Shown here: positions 1 to 64,000 of the stretch, one piece after another | Layout of the letters: each line of letters begins with the position of its first letter | Numbering within the stretch: position 1 is the stretch's first letter | Assembly (NCBI GenBank): GCA_907165135.1 | Contig: OU015566.1 | Location: 11,594,001-11,658,000 of the forward strand | Length of the DNA stretch: 64,000 nucleotides | Reading direction: 5' to 3' | Source of the DNA: Oikopleura dioica | Lineage: Eukaryota > Animalia > Chordata | Program-made: the position numbers and the translations under genes | Notes under the pieces: generated by a model | Databases searched by the model: none | Seen by the model: only the letters and a program-made list of their open reading frames with translations | What the model was told of the DNA's origin: nothing

Positions 1-187
1 CATAACTTGAGCGCGCGTAGTAGTCTTCGATGCTCCCGGGCGCCCTCGAAATATCTGCAAACTTGTGGGAAGTAGTGGCAGCGCGATCGACCGAAATCGA
101 GATTTCAGGAAACAACAATTGAACCTAACTAGAAACCGAAAAAACCGTTAACAAGAGAAAACAAATATAAATAGAGATTTACCGAAG

Positions 188-3100
188 ATGTTTGACGAAG
201 ACACGCTGAATACAGGAACGTGATAGAATTTGAATAAATGGTAATTTATTATTCTAAAAGTATTTGCTTTCATTATCAAAATGAATAATCAGAAAATGCT
301 TGTGTTGCATCACGAGTTTTAAATAATCATTTCTTCGGTGATAATTAATTTTAGCGTAACTATAGACAAGGGCGTGTTCTGATTCCGCGTCCTGAAATGT
401 TACTATATCAATCATCCCTTTCATCGTCACGTGCAATTTAATTATCGATCATTTGTTGAGTAAAGAGCCATTTATTTCGATACGTTCTTTCGATTTTTTT
501 AGTATCTTCTTCGATTACCTGAAATATCGGAAATCAACATGTAGATTTCGGAGAGATTTCTTATGGTTTCTTTTTAAGAACCCTATTGGGTTAATATCAT
601 ATTCAGAATATTAGCTATATTGAATGAAAAAGTATGAAATTATTAAAAATAGATAGAAAATACTCTTAAAAAGAGGACTTTTGTCAGATCACGTGACAGG
701 CCTTGGGCTGTTCCCCTCGCCCGACAATTTACAAAAAGTGAACATCGTCATGGTCGGTGACCAAGGAGCTGGCAAGACCAACATGCTCGTTTCCTACTGT
801 AATAACGAGTATCCGGCCGAATACAAGCCGACCGTGCACGACTACTACACAGGTACTTGATCATCACATAACGCCGTGACATCAACAGGACATGCAGACA
901 CAGATTTGCAGTAAAATAAAAACCGTTTTCTAAAAGGATAAAATTGATAAAAAAGAGAAGGAGATCGCTGTATATTTTATTATATTCTGTAAGAAACGAC
1001 AATGAAACATTGTACAATCAGAATTACACAAAAAACAAGCAGGCTGCAGAAAAAGCTGGTGATACTTATGTCAGCCTGACAGACAGCAGAGCTTGTAAGA
1101 CCCCCTGTAAGTTCTTTGTTGGTTAGGGTCGCGAAAAGTTGTCGTAAAACCGATATGAAATCTTTCATTCATGCTTTTTTCTGCCAATTTATCGCCAAAA
1201 ATCGCCTGAAATGAAACTCAATGTGTTAGTTAAGCTATTGAATCAAAACCTTCCGCCACCAACAAATAGACCTTTATCTTTCCCCAGCTCAAATATCTGA
1301 GCCTCTAAACGCCCATTCTTGACAAGCAAAATTGACAGTCATAAAACTGTCATTTCAACTTCTAGGAATTGGGCCAAGGGTTGCTGCTTTTGGACATGAA
1401 TTATAAATTTGAGAGGAACAGGCCGCTTTCTTACGAGCTCGTAAAAAAGACATTAAACATGCACTATTGACTAGCTTTAGAAAAAATCCACGAATTCTCT
1501 CCCCTTTCTGATAATCCTCGTTCTAGGCCTCTAAAGTTTTTACATTATCTACTGGCCGCAAAATCAGATCGCAAACACGCTCTATATTCTCTTCTGAAAT
1601 GCTCGAAACGAATGTTGAACGTGGTGGAAAATACCACTTTGAGGACGCGTCACAACATTTTTTAACATATAATAGGTTCAAAGATTTTCCCAGGGCCGTA
1701 TTTTCCGGGTTTCATTAGAAACTCTAAAATCGAAATTGAGACAAAAATTCATCGATTAAAAAATATCGAAATATTATCTTCAAATACTCATTGCGCGAAT
1801 AAGAGGGAAAAGAAGGATTGATCATAAATCAACGCAATATTTTATGAGATAAAATCAACGGTAGCTGTTTAATTCCTTCTAAAATCTTTGTCCACCTGTT
1901 CCTTTTTGGAATAATCTTTTTGAGTTCTTCCTTTTTTCTGCGTCGAAAAGTTTACTTTATAACTAAACCAGTCTATAAATATCACTACACCGTTTTCTCA
2001 CCATCTTTCCAATGCAAGAAAAGATTCATTATGTCACTTCTTTTCTTCAATTTTTCCAAAAAACATGCCTTATTGAACTTTTCTTTCTATTTAATTATTA
2101 AGAATTAAATTGTCAGCAAACCTGGATCTGACGTTTTTGGACGCAATAAGTCGGCTTTTTTGGAAAGCTGCGGCTTGTTGTTGAAATCCAACAAGTGCTT
2201 TTGGTCGGAACCGGAGGAAATTCCGAAGCTTTTGAATAAATAGCTTATTTTGCATCTTTTAGGCGTAGAAGAGGGAGATACATTTGTTGACTCAGAGTCT
2301 GCCACTGGTATTTTCCATTTCTAAATCAAATATTTTGAGCAGCTTTTCTGGCACTCATGATATGAGCTGGTGAGCGTGGTAATAACATATCAATAACGCG
2401 CGGTGCAAGTAGGGTTCTCAAAACTTTGGTCGCCGCGAAGGGCATTATCATTTCATAATTACGGCACCGTAAACTAGCTACCGTAAAGTAGCCTCAGTTT
2501 GAAAATGAAGTTGCGTAGATAAACTTGCGAGGAGATTATTATGACATCATGTGGAAATTACTAACTTCGGTTCACAGCTTTGAAGCTGATAGATGCTCAA
2601 GCTCTAGAATTTTCAAAAAACCTGCATTTTCGCGTGAATAATGCTCTTGAACATCAACCACTAAATATTCTTCCACGGAAAGTGGCTTTATCCGATCCCT
2701 TCCACCGTGCCATCCATTTTATGCGCTACTATCAAAAACGCTAAAATTTCCACGGCAGGGCATTATCTGTCTCCTGTCACTTATTCACCTGGCGCTCACC
2801 ACGTGACCTGTTCAACAGAATAGTACTAGAATAGAGCTGACAGAGCTTCTTTTTTTCCTGACACTGTCAGTCTGACAGGCATGGAATTTCCGATGTCTGC
2901 GTTTCGTTGAAACACAACTCAAGTCGGCTTTTCCGGCCCCCGCGGCGAGAATGGGTTAAAAAAATTTAACCTCTCAAAAGTCATTTTTCAGGAAAATGTT
3001 TGCCGGATCATATTTGAATGATGGTTCGATTCAAAATAAGCTTTTGGATATTTTTAAATAATTTTGAATCACGTCTGTTCCTAAAAATAGCGCTTTCGCT

Positions 3101-6100
3101 CACTGTTTTCGAATAACGCCGTGTTTAAACCAAATGAGTAACATTACGCCAAATTACCGGATTTACTTCAATGGCGGCTCTCGACGCGTTAACGTGCTCT
3201 TCTTCAATTTCCACGAAGCTTTGGCCCCTTCCCTAATCCCACACAGCCGGCGTGAACCCTCTTTCCATTCTCGAGATCGAGAGGCCTGACGTAAGCGGCC
3301 TTCAAAAAGCCCTCGTAAGAAATTGTCGCACCTGGGATCGTCCTCAAAAGCTCGAGCCTTGATCGTCTAAATATTTGACGCGGACAGGGTTCAATTTTCA
3401 GTAAAGAACGCAGACAATGAGATTTTGGTTTTGAAAATTTTCGAAGAAAAAAATTTTCGTCAACTTTTCTGAAAATTTTCATCACGAAAGTACAGAGGGT
3501 GCTCATTTTCGACCGGTTTTTATATGAAGCAAAATTCTTGAAATCGTTATCTTCTGAGTCTTAAAATTTGTACCTTCAGCGACTGTTATTTTCTTTGACA
3601 AAAAAAAACAGCTTTGTTTTCACCTAACAGTTTCGCTTGTGCCTTGACCCTTATCCTGACCCTTACCATCATCCTTATGTTCTTAGTTATCTCGTAACCA
3701 AATCAATCTCTTGAATTCGGGAAACCTTTCTCCGCAGTATGTAACGACATATTATTTGCTCTTTATCCGGAAGTCTACTTATCCCTTCTCTTTTAAGGAT
3801 ATAAGCTATGAATTTGAACTTTCGTAGCGCCTAAATGCGACGTAGGATCATTTTCATTTCAAAAGCAGTCCTACCTGAATTGGACGTAGAACTCAAATCT
3901 GGAATTTTTGAAAAAAATCTTATGGAAAATTTTCTCTCTAGAGCGATTTCAAATCTTACGCTCTCGATTGCTCGAATTTTTTCCATTGAATCGCTAAAAC
4001 TAAACCGTGTCTTTTATTTTGATGATGTTAAGCTAGAAAATTGACGGGCTCTTATTTCCAAACTCTCTCAAATTATCATTCTAGCGTTTTCCTCTTTCTT
4101 GATCGAGTTTTTCTCCTTTTTGTGCTTTTTTGCGTGCAACCAATCAAAGCGCTCCGCTCAACCGCGCCACTCTCACGGAAAAGAGGAGTTGAGAGAGCGA
4201 GCGCCCAGCGCGTCGCTTTTTACACTATTCACGCGCTGGGTAAGCCTCATGGAAATGGCTCTAAAATCGGTTTCGGTCGGAATTAGGCAAAACTGATCCG
4301 TCAATTTTATAGATAAGGGTTAAGAGAAGTTATTTATCGAAAAAACTCGACCGATTTAGTGTAAAAATTTCGAGCAATCGAGATCGTAAGATTTGAAATC
4401 GCTCTAGAGAGAAAATTTTCCATAAGATTTTTTTCAAAAATTCCAGATTTGAGTTCTACGTGCAATTTTAGGTAGGACTGCTTTTGAAATGAAAATGATC
4501 CTACGTCGCATTTAGGCGCTACGAAAGTTCAAATTCATAGCTTATATCCCTAAATTCATAGCTCATGCCCCTACAAGTGTCTACAGGGAAAGATAAGGGT
4601 TCAGCAATTGTGAATTGAGTGTATACACAACTGATAGACAAAAAAGAAACAGAAAACTCGTCCCTGCTTTTTCTCAAATTGCGGTGTGTACTTTTTGGAT
4701 AAACGAAACCCCCGACGCTTTCTAAAACCGCGAATGAGCTCAACCCCCTTAACCGCTGGACGCTAAACTAAGCCACCGAAATCCCTGAACTTTTATTCAA
4801 ATTCGTAATGATTCGACTGGCCAAACAGCGGCATGAGAGAAATTGAACATGCGATAATGTAATCTAACCATGTTCAGCTCAGCTGGAAAACTCTGGAGGC
4901 AGTTAGACTTTCTCAAGATGAGGCTATCTAGATGTTTGGAAAGAGGGTTCCGATTCTGATAACTGTCTGATTTGGCGCAACAGCAATTAAACCCTTGCAA
5001 AAACTCTTGTTCAAAGAACGTGTACAGCTGTGTTTTTGTCCATGTCCTTTCTGCTAAATTAAAAGTGCAAAGTAGCAATGTCGCATATTTTTACTCCCCA
5101 CAAGATTCCTTGAGGGTTAATTTTGCGTCATCAAAGAGTTGTTCCACGGAAAAGAAGAGTTCTTCTCCGTACGTGTTAAGATTTTTTTCGAATAAACGAA
5201 GAGCGTGTTTATACTACAGACTGGAACGAAAGGGTTTCTAATGCTCTGTTGAGTATACAGACAGAATTTGGCGCAGAAAGCGCGGTACTTTGCTCAACAA
5301 TGAATTTTAGAGACTAAGAATGACTTCGCTTTTTTAAGGTATAAATTCTTGAGCCACCAAATCTTGGCTGATTTCTCTTCAGAGAACTCCCTCTTTTTCC
5401 TTGTTGGCCACCGTCTTATCTGTGTGACTATTCCGTGATATGAGCCTGAGTCGCCAAAATTGCACCCTGGTTTATTGCCGGAAAGATAGCTCGATAAGCT
5501 GCTACTTCTCGGAAGTGATAGACGCTTGACCAGGGGTTCGCGCCGCCCTTAACACCAACCCCTAATCAACTCTTCTACTAATCTCGAGTCTAAACAATCT
5601 CCAACCTCCGCTTGGTTGTTTTCGTTCAATCTAATGAAGAAGATGCGGTTTTGTGCGGTCAGTGGTCAGCTCAGATTTTCTAGCTCCCGCTTCTCCTTCT
5701 GTTCCGCAGAAAACGTAGTGAACGCAGCACGTGACAGCTCCGCAAAATTGAGATTTGTTCATAAGAAAAACGAAAAGAAAGCGGAAGCAACGTAGAGAAC
5801 ATCATGCATAATTATGGAAAGGGCGAAAGCGACGATTACATGCTTTGAAAAAGGGTTAACATTTTTTTCGCCTTCAAAGGTGGATTGACCGCACTAGCGC
5901 GAAAGAGTGCGTAGAAGCAGTCAAAAATTTTGTAGCGTCAAACAAGGTCTTCAAATTTTTGGCCAATCAAAAAGCTTCTTTGGGCCTTCTATCCAATCAT
6001 CGTTCAAATAGCCCTTAATAAGTTCTCCTGAAAAAACGCTCCTGAATAAACGGATGATAAATGGACAAAAACGAGCGTTTCGGTTGGAAGATCTGATTGT

Positions 6101-9100
6101 CTTTCGTCTAAAGTCTTTTTGCACGTTTCTATGATCCAATCTTTTCATATAAAAATTCGATCCAATTTCCCTTTGGTCGAGAGATTACGTGTTTCGATCA
6201 TTCCAAGTAACGCGCCGGGCCAATCCGCACAATCGCCGTTTGAAATGAACCACACTTGTTTGGAAGTTTATTTAACGGCCAACCGGTTAGAGGGTCGCTA
6301 ATCCGACAGCTTTTCGCTTTATGCAACGCCGGACCGAACAAAAAGAGCTCAGACTCGTCAGCGGCAGGCCGGTTTATCTCCACTTCCAGGGTTTCGGTTC
6401 TTGCGAAAAAGATCAGCAAAACAAATCTCCAATAAAAATGAAGCTTGTTTCTTCCCAAGACATTTCGTCAATTACGTGTCTTTCCGTTTCTGCCCCGAGT
6501 TCAACTTGAGAGCATCGCGTAAAACATGCATTTTAATAAGTTTTTCGCTCAATTGAAAATTGAAATTTGCTGACCCGTCAAGTTATGAAGACAAACCACG
6601 CCCCTGAATGCTTCTCCCGTCATCCAACTGGACAAAAGTTGTATTCAAAATACTTAAGAATCGCACGGTAAATACGGGGTTATATAAACGGATCGAAAGG
6701 TGGTTATTTCGAGGGTATGTTCTAAAAGCCCTCGAATTCACGTGACGCAGGGGCTTGAGCAAATATATAATCGCGTAACCCCCCGGAACTAGAAACCAAA
6801 ACCTACTGATACGAATCTAATCCACTAACTGAACTCGTGTTTTCAAGTTTGCAAGTTCGTAATACAACTTTTGAAAAACGGGCACAACTTGAAATATTCA
6901 TGTTTTCTTGGAGAATGATTAGGAATGTTGACATCGATAATCTGATCATCAAGGAGTCTTCTTTCACAGAGCATATTATGATCTGAAAAATAAGGGTTTC
7001 ACTTTGAAAACTCAAATTTACAATATTGCTTTCGATGACTTCCGCTTTTATTATCCTCCCTGAGCTACGTTTGTTTCAAAGGGGACGTGTAATCAAGTCG
7101 CTAGCTAAGACTTCCTGAGATCTAAAAATCCAGCTCAATATCTTATGTCTTCTCTTTTTTATGCATGATCTGGCGGATTAGATCCGCAGTTTCGAAAATT
7201 TCGATCTTTTGTGGCCGCAAATCTGTATTTTCGCTATAACAACTTCTTCGTTTTGAATTACGCCCTTGCTGTTTACGTAACAACTCTATTTTCCGCACAG
7301 TACTCAATTTTCTTTCTTAACCATCTCTCGGGAAAAACTGTCACGGAAAAGCGGATTTTGTGGATCTGCGTAATTACGCGCCTAACTTGTTAAGTTGTAT
7401 AAAGCAACGTGCCGAGACGACGTAAAAATATGCGCAGCTGAAGTATCTCAGCTTTTTTGGTATTATCCAAAATTCACTAGATCATGTCACGTGACAGCGG
7501 AAGGAGAATAGCAAGGGATTTGTCATGTGAGAAATTTTAGGAGGAATGTCTCAGAATATTTCTGACGCAATATGCAAATCTAAGACATTCGAATAAATTC
7601 GAGAATTTGAGCCAATCAGAGGTGAGATGAGCCAACAAAAGCGCCCTCCATCGATCAAAATTATCGGAATTATGATTAAATTGCTCATCAAGTAAATCAA
7701 TCATCAGCATCCTTTTTCTGGCTATTCATCTTCTGACCATAACTAAATGCATTTCAATGAACACGTCAAGATACCAGTGACCGGAATTGGTGCCGTAATC
7801 CACTCGGAAGCGTCCTTTCTTGCTATAAAGGTCAGAAGAAAAGTGATCCGATTTCTGGTTCGATCAAGGCGCTGCCGATTCCGCCAGTGGCTTCTTCTGT
7901 TCTTTTGAGCGCCTTTTCGGGAACAAACCGCTACGAAGGGTTTGGACACCTCTAGGTTACATAAAATGGAGGCAAAAATAAGATACAGTAAAAAGAAGCT
8001 GCTAGTCTTGAAATAACCCTCATGTGTAAAAAAGACCACGTTCCAAATCAAAAGCCATTTTGGTTCGAACATATGTGTTCGATTTTTTTCCCAAAGGTCG
8101 GTGAATCTTTCTTGCGGTTTGAGATTCAGCATGGAACGTGCCCCTGCGCATACGATGTTCCCTCAACTCGCCAACTAGTCTGAAAGCTGAAAAAATTGCG
8201 TGTAATTTTGATGAATGAATTTCAGAGCCACCTTGAACCTCCAGCTGAAGTTCTTTGTTCACAAAGAGCTCATGCCATTTCTCATAAAAAACGGATAAAT
8301 TATAGAAATCAAATTTTCATCCGATAGATGGCGCTTTGTCCTCGCAAACGATATTCTGATTGGTTGAGAAAGATATTTGAACAAATCTTGAACTGAAATT
8401 GCCCTCGTGAATTTCAAAAAGCTGCCGCGTTTTCTCAAGTCTTTTTAAGGGGTTCAAAACACAGCCGCCCTCAACTCATTCGATAATATTGTTTTGACCC
8501 TCGGTTGAAATCTCAATTGGCCAATATTCCCGCTGTGGTTGATTCTGCGGCATTTTGAGCTTCTCTTTCCACCACGTGTAACTACCGAAACATCTTTCGA
8601 AACTTCCTCTGACGTAATTTTTCCTTGTTCTTCTGTCTGTAGCAGTTCCATCCATCAAGGTTTTCTGGCCGCACGCATCCGCCAATTTGGCGATTTTTTG
8701 AAGGCTTCGCTCAATTTAAATTGTCGTCATTGTAACAAGTACCGTTACGAATTCTGGGTAGATTATTTTCCGGGGCTGGTTCCGTTGGTTTTTGGAACAC
8801 GAGATATTTGTTTTTATCTAGGATGATAATCAAAAGATATTTTTCTCTCCGGTCTATTCTCAGAAGTAAAAGCATGAACAGAATTATAAACTCTTGAGAC
8901 CAAACTCAACCACTCAATTTTCAAAGTCAAGAGCTTCACTTTTCCACTCAAAAAAGAATTTGTAAAAATAGACGTGTACTTCCTTCCATTTAACCTGTCA
9001 AATTCAGGAGAAGCCGTTCATTTGAGCCTTCTCTAAGAACACAAAGCTGTGAAAAAAATGCTCTAAAGAGTCTAAAGATTTCGATAATTTCTCCAATAAT

Positions 9101-12100
9101 CGGTCGAAAACACGATTTATACTCTAAGATGGATGTGTCTATGAGAGGGTTCAACTCAAAACGAAACGTGGCTTCTTATTTTAGAATAAATGGCCGTTTA
9201 AAATGCTCCTTCTGAATACGGGAACGGATATCTCCGCTCAGTAGAATCGGAGACTTTGCTTCCGCATTACGTTCTCAGAACGGAAAAATAAGTTTACTCT
9301 GAATTCTGGCTTTTGGTTTTTTGAAAAATATTAATGATCTAAAACGGGGTCTTGCTTTGATCCCCGCTGACTTTCGAGAAAATGCCCTTTCGTTTAACAA
9401 AAAAGGATGAAATTCGAATTTTCCCCACACGCGAAAATTTCCTTCTGTGGCGCAAAAATCTCCACGCTCGCTGAATTTGCCATTTGCGTTGACGTCAGAG
9501 TCCCGTTTTTCGTGTGTGAGTGTGTTCGTTGGGAGCCTTTTCGGAGTTGTAAAAATTCGCGAAAATTCCGCAAGCTCATCTTGAACAGGTGTTTGAGTCA
9601 GACTCGCAACGAAATGCGCGAATGCCGCTGTTTTGTTTGACTATGACATACTGAGCGCAGTAGAGTTGTAGAAGGTTTCTTACGGAATTTTAAGTTACAG
9701 TAAAGCATCCTTATATGAAACTCTTGAAACCAACCAATAAGAATTATGATGGCGCTGTTGAACTCTTATCCAATCAAAATGTTCGTTTTATCGACATTTA
9801 TTTGGTCAAAAGTAATGATGAAAAACTGAATTCAATAAGTCGACAAGCTCGGTTTTTTTTCAGTCAGATACTGTCATCAATTTCCTGACCATTCTCCATG
9901 GTACCGTAAAACTTTTGTTAACCCTCTTAACTTTTTCTTGAAAAAACCTGTGCCCGGCCATAATCTGCTCATTCCTCAGTTAGAACATTTCTGCGGTAGT
10001 TGCTGCTATTTTGCCCAGCGAACCAGCAATTTCCTTCTTTCTCGACATCTGTGCTATTTCCGCCGATTGAGTTATTTTTTCCTCGATCAACTTCACTTTT
10101 GTTCAACTTAGAACGAATAATGTATTTAACCAGCACGTGCTCTATTTTGTGCCGTTTTTGGCGTTATTTGATTTTAACCCGTGCGCGCGTGGCAGCGCTT
10201 AGAAATGAAGCTCCATTGTAAGTTCAAAAAGGTGCCAAATTGGTTTTAACTCACTCGAGAGTCTCTCGAGAGAGCACGTGGGTTAAGGACATTGCTTCGA
10301 GTAGCGTAGATGCTCGAGAATAAGGGGAAGGTTCGCGGCGATATTGGATTTATCGACCGCGCGATTGAGATTATCGCCACCACTGGTGTATAAATGTGTC
10401 TTTTTGTTGTCACATCGGCCGGCGCGATGAGTTAGGTCTTGATAGGATTCACAAATCTTAGTTAAATTTACGAAGTATATCATAATTCTATCGAATTGTC
10501 AAGAATAATGAAAACTTGAGTTCGATGAACAAACTAGAGTTTTATGGCGTCTACTTTTGTCAACTTTGTTCGTCTCTTTTTCTTCATTCAGGAATTTTCT
10601 TCGCGGAAACGTTCCCTAAGACCTTCGTGAATTCTCCTCGGCCCTAGAATTCTGAGCAAATTAGACATGCGCTCTTCAATTCAACGAACCTTTAAACCCT
10701 GCTTCTCCCATAATTACTGATTCATCATAATTGACCCAGCTCATAATTAACCTCTTAATTAACTAAGAAGAATTTTCAGTTTTCTATTCTTATTTTAATT
10801 TCTACAAGTGTCCAAATATTATTAGTATTTATATCAACTTGTTCGATATGGTCGTCTTTAAACCGCAGGACATAATACCGTAAACCTTTTGGATAATATT
10901 TTGCCTCGGAAAAAGGAGCAATCTCGCGCTTGTAATTGAACAGGAGGCTAATTACTAGTTGTAGACCAAAATGTTTTAAATGAAAGTCTAACGGAACAGG
11001 CTTTTTCATTGCTACTTTCTCCGACTCAAAACAAGAAGTATAACTTTATACCGGTGTAGCAATGTTTGGTACTCACACAAGCGTTTTTGTATAATAAAAA
11101 AATCCCTGGAATTTCATTTTTTCAAATATTTAGTCAAACAGAAAATGTCAAAAGGGGGCAATTTTGTGTTCAAAGCGGTATACGTGTGAAAAAAGGTTAA
11201 TTTGTAAATTGCAAATTGAAAAATTTGATAATTTGTTTTGCAAATTTCAGTTTTTGCAAGATTTGATATAAGCTGCTCGGGCGTTATTTACGTAAATAAT
11301 CAATTTTCGCGCATTAATTATTTTAGCTCAACATATCTACTTAGTTTGTAGTTGCATGTACGTGGCTCCCCTCCCTCTTGACCTCAGCATGGTACATTGC
11401 ATGATCCTTACTTTACAAGCAGAATTTTAAATTGCATTTTTCATTATCACAAAGGTCTTCTCAGGGCAGAAAAGCGCTCTTCATAAAAAACGCACTTTGC
11501 TCAAACTTTGCTCTAACAATTTGTATTCAGTTCGACTTGGAGTTGAGGGGCGACAAACTTCGGTACAGCTCATCGATACTGCTGGCAAGGTAATCAACGG
11601 ACAGGAGAAATATTTTGTCAATGACCCTGGAGGCCTTTTTAGAAAGTAGTTTAGTAACCGTGATAATAAACTATCCATGTAACAACACGTTTTCAGGGAT
11701 ATCATTTTGCAAAGTTATACCCAAAATTGCGTCTTATCAGCTTGACCAAATCGGTCAGCTCTCCTGCCGAGATTGGGTCTCTCTTATCACTTTTCATTCG
11801 AAATTTTGAAACAAAGAAATATGATATTTCAAATATTTTTTTAGATCAAAATAATTTAAATTTTGAAGAAAAAAATATGAATCATCAAAATCATTCGAAT
11901 CTTTGATGATTTCAAAAAAAATTTCGCGGGCCTGGAAATCTTCAAAAAACTTCTTGTCTAGTTTTGAAGAGCTCGTCGAGACGAGTCGAATAATATACAA
12001 AACTCCAGATAGTTTTAAGATTTTCTGCCAAAAAAAGTGATAAGAAGGTGTCTTATCAAAAATTTTCTGACCGGCGCCGTTTTTGTTCTAGAAAAGCTGA

Positions 12101-15100
12101 CGTGATGCTTGACCCCGGAAAATGATCCTCATGGGCTGTTCTATTCCGGCAAAAAATTTCAGCTCGTCATCATTTACCCAGCCGAGTTTATCGTAAAATT
12201 TCATTTTCCAAGGAAAATGGGACTGTAAATGGGCCGGAAACTAGGAACGTGCAGCGACAACAAAATGCACTATTTTTTTGATTTTTCGCTGATAAGCACA
12301 GCAGGATATGTGAGGACGAGCTGAAATTTTTTGCCGGAATAGACCAGACCATGAGGATTATTTTCCGGGGTCAAGCATCACCTCAGCTTTTCTAGAACAA
12401 AAACGGCGCCGGTCAGAAAATTTTTGATAAGACACCTTCTTATCACTTTTTTTGGCGGAAAATCTTAAAACTATCTAGAGTTTTATATATCATTCGACTC
12501 GTCTCGACGAGCTCTTCAAAACTAGACAATAAGTTTTTTGACGATTTCCGGGCCCGCGAAATTTTTTTTAAAATCATCTTTGAGCAAAAATATGAGGGCT
12601 TAGATAATCGACATTAGCAGGAAATACCGCGCGGTGAAAAAAAGTAATGATTTTCACCTGAAAATGTCTCCTTTTTTCACGTCCATGTCCCCCGCCGTCA
12701 CGTGTTCACCCGTTTCCATTTCCGTTCGAGTAAAACATGACACGAGATCACGTGTCAGATCCTGAGCTGGACAAGGAACTTCTGCTTAAAATTTTTCAAA
12801 TGCAGAGAAGTGTCATTTTCGACACGCTCGCGCCGGAAAAGAAGACGCGTTTTATGATAAACTTAACAATGATTCTTTAGCCCGAATTCGGACTCTTCAG
12901 AAGATTGAGCTATCCAGACGCGGAAGTGTTTTTGCTGTGCTTTGATGTCTGCGATCCGAGAGCGTTTGCCAGGGTTAGGGATTATTGGTTCATGGAGCTC
13001 AAGGATTATAAAAGAAAGGTAAGAATTTTTCTTCAGATTATAAAGGACCTTTTTGCATGTGCATATTTCATGACTTGAATTTATATTTGATAATCGTTTC
13101 TTTGAATGAGAAAAAATATAAACATGATTTTAAATTATTAATTTTAAGGGTTTCAAAAAACATTGCTCTAGAATTTTTTTAAGGAAAATAAAAAGCCCGA
13201 GGAAATTTCAAAAACGTGTGCTTTTTTTGCTATCTTTGTTTACAAGATTTTTTGCTAAGGTTAGGGCTTTTATCTTCCCATGCTTGTACGTTGGGTCTTC
13301 ATCCCTCTAAATCTCAAAAGACAGTTTCTGTGAAGTTAATCGGGTTAAAAAATGCGTGAACTTGGCGAGCCGTACAAGTGCTCTAAATATTTGCCCGGTC
13401 GGGTTCGTCTATTATGACTTTCGAAACGTGTAAGACATGCTCCCATGTAATCGGAAATTTTTGAAGAAGTGCGCTTAAGGATCCACCCGCTGGAAAAGGT
13501 ATCCGTTTTAATAAATGATCAGGGTAGAATAAAGAAGAAAAAAAGCATGAAAAAATACTTAAAACTTATCATTTGACTGCTTTTGGCAACAATTTATAAC
13601 AGTTATTGATGGCTTTGTTTCATTTACCTCTTTAGACTCCTGTAATTCTCGTCGGCACCCAAATCGACCGCCGCGGCGACTTCAACGAAATCGCCCGTCT
13701 CGGCCGCCAAAACCTCCGTCCGATCACAACTCAGCAAGGACAACAAATGGCCCGCAAAATACGCGCCAAAAAGGTAGGCAAATCGCATTTTCAAAGAAAA
13801 ACTTGATAAGAAAGAGCGGCTTCGAATGAGACATCATCGTCAACGTATAATTCCACCACTAATTGATTCCCAAGCTTCTGAAGGTCTAAAATGATTTTGC
13901 CTCTTCCGCTAAATGCATCATTTGTTTAGATTTTTAAGCAAGAAACTTTCTCTAAGGGAGCTTCAAAAAGTTCATGATCGGCATATTTTCTTCCGGAAGT
14001 TTCCATTTGCAACAAAATTAAAATCCCGCAACCGTTCGCGTGCCGTAAATGCTTTACTTCCATCATCCGATCTAATTTGCGAGCAACGGGCTTTAGACTA
14101 TTTCGCGTAAATATCTTCACCCCGCTTTTAGAGATCTTGCAATGTAGAACAGAGGCCGCCAAGAATTTCGTTCATTTTTCTTAAGTTTATGGCCACGTGA
14201 TTGTTATCACGAAACGTCAACAGTTCGTCATCTAGCGGGACCACTCTGAAAATAAGATAATATAAGGAGTTTTTCCTTGTCTTTCTTGTGAAAATTTGAA
14301 CAAGCCACGTTGCCTTGACTCAGAACGGCGCTTTTGAGTTTTCATGTTTCAGGCTTCTTATGACAAGAGTAACACAAAAAGCACGCTCTCTTACAAAATA
14401 GAGCAGCTTAGAATGTTATATTTCTAAGTTCCGTAACAGAGGAACTTAGGTGCCACTTAGGAAAAGCCTCTCAATATGCATAATGTGCACACATGCATTT
14501 CAATTACAGTCGCTTTATTTTCATGTTATTTTCATTTTGACTCACGTTTTCTCACATTTCTTGCATAAATATGTCTTTTTTACTAAAAAAATGATTTCCT
14601 AAAATTGAAGATTTGCCAATTCTAGCATTTTCTAAGACGGAGAATGACGACTCTTATAGATAATGACGTTTTTTTTCCAACAGACAATGATAAGTTTAAT
14701 CATTGAACGGGCACTAGACTGCTAGCAAGGCTTCTTGTTGATTCCATGAAAAGGAAAAAGTCTTAAGAAAATGATAAAAAAATTTTCCGGGCTTAAAATT
14801 CTCGATTTCAAAATTATAATTTTTGATTAACACGACTTTCATTTTCTTGAATTTTATTGGCTATAAGTTCGAAGTTTGAACCTTTTTAGAAAAAACGCGT
14901 ACATTTGATAACAATATTTTTAGTACATCGAATGTTCCGCTCTGACGAAAAAGAATCTGAAGAGCGTCTTTGATTCCGCCATTGTTGCCGGCCTGGACGA
15001 ACAACTAAAACTTCAAAAACGACTACATGCTTCCTCCAGGCTTAGTTTCGGGTCTAAAACCTTCACTTCACATTCTTGAACACGTGGCCTTTAGAAATCG

Positions 15101-15546
15101 GGGAAATCCATTTTTTTCAAAGAGATTGAGCGGTTTGGATTAACGAAAAACAGACTCAGCTGTTTCAAATAGAATCTTTACTTGCAGCAAGATAAATTGA
15201 TTGAAAAAGGAATTAAAGAAAGGAGGTTTATCTTGTTTTTGAGGTGAAAACATGGACTGTGTTTATTTGCGAATGAATACAGTTAAATTTCAATTATTGA
15301 AACTATAAAAGCCTTCATAACCTCAGTTTCCGTCGCCTCTCTGACGAGCTGCGAAAGTCCCTCCGCTCTCTGGAAAAACGAAGCTCAACGCATTCTGGTT
15401 CAAGCCGCTCCAGTGCAGCCAGTTCTAGAGACAGTTCCAGTGGAAGCAGCAATTCTAGGAATGGGATAGAAAAGAGGCTGTTTTGCGTTATGCGGCCGAT
15501 TATGAGGTGCTGCATTACTTTGAGGGTATTTGGCTCGGTATTTTAA
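188..15546 (+). CDS. Atypical Cdc42/RhoJ/RhoQ-like Rho GTPase, multi-exon
   Basis: Exons: 188-215 (tentative, GA donor), 688-852 ([23 protein letters not shown]), 11531-11589 (IDTAGK), 12881-13018 ([13 protein letters not shown]), 13636-13773 (VILVGTQID + Rho insert), 14924-15039/15079 (YIECSALT). Possible terminal exon 15327-15546 via a GC donor. Phases are consistent; G1-G5 boxes present. Confidence 0.9.
3792..4554. mobile_element. Foldback/MITE-like element with long inverted arms in the Rho intron
   Basis: ~190 bp near-perfect inverted repeat (3792-~3980 vs ~4368-4554), weaker match extending inward to ~4047/4298; non-coding; no clear TSD. Confidence 0.75.
10246..10286. mobile_element. 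Tiny TTAA-flanked palindromic remnant (piggyBac-like)
   Basis: TTAA-ctcac..tcgagagtctctcga..gtggg-TTAA; 33 bp core. Confidence 0.35.
11907..12575. mobile_element. Non-autonomous long-TIR (foldback/Mutator-like) element in the Rho intron
   Basis: ~260 bp inverted arms (11907-12168 vs 12315-12575); flanking direct repeat ATCTTTGA at 11899-11906 and 12576-12583. Confidence 0.85.
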
Positions 15547-16947
15547 AGCACTGTGGGAAAAGGGGACGCGAAAGGTCAACATGTAACTCTTTCGGGAAAA
15601 GAATGCTTTTTGACGGGTTAAGCGGGCATAAGACTGTATTTTCTATAAGGTTCTTTTTCTATTACATCTGTCATGGCTAGCCTTAAATATTTTTAAAAGA
15701 ATGTTTCTGATGAATTCAAAGTTTTATATCGCAAAATGAAGCAAGAACTTGGCAACGTAAAATGATCGAAAAATTAAGCGTGAAAAGGTATGACGATGCG
15801 AGATCATCAAAGTCATGTGTGATCATGTTCGAGGGATGAATTTGGGAAGGCGTTGACGCCGAAACGCATGTCTCGCTAAACCAGCGAGAAATTCCAGCGA
15901 TCTAGATTATCGCCCCCGATTTACTCGATTACTGTTTTTGCCCGTCCATCATTTATTTGGATTTCTATACTCTCAGCGCAAATTAACCGCCATCTAAGGC
16001 TACGAAATCTGGATAAAAGATGGACGTAATCTTAATGACGAAACAAAGTACATCACTCAGCGCGGGTGACTTTCTTATCAGTACCAAAGTCGCAAGGCTT
16101 CTGCGATAACATCCCGGGAGGGCCATCATCTCCTTGTCTCCGATGGGAATTTCCGTTGATAAGGCTTGTCCCGCACGTTGTTGCGGAATTAATTGCGAGA
16201 TCTAAGATCTTGTGTTCTACTTTTCGGCCATTTTTCTATCCAAAAACTCAGCTCCGACGAATCCGACTACACGAAGCCAACCTATTCGAAGACTTTCAAT
16301 CCGGACACGATTTCTAGTGCTCCAAGTCGCCCCCGTCCATTTCTCAACTTTCTATGCATGCGCTAGCTAGACCCCTAAGCATCTACGATTCCACCCTTGA
16401 AAGGCTAGAATTCTAGCCACTTCAGATTTTCCAAAATTTGTTCCTAACTTATTCCTTCCTATTTAAATTTGTAAATATTCCACGATGTATACAACTTGTT
16501 CTTTACATAAAATTCTACTTTTGACAAATTTGTTTGAAACCGCTTTCTGCTTCTTAAAAATGACTGAGAAATGGACCGTCAACTGGACCCGGTCGAAAAA
16601 GGTAAAAAAATGCTTTTGTGTAAATAGATTCAGAGAACGAAGATCCTAAAATCCTTAATTGCCAGATGAATGAAAGAAGCGCGAAGATGTCGTTACTTGA
16701 CACAAACATGAACACAAGCTTACTGTAAATAAAAGCTAAAGTACATTCTCTATAAGTTGTACGAAATCAATGATTTTTATCGTTCTCTTCCTTGATTTCA
16801 AGAAAAAATATGACTTCAGTGACCTTCCAAGCTGCCTGAAGCTGTCATTCGTGGACATTTACTGGCATTTTTTCGCTGATAATTGCAGTTTCCGGAAATC
16901 TTTACCGAAAAATACCAGTATTCAAAAATCATTTTATCATTTTAACC

Positions 16948-19900
16948 ATGCCAGATTGGGAAGCGAACTGCAGCTTTTGCCGCCAGAGAGGAAAGACTGT
17001 CGTTTTTGAAAATGAGATTTGGATTGTTCCAAAAACTGTTTGTAAAGTACAACTGCCTCGTGAGCCTGAAAAGCCTTCGGTTCAATTTATCTACGACGAT
17101 AGACGGATTTTAGGGAATAAGTACTCGTTTTTTATTTTTCTTCCTTTTGAAATCTATCTAGCGGGTTCGAAACATTCAAGCAGAAAGTAACATTTGTCTC
17201 CTTATCATCAATATTTTGGATTTGCATTATGTTTGCAACGTCTTATATTGTTTTCGAAGGGAAAAAATTTGTCCCAGGATTCGGTTCAGCCTGCGTTCTT
17301 GAGTATAAAAAGTGCATTTTGTTGAGACAGTTTTCAACCTGCCTTCGCCCTCTTAGAAATTGTGGAAATATTTATCACGAAGGCAGTGGTTGTGAGTTTT
17401 AATTGACCATTGATTTAATGCAGCCTATCAACCAGTTTCAGATTACAAGAAATTCATAATGCCTTCGGAAATTTCTACTATCTCAATAGAAGATCAAATG
17501 CCCAGGAAAAGAGAATATTACGATGAATCCGAGAATGAAGAAAATCGAAAGGAGTGTCTTTTTATGATAAAGAGTGGTGGTCGAATGTGCAAGGAACTTT
17601 GCTCTTTGCAGGATATTACGGACTTTCACCCGTTCGAATTTCTACCGACAGTGCATCGAGTAAGCGAGCAATGCTTTCATATTTGTGAGCTTATCGGAGT
17701 ACCGACGGAGAAAATCTGTCCTTTGAATTCTGGTTGTCGTGATGGATGTCCGTGTCCAGGTGAAAGCCAGAGTAAAAATTAGTTCTTCATAAATTTTTAG
17801 AGTACAAATGCACAAAAACCCTTCCAAAGAAGCAAATAACGATTATTGATTCTCGCACTTATTCATGTGATCATTACAATGATAAATTGAATGATTACAA
17901 TCCTTGTAATGACTATCCGGCTCTTAATTATTTTTCTTTCCTGACATTCAATCAAAATCTCACTCGCTTAGAGATTTCTAGCACGAATGTTCCGATTCCC
18001 TCCTTGATGAAGGAAGTACGATGTTCGACTTTTTTTCAAGGAAAACACTACATATTTATGTCAACCGGAAATGTTTTTCAATATCACAACTATGTTATCG
18101 TTAATGGGATAAAACTAATCTAACAAAATATATTAAGAGAGAAGCGGTCGAGATCTTTTTTCAATCCGATCCCGACCATCTTCCGATAAAGTTTTATCGC
18201 TAAATGAAAACTTTGAGACTCTAATTATTGATGAGCATACACTAGAAAGTCATAGAACAGGTTAAAGCTAGGCCCTTGAATCTAGGGAGGGTGCTCTTGT
18301 GGCACTTTCGTTATATTTGCCCCTGCAGCACTGTCTTTCCTGTGGCACTTGCGCCCAGAGTTGTAAAATACTTTACCTTAGCCTCAAAGTAAAGTAAAGT
18401 ATGTTAAAGTAGAAGCTATTTTTCAGTTTCACTTTACTTTACTTTACTTTAAGATTTTGAAAGTGATCTCTACTTTGCCAATACTTTACTATGGAAGATG
18501 AAAGTGCTTTCTACTTTACTTTACTTTACTTTATGGTTTTCAAAATGAACTCTACTTTACTTTACTCCACTTTAGATTTTCAATAATGATTCTACTTTAC
18601 TTTGCTTTATGTTGGAGTTTTCTCTAGAAAAATCTATTGATATTTATGAAATCTTATTTTACGCTTGAAAAGCGATTATTTCTCTAGACTTGCTATTTTC
18701 GCAAGCATTCTTCAATACATTTTCATAACACTATGCCGCCTAAGCGCAAAAGAGATTCCTTGGAGATTTTTCAAGCCCCCACTGATGAAAAAACGAAGAA
18801 AAGACTTAAAACAATCTTGGAGCACGAAGATATTGCCCCATATAATCTCAAGTCGTTAGAACTCGGACACATTGAAGGAAAGCCGACTGGCCTCGCGCTT
18901 TGCGAATGCGGACAAACCTTTGTCGCTGGTTCAAATGGAGCTCTACATCTCGACAAAAGTATTTATTTCCTGGATAATTTTTAGTCATATTTTGATTCTT
19001 AGTAAGAATACATTTGAGTCGTAACCACGCATCTCGATCATCGCCATGGGATAAAAAATTGAAACAAATCCCTGAAGACCTTGTCAATGGTGTTCATCGA
19101 CAAAACGCTGTTTGCATCGCAACACACAATCTCCCGATGAATATATTTTCTGAGTAAGGTTAAAATAATTGTGTTGAAAATTAACATAAATAAGGCAAGC
19201 ATTTGTGGAGTGCGATCGAATTCTGTTGAAAGGATTGTCACATGACCCTGAAGGGGCTCAAGATCTCAAAATGAGCAGATATCTACTCCGAAAAAGAATT
19301 CGAGATAATGCAATATTGATGAAAGAGCAACTTGGTGGAAATTTCGTTCTTCTTGCGAACGAAGGATTTATTTCTTTGTTATACGATCACAAGACTGTCG
19401 GAAACAAGACCTCCGATTACCAGGATAATATTCTGTCCTTGGTATGTCTTATTCATCTTGGAAATCGATCCAAGCCGTATACGCTTTTCTTCGAGCCTGT
19501 TGATTCTCTAACGAAGCTGGACACTGTACAAACGATTCGAGACGCCCTCATGAAAGACTACGGTATCAACCTTGATGAAATAACAACTCCGTTGCCGATC
19601 ACAGTGGACGGTGGCGAATATCACAGCGCTAAAATGCTGTCTGTCGCATTCAATGTTTGCCTCGCACATTCAATGAATGTTGCTTCAAAGGTTTGAAATC
19701 GAGAACATAGGGTTTCTTTTTTAAGCACAAGTGCGCTAATGGGTTAAAATGCCAATTTTTCGGCACAAGTGCGCTCATAGGTTAATATGTCAATTTTTTG
19801 GCACGAGTGCGCTCATAGGTTAATATGCCAATTTTTTGGCGCAAGTGCGCTCATGGGTTAAGATGCCAATTTTTTGTCACAAAATGCGCTAATGGGTTAG

Positions 19901-22900
19901 CACGCCACTTTTTTGGCACAAGCGCGCTCATGGGTTAACATGCCAATTTTTTGGCACAGATGCGCTAATGGGTTAATCCACAATTTAAAATAATTTAAAA
20001 ATCTTTACAGATTAAGGAATATTTTTAGGGCGCTGTAATTTATGCACAACGCTATTTCGACCTGGAAAATGAGGAAAAACGAATTGACAATTTTCTTTTG
20101 AAAGCACGAAAGGGTCTGAGCAAGGAAGAACTCAAAATCATGAAGAAAGAAGGCATGCCACAAAGCCTCGCGGATTTTTTCTACGATCTTCCAGTAACAG
20201 AAAAAGATTCCGTGAAAATCTTCAAGATGAGGAATCCGGAGTCAAAACTAGAAGGCGATGCGCTCAAATCGATGGCGGGAAAAAAGATCACCCAGTATCC
20301 AATGCCGGCGAATCTTAACAAAATAAGATTCAACAGAATGGATCAGCATCTGGACTTACTTCTCTGCTGGGAAGGTAGAAAGACCGTTATTTTTTTTCCT
20401 TCAAAAAGTTGTAGATAACATGCTGATGATGGACTCCGCCAGCTCCAAATACAGATATCTTATAACTTCACTTGCCGATGATTATCCAAATATGGCCTAT
20501 GTTCGCGCGCATAAATTGGTCACAACGATATTCAGGAAGCATATTCTCCGTGCAGAGAAGAACTCTACTAGGGTGCCAGATGTTTCTCAAATTTTCGAAG
20601 ATTGTTTTCGAGACATTTTGAGTCTCAATTTGACTGCGCATAACTATGATCTAGAGACTGCTGATAATATAAACAGTCTTTGCAAAGGTAAATTTTCAGT
20701 AAAAGAAATATTATTTTTCATTATTTCCAGGCGCAACTTTAAAAATGATGATGATGGTCTTTGGCTCGGCGCGTGTGCCTTTTGAAGGCTCATTTACTTT
20801 GAAGAAAGGAGACGAACCACCTAGAATGACTTTGGTCAACAAGGCGTCAATGTTTATTGACTTCAATCGCCAAAAATGCAATTTTTGGCGACTAAGAGAG
20901 GCTTACAGAAATTCAAAAGGAAGGATTAATATAAATTTTTAAAGAAGATTTTATCTTTATCAAAATAATTTTTTAAAGATCCATTTAAAGACCCGTTTTA
21001 TTTGGCTCAGGAGCTCGTCATTTGCAGTGTCACTACCGATTGGCCAAATGAAGCTCGAGATTTCGTTGTTCAACTATCTCAAAAGCTTGAAACGGAACCA
21101 GAAGAACTAATCATGGACGAATTGGTGATCGAGGAGCAAAACTCGGACATTGATCCAGATGTTCTGAGACAGTCACGAGGATCTCAGCCAAGAATCAATT
21201 CACCATCAGTTGAAGGTAATTTACTTCTATCGAAAAATTATTCAAAAAAAATAACAAGGCGAAATCGAGCGATTCAAGATTTCCGGGGAGAATATGTGGA
21301 GGGCTGCAATAAAGGCAGTTGAAAAAATGGGTGCACAAGTTACTGCCAGCTCATGCTTACGGTCTTTCTACAAATTGTACCGGAAAGACTTTCCAAGATT
21401 AGCAAAGATTGCTGATTATGTAAGTTGACGCATGTATTCAAATTTATACTTTTACTTAAACTTTTAAGTTATGCGCAATGAATGGTTCTGCAAGTGAGAT
21501 TGAGAGAAGTTTCGCTAGTACTACGGCGCAGGTCCAAGATCCAAAGAAAAACAGAACGAAAGCGGCGAAAATTGAGGAAACACTTCAGTTCAAGCAGTCC
21601 AAAGAGTTCTTGGACATGATGAATGAGGCGCTCAAAATGGTCAAAAAGGGCTTATAAGGCTATTTTTTTATAATCAGATTCTATTTTAATAAAACTTTAA
21701 TTTATTTTCTTTACTTTGAAACGTTACTTTACGACTGGCGAAGTGGGGTCCGTTTCACTTTACTTTGCTTTACTTTAGAAAACGAAAAGTGAAGTCTACT
21801 TTGCTTCACTTTACTTTAAGATTGTGACGGTGGGTTTTAATTCACTTTACTTTACTTTAAGATCAATGTTTTCACTTTTACTTCACTTTACTTTACTTTA
21901 AAATGGCCGAGGCAATTTTCACTTTACTTTACTTTAGAAAATTTTAAAGTAGATTTTTTGACACTACTTTACTTTATGGCAAAGTAAAGTATTTTCCAAC
22001 TCTGCTTGCGCCTGTTGTGGTATACCACAGAAAAAACAGTGCCACAAGAAAGACAGTGTCACAGGAGCACCCTCCACGTAACATCTTACTCTTTTCTGGA
22101 ATAACTTACTTCAGTTTATCGACAAACATTTGGAATCAGTTTCGGGGAAATATGTGGACATGGAGTTTTTACAACGGAAATAGATCAAGACTTTGCAATA
22201 GACAAGCATGGAGTTTTTATTTGTCATACTAATGGATTCGAAAAATGCAGGGTTATTTTTCCACACTCCCCAAAAACTCTCTACTCATGGTTTTCAGATA
22301 ATACACTTATATTTTTAGAAAATCAATTGTTCCTCGATTATTAATTGATTTCTCAAAGCCTACAAAAAGCCAGCCGCTGAGGTTCCATCGTTCAGAAAAG
22401 GCATAGACGGCTCGGAAGTGAGCACTTATACTTTCCAAGGACGTTTTGTAAGTAACTTTGGTCAATGTATAGGAAACTCGATGAAAAATGAGCTTTTTTG
22501 GGCTTAGTAGGGAGGGAGTATAATAGAGTTTTTGAAAGCCCAGAAGCTGGGGATCATTTTGACTATTGATAGTCAGGGGTTTAACATATGCCCTGGGGCA
22601 CTTTTGGCCTTCCGAAGGGCCAAATATCTGGTACTCTCAGGATAGGGGACCGTAACTTCTAGTATCCCGGGTCTGTGGTAATAAAACCCATACTGGGTTG
22701 TAGAGTAGGCTCTGACGATTCAGAATATGTGTCAAAAACCATCGTTAGGCCCACTCTGGAGGGCGCTAGAGGCTCTAGAACTTAAGGAAGATGGCCGAAA
22801 ATCCGCACTCTTGGTCCCAAAAAGTGCGAAACTGTTATTTCCTTCGAATGAAAAACGTTTAAGGACATTTTTTATCGATAAAAATATGTAAGAAAAGTAT

Positions 22901-24236
22901 TTCTGGGTCATATGAGATATTCCGGGGCGAGTTCCTACGAAAATCTCTTTTTTTGTAAAATATGACCCCAAATGACCTTCAATGACCCCAAAATACTTTT
23001 TCATATATAAATATCGGTTTAAAACGTCCTTAAACGTTTTTCATTCGAAGGAAATAACAGTTTCGCACTTTTTGGGACCAAGAGTGCGGATTTTCGGCCA
23101 TCTTCCTTAAGTTCTAGAGCCTCTAGCGCCCTCCAGAGTGGGCCTAACGATGGTTTTTGACATTATTATTCTGAATCGTCAGAGCCTACTCTACAACCCA
23201 GTATGGGTTTTATTACCACAGACCCGGGATACTAGAAGTTACGGTCCCCTATCCTGAGAGTACCAGATATTTGGCCCTTCGGAAGGCCAAAAGTGCCCCA
23301 GGGCATATGTTAAACCCCTGACTATCAATAGTCAAAATGATCCCCAGCTTCTGGGCTTTCAAAACTCTATTATACTCCCTCCCTACTAAGCCCAAAAAAA
23401 AGCTCATTTTTAATCGAGTTTCCCTATCAATGTAACTACTACTGTATTCTAACTATGTAACTAAGCATTATGCTTTGGGATTTTCACGGAAAGGCGTAAT
23501 TTTTTATGCTTGTTCGTTTTCAGACGATTCTCTCACAACAAATGGGTACTGGAGTAAGTGGCCTTTACTCAAGTGAGTTCGAACCAAACATAAAGAATCG
23601 AAGATCTGGGTCACTTATTCGTGGAAATTGGAAAGATAATTACTATCAAATTTCATATTCGAAACGATCGGAAATAAATAGTTTTTGCCTAACAACTTAT
23701 ATTTTGTTGGCATTGTTCCTGACTCATATGGAGTCACGATCATTATGAACGACAGGGACCCGCAAAGAACAATAGCTGTGATGGACAAATATGCCACAAA
23801 TTTTTATGTTTCAAGACTAGGTAGATATATCGAATAGATATCGAATTGTAACGTCTTTATATTTAACTATAAGTGGATAACATATTGGTTGATCTTGCCG
23901 TTTTCAAATCAACTCATCGTTTTGGATGGGCCAGTTTCAGTTCCTTTATTCATATCGGCAGGTAAACATAAAAACCTATACAAAAATTGGTAAGAATATA
24001 AATCATGGCTTAGACGATTCTTTATTGTCCAACAACAATATTTCTGCCGCGACTGTCAAGGAAGAATGGCAGACTGCATGTTCCACAACTGTAGACCTTA
24101 CAACCCAAGCGATTTTGTTCAAAAAATGTTAGAAATATCATGGATAGAAGGTACATTTACCAAAAGAGAATTCCGCGATGTTGGTGATCTTTCACTGAAT
24201 GAAATTCGATTTTTGTGGCCAAAAATTTTGGGCTAA
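16948..24236 (+). CDS. Uncharacterised single-pass membrane protein with Cys-rich (CPLNSGCRDGCPCPEYKC) and possibly beta-propeller-like C-terminal region
   Basis: Phase-consistent exons 16948-17120, 17162-17311 (hydrophobic helix), 17357-17391, 17442-17759, 17801-~18090 with 41-50 nt GT-AG introns. Further exons at ~18135-18260, ~22115-22250 and ~23520-23961 are less certain; last exon 24014-24236 followed by AATAAA. The link between the 5' and 3' parts is inferred. Confidence 0.6.
18385..18610. repeat. Left subterminal AAAGT/ACTTT pentamer array of the hAT
   Basis: Many aaagtaaagt and actttactttact copies; mirrored by a right array at ~21710-21990. Confidence 0.85.
18733..21657 (+). CDS. 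hAT transposase, 9 exons, 755 aa, no stops or frameshifts after splicing
   Basis: Exons 18733-18958, 19003-19153, 19195-19690, 20029-20374, 20415-20687, 20731-20919, 20979-21215, 21259-21419, 21469-21657. BED-like CEC..H..H; LLYDHKT (D), ITVDGG (D), CLAH (CxxH), KIRFN, FPRLAKIA..SASEIERSFAS (E, hATC domain). Confidence 0.9.
19717..19976. repeat. ~38-bp minisatellite, ~7 copies, in transposase intron 3
   Basis: Unit approx. TTTTTTGGCACAAGTGCGCTCATGGGTTAANATGCCAA, tandem with no spacers. Confidence 0.9.
22470..23426. mobile_element. Non-autonomous hAT-type foldback element, 957 bp
   Basis: TAGG(G) termini, ~400 bp near-perfect inverted arms, 8-bp TSD TCAATGTA (22462-22469, 23427-23434). Confidence 0.93.
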
Positions 24237-24510
24237 AACTGCAATCAAATTAAATTATTTTCTAATCATAATAAATCAAAGTTGATGAGTCTTCGGTGAT
24301 TGAGACAGCTGAATGTGTTTGTCTTTTCAGGCCACAGTGGCACTATAAAAATCACTTGAATTTATCATTGACCAAATTGAGTTAGGATGTGACGTGGAGC
24401 AAAAGTGTCAAGATTTTCCATGAGAAAATTCAACAGTAAATTTGCTCAGAAATTGATTTTCTTGTAATTTGTTTTCAAAACACTGTCTATGGAATTCGTC
24501 TCAAGGTTAA

Positions 24511-25181
24511 CCTTACGACGCCAAGTGTGTCATATATGACACCAAGAGTTTCAAACGCCCGTAACTCATTTGTAACATGGTCTGAGAATTTCGCTGACCC
24601 CCCTTTATGCCCCTACTTTTCGCTAAGCTTTCACGTGGTATCAACTTTATGGGCGCTGCTTCGCTAGAAATGGATGAGAATAGCGAATTTCGCTTCGCTA
24701 CTAGTGTGTCGTATATGACACACGAATTCATTGAAAATGTGTCATATATGACACATTGTCGTCGGTAGGACTTTTTTCCGCCGGAGAAGAAATTGAATTT
24801 TTGGGTTGTGGGTCGGGTTTGGGTATCTGTCTGGGTCTAAGTTCCGTCCCAGATTCTGATTTTGGCTAAAGCTTGTATTTAGACCGGAGTTCGGCCTATG
24901 AAATGGCCTCTAGAAGGCGGTAGAGGCGATGTGTCATATACGACACATTGTCGTCGGTAGGATATATTCCGCCGGCAAAATTATACATTTTTTCGGGGAT
25001 TTCGGTTCGAGTTCGGGTTAGAGTTGAGGCTTGAATTTTGTTTCAGAGTTTAATTTTGGTTCCAATGTGGCATAATACCCTTCTTTGACTTCTATAATCG
25101 CCTCTAGAGGGCAGTAAAGGCAATGTGTCATATACGACACATTGTCGTCGTAGGGGGAAATTCTCGTTTGTCGTCGTAAGG
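24511..25181. mobile_element. Non-autonomous piggyBac-type element, 671 bp
   Basis: TTAA TSD (24507-24510, 25182-25185); TIR CCTTACGACG; five TGTGTC(A/G)TATA(T/C)GACAC palindromes; ~190 bp internal direct repeats. Confidence 0.9.
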
Positions 25182-28100
25182 TTAAGGTCTTTTATCAATC
25201 GTCATTCTGCATCAATCATTCTTCTCTTATCAGCCCCCGTTTGTCAGCGAGACAGCAAGCGTCTTTGTCTTGAGTTTATGGTATGCAATCATGCGTCAGC
25301 TAATCTCAATTCTTGCTCAATCGTTGATCCCCACCCATGATCATTACCTGATCCTCTCAGCACCCGCCGCGAACTTGGGCGCTAATTCAACCAATTACCC
25401 CTTCACCGGACAATCTGATTCGAGCTTCAAACTTTTAAAAGAGCACAAAAACAGAGAATCAAAGCTTGGAATCAAGGAAGAAAACCTCCTCTATAATTTC
25501 GACGATATCGGTATTTAAATGATACAAAATCATAGAAAAAAGGTTGTCTTGACAAATTTAAGCCGCGCTATGCGCGGCTAGTTTCTGATTCAGCTCGAAG
25601 CCGCAAGCGGCTTCTTGGTTTTACTGATTCAGTATTTCTGTAGCAAGCGAATATGATTAACATGCCACTATATCAGTGAAAAGTAACACTTACTGAAGCA
25701 ACAGTATTTGCATAGCATGACAGAATAAAAAGTAAAATATTGACAGTGCAGGTGACGTCGAGCAGGTCCCTGCGCTCGGCTGAATCAAAGGGCCCACGAA
25801 CGAAGAATAGCAAAGAAAGAGAGAGAGTAGTGATTCACCGCCGCCGATCGAGTAGAGGTCCATTCAGTGGTGAAAGTTTCAAAAGAGAGAAAACATTTTC
25901 TTCGAAGCACTTGAATTTTTGTAAAGAAAAAAATCGAAATTCTATTGATTCAAGAGCTAAAAATGCGTAGAACTACAATCATTCCCTTTTTCAGCGCGAA
26001 CTTCAATATTTAACCGTCAAACAATAGATCCCGCTTACCGATCAAGCAGTCTGAAATTACAGCTTCAAATCTCCAGATAGAAAGATAGAGAAACGAAAGA
26101 AAGCCGAAGGTCAAAATATTTAGCGGCAGCTGGTGTTTTCAATTAATTTTAAGAACGAGGCGTTTTTACGGACTTTTTCGTTTTGTCCCGGAGATTACGG
26201 TTTTGTTGTTTTTTTTCGGTGAAAAGCTGGGTTTTTTCTCGGCACCCGGAATGAAAACGGAGAAAGAGGAAAAAAGAAGCGACACGAGAAAAATTTCAAG
26301 GGAGTAGTAAACGTTTTATGGCGTGGAATTTGGACCTTCATCAAATTTCAAAGAGAATATGACGGAATTTTAAGCAATTAAAGTCATGAAAAAGAATAAT
26401 TTCATCAATATTTTCGGCAAAAATTCGGGTCTAGGAATTTTAAATCGTAAAAAACACTAAGATCAATAATTATTGATGATTGTTTTTCTTGATCATAATT
26501 CAATAGAGCTTCCGTTATTTATTCCTATTCACGATGAATTGGTTTTATCTTATTTATAAAAAAGGCGTCTGAGAGACCCGCTGTCTGTCGCTGATTGTCT
26601 GTCAGTAATTGTTGTCGAGGTTTGATTGAATTAAATCAAAGAAACAGGGGATTAGTGCTCCCAAAAATATAATATCGAGACAGAGCAACCGAGGGCCAGG
26701 GCTGCCTGGGTGAAAGGGCATTTCTTTGTCGCCCGCGGAGCTCCCGTCACGTACGACAAATTCTAAACTCTTGTTCGCACTCGACTTCTTACAGAAACAA
26801 AGACTCAAAATTACAGATTTCGTTGAAAAATTATTTTGACAGAATTAAAAAGATAGCAAGAGAATGCGGTGAACGGACAAAATGAGCGGCATTTAGCCCA
26901 AAATGGCCGAGTAATTACTGAGCACTACTAGTGAGTCAGGCAGAGATTTTGTCTTCTGTGTTTGTTTAGGCCGATTTTTTCAGTGAACTTTCAATCTGAA
27001 AAGAGAGAGAAGTTATTGTGATGTTTAGAAAAAACAACTGGTCAAGGAGGAGGATCGTTTAAGTGTTTGGGTTAGAGAGGAAGCAAAAGGCCACTCTTCG
27101 GATTAGCCAAGCGGCAATTGAAATTTTTCAAAAGCAAAATATTTTTATTCTATTTTTTAATTTATAAATTTGGATTTTTGTATTCTGGTTTGAGCGATTT
27201 CGAACTTGAGCGCAACGAAAACCAGGGCGTATTTTTAATTTTTGATGGGTTCTCCTTTTGATCACTTTCCAGCGCGCGCGGATGGAAAAAAGGGATGAGC
27301 TCAGGTGAAGATTTGAGGCGCTTATCACTCCTTCAAAAGAGAAATGAGCACTTTCGAATCACTACGAATCTGTGTTCTACGAACACTTTTATGATATTTA
27401 TATTTTTAATAGAGATTAACGAAGAAAACGAAATTGGGTGAAATCAACGAAGAGAACTTTTTTTATCAGGGATTGAATTCGTTTTTTTTTTGTTCTAAAA
27501 ATAGTTTCGACTCGTCTTTTTTCGCTAAATTCAAGTAGGATTTTATTTCTTTGAATTCGAAAATAGATATTTTTCGCTTTGAAAAAGGGATTTTGAAAAC
27601 TCTGATCGTCTGAAAAGCTCGTGAAAAAAATCAAATTCCTCTGTGTTATTATAATAAGGAAGTGAACCGGGAAACTGCATTTTTATGGCTTTAGCTGCAA
27701 AATGCGACGAGCTGGGCTCATGGTCGTTTCATTCTTTTCTTAGCGCGCATTTTACAACCGCACATGCGTAAAGCCGCCTCAATTCAAAACGCCGCAATTG
27801 AACTTTTTTGATTTATCTCCCCCTACTCATGTCCTAGAGCTTTATTTTTAATTGAAAAGAAAAAGAACGGAAGATTAGCTTAGGAAAACCAGCAGAAACG
27901 GGTTAAATTTCGGTCGTAAAATTTCAAACGAGAGAAAAAACGGGCGACGTCAGAATGCTTTTTTACCCTTCAAGATTAGCTCGAGGATCTGACGGGATCT
28001 TCCTGTCACTCATCCTGTATTTACTTGTCCTATTCAGAAAGGGAAGCGTCCAAAAGGTCGACCTTTTATAAAAACGCGTCGTTATATTTTCTTCCTTATT

Positions 28101-29253
28101 TCTATACTCCCTAATAAGCCGCATCCGGTCCTACATTTTTTTTCGACAAAACAGAGAAACCTTCAAGTACAGTCAGATCCGTTTTTAGTCTTATTTAAAC
28201 TATTAGAAGAAGATTCTATTATTCAATTTTAAAGCAAACTGCTCCTTCTCATAATTAAATTCTTTTGAACCCAGTTTGCTTTCAGTGGGCTGCCGAAGTG
28301 ACGCTACTGTAGTAACACAGTGAGCCCTGTGCTGTGCAGTACTCGAATTTGATAATGAACACGCCCGAGGGCGAGCCACTGTTCTACGAGAGCACCCATC
28401 GACGTGACAAAACCACGAAGACCGTGGGAACATTTTTAAGCGTTTTTTTTATTTTTGAATTATTTTTTTTTAATTCTGAAAACTGATTGAAAGAGAGAAT
28501 CTGACGAAAATATTAACAGCCTTCGTAATCAACATCCTGATTTATATTTATAAAGCTAATTTTGAAGAAAAAGCCGTAAACTTCTAAAAACTAATATTTT
28601 TGAGAAAATTCTAGCGCGTAGCTTCTCTTATCTCATACTCACGTTAGGGCGTAAAATTTACAAAAGGGAGTTCTAAACTCATTTTCCCTGTTCCGTGCTG
28701 CGGATTTACGGCGGATTTTGTGAAATTTTAGCGTGACGTCAACCGTTTCCTAAACTCGCTGCCATTTCATAATCCTGCTGATACTGTAATTTACTTCGGG
28801 GGTACAGCAGCTCTTGTTTGAATACTTTTTCTATAGCCGTTTTCTTTTTATTTATTTATTGCTTTTATAGAGGTTGATCTATCTGTAGATCTTTTGATTA
28901 CATAACTAGTTGTGTTTATTTGAAAGTCGGAGAAATAACTGTATTCCCGGAAAAACAACCCTTTTCACACAATCACGCGATTTTTAAACATCCTCCGAAT
29001 GAACCCCTCTTTTTCTCAGCCCCTCTCTGCTCCCTTTTTCCCCTTATTTCCTGTGCCGGGTACTTATAAAAATCATGAAATCAAAATAACGCTGACGCTT
29101 TTCAGACTTGTATGAAATTGTGAGATCGTTTCAAATTTCAAACCGACAGTTCAAAAACACAAAAAAAACAGAGAGAGATTTCAATCAAGAGATTTTCGCA
29201 GAACGAAGATAGAAAAACTTTGAACAAAGAAAGAAAAAACTCAACTTGCAAAG

Positions 29254-32200
29254 ATGGGCAAAAAGGTATGGCGACGTTTAAGGGTGTCGTAACAAGTTAA
29301 AAATAATCGAGCTTTTCAAAAAATTGCCTATCTTCCCTTTTATAGGAATTCCTTCTTAGGGATCGTTGAATTCAAAGACGCAATTTTTGAAAAGCTCAGA
29401 TTTGCCGGTCGGATTTTTGTTTTTCCAGAAGAGTAAGAGACCTTGAAACGAGCTAGTCGAATCATGCTCAAAAATAGTAAAGCTCTTTTAACTTTTCTCT
29501 CGCAGTTGAGAAATCAGAGACAATATGAGTTGGAATAATGATAATTACGATGAGTACGTAAGCGGCCATGTGGCTGATACTGGCAGCTCTATGCCAAGAA
29601 AATCAGTAGTCGAGTCTCTTATGGGCTCGTATGATTTTAACCAGTCGCGGGAGGAGGTAAATGCCGTTACAGTAGGGGACGTAGAGACCATAAAAACCCA
29701 GCATGCGAAAGCAAAATATAATCCGATCGGCAAATTCCTTTGATGTTATGTTTATTTTAACATGATCAAAGTGGTGTTAAAAACATTAACTTCCTACAGA
29801 AAGGCGCTATTATAAGACCATGCATGGTCCAATAATGACCCGTTTCTGTTAATAAAGATTGAAATTTGAATTGCTTGGACTTACAGATCTACTTACAGGA
29901 CTTTTCACTTGCTTCCTCTACGAAGGAATCTAGCTCCAAAAAATCCAAAATGGTAAACACACAAAAATAAACCACTCACAAAATAAAACGAAATAACATT
30001 TGCTTCTAAAAATCCAAAAACTTGGAGCATCACCAAATTAATTTTAAAATTATCAAAAAATAAACGCGCTCATAATTTCACCGCACACTGATTCCATACT
30101 CGCACTTTTGCTTATCCCGCTTCACCTTCGCAGATCCAATTGGCAGGCACGTGATGCCATGAAATGCCATAATTGCTTGTTTAAAAAATGAGCTCAAAAA
30201 TTGGATCGAACTCCGAACTCTTCCATAACCTGATCTTTTTGAAGAGTAAAGCCTTAAATCCGCTTCCCTCGAAAAAAAAATCTCAACCACACCTCGACCA
30301 CGTGATCAGGCCACTTTGCATGATTTATTGAGCCCAGGACGGGGCGGATTATCCAAAATTGATCCGATCTTCGTCTGGCTTTTGCTTCACGTTTTTTTTT
30401 CTTCTTTTCTGAAACACTTTGGAATTCTTTAATTTAGCTCCAGATATGCGTGACCACTATGGATGCCGAGCTGGAGTTTGCCATCCAGTCCAGCACAACA
30501 GGTTAATCAAAATAATTCTTCAACGGGTTAAAATCCCAAAAACATCTCTTACTATTCAAGAAAGTTATTCGCGACCTTTAAAAAATCTCTAGGAAAACAA
30601 CTATTCGACCAAGTAGTAAAAACCATCGGCCTGAGAGAGATCTGGTTCTTCGGCCTACAGTACGTCGACTCCAAGGTACAAAAATTATCACTACGTGGCA
30701 GCGAGTTAACCAACAGTGATCAATTGATTTCCTCCGCGGGTGTCAGGTCATCCTGGTGAACTCGACCATTTTTTTCTTCTCTTTCTCTTGTCGGGTCATA
30801 AATTCCCACTTCAGGGCTTTATCACGTGGTTGAAGCTGAACAAAAAGGTGAACGCGCAAGATGTGAAAAAGGAGACGGGGGACAATGCCATTTACAAGTT
30901 CAAGTTCAAGGCCAAGTTCTATCCGGAAGATGTCTCCACGGAGCTCATTGAAGAGATCACTCAGAAATTGTTCTTCCTTCAAGGTGAAACCCGTTTTTCC
31001 TTACAATTATCACACCCTATTATAGTCAAAGAAGCGATTCTTACAGACGATGTGTACTGTCCTCCCGAAACTTCAGTCCTACTTGCTAGTTATCAAGTCC
31101 AGGCCAAGTTCGGTCCCTTCATCAAAGATGTCCATAACGCTGATTACCTCGACAACGAAAGATTACTTCCCGAACGGTAACTCATTAATATTCCAAAAGA
31201 AAGCCTAACTTCGCCTCTAGTGTTATCAAACAACATCGAATGAGCAAAGAAGACTGGCAGGAGCGCATTTCCCAGTGGCACCAAGAACACGGCTCGATGC
31301 CGCGGGAAGAGGCAATCATGGAGTACCTCAAAATCGCTCAGGACTTGGAAATGTACGGCGTCTCGTACTTTGAAATCACGAACAAGAAGAAGACCTCGTT
31401 ATACCTCGGCGTCGATGCTCTAGGTAAACATGGGATCCGCGTGTACTGAATACCGGAATGTTATTCTAGGGCTGAACATTTACGAAAAGAAGGATCAACT
31501 CACGCCCAAAATCGGCTTCCCATGGAGCGAGATTAGGAACATCTCCTTTTCGGACAGAAAGTTTGTGATCAAGCCAATCGACAAGAAAGCGCCCGACTTT
31601 ACTTTCTGGGTTGAGAGGCTGAGGATAAACAAGAGAATTCTAGCTCTCTGTATGGTAAGTCCGAAAATGTTTAATTTATCTAAACAAGTCAATTTTCTAG
31701 GGCAACCACGAGTTGTACATGAGAAGACGCCAGCCCGACCCAATCGAGGTCCAGCAAATGCGAGCTAAAGCAGAGGAAGACCGACAAAAACGAGAGCTCG
31801 AGAGGTAAAAACCGTAAATTAATTCAAACGCGCTAACCCCTTTACTTTAAAAACTTATGCATAATTTCAATGAGACCATGTTTTTAATCAGTTATTAGAC
31901 AGCGATTTGAGAGCGAGAGAAACCGAGCTCGAGAAGAAGAAGCTGCCAGACTCCAACTCGAGAAAGAAAAAGAGGTTTGAACAAATATATTTTACAGAAG
32001 AAATTTAAATATCTTTAGGCCCTGAAAGCCCAGCTTCTTGCGACAGAAGAAGAGCGAAACCGATTCCGAGAGGAAACTCAAGCTTACCAGTCTCAGTTGG
32101 ATCAGAAAATGAACCAGCTTGCGCAGATGCAGGAGGAGGTGAGGAAGAAGATTATGGTTAATTTGGGATAACACTTTGTAGATTTCACGAATCGAACGCG

Positions 32201-35200
32201 AACGATTAGAAATGGAGGAACTTCGACGATCTGCAGATGAGCAGCTTGAGGAACTTAGGGTAAGACGAATTATTCAAGATTATCAAATTGTAACATGTCT
32301 TTTCTTCTTCGTAGAAAAACCAGGATATGGACGCGGAAGAAAAGGCCCGAATCGAAGCTGAAATGGCCGAAAAACTCGAAGCACTTTCTCTGATGGAAAA
32401 GGAGAAGCGCGAAAAAGATGAGGAGCTGGAACAAATTCGCCTTCAGGTACACACTAACGTATTCGCGGGTACTATTATTCCTAGGCTTACCGGACTAAAT
32501 TTCGACTCATATTTCTAGCTTAGTTTGGTGGTCATATGACACAGTTTTAGAAAGCCTAGCTTCTGGGCTTTCATTTGGGCACAAATTCAAGGGGTCTGGC
32601 TCATGCCCGCAAGGCAATTCATGGGACCTGAAGTCCCAAAATAGGTACTAAAATACTTCAAACTATTTTTCGATGGCCGTCCGGGCTCGAGAGTAGTCAA
32701 AAGTCATATATTTAGAAAGCTCAGGCTCTGAGCTTTCAGTAGAGCTCAAGAAATCTTAGCGCCAGGCGGTTAGTGGCCACCTGGAGGCGCTAGAAGTTGG
32801 CGGTGAAAATCCGGAAATGCCGGAAAACTCGGTTTTTGAGTTCTAAACTCTACAATTATGTGTATAAAACATATACAAACAATAATTAAAGCATTAAAAA
32901 GTTGAACCGAGGTCAAACCGGGTGGTCAACCGGGTGGTTCATCGTTGGCCATATTTCCATGTTTTTGAAGGTTTCTAGAGTTTAACCACCCGGTTCGACG
33001 ACGGTTCAACTTTTTAATGCATTAATTATTGTTTATAAATGTTTTATAAATATAATTGGAGAGTTTAGAACTCAAAAACCGAGTTTTCCGGCATTTCCGG
33101 ATTTTCACCGCCAACTTCTAGCGCCTCCAGGTGGCCACTAACCGCCTGGCGCTAAGATTTCTTGAGCTCTACTGAAAGCTCAGAGCCTGAGCTTTCTAAA
33201 TATATGACTTTTGACTACTCTCGAGCCCGGACGGCCATCGAAAAAATAGTTTGAAGTATTTTAGTACCTATTTTGGGACTTCAGGTCCCATGAATTGCCT
33301 TGCGGGCATGAGCCAGACCCCTTGAATTTGTGCCCAAATGAAAGCCCAGAAGCTAGGCTTTCTAAAACTGTGTCATATGACCACCAAACTAAGCTAGAAA
33401 TATGAGTCGAAATTTAGTCCGGTAAGCCTAATTATTCCTCTCATCGCTGTTGTGTCGGCCAACAAAAAGTTCCAAGGATTCACTTGATAATGTGATTTCT
33501 TGTGCTGGCAAAACAAACTCAATACAAACACACGGTGTTGAAGAAAAATAGCTTCGTGAATCTGGTTAACGTGAAAGAGGCTTTAAATTGGGCAACGTTT
33601 TATTGAATTAGAAATGCTTGGAAATTTTATCAATCAAACGGATTGAGACCTAATCCGATTTGACGTAAAAGCTTCAGCGTTAGAACACGTCGGCTTTTTC
33701 GATAATCTTTTTAACACCACAATTAAAATCTTGTAGCAACTCGAGCTCCAAGAGGCGATGTCAGCCGAGCGAAAAGCGATGGAGCAGAAGGAGAAGGAGT
33801 ACCAGGAACGTCAACAGGAAATTCTTAAGGAAGAGGAAGCCAAACGCGAGGCCGAGATTATCGCACTTAGCAGGGATCACTATCTGACCTCAGTAGTTCG
33901 GCCTATGCACGAACACTGCATACACCGGATGACCCGGGATCCGCTGATGCCACCTCAAAGAGGCCTCTTTCAGAACAAGAGTTGAAACTTTGGGGCGCAT
34001 TTCACGGATCCGCCAATATTTCAGTTAGTGATCCCTATTAACAGAGATCAAATTCAACGGGATCGGGACGAGGAAACTCGGCAAACCGAGGCCCAGCGAA
34101 ATAAGGAGCTCCATGCTCAACTGGAGGTAAGTATCAATAGAATAGGGACACCAGTACACTGCAGGTAAAACAGAAAAGACTGTGTTTGGTTCCTCTTTGA
34201 TCAGGGAGGCGGCACGCATTATGTCACTGCTCACCACCTTCACGGTGGCGGTGGCGGCTCCACCGGCTCAGTTCAGACAACTGGCTCAGAGTCGGGCCAT
34301 TCTGCCCATGCTCATTTCTTGCCACGAGAGCAAAATAGCGTGCTCTATGAATCACAAATGGAACTCGATGTTGAAGACGTTCGTGATCTTCCTAGGTACA
34401 TCCGATTTTTTTCGCTACGTTTCTTTATGATTTTCTAGCTACTCGTTTCAATTTGGCCTCCAAGAGCCTTCCCGAAGACCATTCCCACTGCCTATTTACC
34501 CTGCACATTCTAGCACAGCTCCTACAAGGTGAACAGTCACAATTCTACTAAAATAACACTTGAATTACTGTAGCACACAATCAACAATGGATCGAAGTCA
34601 ATGGACCGACGCTACTGGCTCGCTTTATCCAACTTCTGCCAGAAGAGGTAGCTTTGACTCGAGCATAGCACCTGCCACTCCCAATCCAAATGTCAAATAT
34701 CAGGTGCTGAACTTTAAGACTCAACTTCGCTAGCGATTAATTCTAGCGGCATTATAAGTCGATAAACGTGAGACCGGATAAACGAAACTTACTCGCATAT
34801 CAGCAAAGAAGAGCCGAGTTAAATAACCCTTATCATTCGAGGTAAGAGTTCACTGGTACAGAGATGGATCATTCCTTATCATCTGCTGTTTTTCTAGTAC
34901 GAGCCTGAGCAGTCGGCCGAACATCGATCAACACTATTTATCAGCAAGTGATCTTACGGGCCCAATAGCGCCCATAGCTGATCTCAAAAAACGACGACTT
35001 ATGCTTCACGTAGGCCGCCAGATGGCGTGAGAATGCAGTGCACAAAAACAAAAAGAATGAGAGATCATGAAGAAAGATTGCGGAGAATCTTCTTTATTAA
35101 AACAAAAACGAAAAGAAACAGGGTGTGCCTGAAACTCTAACACAAGGAATGAGCCCAAGGGCGAACCAAATGTAGTTTTACTTTTGCCTGTGGTGTACTG

Positions 35201-35663
35201 TAGTGTGCTTGAAAAAAACAATCTAACCAACTAACTTACTCACATTTCTAACCTTTCTTCCAGGAACTCAAAAACCAGCTTGGTGATCTGAAGGACACTA
35301 ACGCCACGACGGTGATGGATCAAATCCACGCAGAGAATGTCAAACAAGGACGAGATAAATACAAGACTCTCAAGGTAAAATGTTCAAAGTAAAATTATTG
35401 AATCAAAAGAGCTCGTTGCATATTTTATAAATTCTAGCGCTCTTGTAGAATTCTCGAGGTAAAATTAACCGGGTCTTATTAACATGCCAGGTTTGAACAG
35501 ACCCTGTTTTACAGGGTTCTTAATGATTCAATAGAGATCAATTTTAAGGGTACCTCTATCATATTTTCTTCTTAGCTTGAGAGGACAAAAAGTAAAGACT
35601 AAATTCTAGCAAATCCGCCGAGGCAATACCAAGTCGCGAGTCGATCAGTTTGAAGCACTGTGA
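29254..35663 (+). CDS. ERM protein (ezrin/radixin/moesin orthologue)
   Basis: MGKK|[17 protein letters not shown]..., complete FERM domain ([37 protein letters not shown]), coiled coil and [15 protein letters not shown]|[17 protein letters not shown]. One junction (~33855-34044) is ambiguous. Confidence 0.97.
29525..29656 (+). CDS. Candidate alternative first coding exon of the ERM gene (44 aa)
   Basis: Acceptor at 29505, ATG at 29525, GT donor in phase 0 matching ERM exon 2; not in frame with the MGKK exon. Confidence 0.55.
32482..33430. mobile_element. Non-autonomous hAT-type foldback element, 949 bp, in ERM intron
   Basis: TAGGC termini, ~440 bp near-perfect inverted arms, 8-bp TSD ATTATTCC (32474-32481, 33431-33438). 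Confidence 0.95.
34205..35030 (+). CDS. Five in-frame alternative exons of the ERM gene (206-aa low-complexity insert or alternative C-terminus)
   Basis: 34205-34395, 34439-34528, 34574-34703, 34747-34841, 34898-35009 (or to stop at 35030); all GT-AG, phases chain 0-2-2-0-2-0, no stops. Confidence 0.75.
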
Positions 35664-36349
35664 GAAACCCTGGCCGAAGATCCTAAGTCCAACCTTCAAT
35701 TTCTGGAAGATCTATAAGCAACTCACGACTGTGCCAAAAAAATTATCCCGCAAAACATCCAAAAAACCAAAAAAGCGCTGCCTCCTTCGAAAAATAAAAA
35801 TTCTGGGCTCCTAGCCGGTGGCGCCCGCGAGCCCAGATTCCTAGCCTAACCCAAATCTTACCCATTTTCAAACCGATTCCCTAACTTATTCCGTTCTTCT
35901 TGAAAATTGTTAAATTAAATTTGAAACGACTAGACACAACAAAAACGAACAGCATGACAGATTTTGAAAGCCTTAAGACTGTACATTCAGCGTACTTCAC
36001 AATCGCAGATTTAAGGGACCCCCTGACGGTAATTTTTCGACCTTTCATCCAACTTTATTTTCAACCTCTTCTCCAACTTTTTGCTTCACAAAAATTATCG
36101 CTGGGAGTCCCTTTTACCAATAATATTGAGAAAAAACGGCCTTAGACTAATAAAAAAACCTTCCCTTTCAAAAAAGACAACAATTAACCCCCCAGCGCCG
36201 CCCCAAGTTCACCTATCTCTCGCTCAAAATTTCAACAACAAAATCTCTTCTTTATCTCGACGCGAAATAATCTGTAATTATATTATCAAACACAACAAAA
36301 CAACAAAACAAGTGTTTTCCGTGTTTCTTGGTTCTCCTCTTCGCAGGTT

Positions 36350-37164
36350 TCAGTCATCAGGATAGTTAGCGTCAAATCCATCTAAAACAGAGTGAACTTC
36401 TATCTTTCGACCACTTTGGAGTGCGGTCACGAGAAGGCCACACAACGTGGTCCTCCCGATATTGACCTGTCGAGCAGTCGACCGACCTGTCGCGTCCATG
36501 TCATCCAAGTTCTCGTCCTGCATAATATCATCGTTTAAGAAATCCTCTAAAAGGCATAAATTCCCTATGAATATCCTAAATTTCCTCCGCACCGTAATCT
36601 TCTTGTTCCTCGTCTTCATCATTATCCGAATTCAAAGATTCCATTTCACCGGCTCGCGAAGCACCTGCCGTGCCCTTTCGATCAACTGAAAAATATGCGC
36701 TCAGCACCATGTGCAGGGAAAAACGTTAATTACTGTCATAGTCGATGTCAGCAAGTGCCAGCGTACTGTCGAACAGCATCGCTGAAATTTAACCTTTTTT
36801 GATCACAACACGTTTTTTTGGCTTACCTAGTCTTTAAAAAAAGCTCAAATTTTAATCTATTTTTATCGGTTATAATTAATGAAAAAGCTTATTTTTGGTA
36901 TCCAGAAATATTTTCCCCTTTTTCAAAAAAGATAAAGAGAGACCTAATTTACGGGAAAACGGTCTAAATTGATTCGTAGGGAGTAATCTTTCGAGCTGCC
37001 CCTAACCCTAACCCTAACGCGGGGCGCTTTTGGTGCGCGTTATTGAACATTAGAGCCATTTTCCTAAGATACGATTCCGAAAAAGAAATTTTCTCCATTT
37101 CTGTCGATTTCGTTTCCTCCTCTCTTTCAGCATCTTCTCTCAAACATGCGATGCAGCTTCCCAT
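36350..37164 (-). CDS. Uncharacterised acidic protein (~165 aa) with N-terminal MGSCIAC motif
   Basis: Exons 37164-37019, 36963-36953 (11-nt microexon), 36781-36734, 36685-36593, 36546-36350; all GT-AG and phase-consistent. Confidence 0.7.
37000..37018 (-). repeat. (TTAGGG)3 telomere-like tract forming an intron 5' end
   Basis: Minus strand reads GTTAGGGTTAGGGTTAGGG directly after the predicted exon end. Confidence 0.6.
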
Positions 37165-37691
37165 CAATACTTTTGTGAGGCTAAAGAAGAAATTGAAAAT
37201 GCATCTTCGGCTTTGTTGAAAATCCTTTTCGGCCTTTGAAAATGTCCCCGCTAATATACGAAAGTGAAAGATGTTCATTCGCGCATTTGAACAGCTCGTC
37301 AAGTCGGATTATTTTTCGCAGAATGACGTGATGACCCAGAAAAAACGTACTCAACCTTTTTTGACTTTTCCCATTTGAAAGAACAAAAGCAGATCGGAAG
37401 AAACCCTGCTGATGAATTTAATAAACATAAAATCTTGAGCGATAAGCGCTGCGTATTCGTATAATCAGCAGCACCAAAAAATCCAAATTGAAGTGGGAGC
37501 TCACTCTAGCGGCGGCCGGAGCTCTCTTTTTTTCCTTATCGCTGCGGGTGATTTAGCGCTACCGCTAAAACGGATACTTTACGTTTCTAGCAGAGTGAAG
37601 ATTTTTAAGAATAATTAAAAAAAACTTAAACTCAAGCAGTCAAAGAAATAGAGAGAGTCAAAAGAAGAGAAAAAATTATAGAAAGAAAAAG

Positions 37692-40600
37692 ATGAAGCTT
37701 TGGAGTTTATGCGGTTTATTTTCGGAACGGATCGAAAAGAAAATGTCTTTTGCAGACAATTTGCGATAAGATTTTAATAAAAAATCGTTTTTATTATTAA
37801 TTATTTTTTCCTATTTTCTCGATCCTAGACAAAGTCGATACGAGCATATGCAGATCCGGAATCATGTGGCCCGCTCAAATATGGCAAAGTGATTTCGACA
37901 GAAAGAAATAAAGTAGCCTTTGCGGATAATTTTGGGATAAGTGTCGATTTTCTCAAAAATGACGGATGGAATGATTATTCTATTGGTACGTCCATTCGTT
38001 CTGATTTTAACTTTGAACTCTTCTCGACAGATTTTGTTAAGAAATCATTTTTCACGCCTATTTTAGTGATAAATGGTCAGTACAAAGGGCTGATGTTAAC
38101 GTCCACAAACGGTATCTCAAAACCTACCGGTGCTTTCAAACTGACAAGTCTGGCACAGCGCCAGCACCAGCCACTAAAGTGTACGATCCCGAGGGACACG
38201 GTGCGCACACGTAATGTCGACTCCCTTAAAAACGGACCGTTTAAATTTGACTGGAAGGGCTCATGCTCGGACAAGGTCAAATTTCATATTTACGGAAGGG
38301 CTCACTATTTTTCGCAAACTAAATTTTTTGACCAATAAATTTTTGATGAAAAAAGTTTATGAAAAAATCGAAAGATAAAGAGCCTAAAAAAGTCTCCAAT
38401 ACAAATGGATTGTGGAATGAACTTCAAATGAGCTGCAGTGACGCTCAAGAATTCAAGGAAAGAGTTTGAAACTATCAACTTTTAGACATCAAAACCAACA
38501 ATTTCAAGCATTTTTCATTTAAATATTGACAAGTTCCCATTATGGCTTTATAAAATTTGAAACTCTACAAAGGCACATTTGATGGAAGTCGTCCAGTTGA
38601 AGTTCGCCAACACCCCAAAGCGAAAAGAGCCGCGTTCGTTTCCCCGATCGTGGCGAACGGCGGCGCAGGCCGCGTCGACGGTACGTACAGACAGCCGCCT
38701 GAAGAGAAGCGTTTCCGTAGTCCAGTCGTTTAACTCATCACCAACCAGAACAAATGCAAACTTTGTAAGCGTCCAATCCACGCGAGAATCAAAGCATCTA
38801 AAATGACATTTCAAAATCATGCTTATTGCGCCGTTTTTTGTGTGTTTCGATCAAAAAAGGAGCCCTTTAGAAAAAGGAGCGCCTTGAATTTTATTTTCCT
38901 TCCGCGACAGGAATTTGACGTTTCAATTCTGGTCTGATGGTATCTACAGAAATCTTCATTTTAAGACTTGCCTCTTGAAAACGATGAGAAAGCGAGTCGA
39001 AAACATACCTATTTGCTTCCCTTCTTCGTTTTGACCATCGTCTTAAAATTAAGGTCCTCTGTAGTTCTAGTTTGAGATACAGCTTTGGAATTCCAACAGT
39101 ATCTCAATAATTTTCTGTTTTAACTTCGGTAGAGCTTGGAGGTAGAAACGCTTTTTAAGCATCCTTTTTCTTTGTTTAATTTTTTTAACTCAGGTTCGAC
39201 GATTGTACGAGTGGACTGAGTGGGAAAACTGGTCCCAGTGTACTGGAAAATGTGGTCAAGAAGGGTATCACAATAGAAAAAGGTCTTGTCGGTCGAAGGA
39301 AACAAATGAAGTCGCAGCTCTAGTCAGCGCTTGTCCCGGAGAAGCTAGAGAACTTGGCACTTGCGTCAGAACCGAATGCCCTGGTAAGACTCTCTTATTC
39401 GACCGTCGCTAAAAACTGCTCTAGAATGGAACAAATGGGGAGAATGGTCTGGTTGTTCACAAACTTGCGGCTCTGGCGTCATGTCTCGCAGACGATACTG
39501 TCTCAACGGTTCCGGCTGTCCAGGAGAGCCACAAGAAAAGAAGACTTGCAATACTTCTGAGTGTCCAAGACAAGGAAAGCAAGAACAAGGAGATACTGCC
39601 AATCTCTGCAAGGACAATTATCCCTACTGCGCAAAGTGGATGTAAGTATTGATGATTCGTATGTTTGGTTATTTTATATAAAAAAAATTGTTTTATATAG
39701 GATTTGATAAAGATAACGTGGTATGACGTCAATTTATTTTAATTCGTGGGCACCTTTGATATTCGAAAACTGCTGACAAAGAAAAGAGAGAGTCGTGGTT
39801 TTTTATGTTTATTATCTAAGAAGGAGTCGTGTTTACAAGTGGGTGAAGGTTTATTTAGGAACTCTGGTTATTGCGAGGGGAACTTTGCTTCTTGGATGGA
39901 ACAGGAGTGCAAGGAGAGTTGCGGTTTATGTAAGAAGACACTAAGTGCTACAGCAGAGGATTGCGTCGATCACTACCAAAACAGCTGCTGGAGGTGGGAA
40001 CAGGAAGGAAAATGTGATCACCCACAGAAACAGGTATCAGTCTAAATTATCCATCTGAAGTGTCCGGATAACCCGAGTCGTGTTTTTATGCTTCCGTTTT
40101 GACAGAGGCCGTTTATTTAATATAACACCCTTTGGATTGGGAGCGCTAAGGAGGACCGTGTAGTTCTCGCATTTGGGGGTGTCTAGCTTAAAACTGACCA
40201 GTGAGAGCTTGCCGTCACTCTCTGGGTCTGATAGGTCCTCAGACGGAGACCCCGAAGAGCAAGAGTGAAATCGTATGTCTTGAATTGGTATATTACTTTT
40301 TTGTTGACGCTGATCATGCACTTGCACTTGCACATTTGTTGCATGGGAAATTCTTGTTGCAGCCGGTTGTAGAACGACAGTATTTTTTCTTTCGGCCTCG
40401 TCTCTAGCCGCATTGTGTATAACAATAGAAGGAGGATGACTTCGAGGTTGATTTTGATTTTGATCAACCTTGTTCGTGCAGCAGCCTCCTCCACACATAT
40501 TAATTAATATTTTTCCTGGTTTTCTTCGGTTTCCGCAACAAGAAAGCAGTTCGGTGAGCATCAGTAAAAAAGTATAGTTGCACTTAAATCTAAGGACTCT

Positions 40601-40804
40601 AGACTAAGCATGGCAAGCGTACCGAGGAAGGCTTTTGTCGAAGGAGAGTAAATGTTAGCTTTTTTCGTATCTCTCCTGAATCGGGGACTTTCCCAAAAAT
40701 TGTCAAAGTTTATGGCTAATTAAATATATTTTCAGTTGAAAGCCTTTGTCCGCACCAAGTGCAAAAAGAGCTGCGGATTCTGCGATCCGGATGTGGACCA
40801 CTAA
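37692..40804 (+). CDS. Secreted protein with 2 TSP1 repeats and 2 ShKT domains (possible upstream CUB-like region)
   Basis: WTEWENWSQCTGKCG and WNKWGEWSGCSQTCG (TSP1); CKDNYPYCAKW|MNSGYC..CKESCGLC and CVDHYQNSC..|..CKKSCGFC (ShKT), exons 39194-40804. The 5' part (MKLWSLCGLFS at 37692, ORF 37889-38338, NLTFQFWSDG near 38915) is less certain. Confidence 0.8.
40037..40561 (-). CDS. Intronless 174-aa ORF nested antisense in the last intron of the TSP1/ShKT gene
   Basis: ATG-to-stop ORF fills 525 of the 702 nt intron 40034-40735; no recognisable domain. Confidence 0.55.
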   Translation of the reverse strand: MLTELLSCCGNRRKPGKILINMCGGGCCTNKVDQNQNQPRSHPPSIVIHNAARDEAERKNTVVLQPAATRISHATNVQVQVHDQRQQKSNIPIQDIRFHSCSSGSPSEDLSDPESDGKLSLVSFKLDTPKCENYTVLLSAPNPKGVILNKRPLSKRKHKNTTRVIRTLQMDNLD

Positions 40805-41041
40805 TCGAGCGCTAGAACAAATTGCTTCAAAACCTGTGTCTGTACAAAACCCTTTCAATTCCACTTCTGCCAAAGCAAAGCTTCACGACAGTTGAAACTT
40901 TCCACGCATACTCATTTGACTGTAAATAAAGCAAACCTACAGTATAATGAAGTGACATTGAGAAAATCTGGGAGGAATCGATAGTTACTAATTAGCTTGC
41001 TTTGGAGTGCGCGAAAAAGGATTCACTTTAATGTGATTGTA

Positions 41042-43643
41042 ATGAATCTGATTGATAGAACTCAATTTTGGAGAAAAGTGAGAGAGTCTACTTTTTGTAG
41101 AAATGAAAGTTCGAGACTTGAAGACATCAGTGAAGAGGACCTGCTAGGTGATCGACAAGGCAGAGATTTTTATCTCCAACTGAGAGGGAAGCCCTTATTT
41201 TTAGGACTAAGAGATCTCAAAAAAGATGCATTTCAAATTCTAAAAACGTGGTGGAACGGCGTCCGAATGAAGAAACCACAACTCAAGTTCCTGGAGATAA
41301 ACCAGACAGACTACAAAACACTCGAGGATGGTAAGTTTTGGATGTTATCTCTTTTTCGAGAAAACCTTCGAATTGTCGAATTAGACAAAAGACTCATTAT
41401 TTTTCGGTGAAAGCGGTAAATCATTTATTCCCGTCTCTAAGAAAAAATAGGAAATCGGCTCTTGCCATAAATTTAAACGGTCAAAAGGCAATTTTTCGAG
41501 AGAAAAGTGCATGAGAATTGCTAAAAGAATGAATTGTAAAAAGGAGAGTTGCATTTATTTCAAAATAAAAGCCTTTTTACCCATAAAATCTTTAAAAACT
41601 AAACTTTGTTTCGGTAAATTCAGGAAAAAAGTCACAAACTTAATTTCTCAGTGAAGAATTAACCTTCGGCTAAGGACGGATTATTCAAGTCCGAGAAAAC
41701 GCCAAGTCATTAATTGGGATGAAATATTCAATATTGAAGTGGGAGTTAGTGTTGAATAAACGACACCTTCTTTCTTACTACCGTCGCTCCTGCGCGGGGC
41801 CTCGTCCAAAACATTTTATTAGAACTCAGTAGAGACACTCAATTTCAGTAATAAAGAGATCCAATATTGTCAGTCCATAAGAGGAAAAAATAAACTTTCA
41901 AATGAGCAAAAAGAAAAGTTTCCAACAATGCAGATTTTTTCCCTTGTCAAATACTTTTTAAACAAAAAATTGCAATTGAAAGTTGAGAAAAAAAAAACTT
42001 TTTTTTCTTAGATATTATCAAAAATAAAAGTTTAAATTTCAAGACTTTAACAATAAGATCTTCATCGATTTTTAAAGCCTTCACTTTCGAACTTGAGTTT
42101 AGAATCTGAACTTTAGAACCCTTAACTTAATTATTTTTTGATGCAAACTCGACTAAGAGATATACCCTGAAACTGCCCCGTGCAAGCAAACCTCATACCC
42201 AAGGTAAATTAAATTTACAAGCCTCTTCATTTTCATAGTTCATTCCCAAGTCAAAATCAAATTTCGAAGGTAATTTTTCTTGCGCATAGTAAATGCCCTA
42301 ACAATACAATTTGCCGGCGAGTCACGAGGATACTAGGTGCCTCGCATTAAAATTAGAAGCGGGAAAGTAGATGGGGAGGGGAATTCACCGCGTGGCAGAA
42401 TAAAGAATATATGAGCCTGGATACAAGTCGGGCCAGATATTTGCTCAAAATATCACATAATTTAGAAGAGATGGACAAGAACGACTTGGAAGCCGTGCTG
42501 AAAATGGGTAAGGAAAATAGTTACGGACTTCGTCCCTGAATATAAATAGAATAGTTGTCAGAGTTTAGGGGTCTACCTGTCGATAATCAGAAATGAGAGC
42601 GACTATTTCAATTTTAATTCTGTTCCAACTTCCTTTCTATTATTTTTTCATTAAAATTAATAAGAATTCAAGCGTAATTTAAAAAGAAGAATCCCAAAAA
42701 AATAGTTAATTTAGATCAATATTAGGATAAAAAGGGTTTATCATTTTTAAACCCCTTCGAATAACATGTTCCTTGGTCATATCACTACTAGATTTTTTGT
42801 TTTTATCGACAGAGGGGTCCTTAATGAAATCTTGTGATCGAGTAATAGAGTGTTGTTTTAGTAAACGTGTCGTTGGCGCACTACTACGAGTTCTCGTCAA
42901 TTTGGAGGAGCTTCAATTCGAATTACGACGCGCAGGTAATTTTTCCAAATCATCGCCACCGCGCTGTGCGGGCACCACCGCACGGAATCACGCGTCATGT
43001 AATTTTGAGGCTTCGCCGCGCCGCCACGATGCCTTCATACAACTCGACAATTTAACCAAGTTCTTGCAAATCGCCGTGCCATTTTACAACAATCTCCTCG
43101 AAGCTGACTTGCAGCTAGGTAAGACTGTAACTCCTGCTAATTCAAACACTCCTTCAAAGTTCGCGACATGGCAATTCCAGTAATGAAAATCGGCTCCTCA
43201 AAGAAACTGCATAGAATAGATGTAACCATCGCTCTCTTAAAACTCACAGAAGGCTACAGTCATCTTTCGCCAGAAGAGTAACAAGCCTACAAAACTTCTT
43301 CGCTAAAATCTTTTTAGAGAAAATGATTTCTTGGCGAAAATGGGTCGCCTGATGTCCCTTAGATTTCCGACAAGGAAGCAAATGGAAGGTTACGTTGTTT
43401 CGGGACGGATTTTATACAAGAAATGACACTTTTTCCTGAAAATTAACTTTTATGAAATCAAGGAAGACAACAACAGAAGAATTCGCCATGTTACCTATCA
43501 AGAAGAAAAAGAGACGGCCGAGTCTAAAAGCTCGTCTGGAAAATATGCGAAATAGTATTTTCAGGGTAATTTAGATCAAACTCATGCAATACTAGTACTA
43601 GCAATTTCAGTATACTTCGCGAGACGACTCGACTGAAAGCTGA
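41042..43643 (+). CDS. Uncharacterised multi-exon gene
   Basis: ATG exon 41042-~41331 ending in G|GTAAG; several protein-like exons with canonical sites (~42359-42507, ~42853-42934, ~43011-43118, 43611-43643). Full exon chain not resolved; no family recognised. Confidence 0.45.
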
Positions 43644-44234
43644 TATCTTGAAGAAAAAAATTGCAAAAATGAATAAATGAACAGGGCTCGTTTCAGTTTG
43701 TTATCAATTTGCGAAACGCATCAATTTCTCGTTATGATTTCTGCGGTCGCTGAGGCAATGTGAACATTTTTGACAATGAACCAAAATCGGACGAAAATAG
43801 AGTTGACATGATTCGCAGGTTAACGAAAACGTGTCCTTTGATAATCACCCGCCGAGTCAGCAGTAATTGAAAGTGCACTTTTATTGAACATCAAGGAAAG
43901 TAATTCACAGGCTCAATCGAAAGAGTTGTCAATAAGGCCTTAATTTGATCAATTTGAATGCGGATTTCGCTGAAGGAAGAATCAAAATTGACATTATTGG
44001 CAACTCCGATCTACGAGCGCACTTGTCCGGCAGCTTTGAAGCAATCGTTTTAGGATTCCAATGGTGATCGAAACTATTCCAGCTTTTTATGCATCAAAAC
44101 TTTCCTTCAAAGATAAATTTAACGAAAAAATTTTAATGATTCCTGAAATGAGAAATATTGATTGTTTCCGAACATCAGGCGGAGTATAAAACTTTTCTTC
44201 AACTGTATAAAAAAGACCTTGAGCAGCGATGAAA

Positions 44235-44685
44235 TTATGGACAGAAAGAGCTGCAGTAGTAGATTATGGTAACGCTGTTTCCTATCGAGCCGCACATGAT
44301 CAAAAATGTGCCGAAAGTCATCATCAAACAGAGAAATGAAGTCGCCAGACTGCTGTATTCGATTTCGTTAAAACGCTCGTAGAAACCGTTCCCACGAGGC
44401 ACAAGAGCCCTTCCTGAGATCATCTACTTCTTCTGCGACCAGTTCTGCTTCTCCACTAGAAATTGCACTAGAGAAACTTCTTGTAAAACTGCTCGAGGCC
44501 TATTTTTTCTCGTTCAAAAAGGGGGAAACGCCAATTTTATAAGAGAGACTAATGAACATTTTCCTGACTGGCGCGGCCAGAAGCCACCAAATTTGACAAG
44601 TTTTGAGATAGTTAAAAGGTTTATCTAAAATTACTGCAAAAGTTAGCGTTTTAACTGTCTTTTGATAGTAGTCCATCGTTCTCAT
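44235..44685 (-). CDS. Possible small membrane-protein gene
   Basis: Two ORFs can be joined through 30- and 34-nt GT-AG introns; hydrophobic segment with GSIGNSVTII. Weak. Confidence 0.25.
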
Positions 44686-45380
44686 TCTCTTTCTCTATTT
44701 CACTCGTATTTTAAAGGAGTACTCGTCAGTGCTTGGTCAAGTCTTTATAATGAAAAATCATTTTTGTCAATAATGAAATAAAATTCATTATTCAAATGTG
44801 TCCTTGCAGTAACCCATCTGCGCTCATCAGAATACTTTTTTGGCTCTCACTGCAGAACCATGCAGCCTGTCATTATAAGTCCCTTAATTTATTTATTTAA
44901 TTATCGATGAAATAACCTAATTTAAACTCATTCCTTTTCTTTCTGTATTTTTCCCAGAGCCCATTCATATATTGCAAGAATTCCCATCAAGCATTCATCT
45001 TTGAAAGTTATTTTTCCTACCAAAATTTCGGTCCTGCAACGAGTAAGATAGAAACAATCGGACTGTAAAATAAGACTCATTTTACAGCCAGCAAAATAAG
45101 ATGCAATTGATATTTCATGGCGCCTGACATAAATCATTGCGCAACATTTATTAGTGTTGATGGACAGTGAAACGGCTGTATTCATAAGTGCATTAAAAGA
45201 AGAAATTCCAACAATGCACAGGCATAAATTTTGATCTATGATAATCAATTTCAATACGACGGGGCATATTCTACTGTTTCAAGCCACTTGGCTCTTTTTT
45301 TTTGTTTTGAAAAGAAGTGTAGGATAAAAAGAGAGAGAGAGGGGGATAAAATGCTAGTTTAGGAAAGATGAAAAATTCTT

Positions 45381-46955
45381 CTATCGGGAGCCACTTCGAG
45401 ATCGGGATCGCGACTTGCTTCGGGATCGGGAGCGGTCTCGGGAGGCGGATCGATCGCGGCTCTTGCTGCGGCTTCGGTCGCGAGAGGCAGAGCGCGATTT
45501 TGCTGGAGATTTGTTGCTAGAATTGATTTTAAGAACAAGTTGGTAGAAAGCTTCTCTTACCCAGACGCGCTGCGTTCTCTTCGCTTGTCAGGAGTTCGCG
45601 AGCGTCGTGGAGATCGAGATCTAGGAAGAGTTTAAGACACTTGTTAGTTGAGAATAAAGCGATACCGATTAGGTGATCGACTTTTATTCCTTCGATCTCT
45701 CGATCGGCTTCGGTACCGGTTATATGAAGGAGATCGTCGTCGACGTCCTCCGGAGCGGGATCGGGAACGAGATCGTCGTCCTCGAGATCGGCTGCGGGAT
45801 CGTCTTCGGTCTCGGGATCGAGAACGCGATCGTCTAAAAACGGCTTTAGAGAACGAAAGAAAGAAAAAAGAATTATAAAAGCATAATCTTTGACTTTTAT
45901 GACAAACAGAAGGAAATGAAGAACCATCCTTTGGGTGAAAAATAAAGCGTGCGATCTTCATTTCGTTCTGTTGATAATAATCTTTAAAATCATGATTTTT
46001 CGATAATTCAACGAAAATTAATGAATCCACCGTAACGCTAATTTTCAGGCCAAAGCAAAAAGAATGATAAGTGACTTGATAAATGTAAAAAAGGGATTCT
46101 AGTTCTTTGACAATTTTAAATCTTTTCTAATCATGAAATTAGGCACTATACATTACACCACGAATGTTGAGAGTTGGATGAATTTGGCGCTGTTTGGTGG
46201 TGGCGTGAAGTTATTGACTGTTATAGAAGACTACGTAGCCGAATAGGAATTGTAGATTTTGATGGTTTTTGGAGGTTTCAAAATTGGTGAGTTTCGAAAG
46301 TGGGCGACTTTTCCCGAGCGCGTTGGTGGGAAAGATGGAAGAGTGGGCTGTTTTCAATTAAAGCTGAGGAGCCGAAAAGGCAGAAGGGCATTTCGAAGTC
46401 GGGAGATCACTCTCCCGGCAGACTCTCTTGAAGAAGGAAGGATGGATTTGGAGGAGGCAGATCTGCAAGAGGAGGATCGAGAAAAATCGACTCCACTGGA
46501 GATGGAAGAACTAACCTTCGGTTTTCTCGTCGGCGACCGTGGGACAGCTCGACCTTCAATCGACGACCAAACACGGTTCTAAAGACATGTTTGGCTACGG
46601 GAACCAAAGAAAAAGAGTTTACCGTCCATCAAGATCACGGATGGCATCCTTTGCGTCGCGGGGATCTTCGAATTCGACGTATCCGAATCCTGGCGGTCGT
46701 CGAGCGATCCAAACAGACACCAACTTGCCGTAGTAGCCCATTTCTTTCTCGACTTCGGCCGTGCTTGGTGGGTGCGAGCCGAGGTTACCAAGGTACACCT
46801 TTTTGAGAGTTCAGTCATATTCTTCCTCACAAAAATTTCCAATATTTTCAATAATTATATGGCATTAAAAATACAATTCTTTGCCAATATAGTTTTCAAA
46901 ACAACTTATTTTTGAACCGTTCCTTGGTGTCACTTGATCCGGTATCTCGCGACAT
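45381..46955 (-). CDS. SRSF3: SR splicing factor, SRSF3/SRSF7 family (RRM + RS domain, no zinc knuckle seen)
   Basis: [11 protein letters not shown]|[38 protein letters not shown]|[14 protein letters not shown], then three RS exons; first intron is GA-AG (46922-46799). Confidence 0.9.
46354..46462 (-). other. Candidate poison (PTC-containing) cassette exon in the SRSF3/7 gene
   Basis: Strong pyrimidine-rich CAG acceptor 53 nt into the 682-nt post-RRM intron; in-frame stop after 36 codons. Its donor was not identified. Confidence 0.55.
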
Positions 46956-47378
46956 TGTCCTACTTTACTTCTCAATTTCTCAGTCTAAAAACGCGATTTT
47001 TTGAAATATCCAGTTTGCAAGTTTTCTACAAATGAGCCTTTTTTCTAGATACGGTCGATTTCTTTCAATTTCTCGTCGCATCCGAGCGAGTTTCGCGCCA
47101 TTCGATAGCAACGATAAATTTCGACCAACGAGAGCGCTACGATTGTGCGTAGGTGAGGAAGGGAGCGAAGGGAAAATGCTTTTGTCAAGTATGGATTGAT
47201 TTCGGGCGCAAATACGGGTCATTGAGGCGGAAAAATAATAATCGTCAGGTTCTTTTTTCCTGTGTTTTGTATTTTGTAGTAAAGTTTGGAGGAGTTTTGA
47301 AAAATAGAGAAAACATAAGGAATGCACTCAAGTAGGCAGGGCTTGATGTTCTTTATCAAAAAGAAAAAACTGATCATT

Positions 47379-48027
47379 TCATTCTTGAGTCAGTATTTGT
47401 TTGAACCATTGAGTGCAGAGTGCTAATGCTACTGGACGCCGAGCTTGGGACTTCTTCGAACTCGTTGTGCTGATAAGCGTGTGTGTATCGCATGGTTTTG
47501 TTGTACTTGTCCAGCTTTGATAAGGTTTCTCGCACAAAGGTTGGCGCTTTTGATTCGTCGAATGGAAAGTGCTCCCTTCTGTACGAAAGGATCTAGAATC
47601 CAGCGCTAATTTCAGCGATTAGGAAAGCAATCTACCTTTTGAAATATTCCATGTCTTCTTCAGAACTTTGCGGATGCAGCGGTACTGGTTGAACAATCCT
47701 TGGCGGCTCATTTACACTAGAATCTTCAGCTGCGAAGGGATCGTGAGTGTCCGTCGAAGCGTCAATTCTACCATCCCATCTGATAGGCTCAGTTTGTGGA
47801 ACCTCGAAGCCCCGAATGAGCTCGAGCTGCTGCTTTTCCCACTTTTTCGGGTGCTCGCTTGAAACTTTATATCTAAAAACTTTAAAAACAAGGAAGAGAG
47901 GTTAGTTTTCTAACCGGAGCTTGGCGAGTTCGTAATTTCGCTCCCTCAATTCGTCATCCATTCTCGCCAATTCATCTTCTTGCTCTTGAGTCAGTTCATC
48001 GCTCGTACCGACTGTCGGCACTTTCAT
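47379..48027 (-). CDS. Uncharacterised protein, 3 exons
   Basis: MKVPTVGTSDELTQEQEDELARMDDELRERNYELAKLR|EHPKKWEKQQ..MEYFKR|..; GT-AG introns; frame of last exon uncertain. Confidence 0.6.
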
Positions 48028-48403
48028 TCTTCGAAACGATTAACAAAACAAGCCCTAAAGAACAAAAATAATGAAAAACTCTAGTTTGAATAAAAATACA
48101 GTTTTGTATTTTTTACACCGCAGAAACGCTCGTTTTTGAAGCAAAAAATCAACAAAAAATCATCAAATGTACAAAAATTAAAATAATCACTAATAAAAAG
48201 GCTGAGCACAACTGTGCATTTGCAAACTAGAATTATTATCAGAAGCTACAGGTAGTTTTTCAAATGAGAGGAGACAAAAGTAAAATAAAGAATTGAAAAA
48301 GTCTACAGAAAGCAAGTTCAGATGTCAATGAATAGAAATAAGAGTTGAAAATAGGTTAACTTTGTTACTTTGAAAAGAAATTAATTTGTCAGGAAAAATG
48401 GAA

Positions 48404-49965
48404 CTAAAATTCCTCCTCGATGCTTTCTCGGAGGTATTTGTCGTAGAGAGCTTCTTTCTTCGGTAAGAAAGTTTCCATCACGTGTTTGGACTTGCGCTGA
48501 AGCTCCTTTTTCTTCTGACGAGGAATGGTCGGTCTGGAACGAGTTGCGAATTTATACAGAATGAAGATCATCACCCACAAGAAGATGAGTGACTTTATGA
48601 CTAAAAAGAAACGCATAAGAATCCAGAAGTCTAACTCCTTTCTACCTGTATTTTGCATGCTTGAGGGAAAAACATGAACAAGTTTTAAAAACGGATCCCT
48701 TTCAGCGAACTGTAAATAGTCGCAAAAGCCAGGATTGTCTTTTGGCGCAGAACATAAAATACTTCTTATTTGGTTCGTAAACGTCAATGAAGGTAGTAGA
48801 AACAAAAAGGCACTGTAAAATATCCATCTAGCGTTGTTCTTCAAATTGTGAGCGCGATTATTATCGTCTGTTTCGATGGCTTTTTCGACATTCTTCGCGA
48901 TATTTTCACTAGAATCATGCTCGAGCAAGGAAGGAATAAAACGGTTTACCAGTCGGCTTCAAGAGTATTTAGAGTGGTCTGGATGGTCATGTTGATTGTC
49001 TTTTCGATTTCAAGGCACACTTTGTTGATTTGATTTATTCCTGTGTCGTCCGACTTCTTTTTTTCTTCGATGAAAATTGTCGGCATATCTTATCAGGGTT
49101 GACTTTAAAGGCTTAGAAGACATAGAAGAGAATAAAAACCCAATTTATATAAAAAAAATGGAACCCGTTCACGAAGCAAGTCTTATTCAAGCTCGGCCGT
49201 CGACACAGCTCTTGAACAATCTGCATCAACACCCGCTGCCGATCACATTCGTCACCAGCTTCGTCTGCCTTGGACAGAAAATACCTCAACTTCGGGTGGT
49301 GTTTTTCTGATAATGCTTCAACCACGTCCAGGGTTCTCTTACACAGAGCTTGGCCGATGGGGTCGAAAAAAACGAGAATCAGGTCAACCATATTTGCCGT
49401 CCAGAGAATCGCCTCGTTCACGTCGAATGGGTACTTCATGTCTCCATCGACGAGACCGGGGGTGTCGATGAAATGGACGAGCTCGGCTTGTTTCGATTTC
49501 GAAGTCGTGATTTCAGTTTGAATGTAGTTGGCCATTCCGTCGATTTTCATGATCGGCTAAATTTGATATCAACAAGGAAACAAATAGAACCTTTACCTTG
49601 AATTCAGGATAAAGATGGACAGTAGCGTTTCCGCTCAAAGTTTCGCGTTTTTTACCAGAAGTGACGATCGTAAATCCTTGCGTTTCAATGGCAACGCCTG
49701 TTCTTTGTATTTTTTCATCGATGTACCAGTTGATAAAGGATGATTTACCAGCAGAATGGTTGCCCATCAGCATAACTGTGATTTTCTTTCGAGGAGCTAA
49801 AACGATGTTGAAACATTTCGATGAAGAAAAATTATTACCAAGAAGTTTTTCTCCAAGAAGCTCCGCTACATTCGTCAGACAGTCATCTCCTTCAGTATAA
49901 ATTTCGTGACACTCACGAAGAATCTTTTCCGTGAGATCTTTACTCACTGCTTTTTGCTTCCCCAT
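48404..49965 (-). CDS. Dynamin/EHD-like GTPase with two C-terminal hydrophobic segments
   Basis: G1 MGNHSAGKSS, G2 GVAIET, G3 IDTPG, G4 SKAD; MPTIF motif; ORF 48404-48928 supplies the C-terminus through the acceptor before TGAAAAT (ADC|ENIAK). Confidence 0.88.
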
Positions 49966-50257
49966 ATTCTGGAGAATTTCAATTTCTAAAAAGGGTTTTT
50001 TGATTGATTGAATTTTCCTTGTTCTATTGGCATCAACATACAGTCATGTACAAAAAAAATATGAAAAAAGAAGATTATTCGAAGAAGAAAAAAGTAACAT
50101 TTTTGAAAAGTTGTTGTTATCGTTTTTTGTTAGGAAAGATCTTGAAGATTTGATGGAGATGTTTTCATCATGAATTGGACAGCAATAGTGTTTGTTAGGA
50201 TAGAAATTAAAATAAAAAGAAGGGAATCAACTTCATAAACCAATTTGCATCTGTTTC

Positions 50258-50801
50258 TTAACACTTGGGATAGATTATTTCGATACATCTGAGGCCGTTG
50301 TCGCATGGATTTCGAATGTGGATTTGACTCCCTCTAAAGAAAGACATGAGAATGAAGAGCAGAAGAAAAACTCACTGAAACGTCGTTGTATTTTCTTTTT
50401 CTAACAAAAGTTCCGCTTCGTGCTGGTATTTTTCATACTGCGTATTTATACACCACAAAAGTATGTATCCAGTTAGACATGCTATGCAACCCTGACAATA
50501 AGTCGCAGTAGACGAGGCCTAAGATGAGCGTTATAACGAAAATAAAACGTAAAAGCCACCTCGGCAGATGAATAAATCGTCTCCATTTGTGTGGTAACAT
50601 CTTTTAGTTGTGTGTAATGACTTCTAAGTGGCACGGGCAGCTCTGATGCGGAATTGGGAAACGTAAATGCTTGAAATACGGTAAGTCACTAACTGAAAAA
50701 TAGCAAGGTTTCATACCTATTTTATCGTTTATACTGTAGTCTCTCAATATAAAGTACTTTTCTGTCTGTGAGCCATCCAGCGGATGCAGCTCATGGGCCA
50801 T
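50258..50801 (-). CDS. GOLGA7: Golgin A7 / GCP16 (Erf4 family) palmitoyltransferase cofactor
   Basis: Spliced product contains YFILRDYS, YCQGCIACLTGYILLWCINTQYEK and NPCDNGLRCIEIIY, matching remembered GCP16 motifs FIQRDYS, YLEGCLACLT..YEK and DPIERGLRVIEI. Confidence 0.88.
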
Positions 50802-50861
50802 TCTAAAGAGGAATTTTTCAGAAATAAAATTGCATTTTGGCAGTTTTGAAGAAAGAAGACA

Positions 50862-52122
50862 TCAAGCGGTAGGTTCAGCTTTGGACGTAGAGGGTTTGGA
50901 CTCTATCGTCTCAGCGGTTTCGCTTGTTTCAGTTTCTAGCTCGAGTCCGTCGCGGCGATCAAGCTCGTTGCCGCTAGAATCGTCCGATTCCGTTTCTTCA
51001 TCGTCCCCAAGCCACTGTTCCCTGATTTTCTCATATTTCTCCAAGTTTTTCTCGTATTTTTCACGAAGCTTCATTTTCGCTTCGAACTCTTCGGATTCGT
51101 ATTTTTCGTTGACCATCATTTCCATGATTTCTTTGTCGACTTCGAAGAGTTTTTGCTTGTTTCGTTGGCTCTTTTCTTTAGAAAATATTAGTATATCAAC
51201 GGCAAATATAATTTAACTCACCATGATTGCGAGATAGCCGATAAAGGATGGTCGCGTGTTCTTTATTCTCTGTCACAAGCTGCCTCAACTCTTCTTGCGC
51301 TGAATAAATCGATATCAATAAAGCGATAAAGATTGATCAAATTACCGATAGTGAGCTCCGTTAAAACCTCATTCTCATCGTCAATGTAGACCCCTGCTTT
51401 GGTCAATCTATCCTTCAAGTTCTCAGGCATTTCTATTTTCACCTCGACTCCTTGTTCTTTCAGCCCAGTTTTACACGCGTCCAGGAGCTTTTTCTGCAAG
51501 TTGGCTTCTTCAGCGCTTGAATCTCGATTTTTCCTGCGATTTGACTGGCGAGGAGGGCGCTGGAAGACGGTCTTGTCGAATTGGGCATCGAGGATATCGG
51601 TGATGGATTTTTTCGCTTCTGGCTGGATTGGGCCCGACAATCCTCGGAGCATCATTGACCAAAACTCGTCCGATTCTAGAGAGAGTCTCAAAAGTGTTCA
51701 CTCTTTTCGATTACCAATTGGTTTAGGCGGCAATGGAAGAGGAGCCGGTGCTTCAGCGCGCTTACGCTTCGCTTCTATCGCTGCCTCTAGAATCTTGCTT
51801 TGTCTTCGTTTGGGGACGAATCTCTTCGCTGCGCGATGCTTTTTGATGTTTGTATCGATCTCTGGATCTACCAGGAGCTTGGATTCGGATGTGAGTGATC
51901 TGAGACGCACGCTGGCACTGAGGAGGAGTAATTCTAGCTCAGATTGAACGGCCTACAGTAGAGTTAGGATAGAACGGAATGATAGAAATAAGACAAGACC
52001 TCAAGATGTGAGTTGCGCTTTGGAACATCTTCTTGATTCGTTGTAAGAAGTGAGGTAAAGCGGGGTCCTGGCTTTTCAAGCTGGTACTCGGGAAACTCGG
52101 CCATTTTCCGATCCTTTCGCAT
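50862..52122 (-). CDS. TADA3: Transcriptional adaptor 3 (SAGA/ATAC HAT module)
   Basis: PRFTSLL..LEAVQSELELLLLSASVRLRSLTSESKLL, EFWSMM and ENEVLTELTIAQEELRQL..DKEIMEM match the ADA3 N-terminal, NRFWAS and C-terminal coiled-coil blocks. Start at 52122 or 52104. Confidence 0.85.
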
Positions 52123-53165
52123 GCAAGTCTAAAGCGGTTTTGAAGAGTAAACTTGACTTCAGAGTTTCATAACCGAGAAAATCCCACACATCAAGATCCC
52201 GTTCTTAACCCCTATATAGAAGAAATGGCCAAAGAGTTCAAATTTTTACTCGATAAGTTTTTTTTTCATAATAACTTATTTAAATACAGTTCCTGAGTTT
52301 TTAACAACAGTCTGAGAAAGAGAGCTGGAGCATCCCGATTCGGGATTCCCGAATTGCGAAAAGAAAGAAGATCCTTTTTCGAGAAAATAGGAGATATGGA
52401 AATTTGAAAAGGGCCTCACGAGCGTTTTTGATTGGCTGGAGAGACTCGTTAAGCTTTCTTATTCGCTTAGAAGTATGCGGAAAGCGTAAATGCAACTACT
52501 TTATAACTCGACCTTTTTCCTCCCTTTTTTGAGACAGTTTATGCTTCCTCTTGATTGGACATAGCATTTCTCATTATTTTCATAATTAACAAATTATAAT
52601 TCAACATCGGAAAAGAATGTTTGTAATACAGAAATTAAACAGCGATGTTACGATTTATCGAAAGATGAAAGTAGTTTTTTGTTCAATATTTGCAGCAATA
52701 TGATTTACTGTAAGTCGTCTTATGCTGTGTTGTTTGTACCGCATAAACTACAGTAAACTTAATAATAGTTCGTTAACGCGCAATACAGTAGTTGAAATTG
52801 TATGTAAAGTAAAAATGAAAGGTAAGCTTGGAATTAATTGGAAAAGAAAAGAAAACTAAAACTATTATTTTGGTTGTAATTCAGTTGTAAATAAAGGAAT
52901 AAAGAAAAACTAGGGTAACAGACTTAACAGTTACTTTTGTAGTTGTGAAGACTGTCGGTGAAGGAGATAAAGGATATTATTCTAGAGTGGATTCATGAGC
53001 TGGCTGATTCATTTCAAACTTTTGAACTTCTGTTTTTCGAGTCTCGCCAGAGCAATAAATTCGCATTTTTTGGTCGAAATGGAGTAATGGGAAATTTAAA
53101 TTTTAAAATTCCGATGTGTGTTGCATGGGTTGAGAAACAGGAAAGAGGACTGATCAAGATGGGGA

Positions 53166-56142
53166 CTACTTGAGGTATTTTTTGAAGATTTCGTCGCGAG
53201 CACGCTCCGAGAGACTCCTGTCGCTTTCAAGGCAAAACAGCAGGTCGCGGATTTTGACACGGCATGTTCGCACAGGCCTGTTGCTAGAGGTGTTCACGGT
53301 CGTCGATGAGGACTGAAAATGGAGTCAATAAGAGGCTTGGAAATCAAGGAGGACTACCGCAACGTTCCGCGGCCTTCTGCGGGACGCTTCTAAGGCAGTT
53401 TCGTCAGCTTGCTTAAGTTGCTGTTCATCTTGAAGCTGTTGCTGCTTCAGCTTCGCTTCTTTCTTCTTTTTGTCGCGGTCTGGGTCATCATCTTTGCCCT
53501 TCCGCGATCTGAGCAATTTAGCACGTTGCTCTTGTTCAGCTTCATCCGCGTCCCGTTTTTCGATAACCATCAAATCTGAATTCCTCTTAGAAAAACATCA
53601 CAAAAAGAGCACCTACCAGAAATATACTTTAATCGGCTTTTTACATCGTTGAGCTTTTCTATATGCTCCGTTTCTTTAAACTGGATTGATCTATGAGAAG
53701 CGGCGTGAATCGCCTTGGAAATTATCGTTTTTATGTGATCTTCAAGGGCAAGGCCCATGAGTCGCGCGCCGTCCGGAGTCACTCGTTGGATCCCACCGGC
53801 TTTGCTTGCCGCCTGGCCGACAAGCTTGTGCAGAACTAAAAAGCTGGTGAAGATTCGACAAAATATGAATTTGACAATTCAACCAGTGGGTTAGATTTAT
53901 TCATGATCAGAGCTATTCTCCGAACTTACTTTGCTCATTGACGGAGACGGCTTTGTCCCCGCCGGGCGCGCTTCTGACTTCGCTTCCTACAACCGTAGAT
54001 GCATTGTTCAGATGCTCAGCTTCATTCGCCAAGTCGATCTGTGCCATACTGGCAACGTCCGTAATATCGTCGTCGCGAGCTTCATCTCGGTCCATCGACG
54101 TTATCTTCATCTACGTAAGTCTCTTTTTAGCGAAGAATCTCTCAAGAAAAGTTCACCTTGTTTGGCGGCTCTCCGGGAAGACGGCCGACAGGTTGGCCTG
54201 GCCTAACGCGGTTTGGCATGTTCCGCGGAAGGCGGATTTGAGGATGATTCGGTCGTACTACATTGGTCGTGGGACCCGCGGCTAAAGAGAATAATTGTTA
54301 TTTCCTGTAGGAAATGTGCGAGTCATTGGAGCCCTTTTTACCCAGTACTTACGTCTGATAGCTCTGACGGGAGTGCCCGGTGGACCTCCCCCTTGGGGTA
54401 TTCGTACTTGCTGCACAGGTCGCACAGGACGAGGCTAGAATGAACAAGAGTTAAGACTTGTCGATGTGAAGAGCATCATACCCCGTTTTGTCGATTTTGA
54501 CCCGATTGTTGCATGGATCGGCGAAGCAGGGGCAGTGAGTTTTCAAGGAACGGAACAAGGTATGGCTAAATTAAAGCGTGAAAACAACGAAAAAGATACC
54601 ATTCATGCAAATAAAGTAAGTATCATGCAACATGCAACATGCAATTTTTTCACCGAAATATGGACACTTTGAAAGGTGTTTCCTGAAAAAATAGCTTTCA
54701 AATTGTCTATTTCATTTGTTTTTCATGCAATGGGGGATAGAACGAATCTTATGCGATAAATTTTCGGCTCTTAAAATTTCTTTGTGGCTGATTACCGACA
54801 CGTCCTCGATTTTGTATCGCCAAGTATAATTATCGCCCTATTAATTGTCATATAATCATTCCCAGTATTGTGACTGTGTCTCTCTATTTTGTTCCTTTTA
54901 ACAATCAACAAAACCATTTTGCAAATCAAAGAAATGCGATCAGAAGCAGAATCCTGTCTCACCGCATTCGCATCTTTCTTTGCATCTGACTATATGAAAT
55001 AATAAGGGGCAATTTCAATAAGGGATAATTGGAGATAATTGAAGCTCATTCCGAAGATAAATGATTGGAAGTGATGTTGATTATTATATTACGGGCTCCG
55101 GAAGTACGAAATTCTTTTCTTTGCAGAACTGTTCTACAACCTGGGGGCTGGATTGTAGCTCGGTTTGGAGACGCTCTGTGAATACTTGGGCAGTAATCCG
55201 ATCATCAATGAGCCGCTGGACTAGGTCACGCACATTCGTGACTACTTCTTTTTTATCATTTGTCGAATTGCGCTTTTACGGAGGTCAAGAAAGAAACTTG
55301 AAGGAGATAAGCTGAATTTTGAAGTTTGAATCCGTTCCTGTGCAAGTTGAATAAGCGTCATAAGGAAATTCTTGCACTTGTGAACATTTTTCTGCTCTTC
55401 TTCGGTGAGGGGAGGCGCTGGTTGCCCACCTCCCGCCGGGGCGCCAGGAGCAATTGGTCGGGGCTGACGAGGCGTGATCATTCTTGGTCCTCCTGGAGCT
55501 CCTCCAACAGGAGCGGGACTCTGAATTTCGTAGAATTGAGTCAATTCTTCGTCAAACTTACCGATAAAACAACCTGTCGGATTCCAGGGCGAATATGCGC
55601 CGGGGTTCCGACAGGTCTCACCGCCTGCTGCTGACCCGGCTGTTGAACAACTTGACCGAGGGGTTGTTGCTGCTGTTGCGGCTGGGAAATCTGAGGTTGC
55701 GGCTAGAAATTTAGGTTGAAAAGGGGAACGGAGTTGATTGAGGAATCACCATGATTTGTCTGATATTGGGTTGACTATTTTCTACTTTGAGAATCGGCTG
55801 CACCGGCTGAGGCTGATGGTGCACGGATGTGATTACTTGTGCGCCTTGTGAGTGGGGCACCACCGTGCTGTGCCCGTCACCAAGAACCCCGTTGATCATT
55901 TGAGGTTGAAAAGGCTAGTAACACCGATAAATGAAGTCCAGCGATGGAAAACATCGCGGTAGAACACAAACCTCCTCTTTGATAGTCGTTACTTCCGGCT
56001 TAATGACATCGGACTTGACGCCTTGGACATCAGGGAGCAGATTTTGATCCGAAAACGACTCTGTAACGACGCTGTTTGGATTGACGAGACTTCCGTTCAA
56101 CGGGCCACCTCCTGGTGGTGGTCCTGGGATACCTGACATCAT
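53166..56142 (-). CDS. TAF4: TFIID subunit 4
   Basis: Q/P-rich N-terminus; TAFH domain (NVHKCKNFLMTLIQLA|..SSPQ|PYLVPFL); histone-fold region; C-terminal RVKIRDLLFCLESDR..KYLK*. Confidence 0.95.
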
Positions 56143-56316
56143 CGGTTTCTTAGCTCATACTAAACCCAATAGAAGAAAATTAGACCGGAAGCTTTTTGTA
56201 TGAAAATATCTATTTTACTGGTAGAAAAGAAGAAAATTGGGCTACTAAATATACAAAAACAGCTGATAAACATTGAAGGATAGACAGAAGAATGGCAAGG
56301 AAGAATCCAAGAAGAA

Positions 56317-57423
56317 CTAGTCTTTAAATTCCCATAGATCTTCCAGCGTAACGCCGTCCGGAAGTTTCTGGAAAAGCAGTCCTAAATCTTCATTGAATTC
56401 TGTTTCCTCGATCTCTTCCGCACTGCCATAAATGAGTCTGGGATCGAGGGTTGACTTGGTGATCTCGACGTCTTCGTCAAAGGTCCCTTCTGATAAATTC
56501 GTCTGTTTTACTTTTTGTTCACGAACGCCGAATTCTGGAGCGGCAATATGCGCTTTGAAGAGCTAAAAACGAACTGACTAAAGGCTCTTCGAAATTATGA
56601 AAAAAACCTGAGCTGCTTGTTTTGCCACTTCCCGCATTTTTTCTTCAGGATCTATTCGGAATCCAAGCGTGTATTTTCCACTAGCAGGGGTTGATTTGAC
56701 CACGAAGGCAACGCCGAACTTGGAAGGGCTGATCTTGACGACTTCCATTTGACACCAGGGCATGGAAACATTGTGCATGCGATTATTCTCCGCATACCAA
56801 ATTAACCGAACAGTCGTGAAAATAAACGAGCCTAGATTTCCCTGGTCAGCGCTGAGATTCCAAACGCCTGGCACTTCTTGGTACACTCGCTCGTGGTCCA
56901 GAAGTTTAAAGTTGTTCTTTTCAAAGAGAACGGAACGGAGATTCACTTCGCGGTAGAACATACTCGTTCGATAGGCGAACAAGATCTTTTGAATTGTATC
57001 GAAGAGGCGGGAGTCGCGAACATTGCTCGTTCCTTCCGGATTTTTAGGCTCGACGCATGTGAAAATAAACTACAAAACAACAGATAGAAACAACGAATTC
57101 CATATTTTTATTACTTCATATCTTGTGGAAGGCCCTCTAGCAGTAATATGCAACGCTGTTATGACTCCTCTAAGCTTCGATTGCGTATTTTTCTTCGTCA
57201 CATCAACTACGCTTTTGAAACCGATGGACAAATTCAAAGAACTGGTTCTGGGAGTGACCCAGATCACTCTTAGGTTTGAAATCTTCAATATTCCTCGCAT
57301 TCCGTTGTTGCCTTTCGTGTCTTCCACTGGATTGAATGTCGCTAGAATTTCCTCGCCAGGGCGTTCTTTGAGCTCTTCTGGCTCGATGTCGAACCGAACC
57401 TCGCGATCTTGCCAAAGTAGCAT
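56317..57423 (-). CDS. BBS5: Bardet-Biedl syndrome 5 (BBSome subunit)
   Basis: LWQDREVRFD, VEDTKGNNG, GVWNLSADQGNLG, SKFG, YTLGFRIDP, TLEDLW. Confidence 0.97.
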
Positions 57424-57565
57424 TCTAGTAGATTATATTCAAAGAGTTCTTTCGAAGATAAACGATGTTAAATGAGTAGCAGTGGAGTGTGTGATACTAT
57501 ATCAGTTAGGGTTGGACATATTTTGGCGCCCAGCCGGCAGCTAAATCAGTCTAGTAGACGTCAGC

Positions 57566-57965
57566 CTAGTTGGATTTGAGATCTCCCCAAAGAGATCGGC
57601 GGACGAGGGGCAGTGTGTCTTCAAGGAAGGGGACAAGGAATGGCTTAACATGAGTTAATGGACAACAGATCTGTTCTATAACCTTTGGGGAGCAGTTAAG
57701 CTCGATTTGGAGACGCTCTTCGAATGTTTCGGCAGAAATACGATCATCGACGAGTTCCTTGACAAGATTTTTGACTTCTTCTTTCTTGCCATCGCGCTTT
57801 TTCAGGGGTCAAAAAAGATACTCAAGTGTATAGTGACTAGTCAGATTTCTTTTCTTGAATCCATTCCTCTGCTAGTTGAATCATTGTCATAAGGAAGTTC
57901 TTGCACTTGTGAAGATCTTTTTGCTCTTCTTCAGTGATGTTCGGTTTTTCTCCGGGGCCAGCCAT
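57566..57965 (-). CDS. 96-aa stand-alone TAFH (NHR1)-domain protein, partial paralogue of the neighbouring TAF4
   Basis: Exons 57965-57867, 57796-57683, 57643-57566: MAGPGEKPNITEEEQKDLHKCKNFLMTMIQLAE|RDGKKEEVKNLVKELVDDRISAETFEERLQIELNCSPK|PFLVPFLEDTLPLVRRSLWGDLKSN*. Both introns sit at the same positions as in TAF4. Confidence 0.88.
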
Positions 57966-58020
57966 TCTAAAACCTCTTTTTTGAGAGTCTTTTCAAATTA
58001 AATATGTTTTAAAATCATTG

Positions 58021-58656
58021 TCAGCAAGGTTTAGTTCCATATTTAGCTGCCCAGCCAGCAACTTTATGAGAAACAGGTGTTGTCATTCTCCAAGGATCCG
58101 TCGCTCCAAGATGCATTTTTCTGTCGAAATATCTATCAAGCCGAGTAAAGGGATCTGCTGGAATTCTTCGTGTGTCGATAACTCGCCATTTTTCATCTTA
58201 TTTGGGAGTAGAGATGGTTTTCTTGAAAATAAAATTACCTTGATGTCTATTTTTATCTTCCTTGTCGAGCTTTGACTCCTTGTTCCAGTGACTTTGGCCG
58301 AATGGGTATTTATCCGCGTTATAAATCCAATTGTGTGTCGGGTAGACAGAGCAGACAATCGCTGGTCGACCACTTACCTTCAAGAGAAATTAGGAAGAAG
58401 AGTAGGTTTGTCTATTTACAGTTGATTCTTTGCACCAGGGACACTTTTTCGCCGATTTGATGTCCGTGTGACCCTTTCCTTTGTGGTTGATCATTCCGGG
58501 CTCGCGGCCGGTGTATTCCTCGGCCGTAATGGGCGTTTTATGCTGTCTGGGCACGCGCTTGGCTGGACGCGCGACGAAATCGATCGGCTCACGCGTTGCC
58601 AGTAATTTTTGCGTTTGGCAAAGCTCGCGACGCGCTAGTCGGATCATCCCGCTCAT
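58021..58656 (-). CDS. MRPL36: Mitochondrial ribosomal protein bL36m-like with N- and C-terminal extensions
   Basis: Basic presequence-like start; CPWC-x12-C-x5-H (CPWCKESTVSGRPAIVCSVYPTH), the bL36 zinc-ribbon spacing with conserved GR and PxH; 3 exons. Confidence 0.7.
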
Positions 58657-59438
58657 TCTTTTGAAAAAAAAAGCTATTTTCACGAAAATTTCTATGAAAT
58701 ATTAGAACATATATTAGAAAAAGGCACACTGTGTTGTGAAGCAAACACCAGGACAGTTAACGATTTTGAGTTCCACAGAGCGTTTCGATTATAAAACAAA
58801 TCATCGAAGCATTAAATTTTCAGCCAAACAGATTGCTTGAAAATCATCAAATAAAAAGTGCAGAACAAAAGGCATCTGATTGGCTAAAAATTAGAACTCT
58901 CTTTAGTTTTTGCAACGGAAAGACTGTTTTTAAAAGGAAATTACCCTGTAGAATTTTGAAAAAAAGACGAAATTGAAGATTGAAAACATTTGTATCGCGT
59001 TAAGAAAACGCTGGAAGGAAACAATTAATTCGGACAGTGAAAATTCGGATTCGAAAATCGGCAATTATCGGTTTTGGACTTTGAGATTTCTTTTTTTATA
59101 TGCAGGGAGAACTGATCTTGGAATTTTTTTCAGGAACACGATTATTATTTTGGAACTTCTGGTCATCACAATGGTAGAAGTAAAGGTTTAAACTTGGCAC
59201 AGCTGGGTATTTTATTCTTGTTACTTTGATTATTCAATTTTCGAAAGAAGTGTTTGAGAATTGATAACTATCTTTCTTTGTCTACTAGACTTTCAAGACA
59301 TAAGATTTTATTGTTTTTTGTAAAAGGTTTTGTTGAATTAGTTTTGTAGCGAGGTAAATAAACAGGTTCTGGTTAAATAGGGTTTTTGGTACGGAAGCCA
59401 TATGGATACAGAAAAGCGGTTAACAGTAACTATGGGCA

Positions 59439-60219
59439 CTAGCGCTGCTCTAGAATCTTATTAGCTCGCTCGTTGGCCCCGTCGATGCGTCCGTGGTTCA
59501 TTTCGGCTTTGCCCGTGATGCGGCCAATCTGCTCGTTCTGCTTCTCCAGCTCGCCGCCCATGTCGATTGCCATGTTTTTGAGGTTTCCGATCAGCGCTCC
59601 GACCTGAAAATACGGGTTAATCGGGCAGCCCTCACTCTTACTGTAAAAACTTACATGATTGAGGTTCTGTTCCATTTCGTCTTCTCGCTCGTCGTTGTAA
59701 TATCGCTTCACGGAAATTGTGTTTCCAGGATTCTAAAAATAATTATTAGATGCAATGAGCTTCTTCAATTTGAGTCTGTTACTGATCCTGGTCAACTTAC
59801 AGCGAGTCCTTCAGAATTGTTCTTATTCGGCTGCTCTGTGACTGGAGACGATTCTTTTCCACTCTTTCCTCCGTTCCAGGTCTTTTTGTATTTTTCGCTA
59901 GACTCGAAATTCACTGCCTAAAGGATCGGATACAGAAGAATAAATCGACATTTTCCCTAACCTTTCTCCAAGGACAGATGCAGCATCCGCAGCATTTCTC
60001 CAAATTCGTCAGTTGTTCTTCGGCTTTCTTCATGTCATTATTGATTTGGTCCATGCCTTCTTCGATTCTATTCAGCTGCTCGCCCTGTTCGTCGAGCATC
60101 ACCAGCGTGTTGACTCCCGCGTCGGCTGCGTCCTCCATCATCGTTCGCATTCGACGGGTTGCGTCGACCGACTCGTTTGTCGCCTTGTTCGCCCGATCGT
60201 TCATTGCCTGCTGATCCAT
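59439..60219 (-). CDS. SNAP25: SNAP-25 family Qbc SNARE
   Basis: [32 protein letters not shown]; [31 protein letters not shown]. Confidence 0.95.
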
Positions 60220-61033
60220 TCTAGATGCAAAGAAACGGTCAATTCAACAGGTAACAAGAGAAACTTTGAATAAATGCGGTGTGTTGCTAAATGCTTTCCT
60301 TTCTTACGTTTTCATTAGGTTAAACATGATTCTTTTTGCTAACTATGGATTTCAAGAGAAGCTTGACACAAGTAAAATTTATTCTAGAGACATGATAAAT
60401 GACTTACATCAAGTTTGGGGAGAATTAAAACTGAAGTATTCGTAAATTAACTGTCTCTTTTGTAGAAAGTGCAACTTGTATTTTCTTCGAAACTAAAAAA
60501 AATCTATATTTGAGCGTATGTTCAAATGTCGAATTAGTCTATTTTTCGTACAAATAGCAATTTGCGATTAATCTTTATGCTCGGCTTACGAATTGAGTAC
60601 AGAGTTACTCAGACGACAAATTTGAAAAATTTTACGATGCGATGATTCATCCTTTCATTACTGTTATCTTGCCTTCTGTTTTCTATTTGTGTGTGTTCAG
60701 CGTGACGAATAGCTGGACAATGATCACTTTCGAAGTTTTAGAATTTCAGATATTTTTTATTCTTATGCAAAAGAGAAACTGATACACAAGTTTGAATATT
60801 GTAGTATTATTATATTGAGTTTATGTACGTATATTGTTATATGGCAAGAATCTCGGTGGTATTGGTGAGAAGAAGAAGTCCAAAATTGTTCATCTTCAAG
60901 CATCATTTTAGCGAGCTCGTTGAAAACAAACAACTACTGTAATTGATTTGGTTTTTGGTGGTGCTTTTGGGCAGAGAATACAGAAATAAAGAAGATATTT
61001 TAAATATTGAATTAGAGCGAAATTGATACGATT

Positions 61034-62010
61034 TTAGACGGGGTTCGCACTGAGGGCCTTGTTGTACTGTTCCATCATTTTGTTCCACTCTTCGTCGGAT
61101 TGCGCGTTCATCATGTCGTCGACCTTTGAGCCGACGGCTTCCTGTCGAGCTGCGATAGGGTCAGCTGCGGCTACTGGTGCGGCTGGAACGCCAACAGCGG
61201 CTGGAACTCCAACAGCTGCTGGAGCAGCGTAAGCCGCAGGAGCAGCGGGTGCGGCAGGAACAGCAGCGGCTACTGGAGCGGCGGGAGCAACATAAGCTGG
61301 AACAGCAGCGGGAGCCGCAGGAACTGCAGCGGGAGCCGCAGGAACAGCGGCGGCTACTGGTGCTGCGGGAGCCTCAGGAGCCATCGCTTGCTCAAGGGAA
61401 ATCTCACCGCGGAGAATACGGCCTCTGAGAACTTGAACAGCTTCGTACTCTTCCATCATCGCCGCCCATTCCTAATTATAATGATCAGATTAAGATGACA
61501 TTTTTACGATCGGGGTTTTTCCAATCTTTTTTTCTCAACTACGGATCTTAAGGCTCATAAAAGAATTCTGATTGAGTTCATTATGATAAAATATTCTTGG
61601 GTGGCCGATTAAATGCGACTTTCATGTTTATATGTGGTTTTATGGGTCGTTTACATTTTTCTTCTCTCCAAATGACCCATTTGAAATGAGAGAAACTAAT
61701 GAAATCATAGAGGACTTACAATTATAGTTTCTAAGTTGCATATTTTTTTTTACGAAGAAACATAAACTAATTCGTAAAAGATATTCAAAGAATAAGAAAA
61801 TTATTTATTGGAAAATCCGTCATTTATCGAATTCTATCGATGAGCTAAAATCCTAATAGGGTTTAAAAATCTGCTGCTGCTGTATAAAAATGCAAATTGA
61901 ATGGCTTTAGCTACCTCATCAGTAGAAATCTGATCAATATCTGGCATTGGTGGAATATGCGTGAGCTCGACGGCCTTGGCAGCGGCGAAAACAAGTGCCC
62001 AACAGCGCAT
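61034..62010 (-). CDS. Secreted Ala/Pro/Val-rich protein (177 aa) with duplicated acidic motif
   Basis: Exon 62010-61915 (signal-like MRCWALVFAAAKA) spliced in phase 0 to 61471-61034; STDEEWAAMMEEYE and SDEEWNKMMEQYN flank a PAAP(V/A) repeat. Confidence 0.8.
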
Positions 62011-62375
62011 CTCTATAAGAATTGGGAAAAATACTAAAGCGTAAAAATGGTGCTGGTATTTGAGAGTCGACTAGATATGGCCGGTCGGAGCGCAGTCAGA
62101 GCACCGTAAAGTAGGCGGAGAGCCCTGCGCCAAGGCAGGTCGCGGGGCAAGCAGCTCCACCACTGAACCGCGCGTAGGTTTGGCTTGAAAATTGACCGCA
62201 AGCTGTGCACCGGACCATAGCAAATACAATTGACAATATGACACTTTTTTTGCAAGGAAAGACACGTAGCCTAAATTAAAGCGGAGAATTTGGACGGGGA
62301 TTGTTGCATGTTTATTATTTTGAGTATTCTTGATTAGCACAAAATAATTATCAAAAAAGGGATGAGCTTGTAGAA

Positions 62376-64000
62376 TTAAACAGAAGGCTTCTTTACAATA
62401 AGACCTTCATCTTCCATTTCTTTTTCCTTCTTCTCCTGCTCTGGAATCAGATCATCGAGCCAGCTCAATTCACGCTGATTGAAAAGTCTCGGGAAATAGT
62501 CGAAAGCCTAAACAATTGTCAATGGTCGTTAAAGTCTACGTCAGACGGTAATTTGCATGTTTTTTACCTTACGTATGCCGACAATTGCGACTACCATGAC
62601 GGGGAAGATGATTGAGATCGGTTTGTACGACTTGATGGCCCAGAGAACGGCCAGACCGCCGATTTGAATGATGGTGAAGAGGTGAACTTTGAGAACGGGA
62701 ACGTGACGCAGGTAAATGTAGTCTAAATAAAGTGAATGTTTTAACTTGCTTAAGCAGATCAGTTATGGAGGGATAATCACCTGGGTGGTATTTCTTGGGG
62801 ATGAAGAAAAGCTTGATGCGTTGGAAGAATTGAACACCGCGGAGAGAGCTGAAGCCCATGTAGAGAAAAACACCGTAGAGACAAGGCATCGGGATATTCG
62901 ACAGCCACGGAGCCAGGAAAATTGAACAGCCTAAAGAAAAAGATAGGGGATCTGAAGAAAGGTTTGAAGCTTACCAATCAGAACGAAAATGCACAAACCA
63001 GTGAGTCGTTGCTCAATGCATCCGGAGAATGTATCAGGTTCACCTGGAATCTTCTGATGCGCATCTTGTTTGAGTGAGTTGACATGTGTGATGGACAAGA
63101 CAGTAGCAGCAATAAACCACGGAAGGCCGAACCAGGAACATATCATGAGCGCGATAGCGGCGACAAGCAAATCCAAGTGATAGCCGACGCCCTTTTTCAG
63201 CTTATTCTCCCTTCGATTAACAATGACAGCGGTGATTTGCTGATCCATGAAAATGAGAATCGTTCCCATAAGAGCAAACACGATGGCTAAACCGATCGAC
63301 CAGGCGGGGTTCTTGCCAAAGGGAGGAATGAACCAGCCACGATCAGACCGAGTCGGACGGAATTGATTAGGAACATGAAGTTTGGGCGTTTCCATTCCGA
63401 GAATCATGTCTACGGACACCATGGTAGCGATGGCGATTACGACGGCAAATTCGGAAATAAGGTTTCTAGCTCGGACGGAAAAATAACGCTTCTGTTTCAA
63501 TCCCTTGAGTGTGAAACTAATCGCTAGAGTTCCAAAGGCGAGGAATAGTGACACAAAGAACACATCAGGGACATAGATGTGGTTGAAGGTTTCAACTTGA
63601 TACTTCTCCAAAAAGCTCGCATCGTGAATTTGAACACCTTCATGGCTTGCCAAAGATGAAAGAATTTTATGATCAGCAGTTCCTGTGGCACTTTCTAGCG
63701 CTGCTTGATCGACTTTGTAAAGTGGGCATGATGAGCCATCGAGAACACCACAATGCATAAGGCAAGTATTGACATCTTTTTCTATCCAACTTGTTCCTTG
63801 AGTGAGGTTGACAAATTTGTAAGAGTTTCTGTAGATACAGTGGTAAGCGTTTTCACTTGCCCAAGTTCGCTCAGGTGCCGGATTCTTTCCATGCATGATT
63901 ATTCGACTAAGCGCGTCATTTTCCCAATCTTCTTCGGTCCTGTTTAGTTTCAGGTCGCTGTAATTACCAGTCGTTAGTGGTGCGTAGCAATTACAGTCGT
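62376..64000 (-). CDS. SLC4 bicarbonate transporter, Na-coupled (NBC/NDCBE-like), 5' part outside window
   Basis: Cys-containing EL3, RGWFIPPFGKNPAW, FMDQQITAVIVNRRENKLKKGVGYHLDL, EQRLTG, LYGVFLYMG, FNQRELSWLDDLIPE. Confidence 0.95.

Follow-up and report, generated by a model that had tools for sequence, protein, structure and literature searches.

What becomes of a Rho GTPase in which both of the residues that act in GTP hydrolysis are replaced? The question is raised by a locus of Oikopleura dioica (Okinawa lineage) lying in the window analysed here, a stretch of 64,000 nucleotides. The original prediction, made from the DNA sequence, had placed at 188-15546 an independently evolved, Cdc42-like protein that was GTPase-deficient, lacked a CAAX box and was possibly anchored by a Cys-Cys pair.

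RNA contigs and full-length transcripts define a RhoU/V-type gene of 8 exons, with a 299-aa product ending in ...NFLCMR (Table 1). The transcript spans about 86-16755, and the extent first proposed was too short at both ends. Full-length transcript proteins from Logan/JGI (297-302 aa) carry the same motifs, their exon map fits the window, and all have MFDEDT(I/L)N as their N-terminus. In transcripts of other lineages the 5'UTRs remain collinear with genomic sequence as far as about 86, which rules out trans-splicing at the AG that immediately precedes the ATG. The GA donor of intron 1 and its gacag|G acceptor are kept in genomic contigs L017-L019 of another lineage. The 215|700 junction is drawn from such genomic contigs and from other-lineage transcripts rather than from RNA of the window lineage, and 699/700 is probably the true acceptor instead of the 687/688 initially chosen. 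Junction 852|11531 is found in one contig and in 146+41+31 reads with loose ends, and the end of exon 2 is carried by RNA loose ends at 11528 in X1 and X7-X9. Intron 2 is unusually long for the O. dioica genome and holds a foldback element (an inverted repeat). Both flanks of exon 4 (11589|12881 and 13018|13636) are GT..AG and both occur in RNA.

Table 1. Features of the O. dioica RhoU/V-type gene; positions are those of the window.
Feature	Position	Strand	Content	Basis
Exon 1	86..215	+	5'UTR from about 86 and CDS 188-215 (MFDEDTLNT and first base of a Gly codon)	
Intron 1	216..699	+	non-canonical GA..AG, donor CAG|GAACG	transcript-to-genome mapping
Exon 2	700..852	+	beta1, P-loop GDQGAGKT, Tyr47, switch I with Thr54 and His56	
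Intron 2	853..11530	+	GT..AG, 10,678 nt	
Exon 3	11531..11589	+	beta2-beta3 and DTAGK (Lys80 codon 11587-11589)	
Exon 4	12881..13018	+	remodelled switch II and alpha3	
Exon 5	13636..13773	+	TQID (NKxD motif) and Rho insert	
Exon 6	14924..15045	+	C-terminal part reads ...HASSRL(S)	junctions 13773|14924 (GT..AG) and 15045 in RNA
Intron 6	15046..15311	+	non-canonical TT..AG, or GT..AA / AG..AA if shifted by 1-2 nt	
Exon 7	15312..15458	+	Ser-rich tail, ...SSNS	X1 contig; agrees with transcripts and subclade motif
Intron 7	15459..16251	+	non-canonical GA..AG, donor TAG|GAATG	RNA joint, transcript mapping
Exon 8 CDS	16252..16366	+	...SDESDYTKPTYSKTFNPD...RPFLNFLCMR*; Cys297 codon 16355-16357; stop 16364-16366	
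3'UTR	16367..16755	+	end approximate	other-lineage transcripts align to about 16751-16755

Where a 15039/15327 junction had been expected, the junctions in use are 15045|15312 and then 15458|16252. An X1 contig and X7 reads join 15043 to 15310 with 2 ambiguous letters, and 33+9 loose RNA ends at 15045 run on as CCTTCATAA..., i.e. the sequence from 15312 onward. An X1 contig also joins 15456 to 16250 (+2) and covers 16250-16465, from exon 8 into the 3'UTR, and RNA depth in X1 is zero at 15504-15674. In the window lineage 15458|16252 is represented by one low-depth contig with a 29-nt side, but the transcripts of three other lineages support it as well. The two C-termini initially envisaged, TFTSHS* at 15079 and a Ser-rich end at 15546, are read-through into introns 6 and 7, respectively; the models that lead to them give clean translations, but RNA contradicts both. 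A full model built on acceptor 688 and a 15039/15327 junction was likewise replaced after comparison with transcripts and reads. The gene is represented by two public models, CAG5107145.1 (197 aa) and CBY19526.1 (229 aa), and both are truncated, apparently because three of the gene's seven introns are non-canonical. The 187-aa core of the former (O. dioica OKI2018_I69) is 100% identical to our model, which recovers N-terminus, tail and lipidation motif. This spliced model was used for translation, alignment, dN/dS and trees; homology searches used single exons or proteins from databases (P0273, P0275, P0276 and others). Exon-by-exon searches of the O. dioica genome showed that the gene is single copy and that its tail exons have no paralogue, and no second Wrch-like locus was found in this genome.

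In the encoded protein both catalytic positions are changed. The P-loop is encoded at 756-779, with Gln31 (position 12) as CAA at 762-764, and the AAG codon that closes exon 3 is joined to PEF... at 12881. Aligned with Cdc42, positions 12, 28, 37 and 61 read Q/Y/H/K and correspond to Gln31, Tyr47, His56 (codon 837-839) and Lys80; all four replacements had been correctly read from GDQGAGKT, DTAGKP and their surroundings (Gly12 to Gln, Gln61 to Lys, Phe28 to Tyr, Phe37 to His). Positions 61-62 are Lys-Pro, within a switch II block K-P-E-F-G-L-F. RNA confirms the 11589|12881 junction, for which such a check had been proposed: it is spanned by one metatranscriptome contig and by 149+41+32 raw reads. 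Among the RNA contig and reads at 11589 no alternative junction restores Gln61. The G1-G5 motifs are all present (GDQGAGKT, Thr54 as Thr35, DTAG, TQID, CSAL), and Gly29, Lys35, Thr36, Thr54, Asp76, Gly79, Asp137 and Ser177 are invariant across 47 aligned relatives, this protein included. Pfam Ras was matched exon by exon. In the AF2 prediction the block-mean pLDDT of the core is about 80-97, falling to 64-65 in a switch I stretch, and the tail and N-terminus are disordered; the Foldseek rmsd to Cdc42/Rac is 1.1-1.2 A. The protein has a normal Rho fold with all its nucleotide-binding motifs intact. In Ras and Rho proteins G12 and Q61 act in both intrinsic and GAP-stimulated hydrolysis, and Lys61 and residues other than Gly at position 12 are classic hydrolysis-blocking changes. 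With both residues needed for hydrolysis replaced, the protein is probably GTP-locked.

Replacement of catalytic residues might also be a sign of decay. A decaying or non-functional gene copy would fit the loss of these residues, the truncation of both public models and a very long stem branch, since 1.51 substitutions per site lead to O. dioica (against 0.01 for O. dioica Cdc42). Yet omega is about 0.035 at a dS of about 1: among O. dioica lineages dS is 0.89-1.00, dN 0.032-0.041 and omega 0.035-0.041, in core and tail alike. The 299-302-aa ORF is intact in all lineages, and poly(A) RNA reads and many assembled transcripts represent the gene. Together, dN/dS and expression rule out a pseudogene, leaving decay with practically no probability. 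The locus is a real, expressed and strongly conserved gene, and the whole protein is under strong purifying selection, the changed residues included: at least four lineages of O. dioica carry Gln12 and Lys61 as fixed residues. As for the RNA data, one oligo-dT run has 4-5 times more reads than two sibling runs.

The ancestry of the gene is not the one first supposed. An independently evolved Cdc42 derivative with a Cys-Cys anchor would be compatible with a core identity to Cdc42 (about 45%) as high as that to RhoU/V (44-47%), and with exon-wise PDB matches led by Cdc42, Rac and TC10 (TC10/RhoD/Rac/Cdc42 for exon 4). In the ML tree (LG+C20, 57 rows), however, the protein falls with a subclade that forms a joint clade with RhoU/V/Wrch at 100/99, from which Cdc42, Rac and Rho are excluded; Cdc42 is separate at 97/91. 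The AU test rejects a grouping of the O. dioica protein with the Cdc42 clade (p=0.0018) and allows one of its subclade with ascidian Wrch (p=0.23). A canonical O. dioica Cdc42 lies at C2:9.20 Mb, its residues 1-35 being 100% identical to those of Danaus Cdc42. Further, the CC codons lie in intron 7, are spliced out and have no RNA cover, and every full-length transcript ends in FLCMR. RNA junctions and phylogeny refute the Cdc42 derivative, to which we attach hardly any probability. What stands of the original prediction is the atypical, GTPase-deficient Rho, which is reasonable given that Gly12 and Gln61 are replaced, that the replacements are fixed and expressed, and that there is no CAAX box; the independent Cdc42-like origin does not.

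This is the only RhoU/RhoV (Wrch/Chp)-class gene of O. dioica. The protein shares with RhoU/V the clade, the C-terminal CXX and the C-terminal extension, and lacks the N-terminal PxxP and the retained Gly12/Gln61; it is a variant rather than a typical member because residues 12 and 61 are Gln and Lys. None of the marks of classical Cdc42 (clade, CAAX, Gly12/Gln61, Phe28/Phe37) was found. With Rnd/RhoH it shares substitutions at positions 12 and 61, predicted from sequence to abolish hydrolysis, and not the CAAX box; nesting within RhoU/V at 100/99, in a tree without Rnd or RhoH sequences, argues indirectly against descent from their lineage. P0162/P0159/P0164 form its sister group (98/93), and the subclade consists of marine-plankton transcripts that have in common His37, the motif RRLSY, a tail rich in Ser and bearing RRLS, and a CXX at the C-terminus. 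The initial leads, P0001 and P0027, came from a HMMER search with exon 2 alone, whose matches were mostly exon-sized fragments. All the sister contigs come from environmental metatranscriptome runs (ERR17..., ERR63..., SRR29...), and they contain no spliced leader or other marker. The whole subclade branches as sister to all other RhoU/V and not with ascidian Wrch, a position which may be a long-branch effect. We found no paper linking Oikopleura with RhoU/Wrch.

The ends of the protein also bear on its function. The absence of a CAAX box was rightly foreseen, the spliced ORF ending FLCMR* at 16366. The C-terminal CXX is C-M-R, with Cys297 at position -3, in the spliced model of the window lineage and in all full-length transcripts. 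It differs from the CFV, CLG and CFG of relatives and its last residue is charged. RhoU and RhoV have a palmitoylated CXX end and are not prenylated (PMC6959303). About 95 residues, predicted to be disordered, follow AIVAGL; this tail is Ser-rich and full of RRLS/RKS/KRSS motifs, and no Pfam family was found on its exons. The N-terminal extension, about 22 residues before beta1, has PSP and no PxxP motif, and the PDV(I/V)P of ascidian Wrch and sister sequences is degenerate in it. One might speculate that the function lies mainly in the tail and its short motifs, the protein being a pseudoGTPase-like scaffold whose nucleotide state is irrelevant or whose pocket is empty. Tail and core are equally constrained (omega 0.03-0.04), the motifs of the tail recur in the sister sequences, and its predicted disorder is usual for regions of linear motifs. 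But the invariance of the G1-G5 residues in the 47 aligned relatives is unexpected if nucleotide binding is dispensable, and we regard such a scaffold as improbable.

Our preferred reading, which we hold to be likely, is that this single RhoU/V-class gene encodes a GTP-locked, GAP-insensitive protein whose CXX end is of the palmitoyl type. As Gln61 positions the attacking water, its loss would leave GTP bound but hydrolysed very poorly, and the bulky residue 12 would block the GAP arginine finger, leaving RhoGAPs unable to switch the protein off. Activity would therefore be set by the level of transcript and protein, and probably also by phosphorylation of the basic and Ser-rich tail, rather than by the GDP/GTP cycle. 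Membrane attachment would proceed by reversible palmitoylation of Cys297, as that of RhoU and RhoV does via their CFV ends. Some GTPases lacking Gln61 still cycle with a dedicated GAP, such as Rap with RapGAP, so that loss of the cycle is probable rather than certain. By the same means, with a GAP that supplies the catalytic residue, or with Lys80 acting in cis, the O. dioica protein might still hydrolyse GTP, its cycle retuned and not abolished. The intact and strongly constrained nucleotide-binding motifs are consistent with this, as is the change of switch II as a block, without decay, which could reflect co-evolution with a partner; RhoU also co-precipitates with RhoGAPs, in a role that is unclear (PMC6959303). 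Yet Lys61 and non-Gly residues at position 12 classically block hydrolysis in Ras and Rho, and the free drift of residue 12 across the subclade (A/S/E/Q) is what one would expect once GAP access has ceased to matter. A cycling switch thus seems unlikely to us, if somewhat less so than the scaffold.

The GTP-locked state may have arisen in steps. Members of the subclade have G/A/S/E/Q at position 12 and, O. dioica excepted, all retain Gln61; named RhoU/V proteins keep both G12 and Q61. Phe28 to Tyr belongs to RhoU/V in general and Phe37 to His to the subclade, and only Gln61 to Lys, with the remodelled switch II, is specific to O. dioica. The loss of Gly12 would be older than O. dioica within the subclade, a timing that is tentative because the sister sequences are environmental metatranscriptomes. 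The plankton subclade would have relaxed position 12 first (G/A/S/E); a burst of change on the O. dioica stem would then have remodelled switch II, with Q61K, E62P and others, and the resulting state would have stayed frozen since. It is conceivable, though we would not bet on it, that this planktonic (probably appendicularian) RhoU/V lineage retired the switch stepwise, GAP sensitivity going first and intrinsic hydrolysis later in O. dioica (Q61K/E62P), with a phospho-switch in the strongly conserved RRLS/RKSxRS tail and reversible palmitoylation in its place. If this stepwise scenario is true, the gene is a natural experiment showing RhoU/V signalling without a need for GTP hydrolysis. RhoU/V proteins are still little understood: to our knowledge they have no established GEF or GAP, and whether they cycle at all is a matter of debate. 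O. dioica is a tractable chordate model whose wild-type, strongly conserved RhoU/V carries both of the changes that experimenters use to "activate" such proteins. Sister lineages with intermediate states offer a natural series for asking what controls RhoU/V in the absence of hydrolysis, be it expression, turnover of palmitate or phosphorylation of the tail.

Several known systems resemble this one in part. RhoU (Wrch-1), RhoV (Chp) and the ascidian 'Wrch protein' (Phallusia A0A6F9DRP5; Styela and Clavelina models), which belong to the same clade, share with it Tyr28, TQxD, an ECSALTQKNLKxVFD-type signature, N- and C-terminal extensions, the lack of a CAAX box and the terminal CXX; there is one RhoU/V-type gene per invertebrate genome, as in O. 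dioica. RhoU has fast nucleotide exchange and is presumed to be mostly GTP-bound (PMC6959303). Gly12 and Gln61 are retained in the named RhoU/V proteins; that of O. dioica instead carries Gln12 and Lys61-Pro62, as well as His37 and Arg69, lacks their N-terminal PxxP and the WWKKY-type basic/Trp patch of their tail, and ends in CMR instead of CFV. CHW-1, the C. elegans RhoU/V orthologue, carries Ala as its natural residue 12, which has been interpreted as partial constitutive activation (PMC5982818). It is thus another case of a non-Gly residue 12 within the class, but it lacks the N-terminal extension and any CAAX or CXX, whereas the O. dioica protein has kept the CXX and lost Gln61 as well. 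In Rnd1-3 and RhoH, substitutions at 12 and 61 are likewise predicted or known to abolish hydrolysis, and control is by expression and phosphorylation; these are other Rho subfamilies with prenylated CAAX ends, and the O. dioica changes arose separately inside RhoU/V. Rnd3 reads GDSQCGKT / DTSGSP, so that Pro at position 62 would also be shared. Finally, oncogenic Ras and Rho mutants (Q61K, G12 substitutions) are altered at the same two positions and in the same direction, and RhoU-Q107L serves as an 'activated' form. In O. dioica, with its natural Lys61, such changes are neither somatic nor engineered; a species complex carries them, fixed, as its wild type.

The Rho GTPase encoded in the window belongs with RhoU, RhoV and Wrch, and not with Cdc42 as the original prediction had it. 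Core pairwise identity (~45% with Cdc42; 44-47% with RhoU, RhoV and ascidian Wrch) cannot tell the two memberships apart; with the nearest unnamed transcripts it reaches 53-57%. In a maximum-likelihood tree (57 rows, 219 columns, LG+C20), the O. dioica gene and the unnamed marine-plankton transcript proteins sharing His37 (the His37 subclade) group with RhoU/RhoV/Wrch with support of 100/99, separate from Cdc42 (97/91), and the AU test rejects placing the O. dioica gene with Cdc42 (p=0.0018). The same test does not reject a single clade of the His37 subclade and ascidian Wrch (p=0.23). The closest relatives of the gene are the database proteins P0162, P0159 and P0164 (sister group, 98/93), which are known solely from environmental metatranscriptome runs and would, we infer, be appendicularian. 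Its stem branch measures 1.51 substitutions per site, whereas that of O. dioica Cdc42 is only 0.01, hence the acceleration is specific to the RhoU/V-class gene. The protein carries the RhoU/V traits Tyr28, the ECSALTQKNLK signature, N- and C-terminal extensions and a terminal CXX, together with His37 and Arg69, which are traits of the His37 subclade.

Database queries were single exons or database proteins, and exons were joined solely in local analyses. Exon 2, used as HMMER query against the whole library, gave two informative matches: P0001, an exon-sized ORF of metagenome contigs (94% identical), and P0027, a 276-aa transcript protein. Used as a query, P0027 retrieved a group of unnamed Logan/JGI transcript proteins that have in common with the window protein PTVHD(Y/F)YTVR, a 16-residue stretch, LVGTQxDQR, a second 16-residue stretch, a Ser-rich tail (SLRRLS with a 10-residue stretch, and TYSKTFNPD) and a C-terminus reading (L/F)C(L/F/V)G. 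In the window, the tail motifs match two ORFs, one at 15312-15458 and one ending at 16366 (PTYSKTFNPD...FLNFLCMR*), the latter absent from the original prediction. BLAST of the local gene model against the proteins already collected found P0259. Its 90% cluster comprises the public models CBY19526.1 and CAG5107145.1 along with eight O. dioica proteins derived from transcripts (297-302 aa).

We aligned to window positions 11400-16500 a seawater metatranscriptome (contigs 90-99% alike) and three oligo-dT RNA-seq runs from another O. dioica lineage, mostly less than 90% alike to the window. The junction 852|11531 is covered by one contig and by loose-ended reads (146, 41 and 31), and the predicted junction 11589|12881 by one contig and 149, 41 and 32 reads. 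Further junctions are 13018|13636, 13773|14924, 15458|16252 and 15045|15312, the last replacing the proposed 15039/15327. RNA cover is essentially nil across introns 6 and 7, so the two C-termini proposed earlier, TFTSHS* at 15079 and a Ser-rich 13-residue end at 15546, are intron read-through, and the codons of the supposed Cys-Cys anchor are intronic. Transcripts of other lineages mapped exon for exon on the window, placing the exon-2 acceptor at 699/700. Trans-splicing at the ATG was ruled out, since their 5'UTR is collinear with the genome. The final CDS has 900 nt and encodes 299 aa.

Exons and non-canonical introns of the gene (window positions)
Feature	Final CDS or intron	Other-lineage transcripts	Strand	Intron ends
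Exon 1	188-215	86-216	+	
Exon 2	700-852	697-852	+	
Exon 3	11531-11589	11528-11589	+	
Exon 4	12881-13018	12879-13018	+	
Exon 5	13636-13773	13634-13773	+	
Exon 6	14924-15045	14922-15045	+	
Exon 7	15312-15458	15310-15458	+	
Exon 8	16252-16366	16249-16755	+	
Intron 1	216-699			GA..AG, donor CAG|GAACG
Intron 6	15046-15311			TT..AG, or GT..AA / AG..AA after 1-2 nt shift; RNA-confirmed
Intron 7	15459-16251			GA..AG, donor TAG|GAATG

Of the seven introns, three have non-canonical ends. The donors of introns 1 and 7 both fit AG|GAAnG, and the former is kept as CAG|GAAGG in genomic contigs of another lineage (L017-L019). The ends of intron 6 are ambiguous by 2 nt, neither GT..AG nor G*..AG being possible in any register, and its position is conserved in transcripts of other lineages. 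These introns probably explain why both public models are truncated. CBY19526.1 (229 aa) and CAG5107145.1 (197 aa; Oidioi.mRNA.OKI2018_I69.chr1.g3171.t1, with a 187-residue core 100% identical to our model), against 299-302 aa at full length, read through into intron 6 and miss the tail and CXX end; the latter also begins at an internal Met within beta1.

Window GC is ~39% and introns are long. Intron 2, at 10.7 kb very long for a compact genome, contains a foldback or MITE-like element (3792-4554) with inverted arms of ~200 nt (3792-3993 and 4352-4554, 95-98% complementary). Intron 3 holds an inverted pair of near-identical 44-45-aa ORFs, 11903-12040 (+) and 12443-12577 (-), hence a second inverted-repeat element. 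The few other-lineage reads at 11902-11936 have unrelated loose ends, suggesting that the repeat is dispersed and that the transcription occurs elsewhere.

The catalytic changes originally read from the window stand. Alignment to Cdc42 gives Q/Y/H/K at positions 12/28/37/61; the P-loop GDQGAGKT lies in the exon ending at 852, and switch II DTAGK closes the small third exon, its 17-residue continuation opening the fourth. Within the His37 subclade, position 12 varies among G, A, S, E and Q, whereas Gln61 is retained by all members except O. dioica, and named RhoU/V proteins retain both Gly12 and Gln61. No junction restoring Gln61 occurs among the RNA aligned to 11400-16500, and the other lineage has GGA-AAG (Gly-Lys) at the same place. 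Gln31, Lys80-Pro81 and the C-terminal FLCMR are invariant among full-length O. dioica versions covering these sites. Comparison with transcripts from three other O. dioica lineages yields dS of 0.89-1.00, dN of 0.032-0.041 and omega of 0.035-0.041, with equal figures in GTPase core and tail.

Exon by exon, searches matched the Pfam family Ras, and the closest solved structures are Cdc42, Rac, TC10 and RhoD, the Rho insert being present. For P0276, a database protein with 97% identity across the 219 tree columns, AlphaFold2 models the Rho core with confidence (block-mean pLDDT ~80-97, weaker in the switch I stretch). The model fits onto Cdc42 and Rac with an rmsd of 1.1-1.2 A, and disorder is predicted at the N-terminus (residues 1-16) and in the tail (from ~residue 213). 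All nucleotide-binding motifs are retained (GxxxxGKT, Thr35, DxxG, TQID, CSAL). Gln61 orients the hydrolytic water, and at position 12 only glycine leaves room for the GAP arginine finger. The favoured reading of the sequence is a protein that would bind GTP, hydrolyse it very poorly and be insensitive to GAPs, tethered to membranes by reversible palmitoylation of Cys297. Control would be exerted through abundance and, probably, through phosphorylation within the conserved basic/Ser tail. Two rival readings, an unconventional GTPase cycle and a pseudoGTPase scaffold, are unlikely. Reads on 11400-16500 number 469 in run X7 against 102 in X8 and 88 in X9, a 4-5-fold difference between oligo-dT runs of one study and similar sequencing depth, which hints at stage- or condition-dependent expression. 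RhoU and RhoV carry a terminal CXX motif that is palmitoylated, and neither is prenylated; RhoU has fast nucleotide exchange and is presumed mostly GTP-bound (PMC6959303). Ala is natural at position 12 of C. elegans CHW-1 (PMC5982818).

No second Wrch-like locus was found in the O. dioica genome (64.3 Mb, 19 contigs), whose Rho set includes canonical Cdc42, a degraded Cdc42 copy, a divergent Cdc42-like gene, Rac and three RhoA-like genes. The degraded copy (G000:C5:1268801-1270258, -; L005/L011/L015) is interrupted by an in-frame stop (KFE*GEK), reads DTDSQ in place of DTAGQ and differs at further conserved sites; it is probably a pseudogene derived from the canonical Cdc42 gene at C2:9.20 Mb. 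The divergent paralogue (G000:C4:8573494-8574088, +; L010) has the P-loop GNGYVGKT (Asp11→Asn, Ala13→Tyr) and a CAAX-like end, CRFL, and falls within Cdc42 on a long branch (0.67). Rac occurs at two near-identical loci, G000:C16:29497-30725 and G000:C1:5996737-5998002, with equal HSPs and identities. C16 is a small contig and may represent either an unplaced duplicate of the chromosome copy or a haplotig of it.

We found no paper in the searchable literature linking Oikopleura with RhoU or Wrch. By descent the O. dioica protein belongs to the RhoU/V class, but it departs from the textbook picture of that class in two respects, having neither Gly12/Gln61 nor PxxP motifs. In function, as predicted from its sequence, it would rather resemble Rnd and RhoH.

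What the first reader, a model, noticed from the sequence alone, without database searches (positions are those of the whole stretch)
18356..22004. Apparently intact Tol2-like hAT transposon with an 8-intron transposase
Seen: perfect 8-bp TSD, near-identical TIRs, AAAGT subterminal arrays and a 755-aa spliced ORF with D-D-E, CxxH, BED-like and hATC motifs intact. Known: medaka Tol2 ends begin CAGAGGTGTAAAGTAC, have AAGTA subterminal repeats and a 4-exon transposase (from memory). Inference: a recent, possibly active element that gained host-style mini-introns, one of them GA-AG (20920-20978). This would tie its expression to the host spliceosome, and it could be a native transgenesis tool.
Basis: partly seen in the sequence, partly recalled or inferred. 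Interest (0 to 1): 0.75.

Follow-up and report, generated by a model that had tools for sequence, protein, structure and literature searches.

The report
Intact nine-exon hAT transposon in Oikopleura
This is a real, structurally complete cut-and-paste (hAT) transposon of the tunicate Oikopleura dioica whose transposase gene is split by eight tiny host-style introns. It is a new member of a known kind, and nothing here shows that it still jumps.

Summary
Window 18356-22004 is a 3649-bp hAT transposon with a perfect 8-bp target duplication (CTTGCGCC), 24-nt inverted ends (22/24) and ACTTT/AAAGT arrays at both ends. Six uninterrupted copies of the repeat it landed in carry CTTGCGCC once, which proves the insertion.

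The genome is Oikopleura dioica OKI2018_I69. The public gene model (chr1.g3172, 688 aa) uses the same junctions but skips exon 6. Exon 6 looks real: it is the least diverged segment between the two genomic copies, and it fills the gap that the public model shows against relatives. Including it requires the GA-AG intron, a class common in this host.

The two copies differ by about 7%, with dN/dS 0.14. A family profile matches Hermes transposase (E 1e-14), and so does the predicted fold.

"Tol2-like" is supported only by the ends (17/21 bases match published Tol2 ends). No Tol2 protein was available to compare. "Recent/active" is not shown: there are only two copies, no short derivatives, and the other copy carries two frameshifts.

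The scan had noted other hAT families in this genome, but not this one.

The parts
18348..18355 (.). Left target-site duplication, CTTGCGCC
   Evidence: It is present once in six uninterrupted copies of the host repeat.
18356..18379 (+). Left terminal inverted repeat, beginning CAGAGTTGTAAAATACTTTAC
   Evidence: pair I5, 92% complementary. A genome-wide pattern search finds only four ends, i.e. two copies.
18386..18609 (.). Left subterminal AAAGT/ACTTT arrays, in clusters about 41 bp apart; probable binding sites for the transposase zinc finger
   Evidence: They match the right-end arrays in direct orientation. The binding role is inferred from Hermes and Tgf2 (PMC10368747, PMC4890040).
18733..18958 (+). 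Exon 1: start codon, PKRKR nuclear-localisation-like motif, and the Cys pair of the BED-type zinc finger
   Evidence: It is an exact substring of the public model P0113, residues 1-75.
19003..19153 (+). Exon 2: the His pair of the zinc finger (H-x4-H)
19195..19690 (+). Exon 3: first half of the RNase H-like core, with both catalytic Asp residues and the CxxH motif
   Evidence: Genomic paralogs match at E 2e-15 to 6e-4. A profile of this region finds 102 library relatives.
19691..20028 (+). Intron 3 (GT-AG, 338 nt), which holds a 38-bp tandem array of 6.8 units at 19718-19976
   Evidence: The array occurs only in the two copies of this element, and the number of units differs between them.
20029..20374 (+). 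Exon 4: holds the R-F version of the hAT RW motif (KIRFNRM)
20415..20687 (+). Exon 5
   Evidence: All four differences from the other copy are synonymous.
20731..20919 (+). Exon 6: 63 codons that the public gene model leaves out, but which are conserved
   Evidence: It differs at 2 of 189 bases between the copies, against 6 of 59 in intron 6. BLASTP to P0002 residues 483-532 gives E 3e-7. It matches paralogs L018-L020 by tblastn. hhalign places it in the gap of P0113, profile columns 523-575, E 5e-4.
20920..20978 (+). Intron 6: non-canonical GA-AG, donor AAG|GAAGGA, 59 nt
   Evidence: The donor is identical in the second copy even though the intron differs at six positions. No GT or GC lies between 20853 and 20995 in a usable phase. 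The host consensus of upstream AG and downstream A is met (PMC7072748).
20979..21215 (+). Exon 7. The public model starts it 12 nt later, at 20991.
21259..21419 (+). Exon 8: first half of the hAT C-terminal dimerisation region
   Evidence: PF05699, 18 bits, P0113 residues 608-663.
21469..21657 (+). Exon 9: the SEIERSF motif with the catalytic Glu, then the stop codon
   Evidence: (aligned to Hermes SSAASERTFS).
21688..21693 (+). AATAAA polyadenylation-type signal, 31 nt after the stop codon
   Evidence: Its function is inferred.
21757..21991 (.). Right subterminal ACTTT arrays
21981..22004 (-). Right terminal inverted repeat. Position 9 is G here; it is T in the other three ends in the genome.
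22005..22012 (.). Right target-site duplication, CTTGCGCC

Best explanation
Window 18356-22004 is a full-length, structurally intact, low-copy hAT-superfamily DNA transposon of Oikopleura dioica (Okinawa assembly OKI2018_I69).

Shown:
- It inserted by the hAT route into a copy of another dispersed repeat and duplicated 8 bp of target.
- Its single gene is open in nine exons, which together code for a 755-residue protein.
- Family-profile and fold comparisons of the public model place the protein in the hAT transposase family. It has an N-terminal basic motif, a BED-type zinc finger, an RNase H-like D-D-E core with CxxH and an inserted helical domain, and a hAT C-terminal region.
- The coding sequence has been under purifying selection.

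Inferred:
- Making the full protein needs the host spliceosome to remove eight introns. Seven are 40-59 nt long, the host's typical size. One is a GA-AG intron of the class that this host splices routinely.
- The public 688-aa model, which skips exon 6, is probably an annotation shortfall or a minor isoform.
- The transposase would bind the ACTTT/AAAGT arrays and the CAGAG ends, cut the element out through hairpins on the flanking DNA, and reinsert it with an 8-bp stagger, as Hermes and Tol2 do.

Unknown: whether this copy is active today.
For: Insertion:
- The target duplication and inverted ends are as described.
- Six uninterrupted paralogous sites carry the 8-mer once.
- A second copy at C1:15864311-15868013 has its own perfect duplication, GCTTCGAC.

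Host:
- The genome has 64,281,565 bases in 19 contigs, matching the 64.3 Mb in 19 scaffolds of PMC8008620.
- The top protein hits are O. dioica OKI2018_I69 gene models on contigs of identical length.

Gene model:
- The phase and junction check passes.
- The public model P0113 contains the translated codons of exons 1-5, 8 and 9 letter for letter.
- Exons 2-9 match five paralogous loci in the same order.
- Between the two copies dN/dS is 0.14, from 46 synonymous and 25 non-synonymous differences (Fisher p 1e-15). The short introns differ by 6.7%.
- Exon 6 is supported.

Family:
- A profile of 11 relatives hits Hermes transposase at E 1e-14 in two stretches, the catalytic core and the C-terminal region.
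- An AlphaFold2 model of the public protein (pLDDT 76.5) matches Hermes at Foldseek E 8e-11. The next fold scores E 0.02.
- PF05699 scores above its cut-off in relatives P0002, P0015, P0044 and P0069.
- ESM Atlas neighbours are hAT clusters.

GA-AG introns:
- They are frequent in O. dioica, with an upstream AG and a downstream A (PMC7072748).
- 11% of introns in this assembly are non-canonical, and the median intron is 49 bp (PMC8008620).
Against: - No RNA data were available, so no junction is confirmed by transcripts. The only public model skips exon 6.
- Pfam finds nothing in single exons. On the public model PF05699 scores 18 bits, below its 21.4-bit cut-off. zf-BED is not detected, and the Cys pair is an unusual CxC.
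- The RW motif reads RF.
- The genome holds only two copies and no short derivatives.
- The copies are about 7% apart, so there is no sign of recent amplification.
- The right end has a mismatch at position 9.
Confidence: 0.8

Rival explanations
1. The element is a complete-looking but dead relic. The family is close to extinction in this genome, and the open frame of this copy survives by chance or because the insertion is not very old.
For: There are only two copies and four ends in 64 Mb, and no non-autonomous derivatives. The copies differ by 7%. The sister copy has two 1-nt deletions, in exons 4 and 7. This copy has a derived G at position 9 of its right end. The RW motif reads RF.
Against: A dN/dS of 0.14 means both lineages stayed under selection for a working transposase after they split. 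All nine exons are open and all catalytic residues are present. Both deletions in the sister copy lie in homopolymer runs of a Nanopore-based assembly (PMC8008620), so they could be sequencing errors. RF also occurs in several relatives.
Confidence: 0.35
2. The true product is the annotated 688-aa protein. A canonical 303-nt GT-AG intron (20688-20990) removes exon 6, and the GA-AG intron is never used.
For: The public model OKI2018_I69.chr1.g3172 (P0113) is built this way and is in frame. The model of the sister copy also lacks exon 6.
Against: Exon 6 is the least diverged part of the element (1.1%), whereas true introns differ by 6-10%. It is open in the required phase. It is homologous to the matching segment of relatives, exactly where P0113 shows a gap. 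Gene predictors favour GT-AG when they have no transcript hints (my own knowledge).
Confidence: 0.15
3. Both splice forms are made. Inclusion or skipping of exon 6 at the weak GA donor would regulate transposition: full-length active enzyme against a shorter inhibitor. The P element's third intron and the short Tol2 isoform work this way.
For: Both forms keep the reading frame. Tol2 makes an inhibitory short isoform (PMC8151067, PMC4818426).
Against: There is no expression evidence at all. GA-AG introns are spliced constitutively in many host genes (PMC7072748).
Confidence: 0.1
4. It is a domesticated hAT-derived host gene, not a transposon.
For: Purifying selection. Very low copy number.
Against: Both copies keep inverted ends, subterminal arrays and their own target duplications at unrelated sites. 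Empty paralogous sites show a plain insertion.
Confidence: 0.03

Closest known systems
Tol2 (medaka, Oryzias latipes) and its relative Tgf2 (goldfish)
   Same: Both make an 8-bp target duplication. The ends begin alike: published Tol2 reads CAGAGGTGTAAAGTACTTGAG and this element CAGAGTTGTAAAATACTTTAC, 17 of 21 identical (PMC1635535). TACTT/AAGTA-type motifs recur near the ends of both. The transposase gene is spliced. The zinc-finger spacing C...C-x19-H-x4-H matches that reported for Tgf2 (PMC4890040).
   Different: This gene has nine exons and eight introns; Tol2 has four exons and three introns (PMC8151067). The element is 3.65 kb against about 4.7 kb. The RW motif that Tol2 keeps reads RF here, and the Cys pair is CxC. 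No protein-level link to Tol2 could be tested. None of the 102 library relatives whose names I looked up was a named vertebrate protein.
Hermes transposase (housefly; PDB 2BW3, 4D1Q, 8EDG)
   Same: It is the only solved structure that matches, by sequence profile (E 1e-14) and by fold (E 8e-11). The two Asp residues, CxxH and the Glu in the S..ER.FS motif all align.
   Different: Identity is about 13%. As far as I know the Hermes gene has no introns. The ends and subterminal repeats differ.
Other hAT families in the same O. dioica genome
   Same: One example is the family with CAGGGATGTAAATC ends at C3:2122868-2126662 (L017 1369-5163, duplication GATGGGAG). Others are the families of P0002, P0015 and P0005. 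Their proteins match in the same order at 22-35% identity. The TGTAAA end motif is shared, and so is the position of the last intron.
   Different: The ends differ, and so does the number of introns. The P0002 family has two introns and a single exon across what are exons 1-5 here. P0002 and P0015 keep RW.
Maize Ac and the Drosophila P element, as transposons whose transposase needs splicing
   Same: The transposase is made only after several introns are removed. In the P element, splicing of one intron decides activity.
   Different: Eight introns is more than the four of Ac or the three of the P element (my own knowledge). One intron here is non-canonical GA-AG. No regulated splicing has been shown.

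Membership tests
hAT superfamily (element level) | 8-bp target-site duplication | tested here: met
   CTTGCGCC flanks this copy and GCTTCGAC flanks the second copy. The 8-mer occurs once in six empty paralogous sites.
hAT superfamily (element level) | Short terminal inverted repeats beginning YARNG | tested here: met
   The ends begin CAGAG and are 22/24 complementary.
hAT superfamily (element level) | Short subterminal repeats at both ends | tested here: met
   20 of the window's 21 ACTTTACTTT sites lie within about 250 bp of the ends, against 0.35 expected.
hAT superfamily (transposase) | RNase H-like D-D-E core with the CxxH motif | tested here: met
   The family profile aligns to the Hermes core at the DxW, D, CxxH and ER.FS positions. 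D190, D264 and H284 are invariant in 11 relatives. The fold matches Hermes at E 8e-11.
hAT superfamily (transposase) | hAT C-terminal dimerisation region (Pfam PF05699) | tested here: inconclusive
   The public model of this copy scores 18 bits, below the 21.4-bit cut-off, and single exons score nothing. However, the family profile matches the Hermes C-terminus at 36 bits, and four relatives pass the Pfam cut-off.
hAT superfamily (transposase) | N-terminal BED-type zinc finger | tested here: inconclusive
   C57-x-C59...H79-x4-H84 sit in conserved columns. Pfam zf-BED is not detected, and the Cys pair is CxC, not Cx2C.
hAT superfamily (transposase) | RW motif at the start of the insertion domain | tested here: not met
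   This element has KIRFNRM. The Arg is invariant, but the Trp is Phe here and in six relatives. P0002 and P0015 keep RW. The change is conservative and not disqualifying, but it is a real difference.
hAT superfamily (transposase) | Cut-and-paste activity | not testable with these tools
   This needs an excision/integration assay.
Tol2 group of hAT | Transposase groups with Tol2/Tgf2 in a phylogeny | not testable with these tools
   No Tol2 or Tgf2 protein sequence was obtainable by reference. No named vertebrate protein turned up among the relatives whose names I looked up.
Tol2 group of hAT | Tol2-type terminal sequence | tested here: met
   17 of the first 21 bases are identical to the published Tol2 left end (PMC1635535, PMC3078864, compared). 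This is a resemblance of short AT-rich ends and does not prove kinship.
Tol2 group of hAT | Four-exon transposase gene | tested here: not met
   The gene has nine exons. Tol2 has four (PMC8151067).

The most novel reading that the evidence does not exclude
This copy is an autonomous, still-active hAT transposon of O. dioica, and its weak GA-AG intron acts as a splicing switch. Including exon 6 gives the active 755-aa transposase; skipping it gives a 688-aa inhibitor. That would be a P-element-like control evolved in a chordate that lacks classical end-joining repair. The element would also be usable as a native transgenesis vector.
Probability: 0.08. Interest if true: 0.65.

Novelty: new member of a known kind. 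Interest (0 to 1): 0.35.

Why it matters
- It adds a well-delimited, apparently complete hAT family to a genome whose DNA transposons are poorly described. 44% of the repeats in this assembly are unclassified (PMC8008620).
- It corrects a public gene model: exon 6 is missing from chr1.g3172.
- It shows a mobile element carrying the host's peculiar GA-AG intron class inside its own gene.
- If the element is active, it would be a candidate vector for O. dioica. I found no paper in the library describing transposon-based transgenesis in this animal.
- It would also raise the question of how hAT excision breaks are repaired in an animal reported to lack classical end joining (PMC12426944).
- None of this changes what is known about how hAT elements work.

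Tried and rejected
- Pfam, exon by exon: no hAT family, only sub-threshold noise.
- Pfam on long ORFs of the paralogs: nothing.
- Word search with exon 3: nothing. With the public sister protein, and then with the family alignment, the search returned only the two Oikopleura models, because the candidate list was saturated.
- PDB sequence search with exon 3 alone: only a spurious multi-repeat match to a TAL effector. I rejected it as chance similarity of DGG...C.AH to the TAL repeat.
I therefore could not fetch the DNA of the unnamed environmental relatives to check their ends, their introns or their source.
- Search for short non-autonomous derivatives, with the end pattern and with each 350-bp end: none found.
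- The bacterial promoter scan is irrelevant to a eukaryote, so I ignored it.
- A canonical alternative to the GA donor: no GT or GC in a usable phase lies between 20853 and the in-frame stop at 20940. A GG donor 3 nt downstream (20923) would also keep the frame, but it fits the host consensus less well.
Exons were searched singly by reference, and the public models P0113 and P0001 stood in for the whole protein.
- Urasaki et al. 2006 (PMC1602067), on the Tol2 subterminal repeats, is not held in the library.
Full report
**What is there**

The sequence at 18356-22004 starts with CAGAGTTGTAAAATACTTTAC and ends with the reverse complement of nearly the same string. The 24-nt arms are 22/24 complementary (pair I5). 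CTTGCGCC lies immediately outside both ends.

Both subterminal regions hold clusters of the pentamer ACTTT/AAAGT, spaced about 41 bp apart. The decamer ACTTTACTTT occurs 21 times in the window against 0.35 expected, and 20 of those sites lie within about 250 bp of the element's ends. Apart from the terminal 24-40 nt, the arrays at the two ends match each other in direct orientation, not inverted.

**Proof of insertion**

The element sits inside a copy of another dispersed repeat, about 125 bp long (window 18287-18355 plus 22005-22067). Searching the genome with each flank found at least six other copies of that repeat in which the left-flank and right-flank matches overlap by exactly 8 bp. An alignment shows them running straight through ...GGCACTTGCGCCTGTTG... 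with the 8-mer present once. These are paralogous empty sites. They show that 3649 bp were inserted and that 8 bp of target were duplicated.

**Host genome**

The assembly has 64,281,565 bases in 19 contigs. This matches the Oikopleura dioica OKI2018_I69 assembly, 64.3 Mb in 19 scaffolds (PMC8008620).

As an independent check, the best protein relatives are NCBI gene models named Oidioi.mRNA.OKI2018_I69..., on contigs of 17,092,476 and 14,533,022 bases, the lengths of contigs C1 and C4 here. Earlier notes of this scan said the same.

That assembly has a median intron of 49 bp, and 11% of its introns are non-canonical.

**Gene model**

I checked it with phase arithmetic and junction codons only, without assembling a joined sequence. 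The model has nine exons:

| Exon | Window coordinates |
|---|---|
| 1 | 18733-18958 |
| 2 | 19003-19153 |
| 3 | 19195-19690 |
| 4 | 20029-20374 |
| 5 | 20415-20687 |
| 6 | 20731-20919 |
| 7 | 20979-21215 |
| 8 | 21259-21419 |
| 9 | 21469-21657 |

- Together they are 2268 nt, that is 755 codons and a stop.
- No exon has an internal stop, and all split codons are sense codons.
- The introns are 44, 41, 338, 40, 43, 59, 43 and 49 nt long.
- Seven introns are GT-AG. Intron 6 is AAG|GAAGGA...AAAG|, i.e. GA-AG.
- An AATAAA lies 31 nt after the stop codon.

Single exons were searched by reference, and the public models stood in for the whole protein.

**Comparison with the public annotation**

The word search with the sister copy's protein returned P0113 (OKI2018_I69.chr1.g3172.t1, 688 aa), which lies on this contig. 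P0113 contains the translated codons of exons 1-5, 8 and 9 letter for letter, with the same junctions. From the end of exon 5, however, it jumps to 20991. It thereby skips exon 6 and the first four codons of exon 7 through a canonical 303-nt intron. Six of the eight introns are therefore independently annotated. The dispute concerns exon 6 and the GA-AG intron.

**Why exon 6 is probably real**

1. Between the two genomic copies exon 6 differs at 2 of 189 positions (1.1%), the lowest value of any segment. Intron 6 differs at 6 of 59 positions, and the short introns together at 6.7%.
2. Exon 6 is homologous to the matching part of relatives.
   - BLASTP to P0002 residues 483-532 gives E 3e-7, between the matches of exon 5 and exon 9.
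   - tblastn finds it in paralogs L018, L019 and L020, in the right order.
   - hhalign places it at profile columns 523-575 of the family alignment, exactly where P0113 has a gap (E 5e-4).
3. No GT or GC donor in a usable phase exists before the in-frame stop at 20940-20942.
4. The donor hexamer GAAGGA is identical in both copies.
5. The donor fits the O. dioica GA-AG consensus, with an upstream AG and a downstream A. GA-AG outnumbers GC-AG in this species (PMC7072748).

No transcript data were available, so splicing itself remains inferred.

**Selection and copy number**

The genome holds one other copy, at C1:15864311-15868013. It is 93% identical and has its own perfect duplication, GCTTCGAC.

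Counting exon by exon gives 46 synonymous and 25 non-synonymous differences. That is dS 0.10, dN 0.014 and dN/dS 0.14 (Fisher p 1e-15). The nine reading frames are therefore real coding sequence. The two lineages also diverged while a working protein was being selected.

The C1 copy has single-base deletions in exons 4 and 7. Both lie in homopolymer runs of a Nanopore-based assembly, so they may be real or may be errors.

A pattern search for the end sequence, allowing up to two mismatches, finds only the four ends of these two copies. Neither 350-bp end finds any short derivative. Nothing therefore points to recent amplification. In this copy the right end has G at position 9, where the other three ends have T.

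**Family assignment**

Pfam finds nothing in single exons. The word search and the PDB sequence search with exon 3 were also blank or spurious.

Exon 3 does find paralogs in the genome at E 2e-15 to 6e-4. Several of these have PF05699 (hAT dimerisation) matches on the parts homologous to exons 8 and 9.

Because the family scans and the word search left the protein open, I ran the exhaustive search with a seven-sequence profile of the exon-3 region. It gave 102 relatives at E up to 0.001. Full-length relatives carry PF05699 above its cut-off.

A profile of 11 full-length relatives matches Hermes transposase at E 1e-14 in two stretches, the catalytic core and the C-terminal region. The two Asp residues, CxxH and the Glu of S..ER.FS all align. 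An AlphaFold2 model of P0113 (mean pLDDT 76.5) matches only Hermes strongly (Foldseek E 8e-11 to 5e-9). The next fold, the P element transposase, scores E 0.02. ESM Atlas neighbours, by features and by structure, are hAT clusters.

Three deviations stand out:
- The RW motif reads RF.
- The zinc-finger Cys pair is CxC.
- PF05699 scores 18 bits on P0113, below its 21.4-bit cut-off.

**Is it Tol2-like?**

The published Tol2 ends are CAGAGGTGTAAAGTACTTGAG... and CAGAGGTGTAAAAAGTACTC... (PMC1635535 and PMC3078864). The left end here shares 17 of its first 21 bases with the first of these. TACTT/AAGTA motifs recur near the ends of both elements. A sister family in this genome ends in CAGGGATGTAAATC, so CAGrGnTGTAAA is a shared end motif.

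At protein level I could not test the claim, because no Tol2 sequence was obtainable by reference. Every relative with a source name is from O. dioica. The rest come from unnamed ENA, Logan or JGI contigs of 1-5 kb. Tol2 has four exons and keeps the RW motif (PMC8151067). This gene has nine exons and reads RF.

The label therefore holds for the ends only.

**Intron history**

The P0002 family (locus L019) has two introns and a single exon covering what are exons 1-5 here. Its last intron sits at the same position as intron 8 of this element.

The environmental relatives are proteins of 700-770 aa on contigs of about 3 kb.

Intron gain in this lineage is thus plausible but not proven.

**Mechanism**

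Shown:
- Insertion with an 8-bp duplication.
- hAT ends and subterminal arrays.
- An open, selected gene that encodes a protein homologous to hAT transposases, with all catalytic residues present.

Inferred from Hermes, Tol2 and Tgf2 (PMC10368747, PMC4890040, PMC8151067):
- The zinc finger binds the ACTTT arrays.
- The D-D-E site cuts the element out and leaves hairpins on the flanking DNA.
- Reinsertion happens at an 8-bp stagger.
- Expression needs the removal of eight introns by the host spliceosome.

O. dioica is reported to lack classical end joining (PMC12426944). Repair of the donor site would then have to go through microhomology-mediated joining. This is an inference worth testing.

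**Verdict**

This is a new, well-preserved member of the hAT superfamily with an unusually intron-rich gene, and the work yields a likely correction to a public gene model. It is not a new kind of system, and its activity is unproven.

The scan had already noted other hAT families in this genome, but none of its notes mention this family.

Noticed in passing
window 22469-23427: A stretch of about 960 bp that is 92.6% identical to its own reverse complement, i.e. a large near-perfect palindrome or foldback, lying 465 bp downstream of the element.
   Followed up: no
window 18287-18355 plus 22005-22067; paralogs e.g. C5:12366021-12366145: The repeat that received the insertion is a module of about 125 bp with at least seven copies in the genome. 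In the paralogs two such modules lie inverted about 500 bp apart, like the ends of a roughly 650-bp element. Only a single module is present in this window.
   Followed up: partly
L017 1369-5163 (G000:C3:2122868-2126662, minus-strand gene); L016 1434-4916: A sister hAT family about 32% identical in exon 3. The L017 copy has perfect 14-nt ends CAGGGATGTAAATC and a perfect 8-bp duplication GATGGGAG. The L016 copy has the same ends but no matching duplication.
   Followed up: partly
window 19718-19976 (intron 3): A 38-bp tandem array of 6.8 units that occurs nowhere else in the genome except in the sister copy, where the number of units is higher. Its role, if any, is unknown.
   Followed up: partly
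window 18423-18566 and 21749-21897: The subterminal arrays of the left and right ends match each other in direct orientation (71-79% identity). Only the outermost 24-40 nt are inverted, so the two ends are built asymmetrically.
   Followed up: partly
window 31596-31605: The only ACTTTACTTT decamer in the window that lies outside the element.
   Followed up: no
window 17459-17782: A 107-codon Cys-rich open frame upstream of the element, in an otherwise gene-poor stretch (about 15.5-26 kb). I did not identify it.
   Followed up: no

Follow-up and report, generated by a model that had tools for sequence, protein, structure and literature searches.

The window analysed here, a 64,000-nucleotide stretch of genomic DNA from Oikopleura dioica, carries on its minus strand a row of four genes: gene X, for which no Pfam family was matched, a small gene encoding a TAFH domain alone (hereafter the TAFH-only gene), BBS5 and TAF4. 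The four lie head to tail on the same strand, separated by spacers of 55, 142 and 174 nt (Table 1). Operons of Oikopleura have been defined for working purposes as genes on the same strand with at most 500 bp between them (PMC11067885), and the row falls within this definition, in agreement with the initial annotation, which had placed the TAFH-only gene and TAF4 in one putative operon. The 5′ end of gene X is trans-spliced: RNA reads from a sister lineage have the spliced leader joined by its 3′ end (…TCCGATTTCGATTGTCTAACAG) at 58656, and the same string is printed in an O. dioica paper. Upstream of gene X, open frames resembling a SNAP-25-type t-SNARE with a cysteine cluster, CCGCCICPW, were noticed by eye at 59442-60243 (minus strand).

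Table 1. Positions of the TAFH-only gene, its neighbours and the parental segment of TAF4 in the window
Feature	Position	Strand	Details and evidence
Gene X, upstream	58656-58021	-	Stop TGA 58023-58021; 5′ end 58656 with Oikopleura spliced leader in sister-lineage reads
TAFH-only gene, candidate spliced-leader acceptor	57972-57966	-	TTTTAG|A directly before ATG; sequence
TAFH-only gene, exon 1	57965-57867	-	ATG 57965-57963, 33 codons; RNA contig piece 57955-57867 joined to 57796
TAFH-only gene, intron 1	57866-57797	-	70 nt, GA..AG, GAG|GAATGG...AAAAG|CGC; RNA joint 57796/57867 (plus-strand ends CT..TC)
TAFH-only gene, exon 2	57796-57683	-	38 codons: loop, helices H2 and H3; RNA-supported
TAFH-only gene, intron 2	57682-57644	-	39 nt, GT..AG; RNA joint 57643/57683
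TAFH-only gene, exon 3, coding part	57643-57566	-	25 codons and TAG (57568-57566)
TAFH-only gene, 3′ UTR as far as the RNA contig goes	57565-57484	-	RNA contig
BBS5	57423-56317	-	PF07289, E 1.3e-33 on exon 1; ATG 57423, stop 56319-56317; 142 nt downstream of the TAFH-only gene
TAF4, parent gene	56142-53169	-	TAFH and C-terminal TAF4/histone-fold region (PF05236); apparently intact
TAF4, copied segment	55442-54480	-	TAFH exons 55442-55338, 55272-55141, 54565-54480
TAF4, introns in the copied segment	55337-55273; 55140-54566	-	Intron 1, GA..AG; intron 2, 575 nt; RNA reads/alignment

The TAFH-only gene occupies positions 57965-57566, and its frame, read from the window sequence, runs through three exons to give a 96-aa product. 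Exon 1 codes for an N-terminal tail and helix H1 (HKCKNFLMTMIQLA), and exon 3 for helix H4 (PFLVPFLEDTLPLVRRSL) and a short diverged tail; exon 2 has an 18-nt in-frame deletion relative to TAF4 and holds the bulk of the gene-specific replacements. The start codon stands in the context TTTTAG|A ATG G. Both introns, the GA-AG one included, were found to be spliced in a 348-nt RNA contig (1 mismatch) that starts at 57955 and reads through the TAG to 57484 without a join to BBS5. The RNA evidence consists of this one contig, of low depth, and of a single environmental sample, an oligo-dT (poly(A)-selected) marine plankton metatranscriptome. The structure of the gene is confirmed by it, as are its splicing and its presence in poly(A) RNA. 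The contig spans both junctions and matches, base for base, the gene model proposed beforehand: an open frame of 96 aa that approximates one TAFH domain and has a start and a stop of its own. Raw RNA-seq runs (X5-X7) come from a sister lineage that lacks the TAFH-only gene (90-95% alike in conserved exons) and are uninformative on its expression, start and end. Exon 1, intron 1 and a part of exon 2 are also found in an independent genomic contig (L001, ENA, 95% identical), and the gene is therefore not an assembly artefact. L001 differs from the window by a 6-nt insertion in intron 1 and, in exon 1, by one replacement (G5E) and two silent changes, and 15 nt of the 3′ UTR at 57551 are missing from the metatranscriptome contig; these differences are natural alleles of the gene. 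Intron 2 is in frame and stop-free, so that its retention would add 13 residues (VIEQICCPLTHVK) in the H3-H4 loop with no truncation.

In the same metatranscriptome sample, assembly gave one contig for the TAFH-only gene and another for the 3′ end of gene X, with a gap at 57956-57989 between them, and BBS5 and TAF4 were not assembled (the BBS5 exons were at zero depth). The separate contigs fit a separate, not especially rare mRNA of the TAFH-only gene, at a low depth and with filters that forbid a firm claim.

Origin of the copy in TAF4 and its age

The TAF4 gene is apparently complete, and P0002 aligns with it from residue 124 to the stop at 53169. Its TAFH domain lies about 2.1-2.5 kb downstream of the TAFH-only gene, and over 96 aligned codons it and the TAFH-only protein share 62.5% identity; the homology noticed by eye in the initial annotation is confirmed, and the figure of 55-60% given there was slightly low. 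The two genes have both intron positions in common, as had also been proposed, down to the GA donor of intron 1: the junctions are those of the RNA contig, and the intron ends can be aligned between the copies. Intron 1 is 79% identical to intron 1 of TAF4 over ungapped columns, the first ~17 nt of intron 2 align with TAF4 intron 2, and at the nucleotide level the homology spans intron 1 and reaches into intron 2 from either end, indicating that the copy was made from DNA and not from mRNA. The GA donor of TAF4 itself was observed in sister-lineage RNA reads (exon end CAG|GA at 55338) and by comparison of sister transcripts (L004, L005) with genomic contigs (L006, L007: CAG|GAACTGG). Since TAF4 of the sister lineage also uses a GA donor, the GA-AG intron is old in TAF4 and was passed on to the copy. 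The donors read AG|GAATGG in the copy (57866-57861), AG|GAACGG in the window TAF4 (55337-55332) and AG|GAACTGG in sister TAF4 (L006:705-711, L007:1327-1333); the first two fit an AG|GAAnG consensus, and the sister-lineage donor has T at the fifth position.

Intron 2 of TAF4 (54566-55140, minus strand) is 575 nt long, compared with 39 nt in the copy, and contains a short repeat of GCATGTT type (gcatgttgcatgttgcatga). The difference reflects either an insertion into TAF4 or the loss of most of this intron from the copy. Two further proposals, that the ATG of the TAFH-only gene arose from an ATT codon of TAF4 and that its tail is a frameshifted TAF4 sequence, were set aside as possibilities only, the homology being no higher than in shuffled controls. 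Recent gene conversion of exon 1 is not claimed; third-position divergence is 25% in exon 1 and 39-44% in exons 2 and 3, a difference too small to support it.

The distribution of the gene was examined in two environmental genomic contigs, L008 and L010, which come from sister lineages and match the window at ~79-80% identity; in both, the last exon of gene X is followed by the start of BBS5. Gene X and BBS5 are 127 nt apart in L008 and 97 nt in L010, compared with the 597 nt that hold the TAFH-only gene in the window, and the gene is absent from the spacer in both contigs. Its absence in two sister lineages makes the TAFH-only gene young and lineage-specific, and not a conserved larvacean regulator. 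The intact partial duplicate of TAF4 proposed in the initial annotation is confirmed for the lineage of the window. With the TAF4 genes of two other lineages (C and O) as outgroups, the tree ((TAFH-only gene, window TAF4),(C,O)) was the best in three likelihood analyses (AU values of the alternatives 0.045-0.32), and third-position patterns likewise place the TAFH-only gene as sister to the window's own TAF4. This sister position and the difference in spacer together lead to a lineage-specific partial duplicate inserted in an intercistronic spacer. The third-position distance between the TAFH-only gene and TAF4 (0.39) is like that between the TAF4 genes of two lineages (0.40), and the copy is therefore not very recent; splits between cryptic lineages of O. 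dioica have been dated to ~7 and 25 Myr (PMC11067885). The ancestral gene X-BBS5 spacer cannot be aligned with the window, and the insertion breakpoints and any target-site duplication are not definable.

No convincing stand-alone TAFH gene was found among the 375 TAFH proteins returned by an exhaustive search of representative proteins. None of these is more than 61% identical to the TAFH-only protein, save an exon-1 fragment (P0001), and the best match is a TAF4. About 17 short TAFH matches were rejected as stand-alone genes: most end in PQPYLVPFLK followed by junk and are exon fragments running into the conserved intron. A word-indexed protein search with the 96 aa returned only P0001, a prokaryote-style frame over exon 1 of the 95%-identical genomic contig, and a scan of JGI metagenomes only TAF4 orthologues. 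No stand-alone TAFH regulator turned up in the published literature searched either, as the initial annotation had supposed. TAFH has multiplied in some taxa, with 2, 3 and 9 matched stretches in P0003, P0007 and P0025, respectively.

Domain content and predicted binding surface

The sole Pfam match of the 96-aa protein is TAFH (PF07531; 83.4 bits, E 1.2e-23, cut-off 27, profile positions 2-75 of 90). The stop codon follows nine codons after the domain, and the TAF4/histone-fold region (PF05236) is absent, as had been noted from the open frame. The NHR2 oligomerisation domain and the NHR4/MYND zinc finger, by which ETO/MTG proteins are recognised, are also absent. The TAFH-only protein is a member of the TAFH family, but neither a TAF4 nor an ETO protein. 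Its closest solved structure is the TAFH domain of human TAF4 (2p6v), with ETO next.

An AF2 model, a prediction guided by an alignment of ordinary TAFH domains, has a pLDDT of 84 and places helices at residues 12-34, 38-49, 55-66 and 74-95. The best PDB match of the model is again 2p6v (TM 0.73, rmsd 1.5 A), a four-helix fold in keeping with a TAFH domain; the fifth helix of the vertebrate TAF4 TAFH is absent from it. Ligands of TAFH dock between H1 and H4 (PMC7948954), and the pocket residues of human TAF4 perturbed by the YAP activation domain are F599, L603, L606, Y642, L653 and L657 (PMC12022045). The corresponding residues of the TAFH-only protein are F24, M28, L31, Q63, L74 and L78, and the pocket of the parent TAF4 differs from it at position 28 alone (L versus M). 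The groove, whose loss was looked for, is therefore retained, and with it the hydrophobic pocket between H1, H3 and H4.

Evolutionary rate and alternative explanations

Is the TAFH-only gene under selection? By codon-model likelihood, the dN/dS of its branch was estimated at 0.47-1.1, depending on outgroup and region, compared with 0.02-0.05 for TAF4. Values of 1.0-1.1 came from a three-taxon analysis with a distant outgroup, whose branch is saturated; this was replaced by a four-taxon analysis with a nearer outgroup, which gave 0.67 for all codons and 0.47 for the domain. Codon-wise parsimony was dropped because of 39 ambiguous codons. The shift in rate between the TAFH-only gene and TAF4 is highly significant (LRT 29-38), and the TAFH-only gene evolves 10-30 times faster. 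Since the duplication, it has accumulated 33, 19 and 25 changes at codon positions 1, 2 and 3, respectively, against 1, 1 and 11 in TAF4. For the gene as a whole, a dN/dS of 1 was not rejected (p 0.1-0.3), and a neutral copy with as many changes would remain free of stops about 10% of the time. The argument of the initial annotation, that divergence without a frameshift or stop suggests selection, is not borne out in that form by these values, with dN/dS not significantly below 1 overall.

Constraint on the gene emerged only from finer tests, namely those on the H1 and H4 parts, conservative replacements, profile score and a deficit of indels. The exon parts coding for H1 and H4 have a dN/dS of 0.25 (p 0.035 versus 1, uncorrected), and exon 2 (H2-H3) one of 0.83; for the whole gene, dN/dS thus comes close to the value of 1 that the initial annotation had named as refuting, and for these two helices it is lower. 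In simulations of neutral change from the inferred ancestor, 47 +/- 3 amino acid changes were obtained, compared with the 38 observed (p 0.0025). When simulations were forced to 38 changes and scored against a TAFH profile built from 150 other proteins, the neutral products reached 51 +/- 9 bits (max 85), and 0/1500 reached the 101 bits of the real protein. The mean BLOSUM62 score of the replacements is +0.24, compared with -0.65 under neutrality (p 0.002). All 7 positions that are invariant in the family are kept in the TAFH-only protein, together with 20 of the 28 nearly invariant ones; about 7 positions at least 90% conserved in animal TAFH domains are altered only in the copy (L28M, N40E, Q46K, T59E, S68C, Q71K, S81T, Y73F). 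Indels in the 240 nt of domain sequence are all in frame (net 18 nt, in a loop), compared with ~6 mostly non-3n gaps in the 70-nt intron 1. All four splice-site dinucleotides and a good start context have been kept after ~28% nucleotide divergence. Identity to TAF4 is lower in the coding sequence (68%) than in intron 1 (79%). Our reading is that selection on the TAFH-only gene is weak but real, acting for a folded TAFH domain and most strongly on the helices that bind ligands, whereas change elsewhere is relaxed or possibly adaptive.

On these data we tentatively prefer, as a plausible account well short of certainty, that the gene, young and expressed, yields a protein competing for the ligands of TAFH. 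That the gene is instead a transcribed relic must be taken seriously as a possibility in its own right. Such a relic would be a promoter-less duplicate in an operon, spliced by the signals that it inherited and drifting to decay with no useful protein, its open frame and likeness to TAFH being leftovers. A whole-gene dN/dS indistinguishable from 1, a rate 10-30 times that of TAF4, the loss of about 7 residues conserved across the family, a neutral chance of ~0.10 of having no stop and the limitation to one lineage all point this way. However, the replacements are more conservative than neutral ones by each of the three simulation measures, H1 and H4 have the low dN/dS given above, and the domain has only in-frame indels, unlike the intron. 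The survival of the splice dinucleotides and start context also argues against decay, as does the informative RNA sample, in which the TAFH-only mRNA was assembled but neither of the neighbouring genes BBS5 and TAF4.

If the protein is functional, it need not be a decoy: the fast H2-H3 face and a new acidic surface may have been positively selected for a new partner, making the protein an adaptor for a disordered region of a transcription factor, or its stabiliser or chaperone, and not a competitor of TFIID. This seems unlikely. By hand count, the net charge of the TAFH-only protein is about -4, compared with +1 for the parent domain, and exon 2 holds 22 of the ~31 changes at first and second codon positions that are specific to the gene. 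A mean dN/dS near 1 despite a large constrained part implies values above 1 elsewhere, and the higher divergence of coding sequence than of intron 1 points in the same direction. The dN/dS of exon 2, however, is 0.83 and not above 1, short introns are themselves constrained and make a poor neutral yardstick, 96 codons in one copy are too little for a formal site test, and no second surface that could recruit a partner is known for a single domain of this size. Far less probable still is that the gene is not independent, and that its exons belong to a longer product or to BBS5, as 5′ exons or an upstream frame. The TAFH-only gene and BBS5 are on the same strand, only 142 nt separate the former from the ATG of the latter, and the RNA may reach beyond the end of the contig. 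Splicing into BBS5 or a longer product was looked for, but the RNA contig continues unspliced through the TAG for 82 nt and ends 61 nt short of the BBS5 ATG, no donor is used after exon 3, and the BBS5 exons have zero depth in the same sample. In L008 and L010, moreover, the BBS5 ATG directly follows the same CTAGA context (TAG|A ATG) without any TAFH exons.

A putative decoy and its relation to known systems

The competing-product reading, which remains the one we prefer, may be set out as follows. About 0.9 kb of TAF4, comprising the three TAFH exon parts and their introns, was copied at the DNA level and inserted between gene X and BBS5, in a short spacer ~1.3 kb upstream of the TAF4 start, after the Oikopleura lineage of the window had split from its sister lineages. 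Because this spacer lies inside a head-to-tail, operon-like row of genes, the copy needed no promoter and is transcribed together with the genes around it. It is spliced at the two introns kept from TAF4, and its 5′ end is probably made by trans-splicing at the candidate site TTTTAG|A ATG. Translation, if it occurs as we infer, would yield a 96-aa protein with a predicted four-helix TAFH fold that keeps H1, H4 and the hydrophobic pocket on which short hydrophobic activation motifs dock. The product would be without the histone fold, which anchors TAF4 to TAF12 in TFIID, and could therefore not enter TFIID; at 11 kDa, it could diffuse into the nucleus. Soluble in this way, it would most likely compete with TFIID-bound TAF4, and with any ETO-type protein, for the TAFH-binding motifs of activators and corepressors, a titration of the kind exerted by microProteins. 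Selection on the gene is weak, and what remains of it acts on the fold and the binding helices. Ectopic TAF4 fragments that contain TAFH but not CRII alter cell growth (PMC4200853).

Resemblance to TAF4 is closest, as the direct parent. The TAFH-only protein has in common with the TAFH of TAF4 (human 2p6v) the Pfam family, the predicted H1-H4, the pocket residues and, with the adjoining TAF4 gene, the two intron positions. It differs in having neither the glutamine-rich N-terminal region nor the C-terminal TAF4/histone-fold region, and so no way into TFIID, as well as in the missing fifth helix, the 18-nt loop deletion and the much faster rate. The NHR1 domains of ETO/MTG proteins (CBFA2T, Nervy; 2h7b, 2knh, 2pp4) also have the four-helix TAFH fold, and NHR1 of ETO binds short hydrophobic motifs such as HEB AD1 between H1 and H4. 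The TAFH-only sequence, in contrast, is nearer to TAF4 (E 9e-17) than to ETO (E 3.5e-8), contains none of NHR2 to NHR4/MYND and is derived from TAF4.

MicroProteins and dominant-negative single-domain paralogues are exemplified by the Id/Emc HLH proteins and, in plants, by LITTLE ZIPPER and miP1. The TAFH-only protein would likewise be small, a single interaction domain taken from a multi-domain regulator without the effector part, and by analogy titration would be expected of it. Structurally, it is what a microProtein of this family would look like, with 96 aa, TAFH alone, a sister position to the window TAF4 and introns in common with it. No microProtein built on TAFH or aimed at TFIID docking was found in the literature searched. 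Isoforms and truncations of TAF4 that split TAFH from the histone fold change transcription and growth (PMC4200853, PMC3788782); these are splice forms or laboratory constructs of TAF4 itself, mostly deleting TAFH, whereas here a separate gene encodes TAFH alone. Plant RST-domain proteins without WWE and PARP, relatives among the alpha-alpha-hubs (PMC7948954), similarly present a hub domain, found also in plant TAF4, in reduced architectures, but they belong to a different domain family and kingdom, and no common descent was found by sequence analysis in that review. A protein from an environmental eukaryote (P0005, on contig L003) resembles the present case in that a TAFH of larvacean TAF4 type was taken from TAF4 into a small protein; however, it is intronless and fused to a RING finger, and represents an independent event and not an orthologue. 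At L003:2100-3910 (ENA ERZ508537 NODE_5610), KSKKRK comes after its intronless TAFH, then a RING finger that one intron interrupts, and just upstream lie a YEATS open frame and a near-identical RING tail; the arrangement looks like a tandem pair of genes combining a reader or docking domain with RING.

New here are the restriction of the gene to one lineage, its insertion at the DNA level into an intercistronic spacer and the contrast between its dN/dS and its conservative replacements. A more ambitious reading would see in it a newly born, positively selected regulator, the first natural stand-alone TAFH protein and an animal microProtein tuning the access of activators to TFIID, created in one step when a promoter-less fragment fell into an operon spacer and was expressible at once by polycistronic transcription and trans-splicing; we consider this rather doubtful.

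Insertion into operons has been proposed as a route to expression in O. dioica (PMC11067885). Whatever its function, the TAFH-only gene is a clean, datable case of gene birth, in which a partial duplicate became a cistron with spliced poly(A) RNA by landing in an operon, and it lends support to the published proposal that, in Oikopleura, operons free moving genes from the need for a promoter (PMC11067885). The difference in its presence between cryptic lineages provides functional tests with an internal control. Should the protein be made and bind ligands of TAFH, the gene would be a natural experiment separating the activator-docking module from TFIID, one that would reveal whether transcription can be tuned through competition by a free TAFH.
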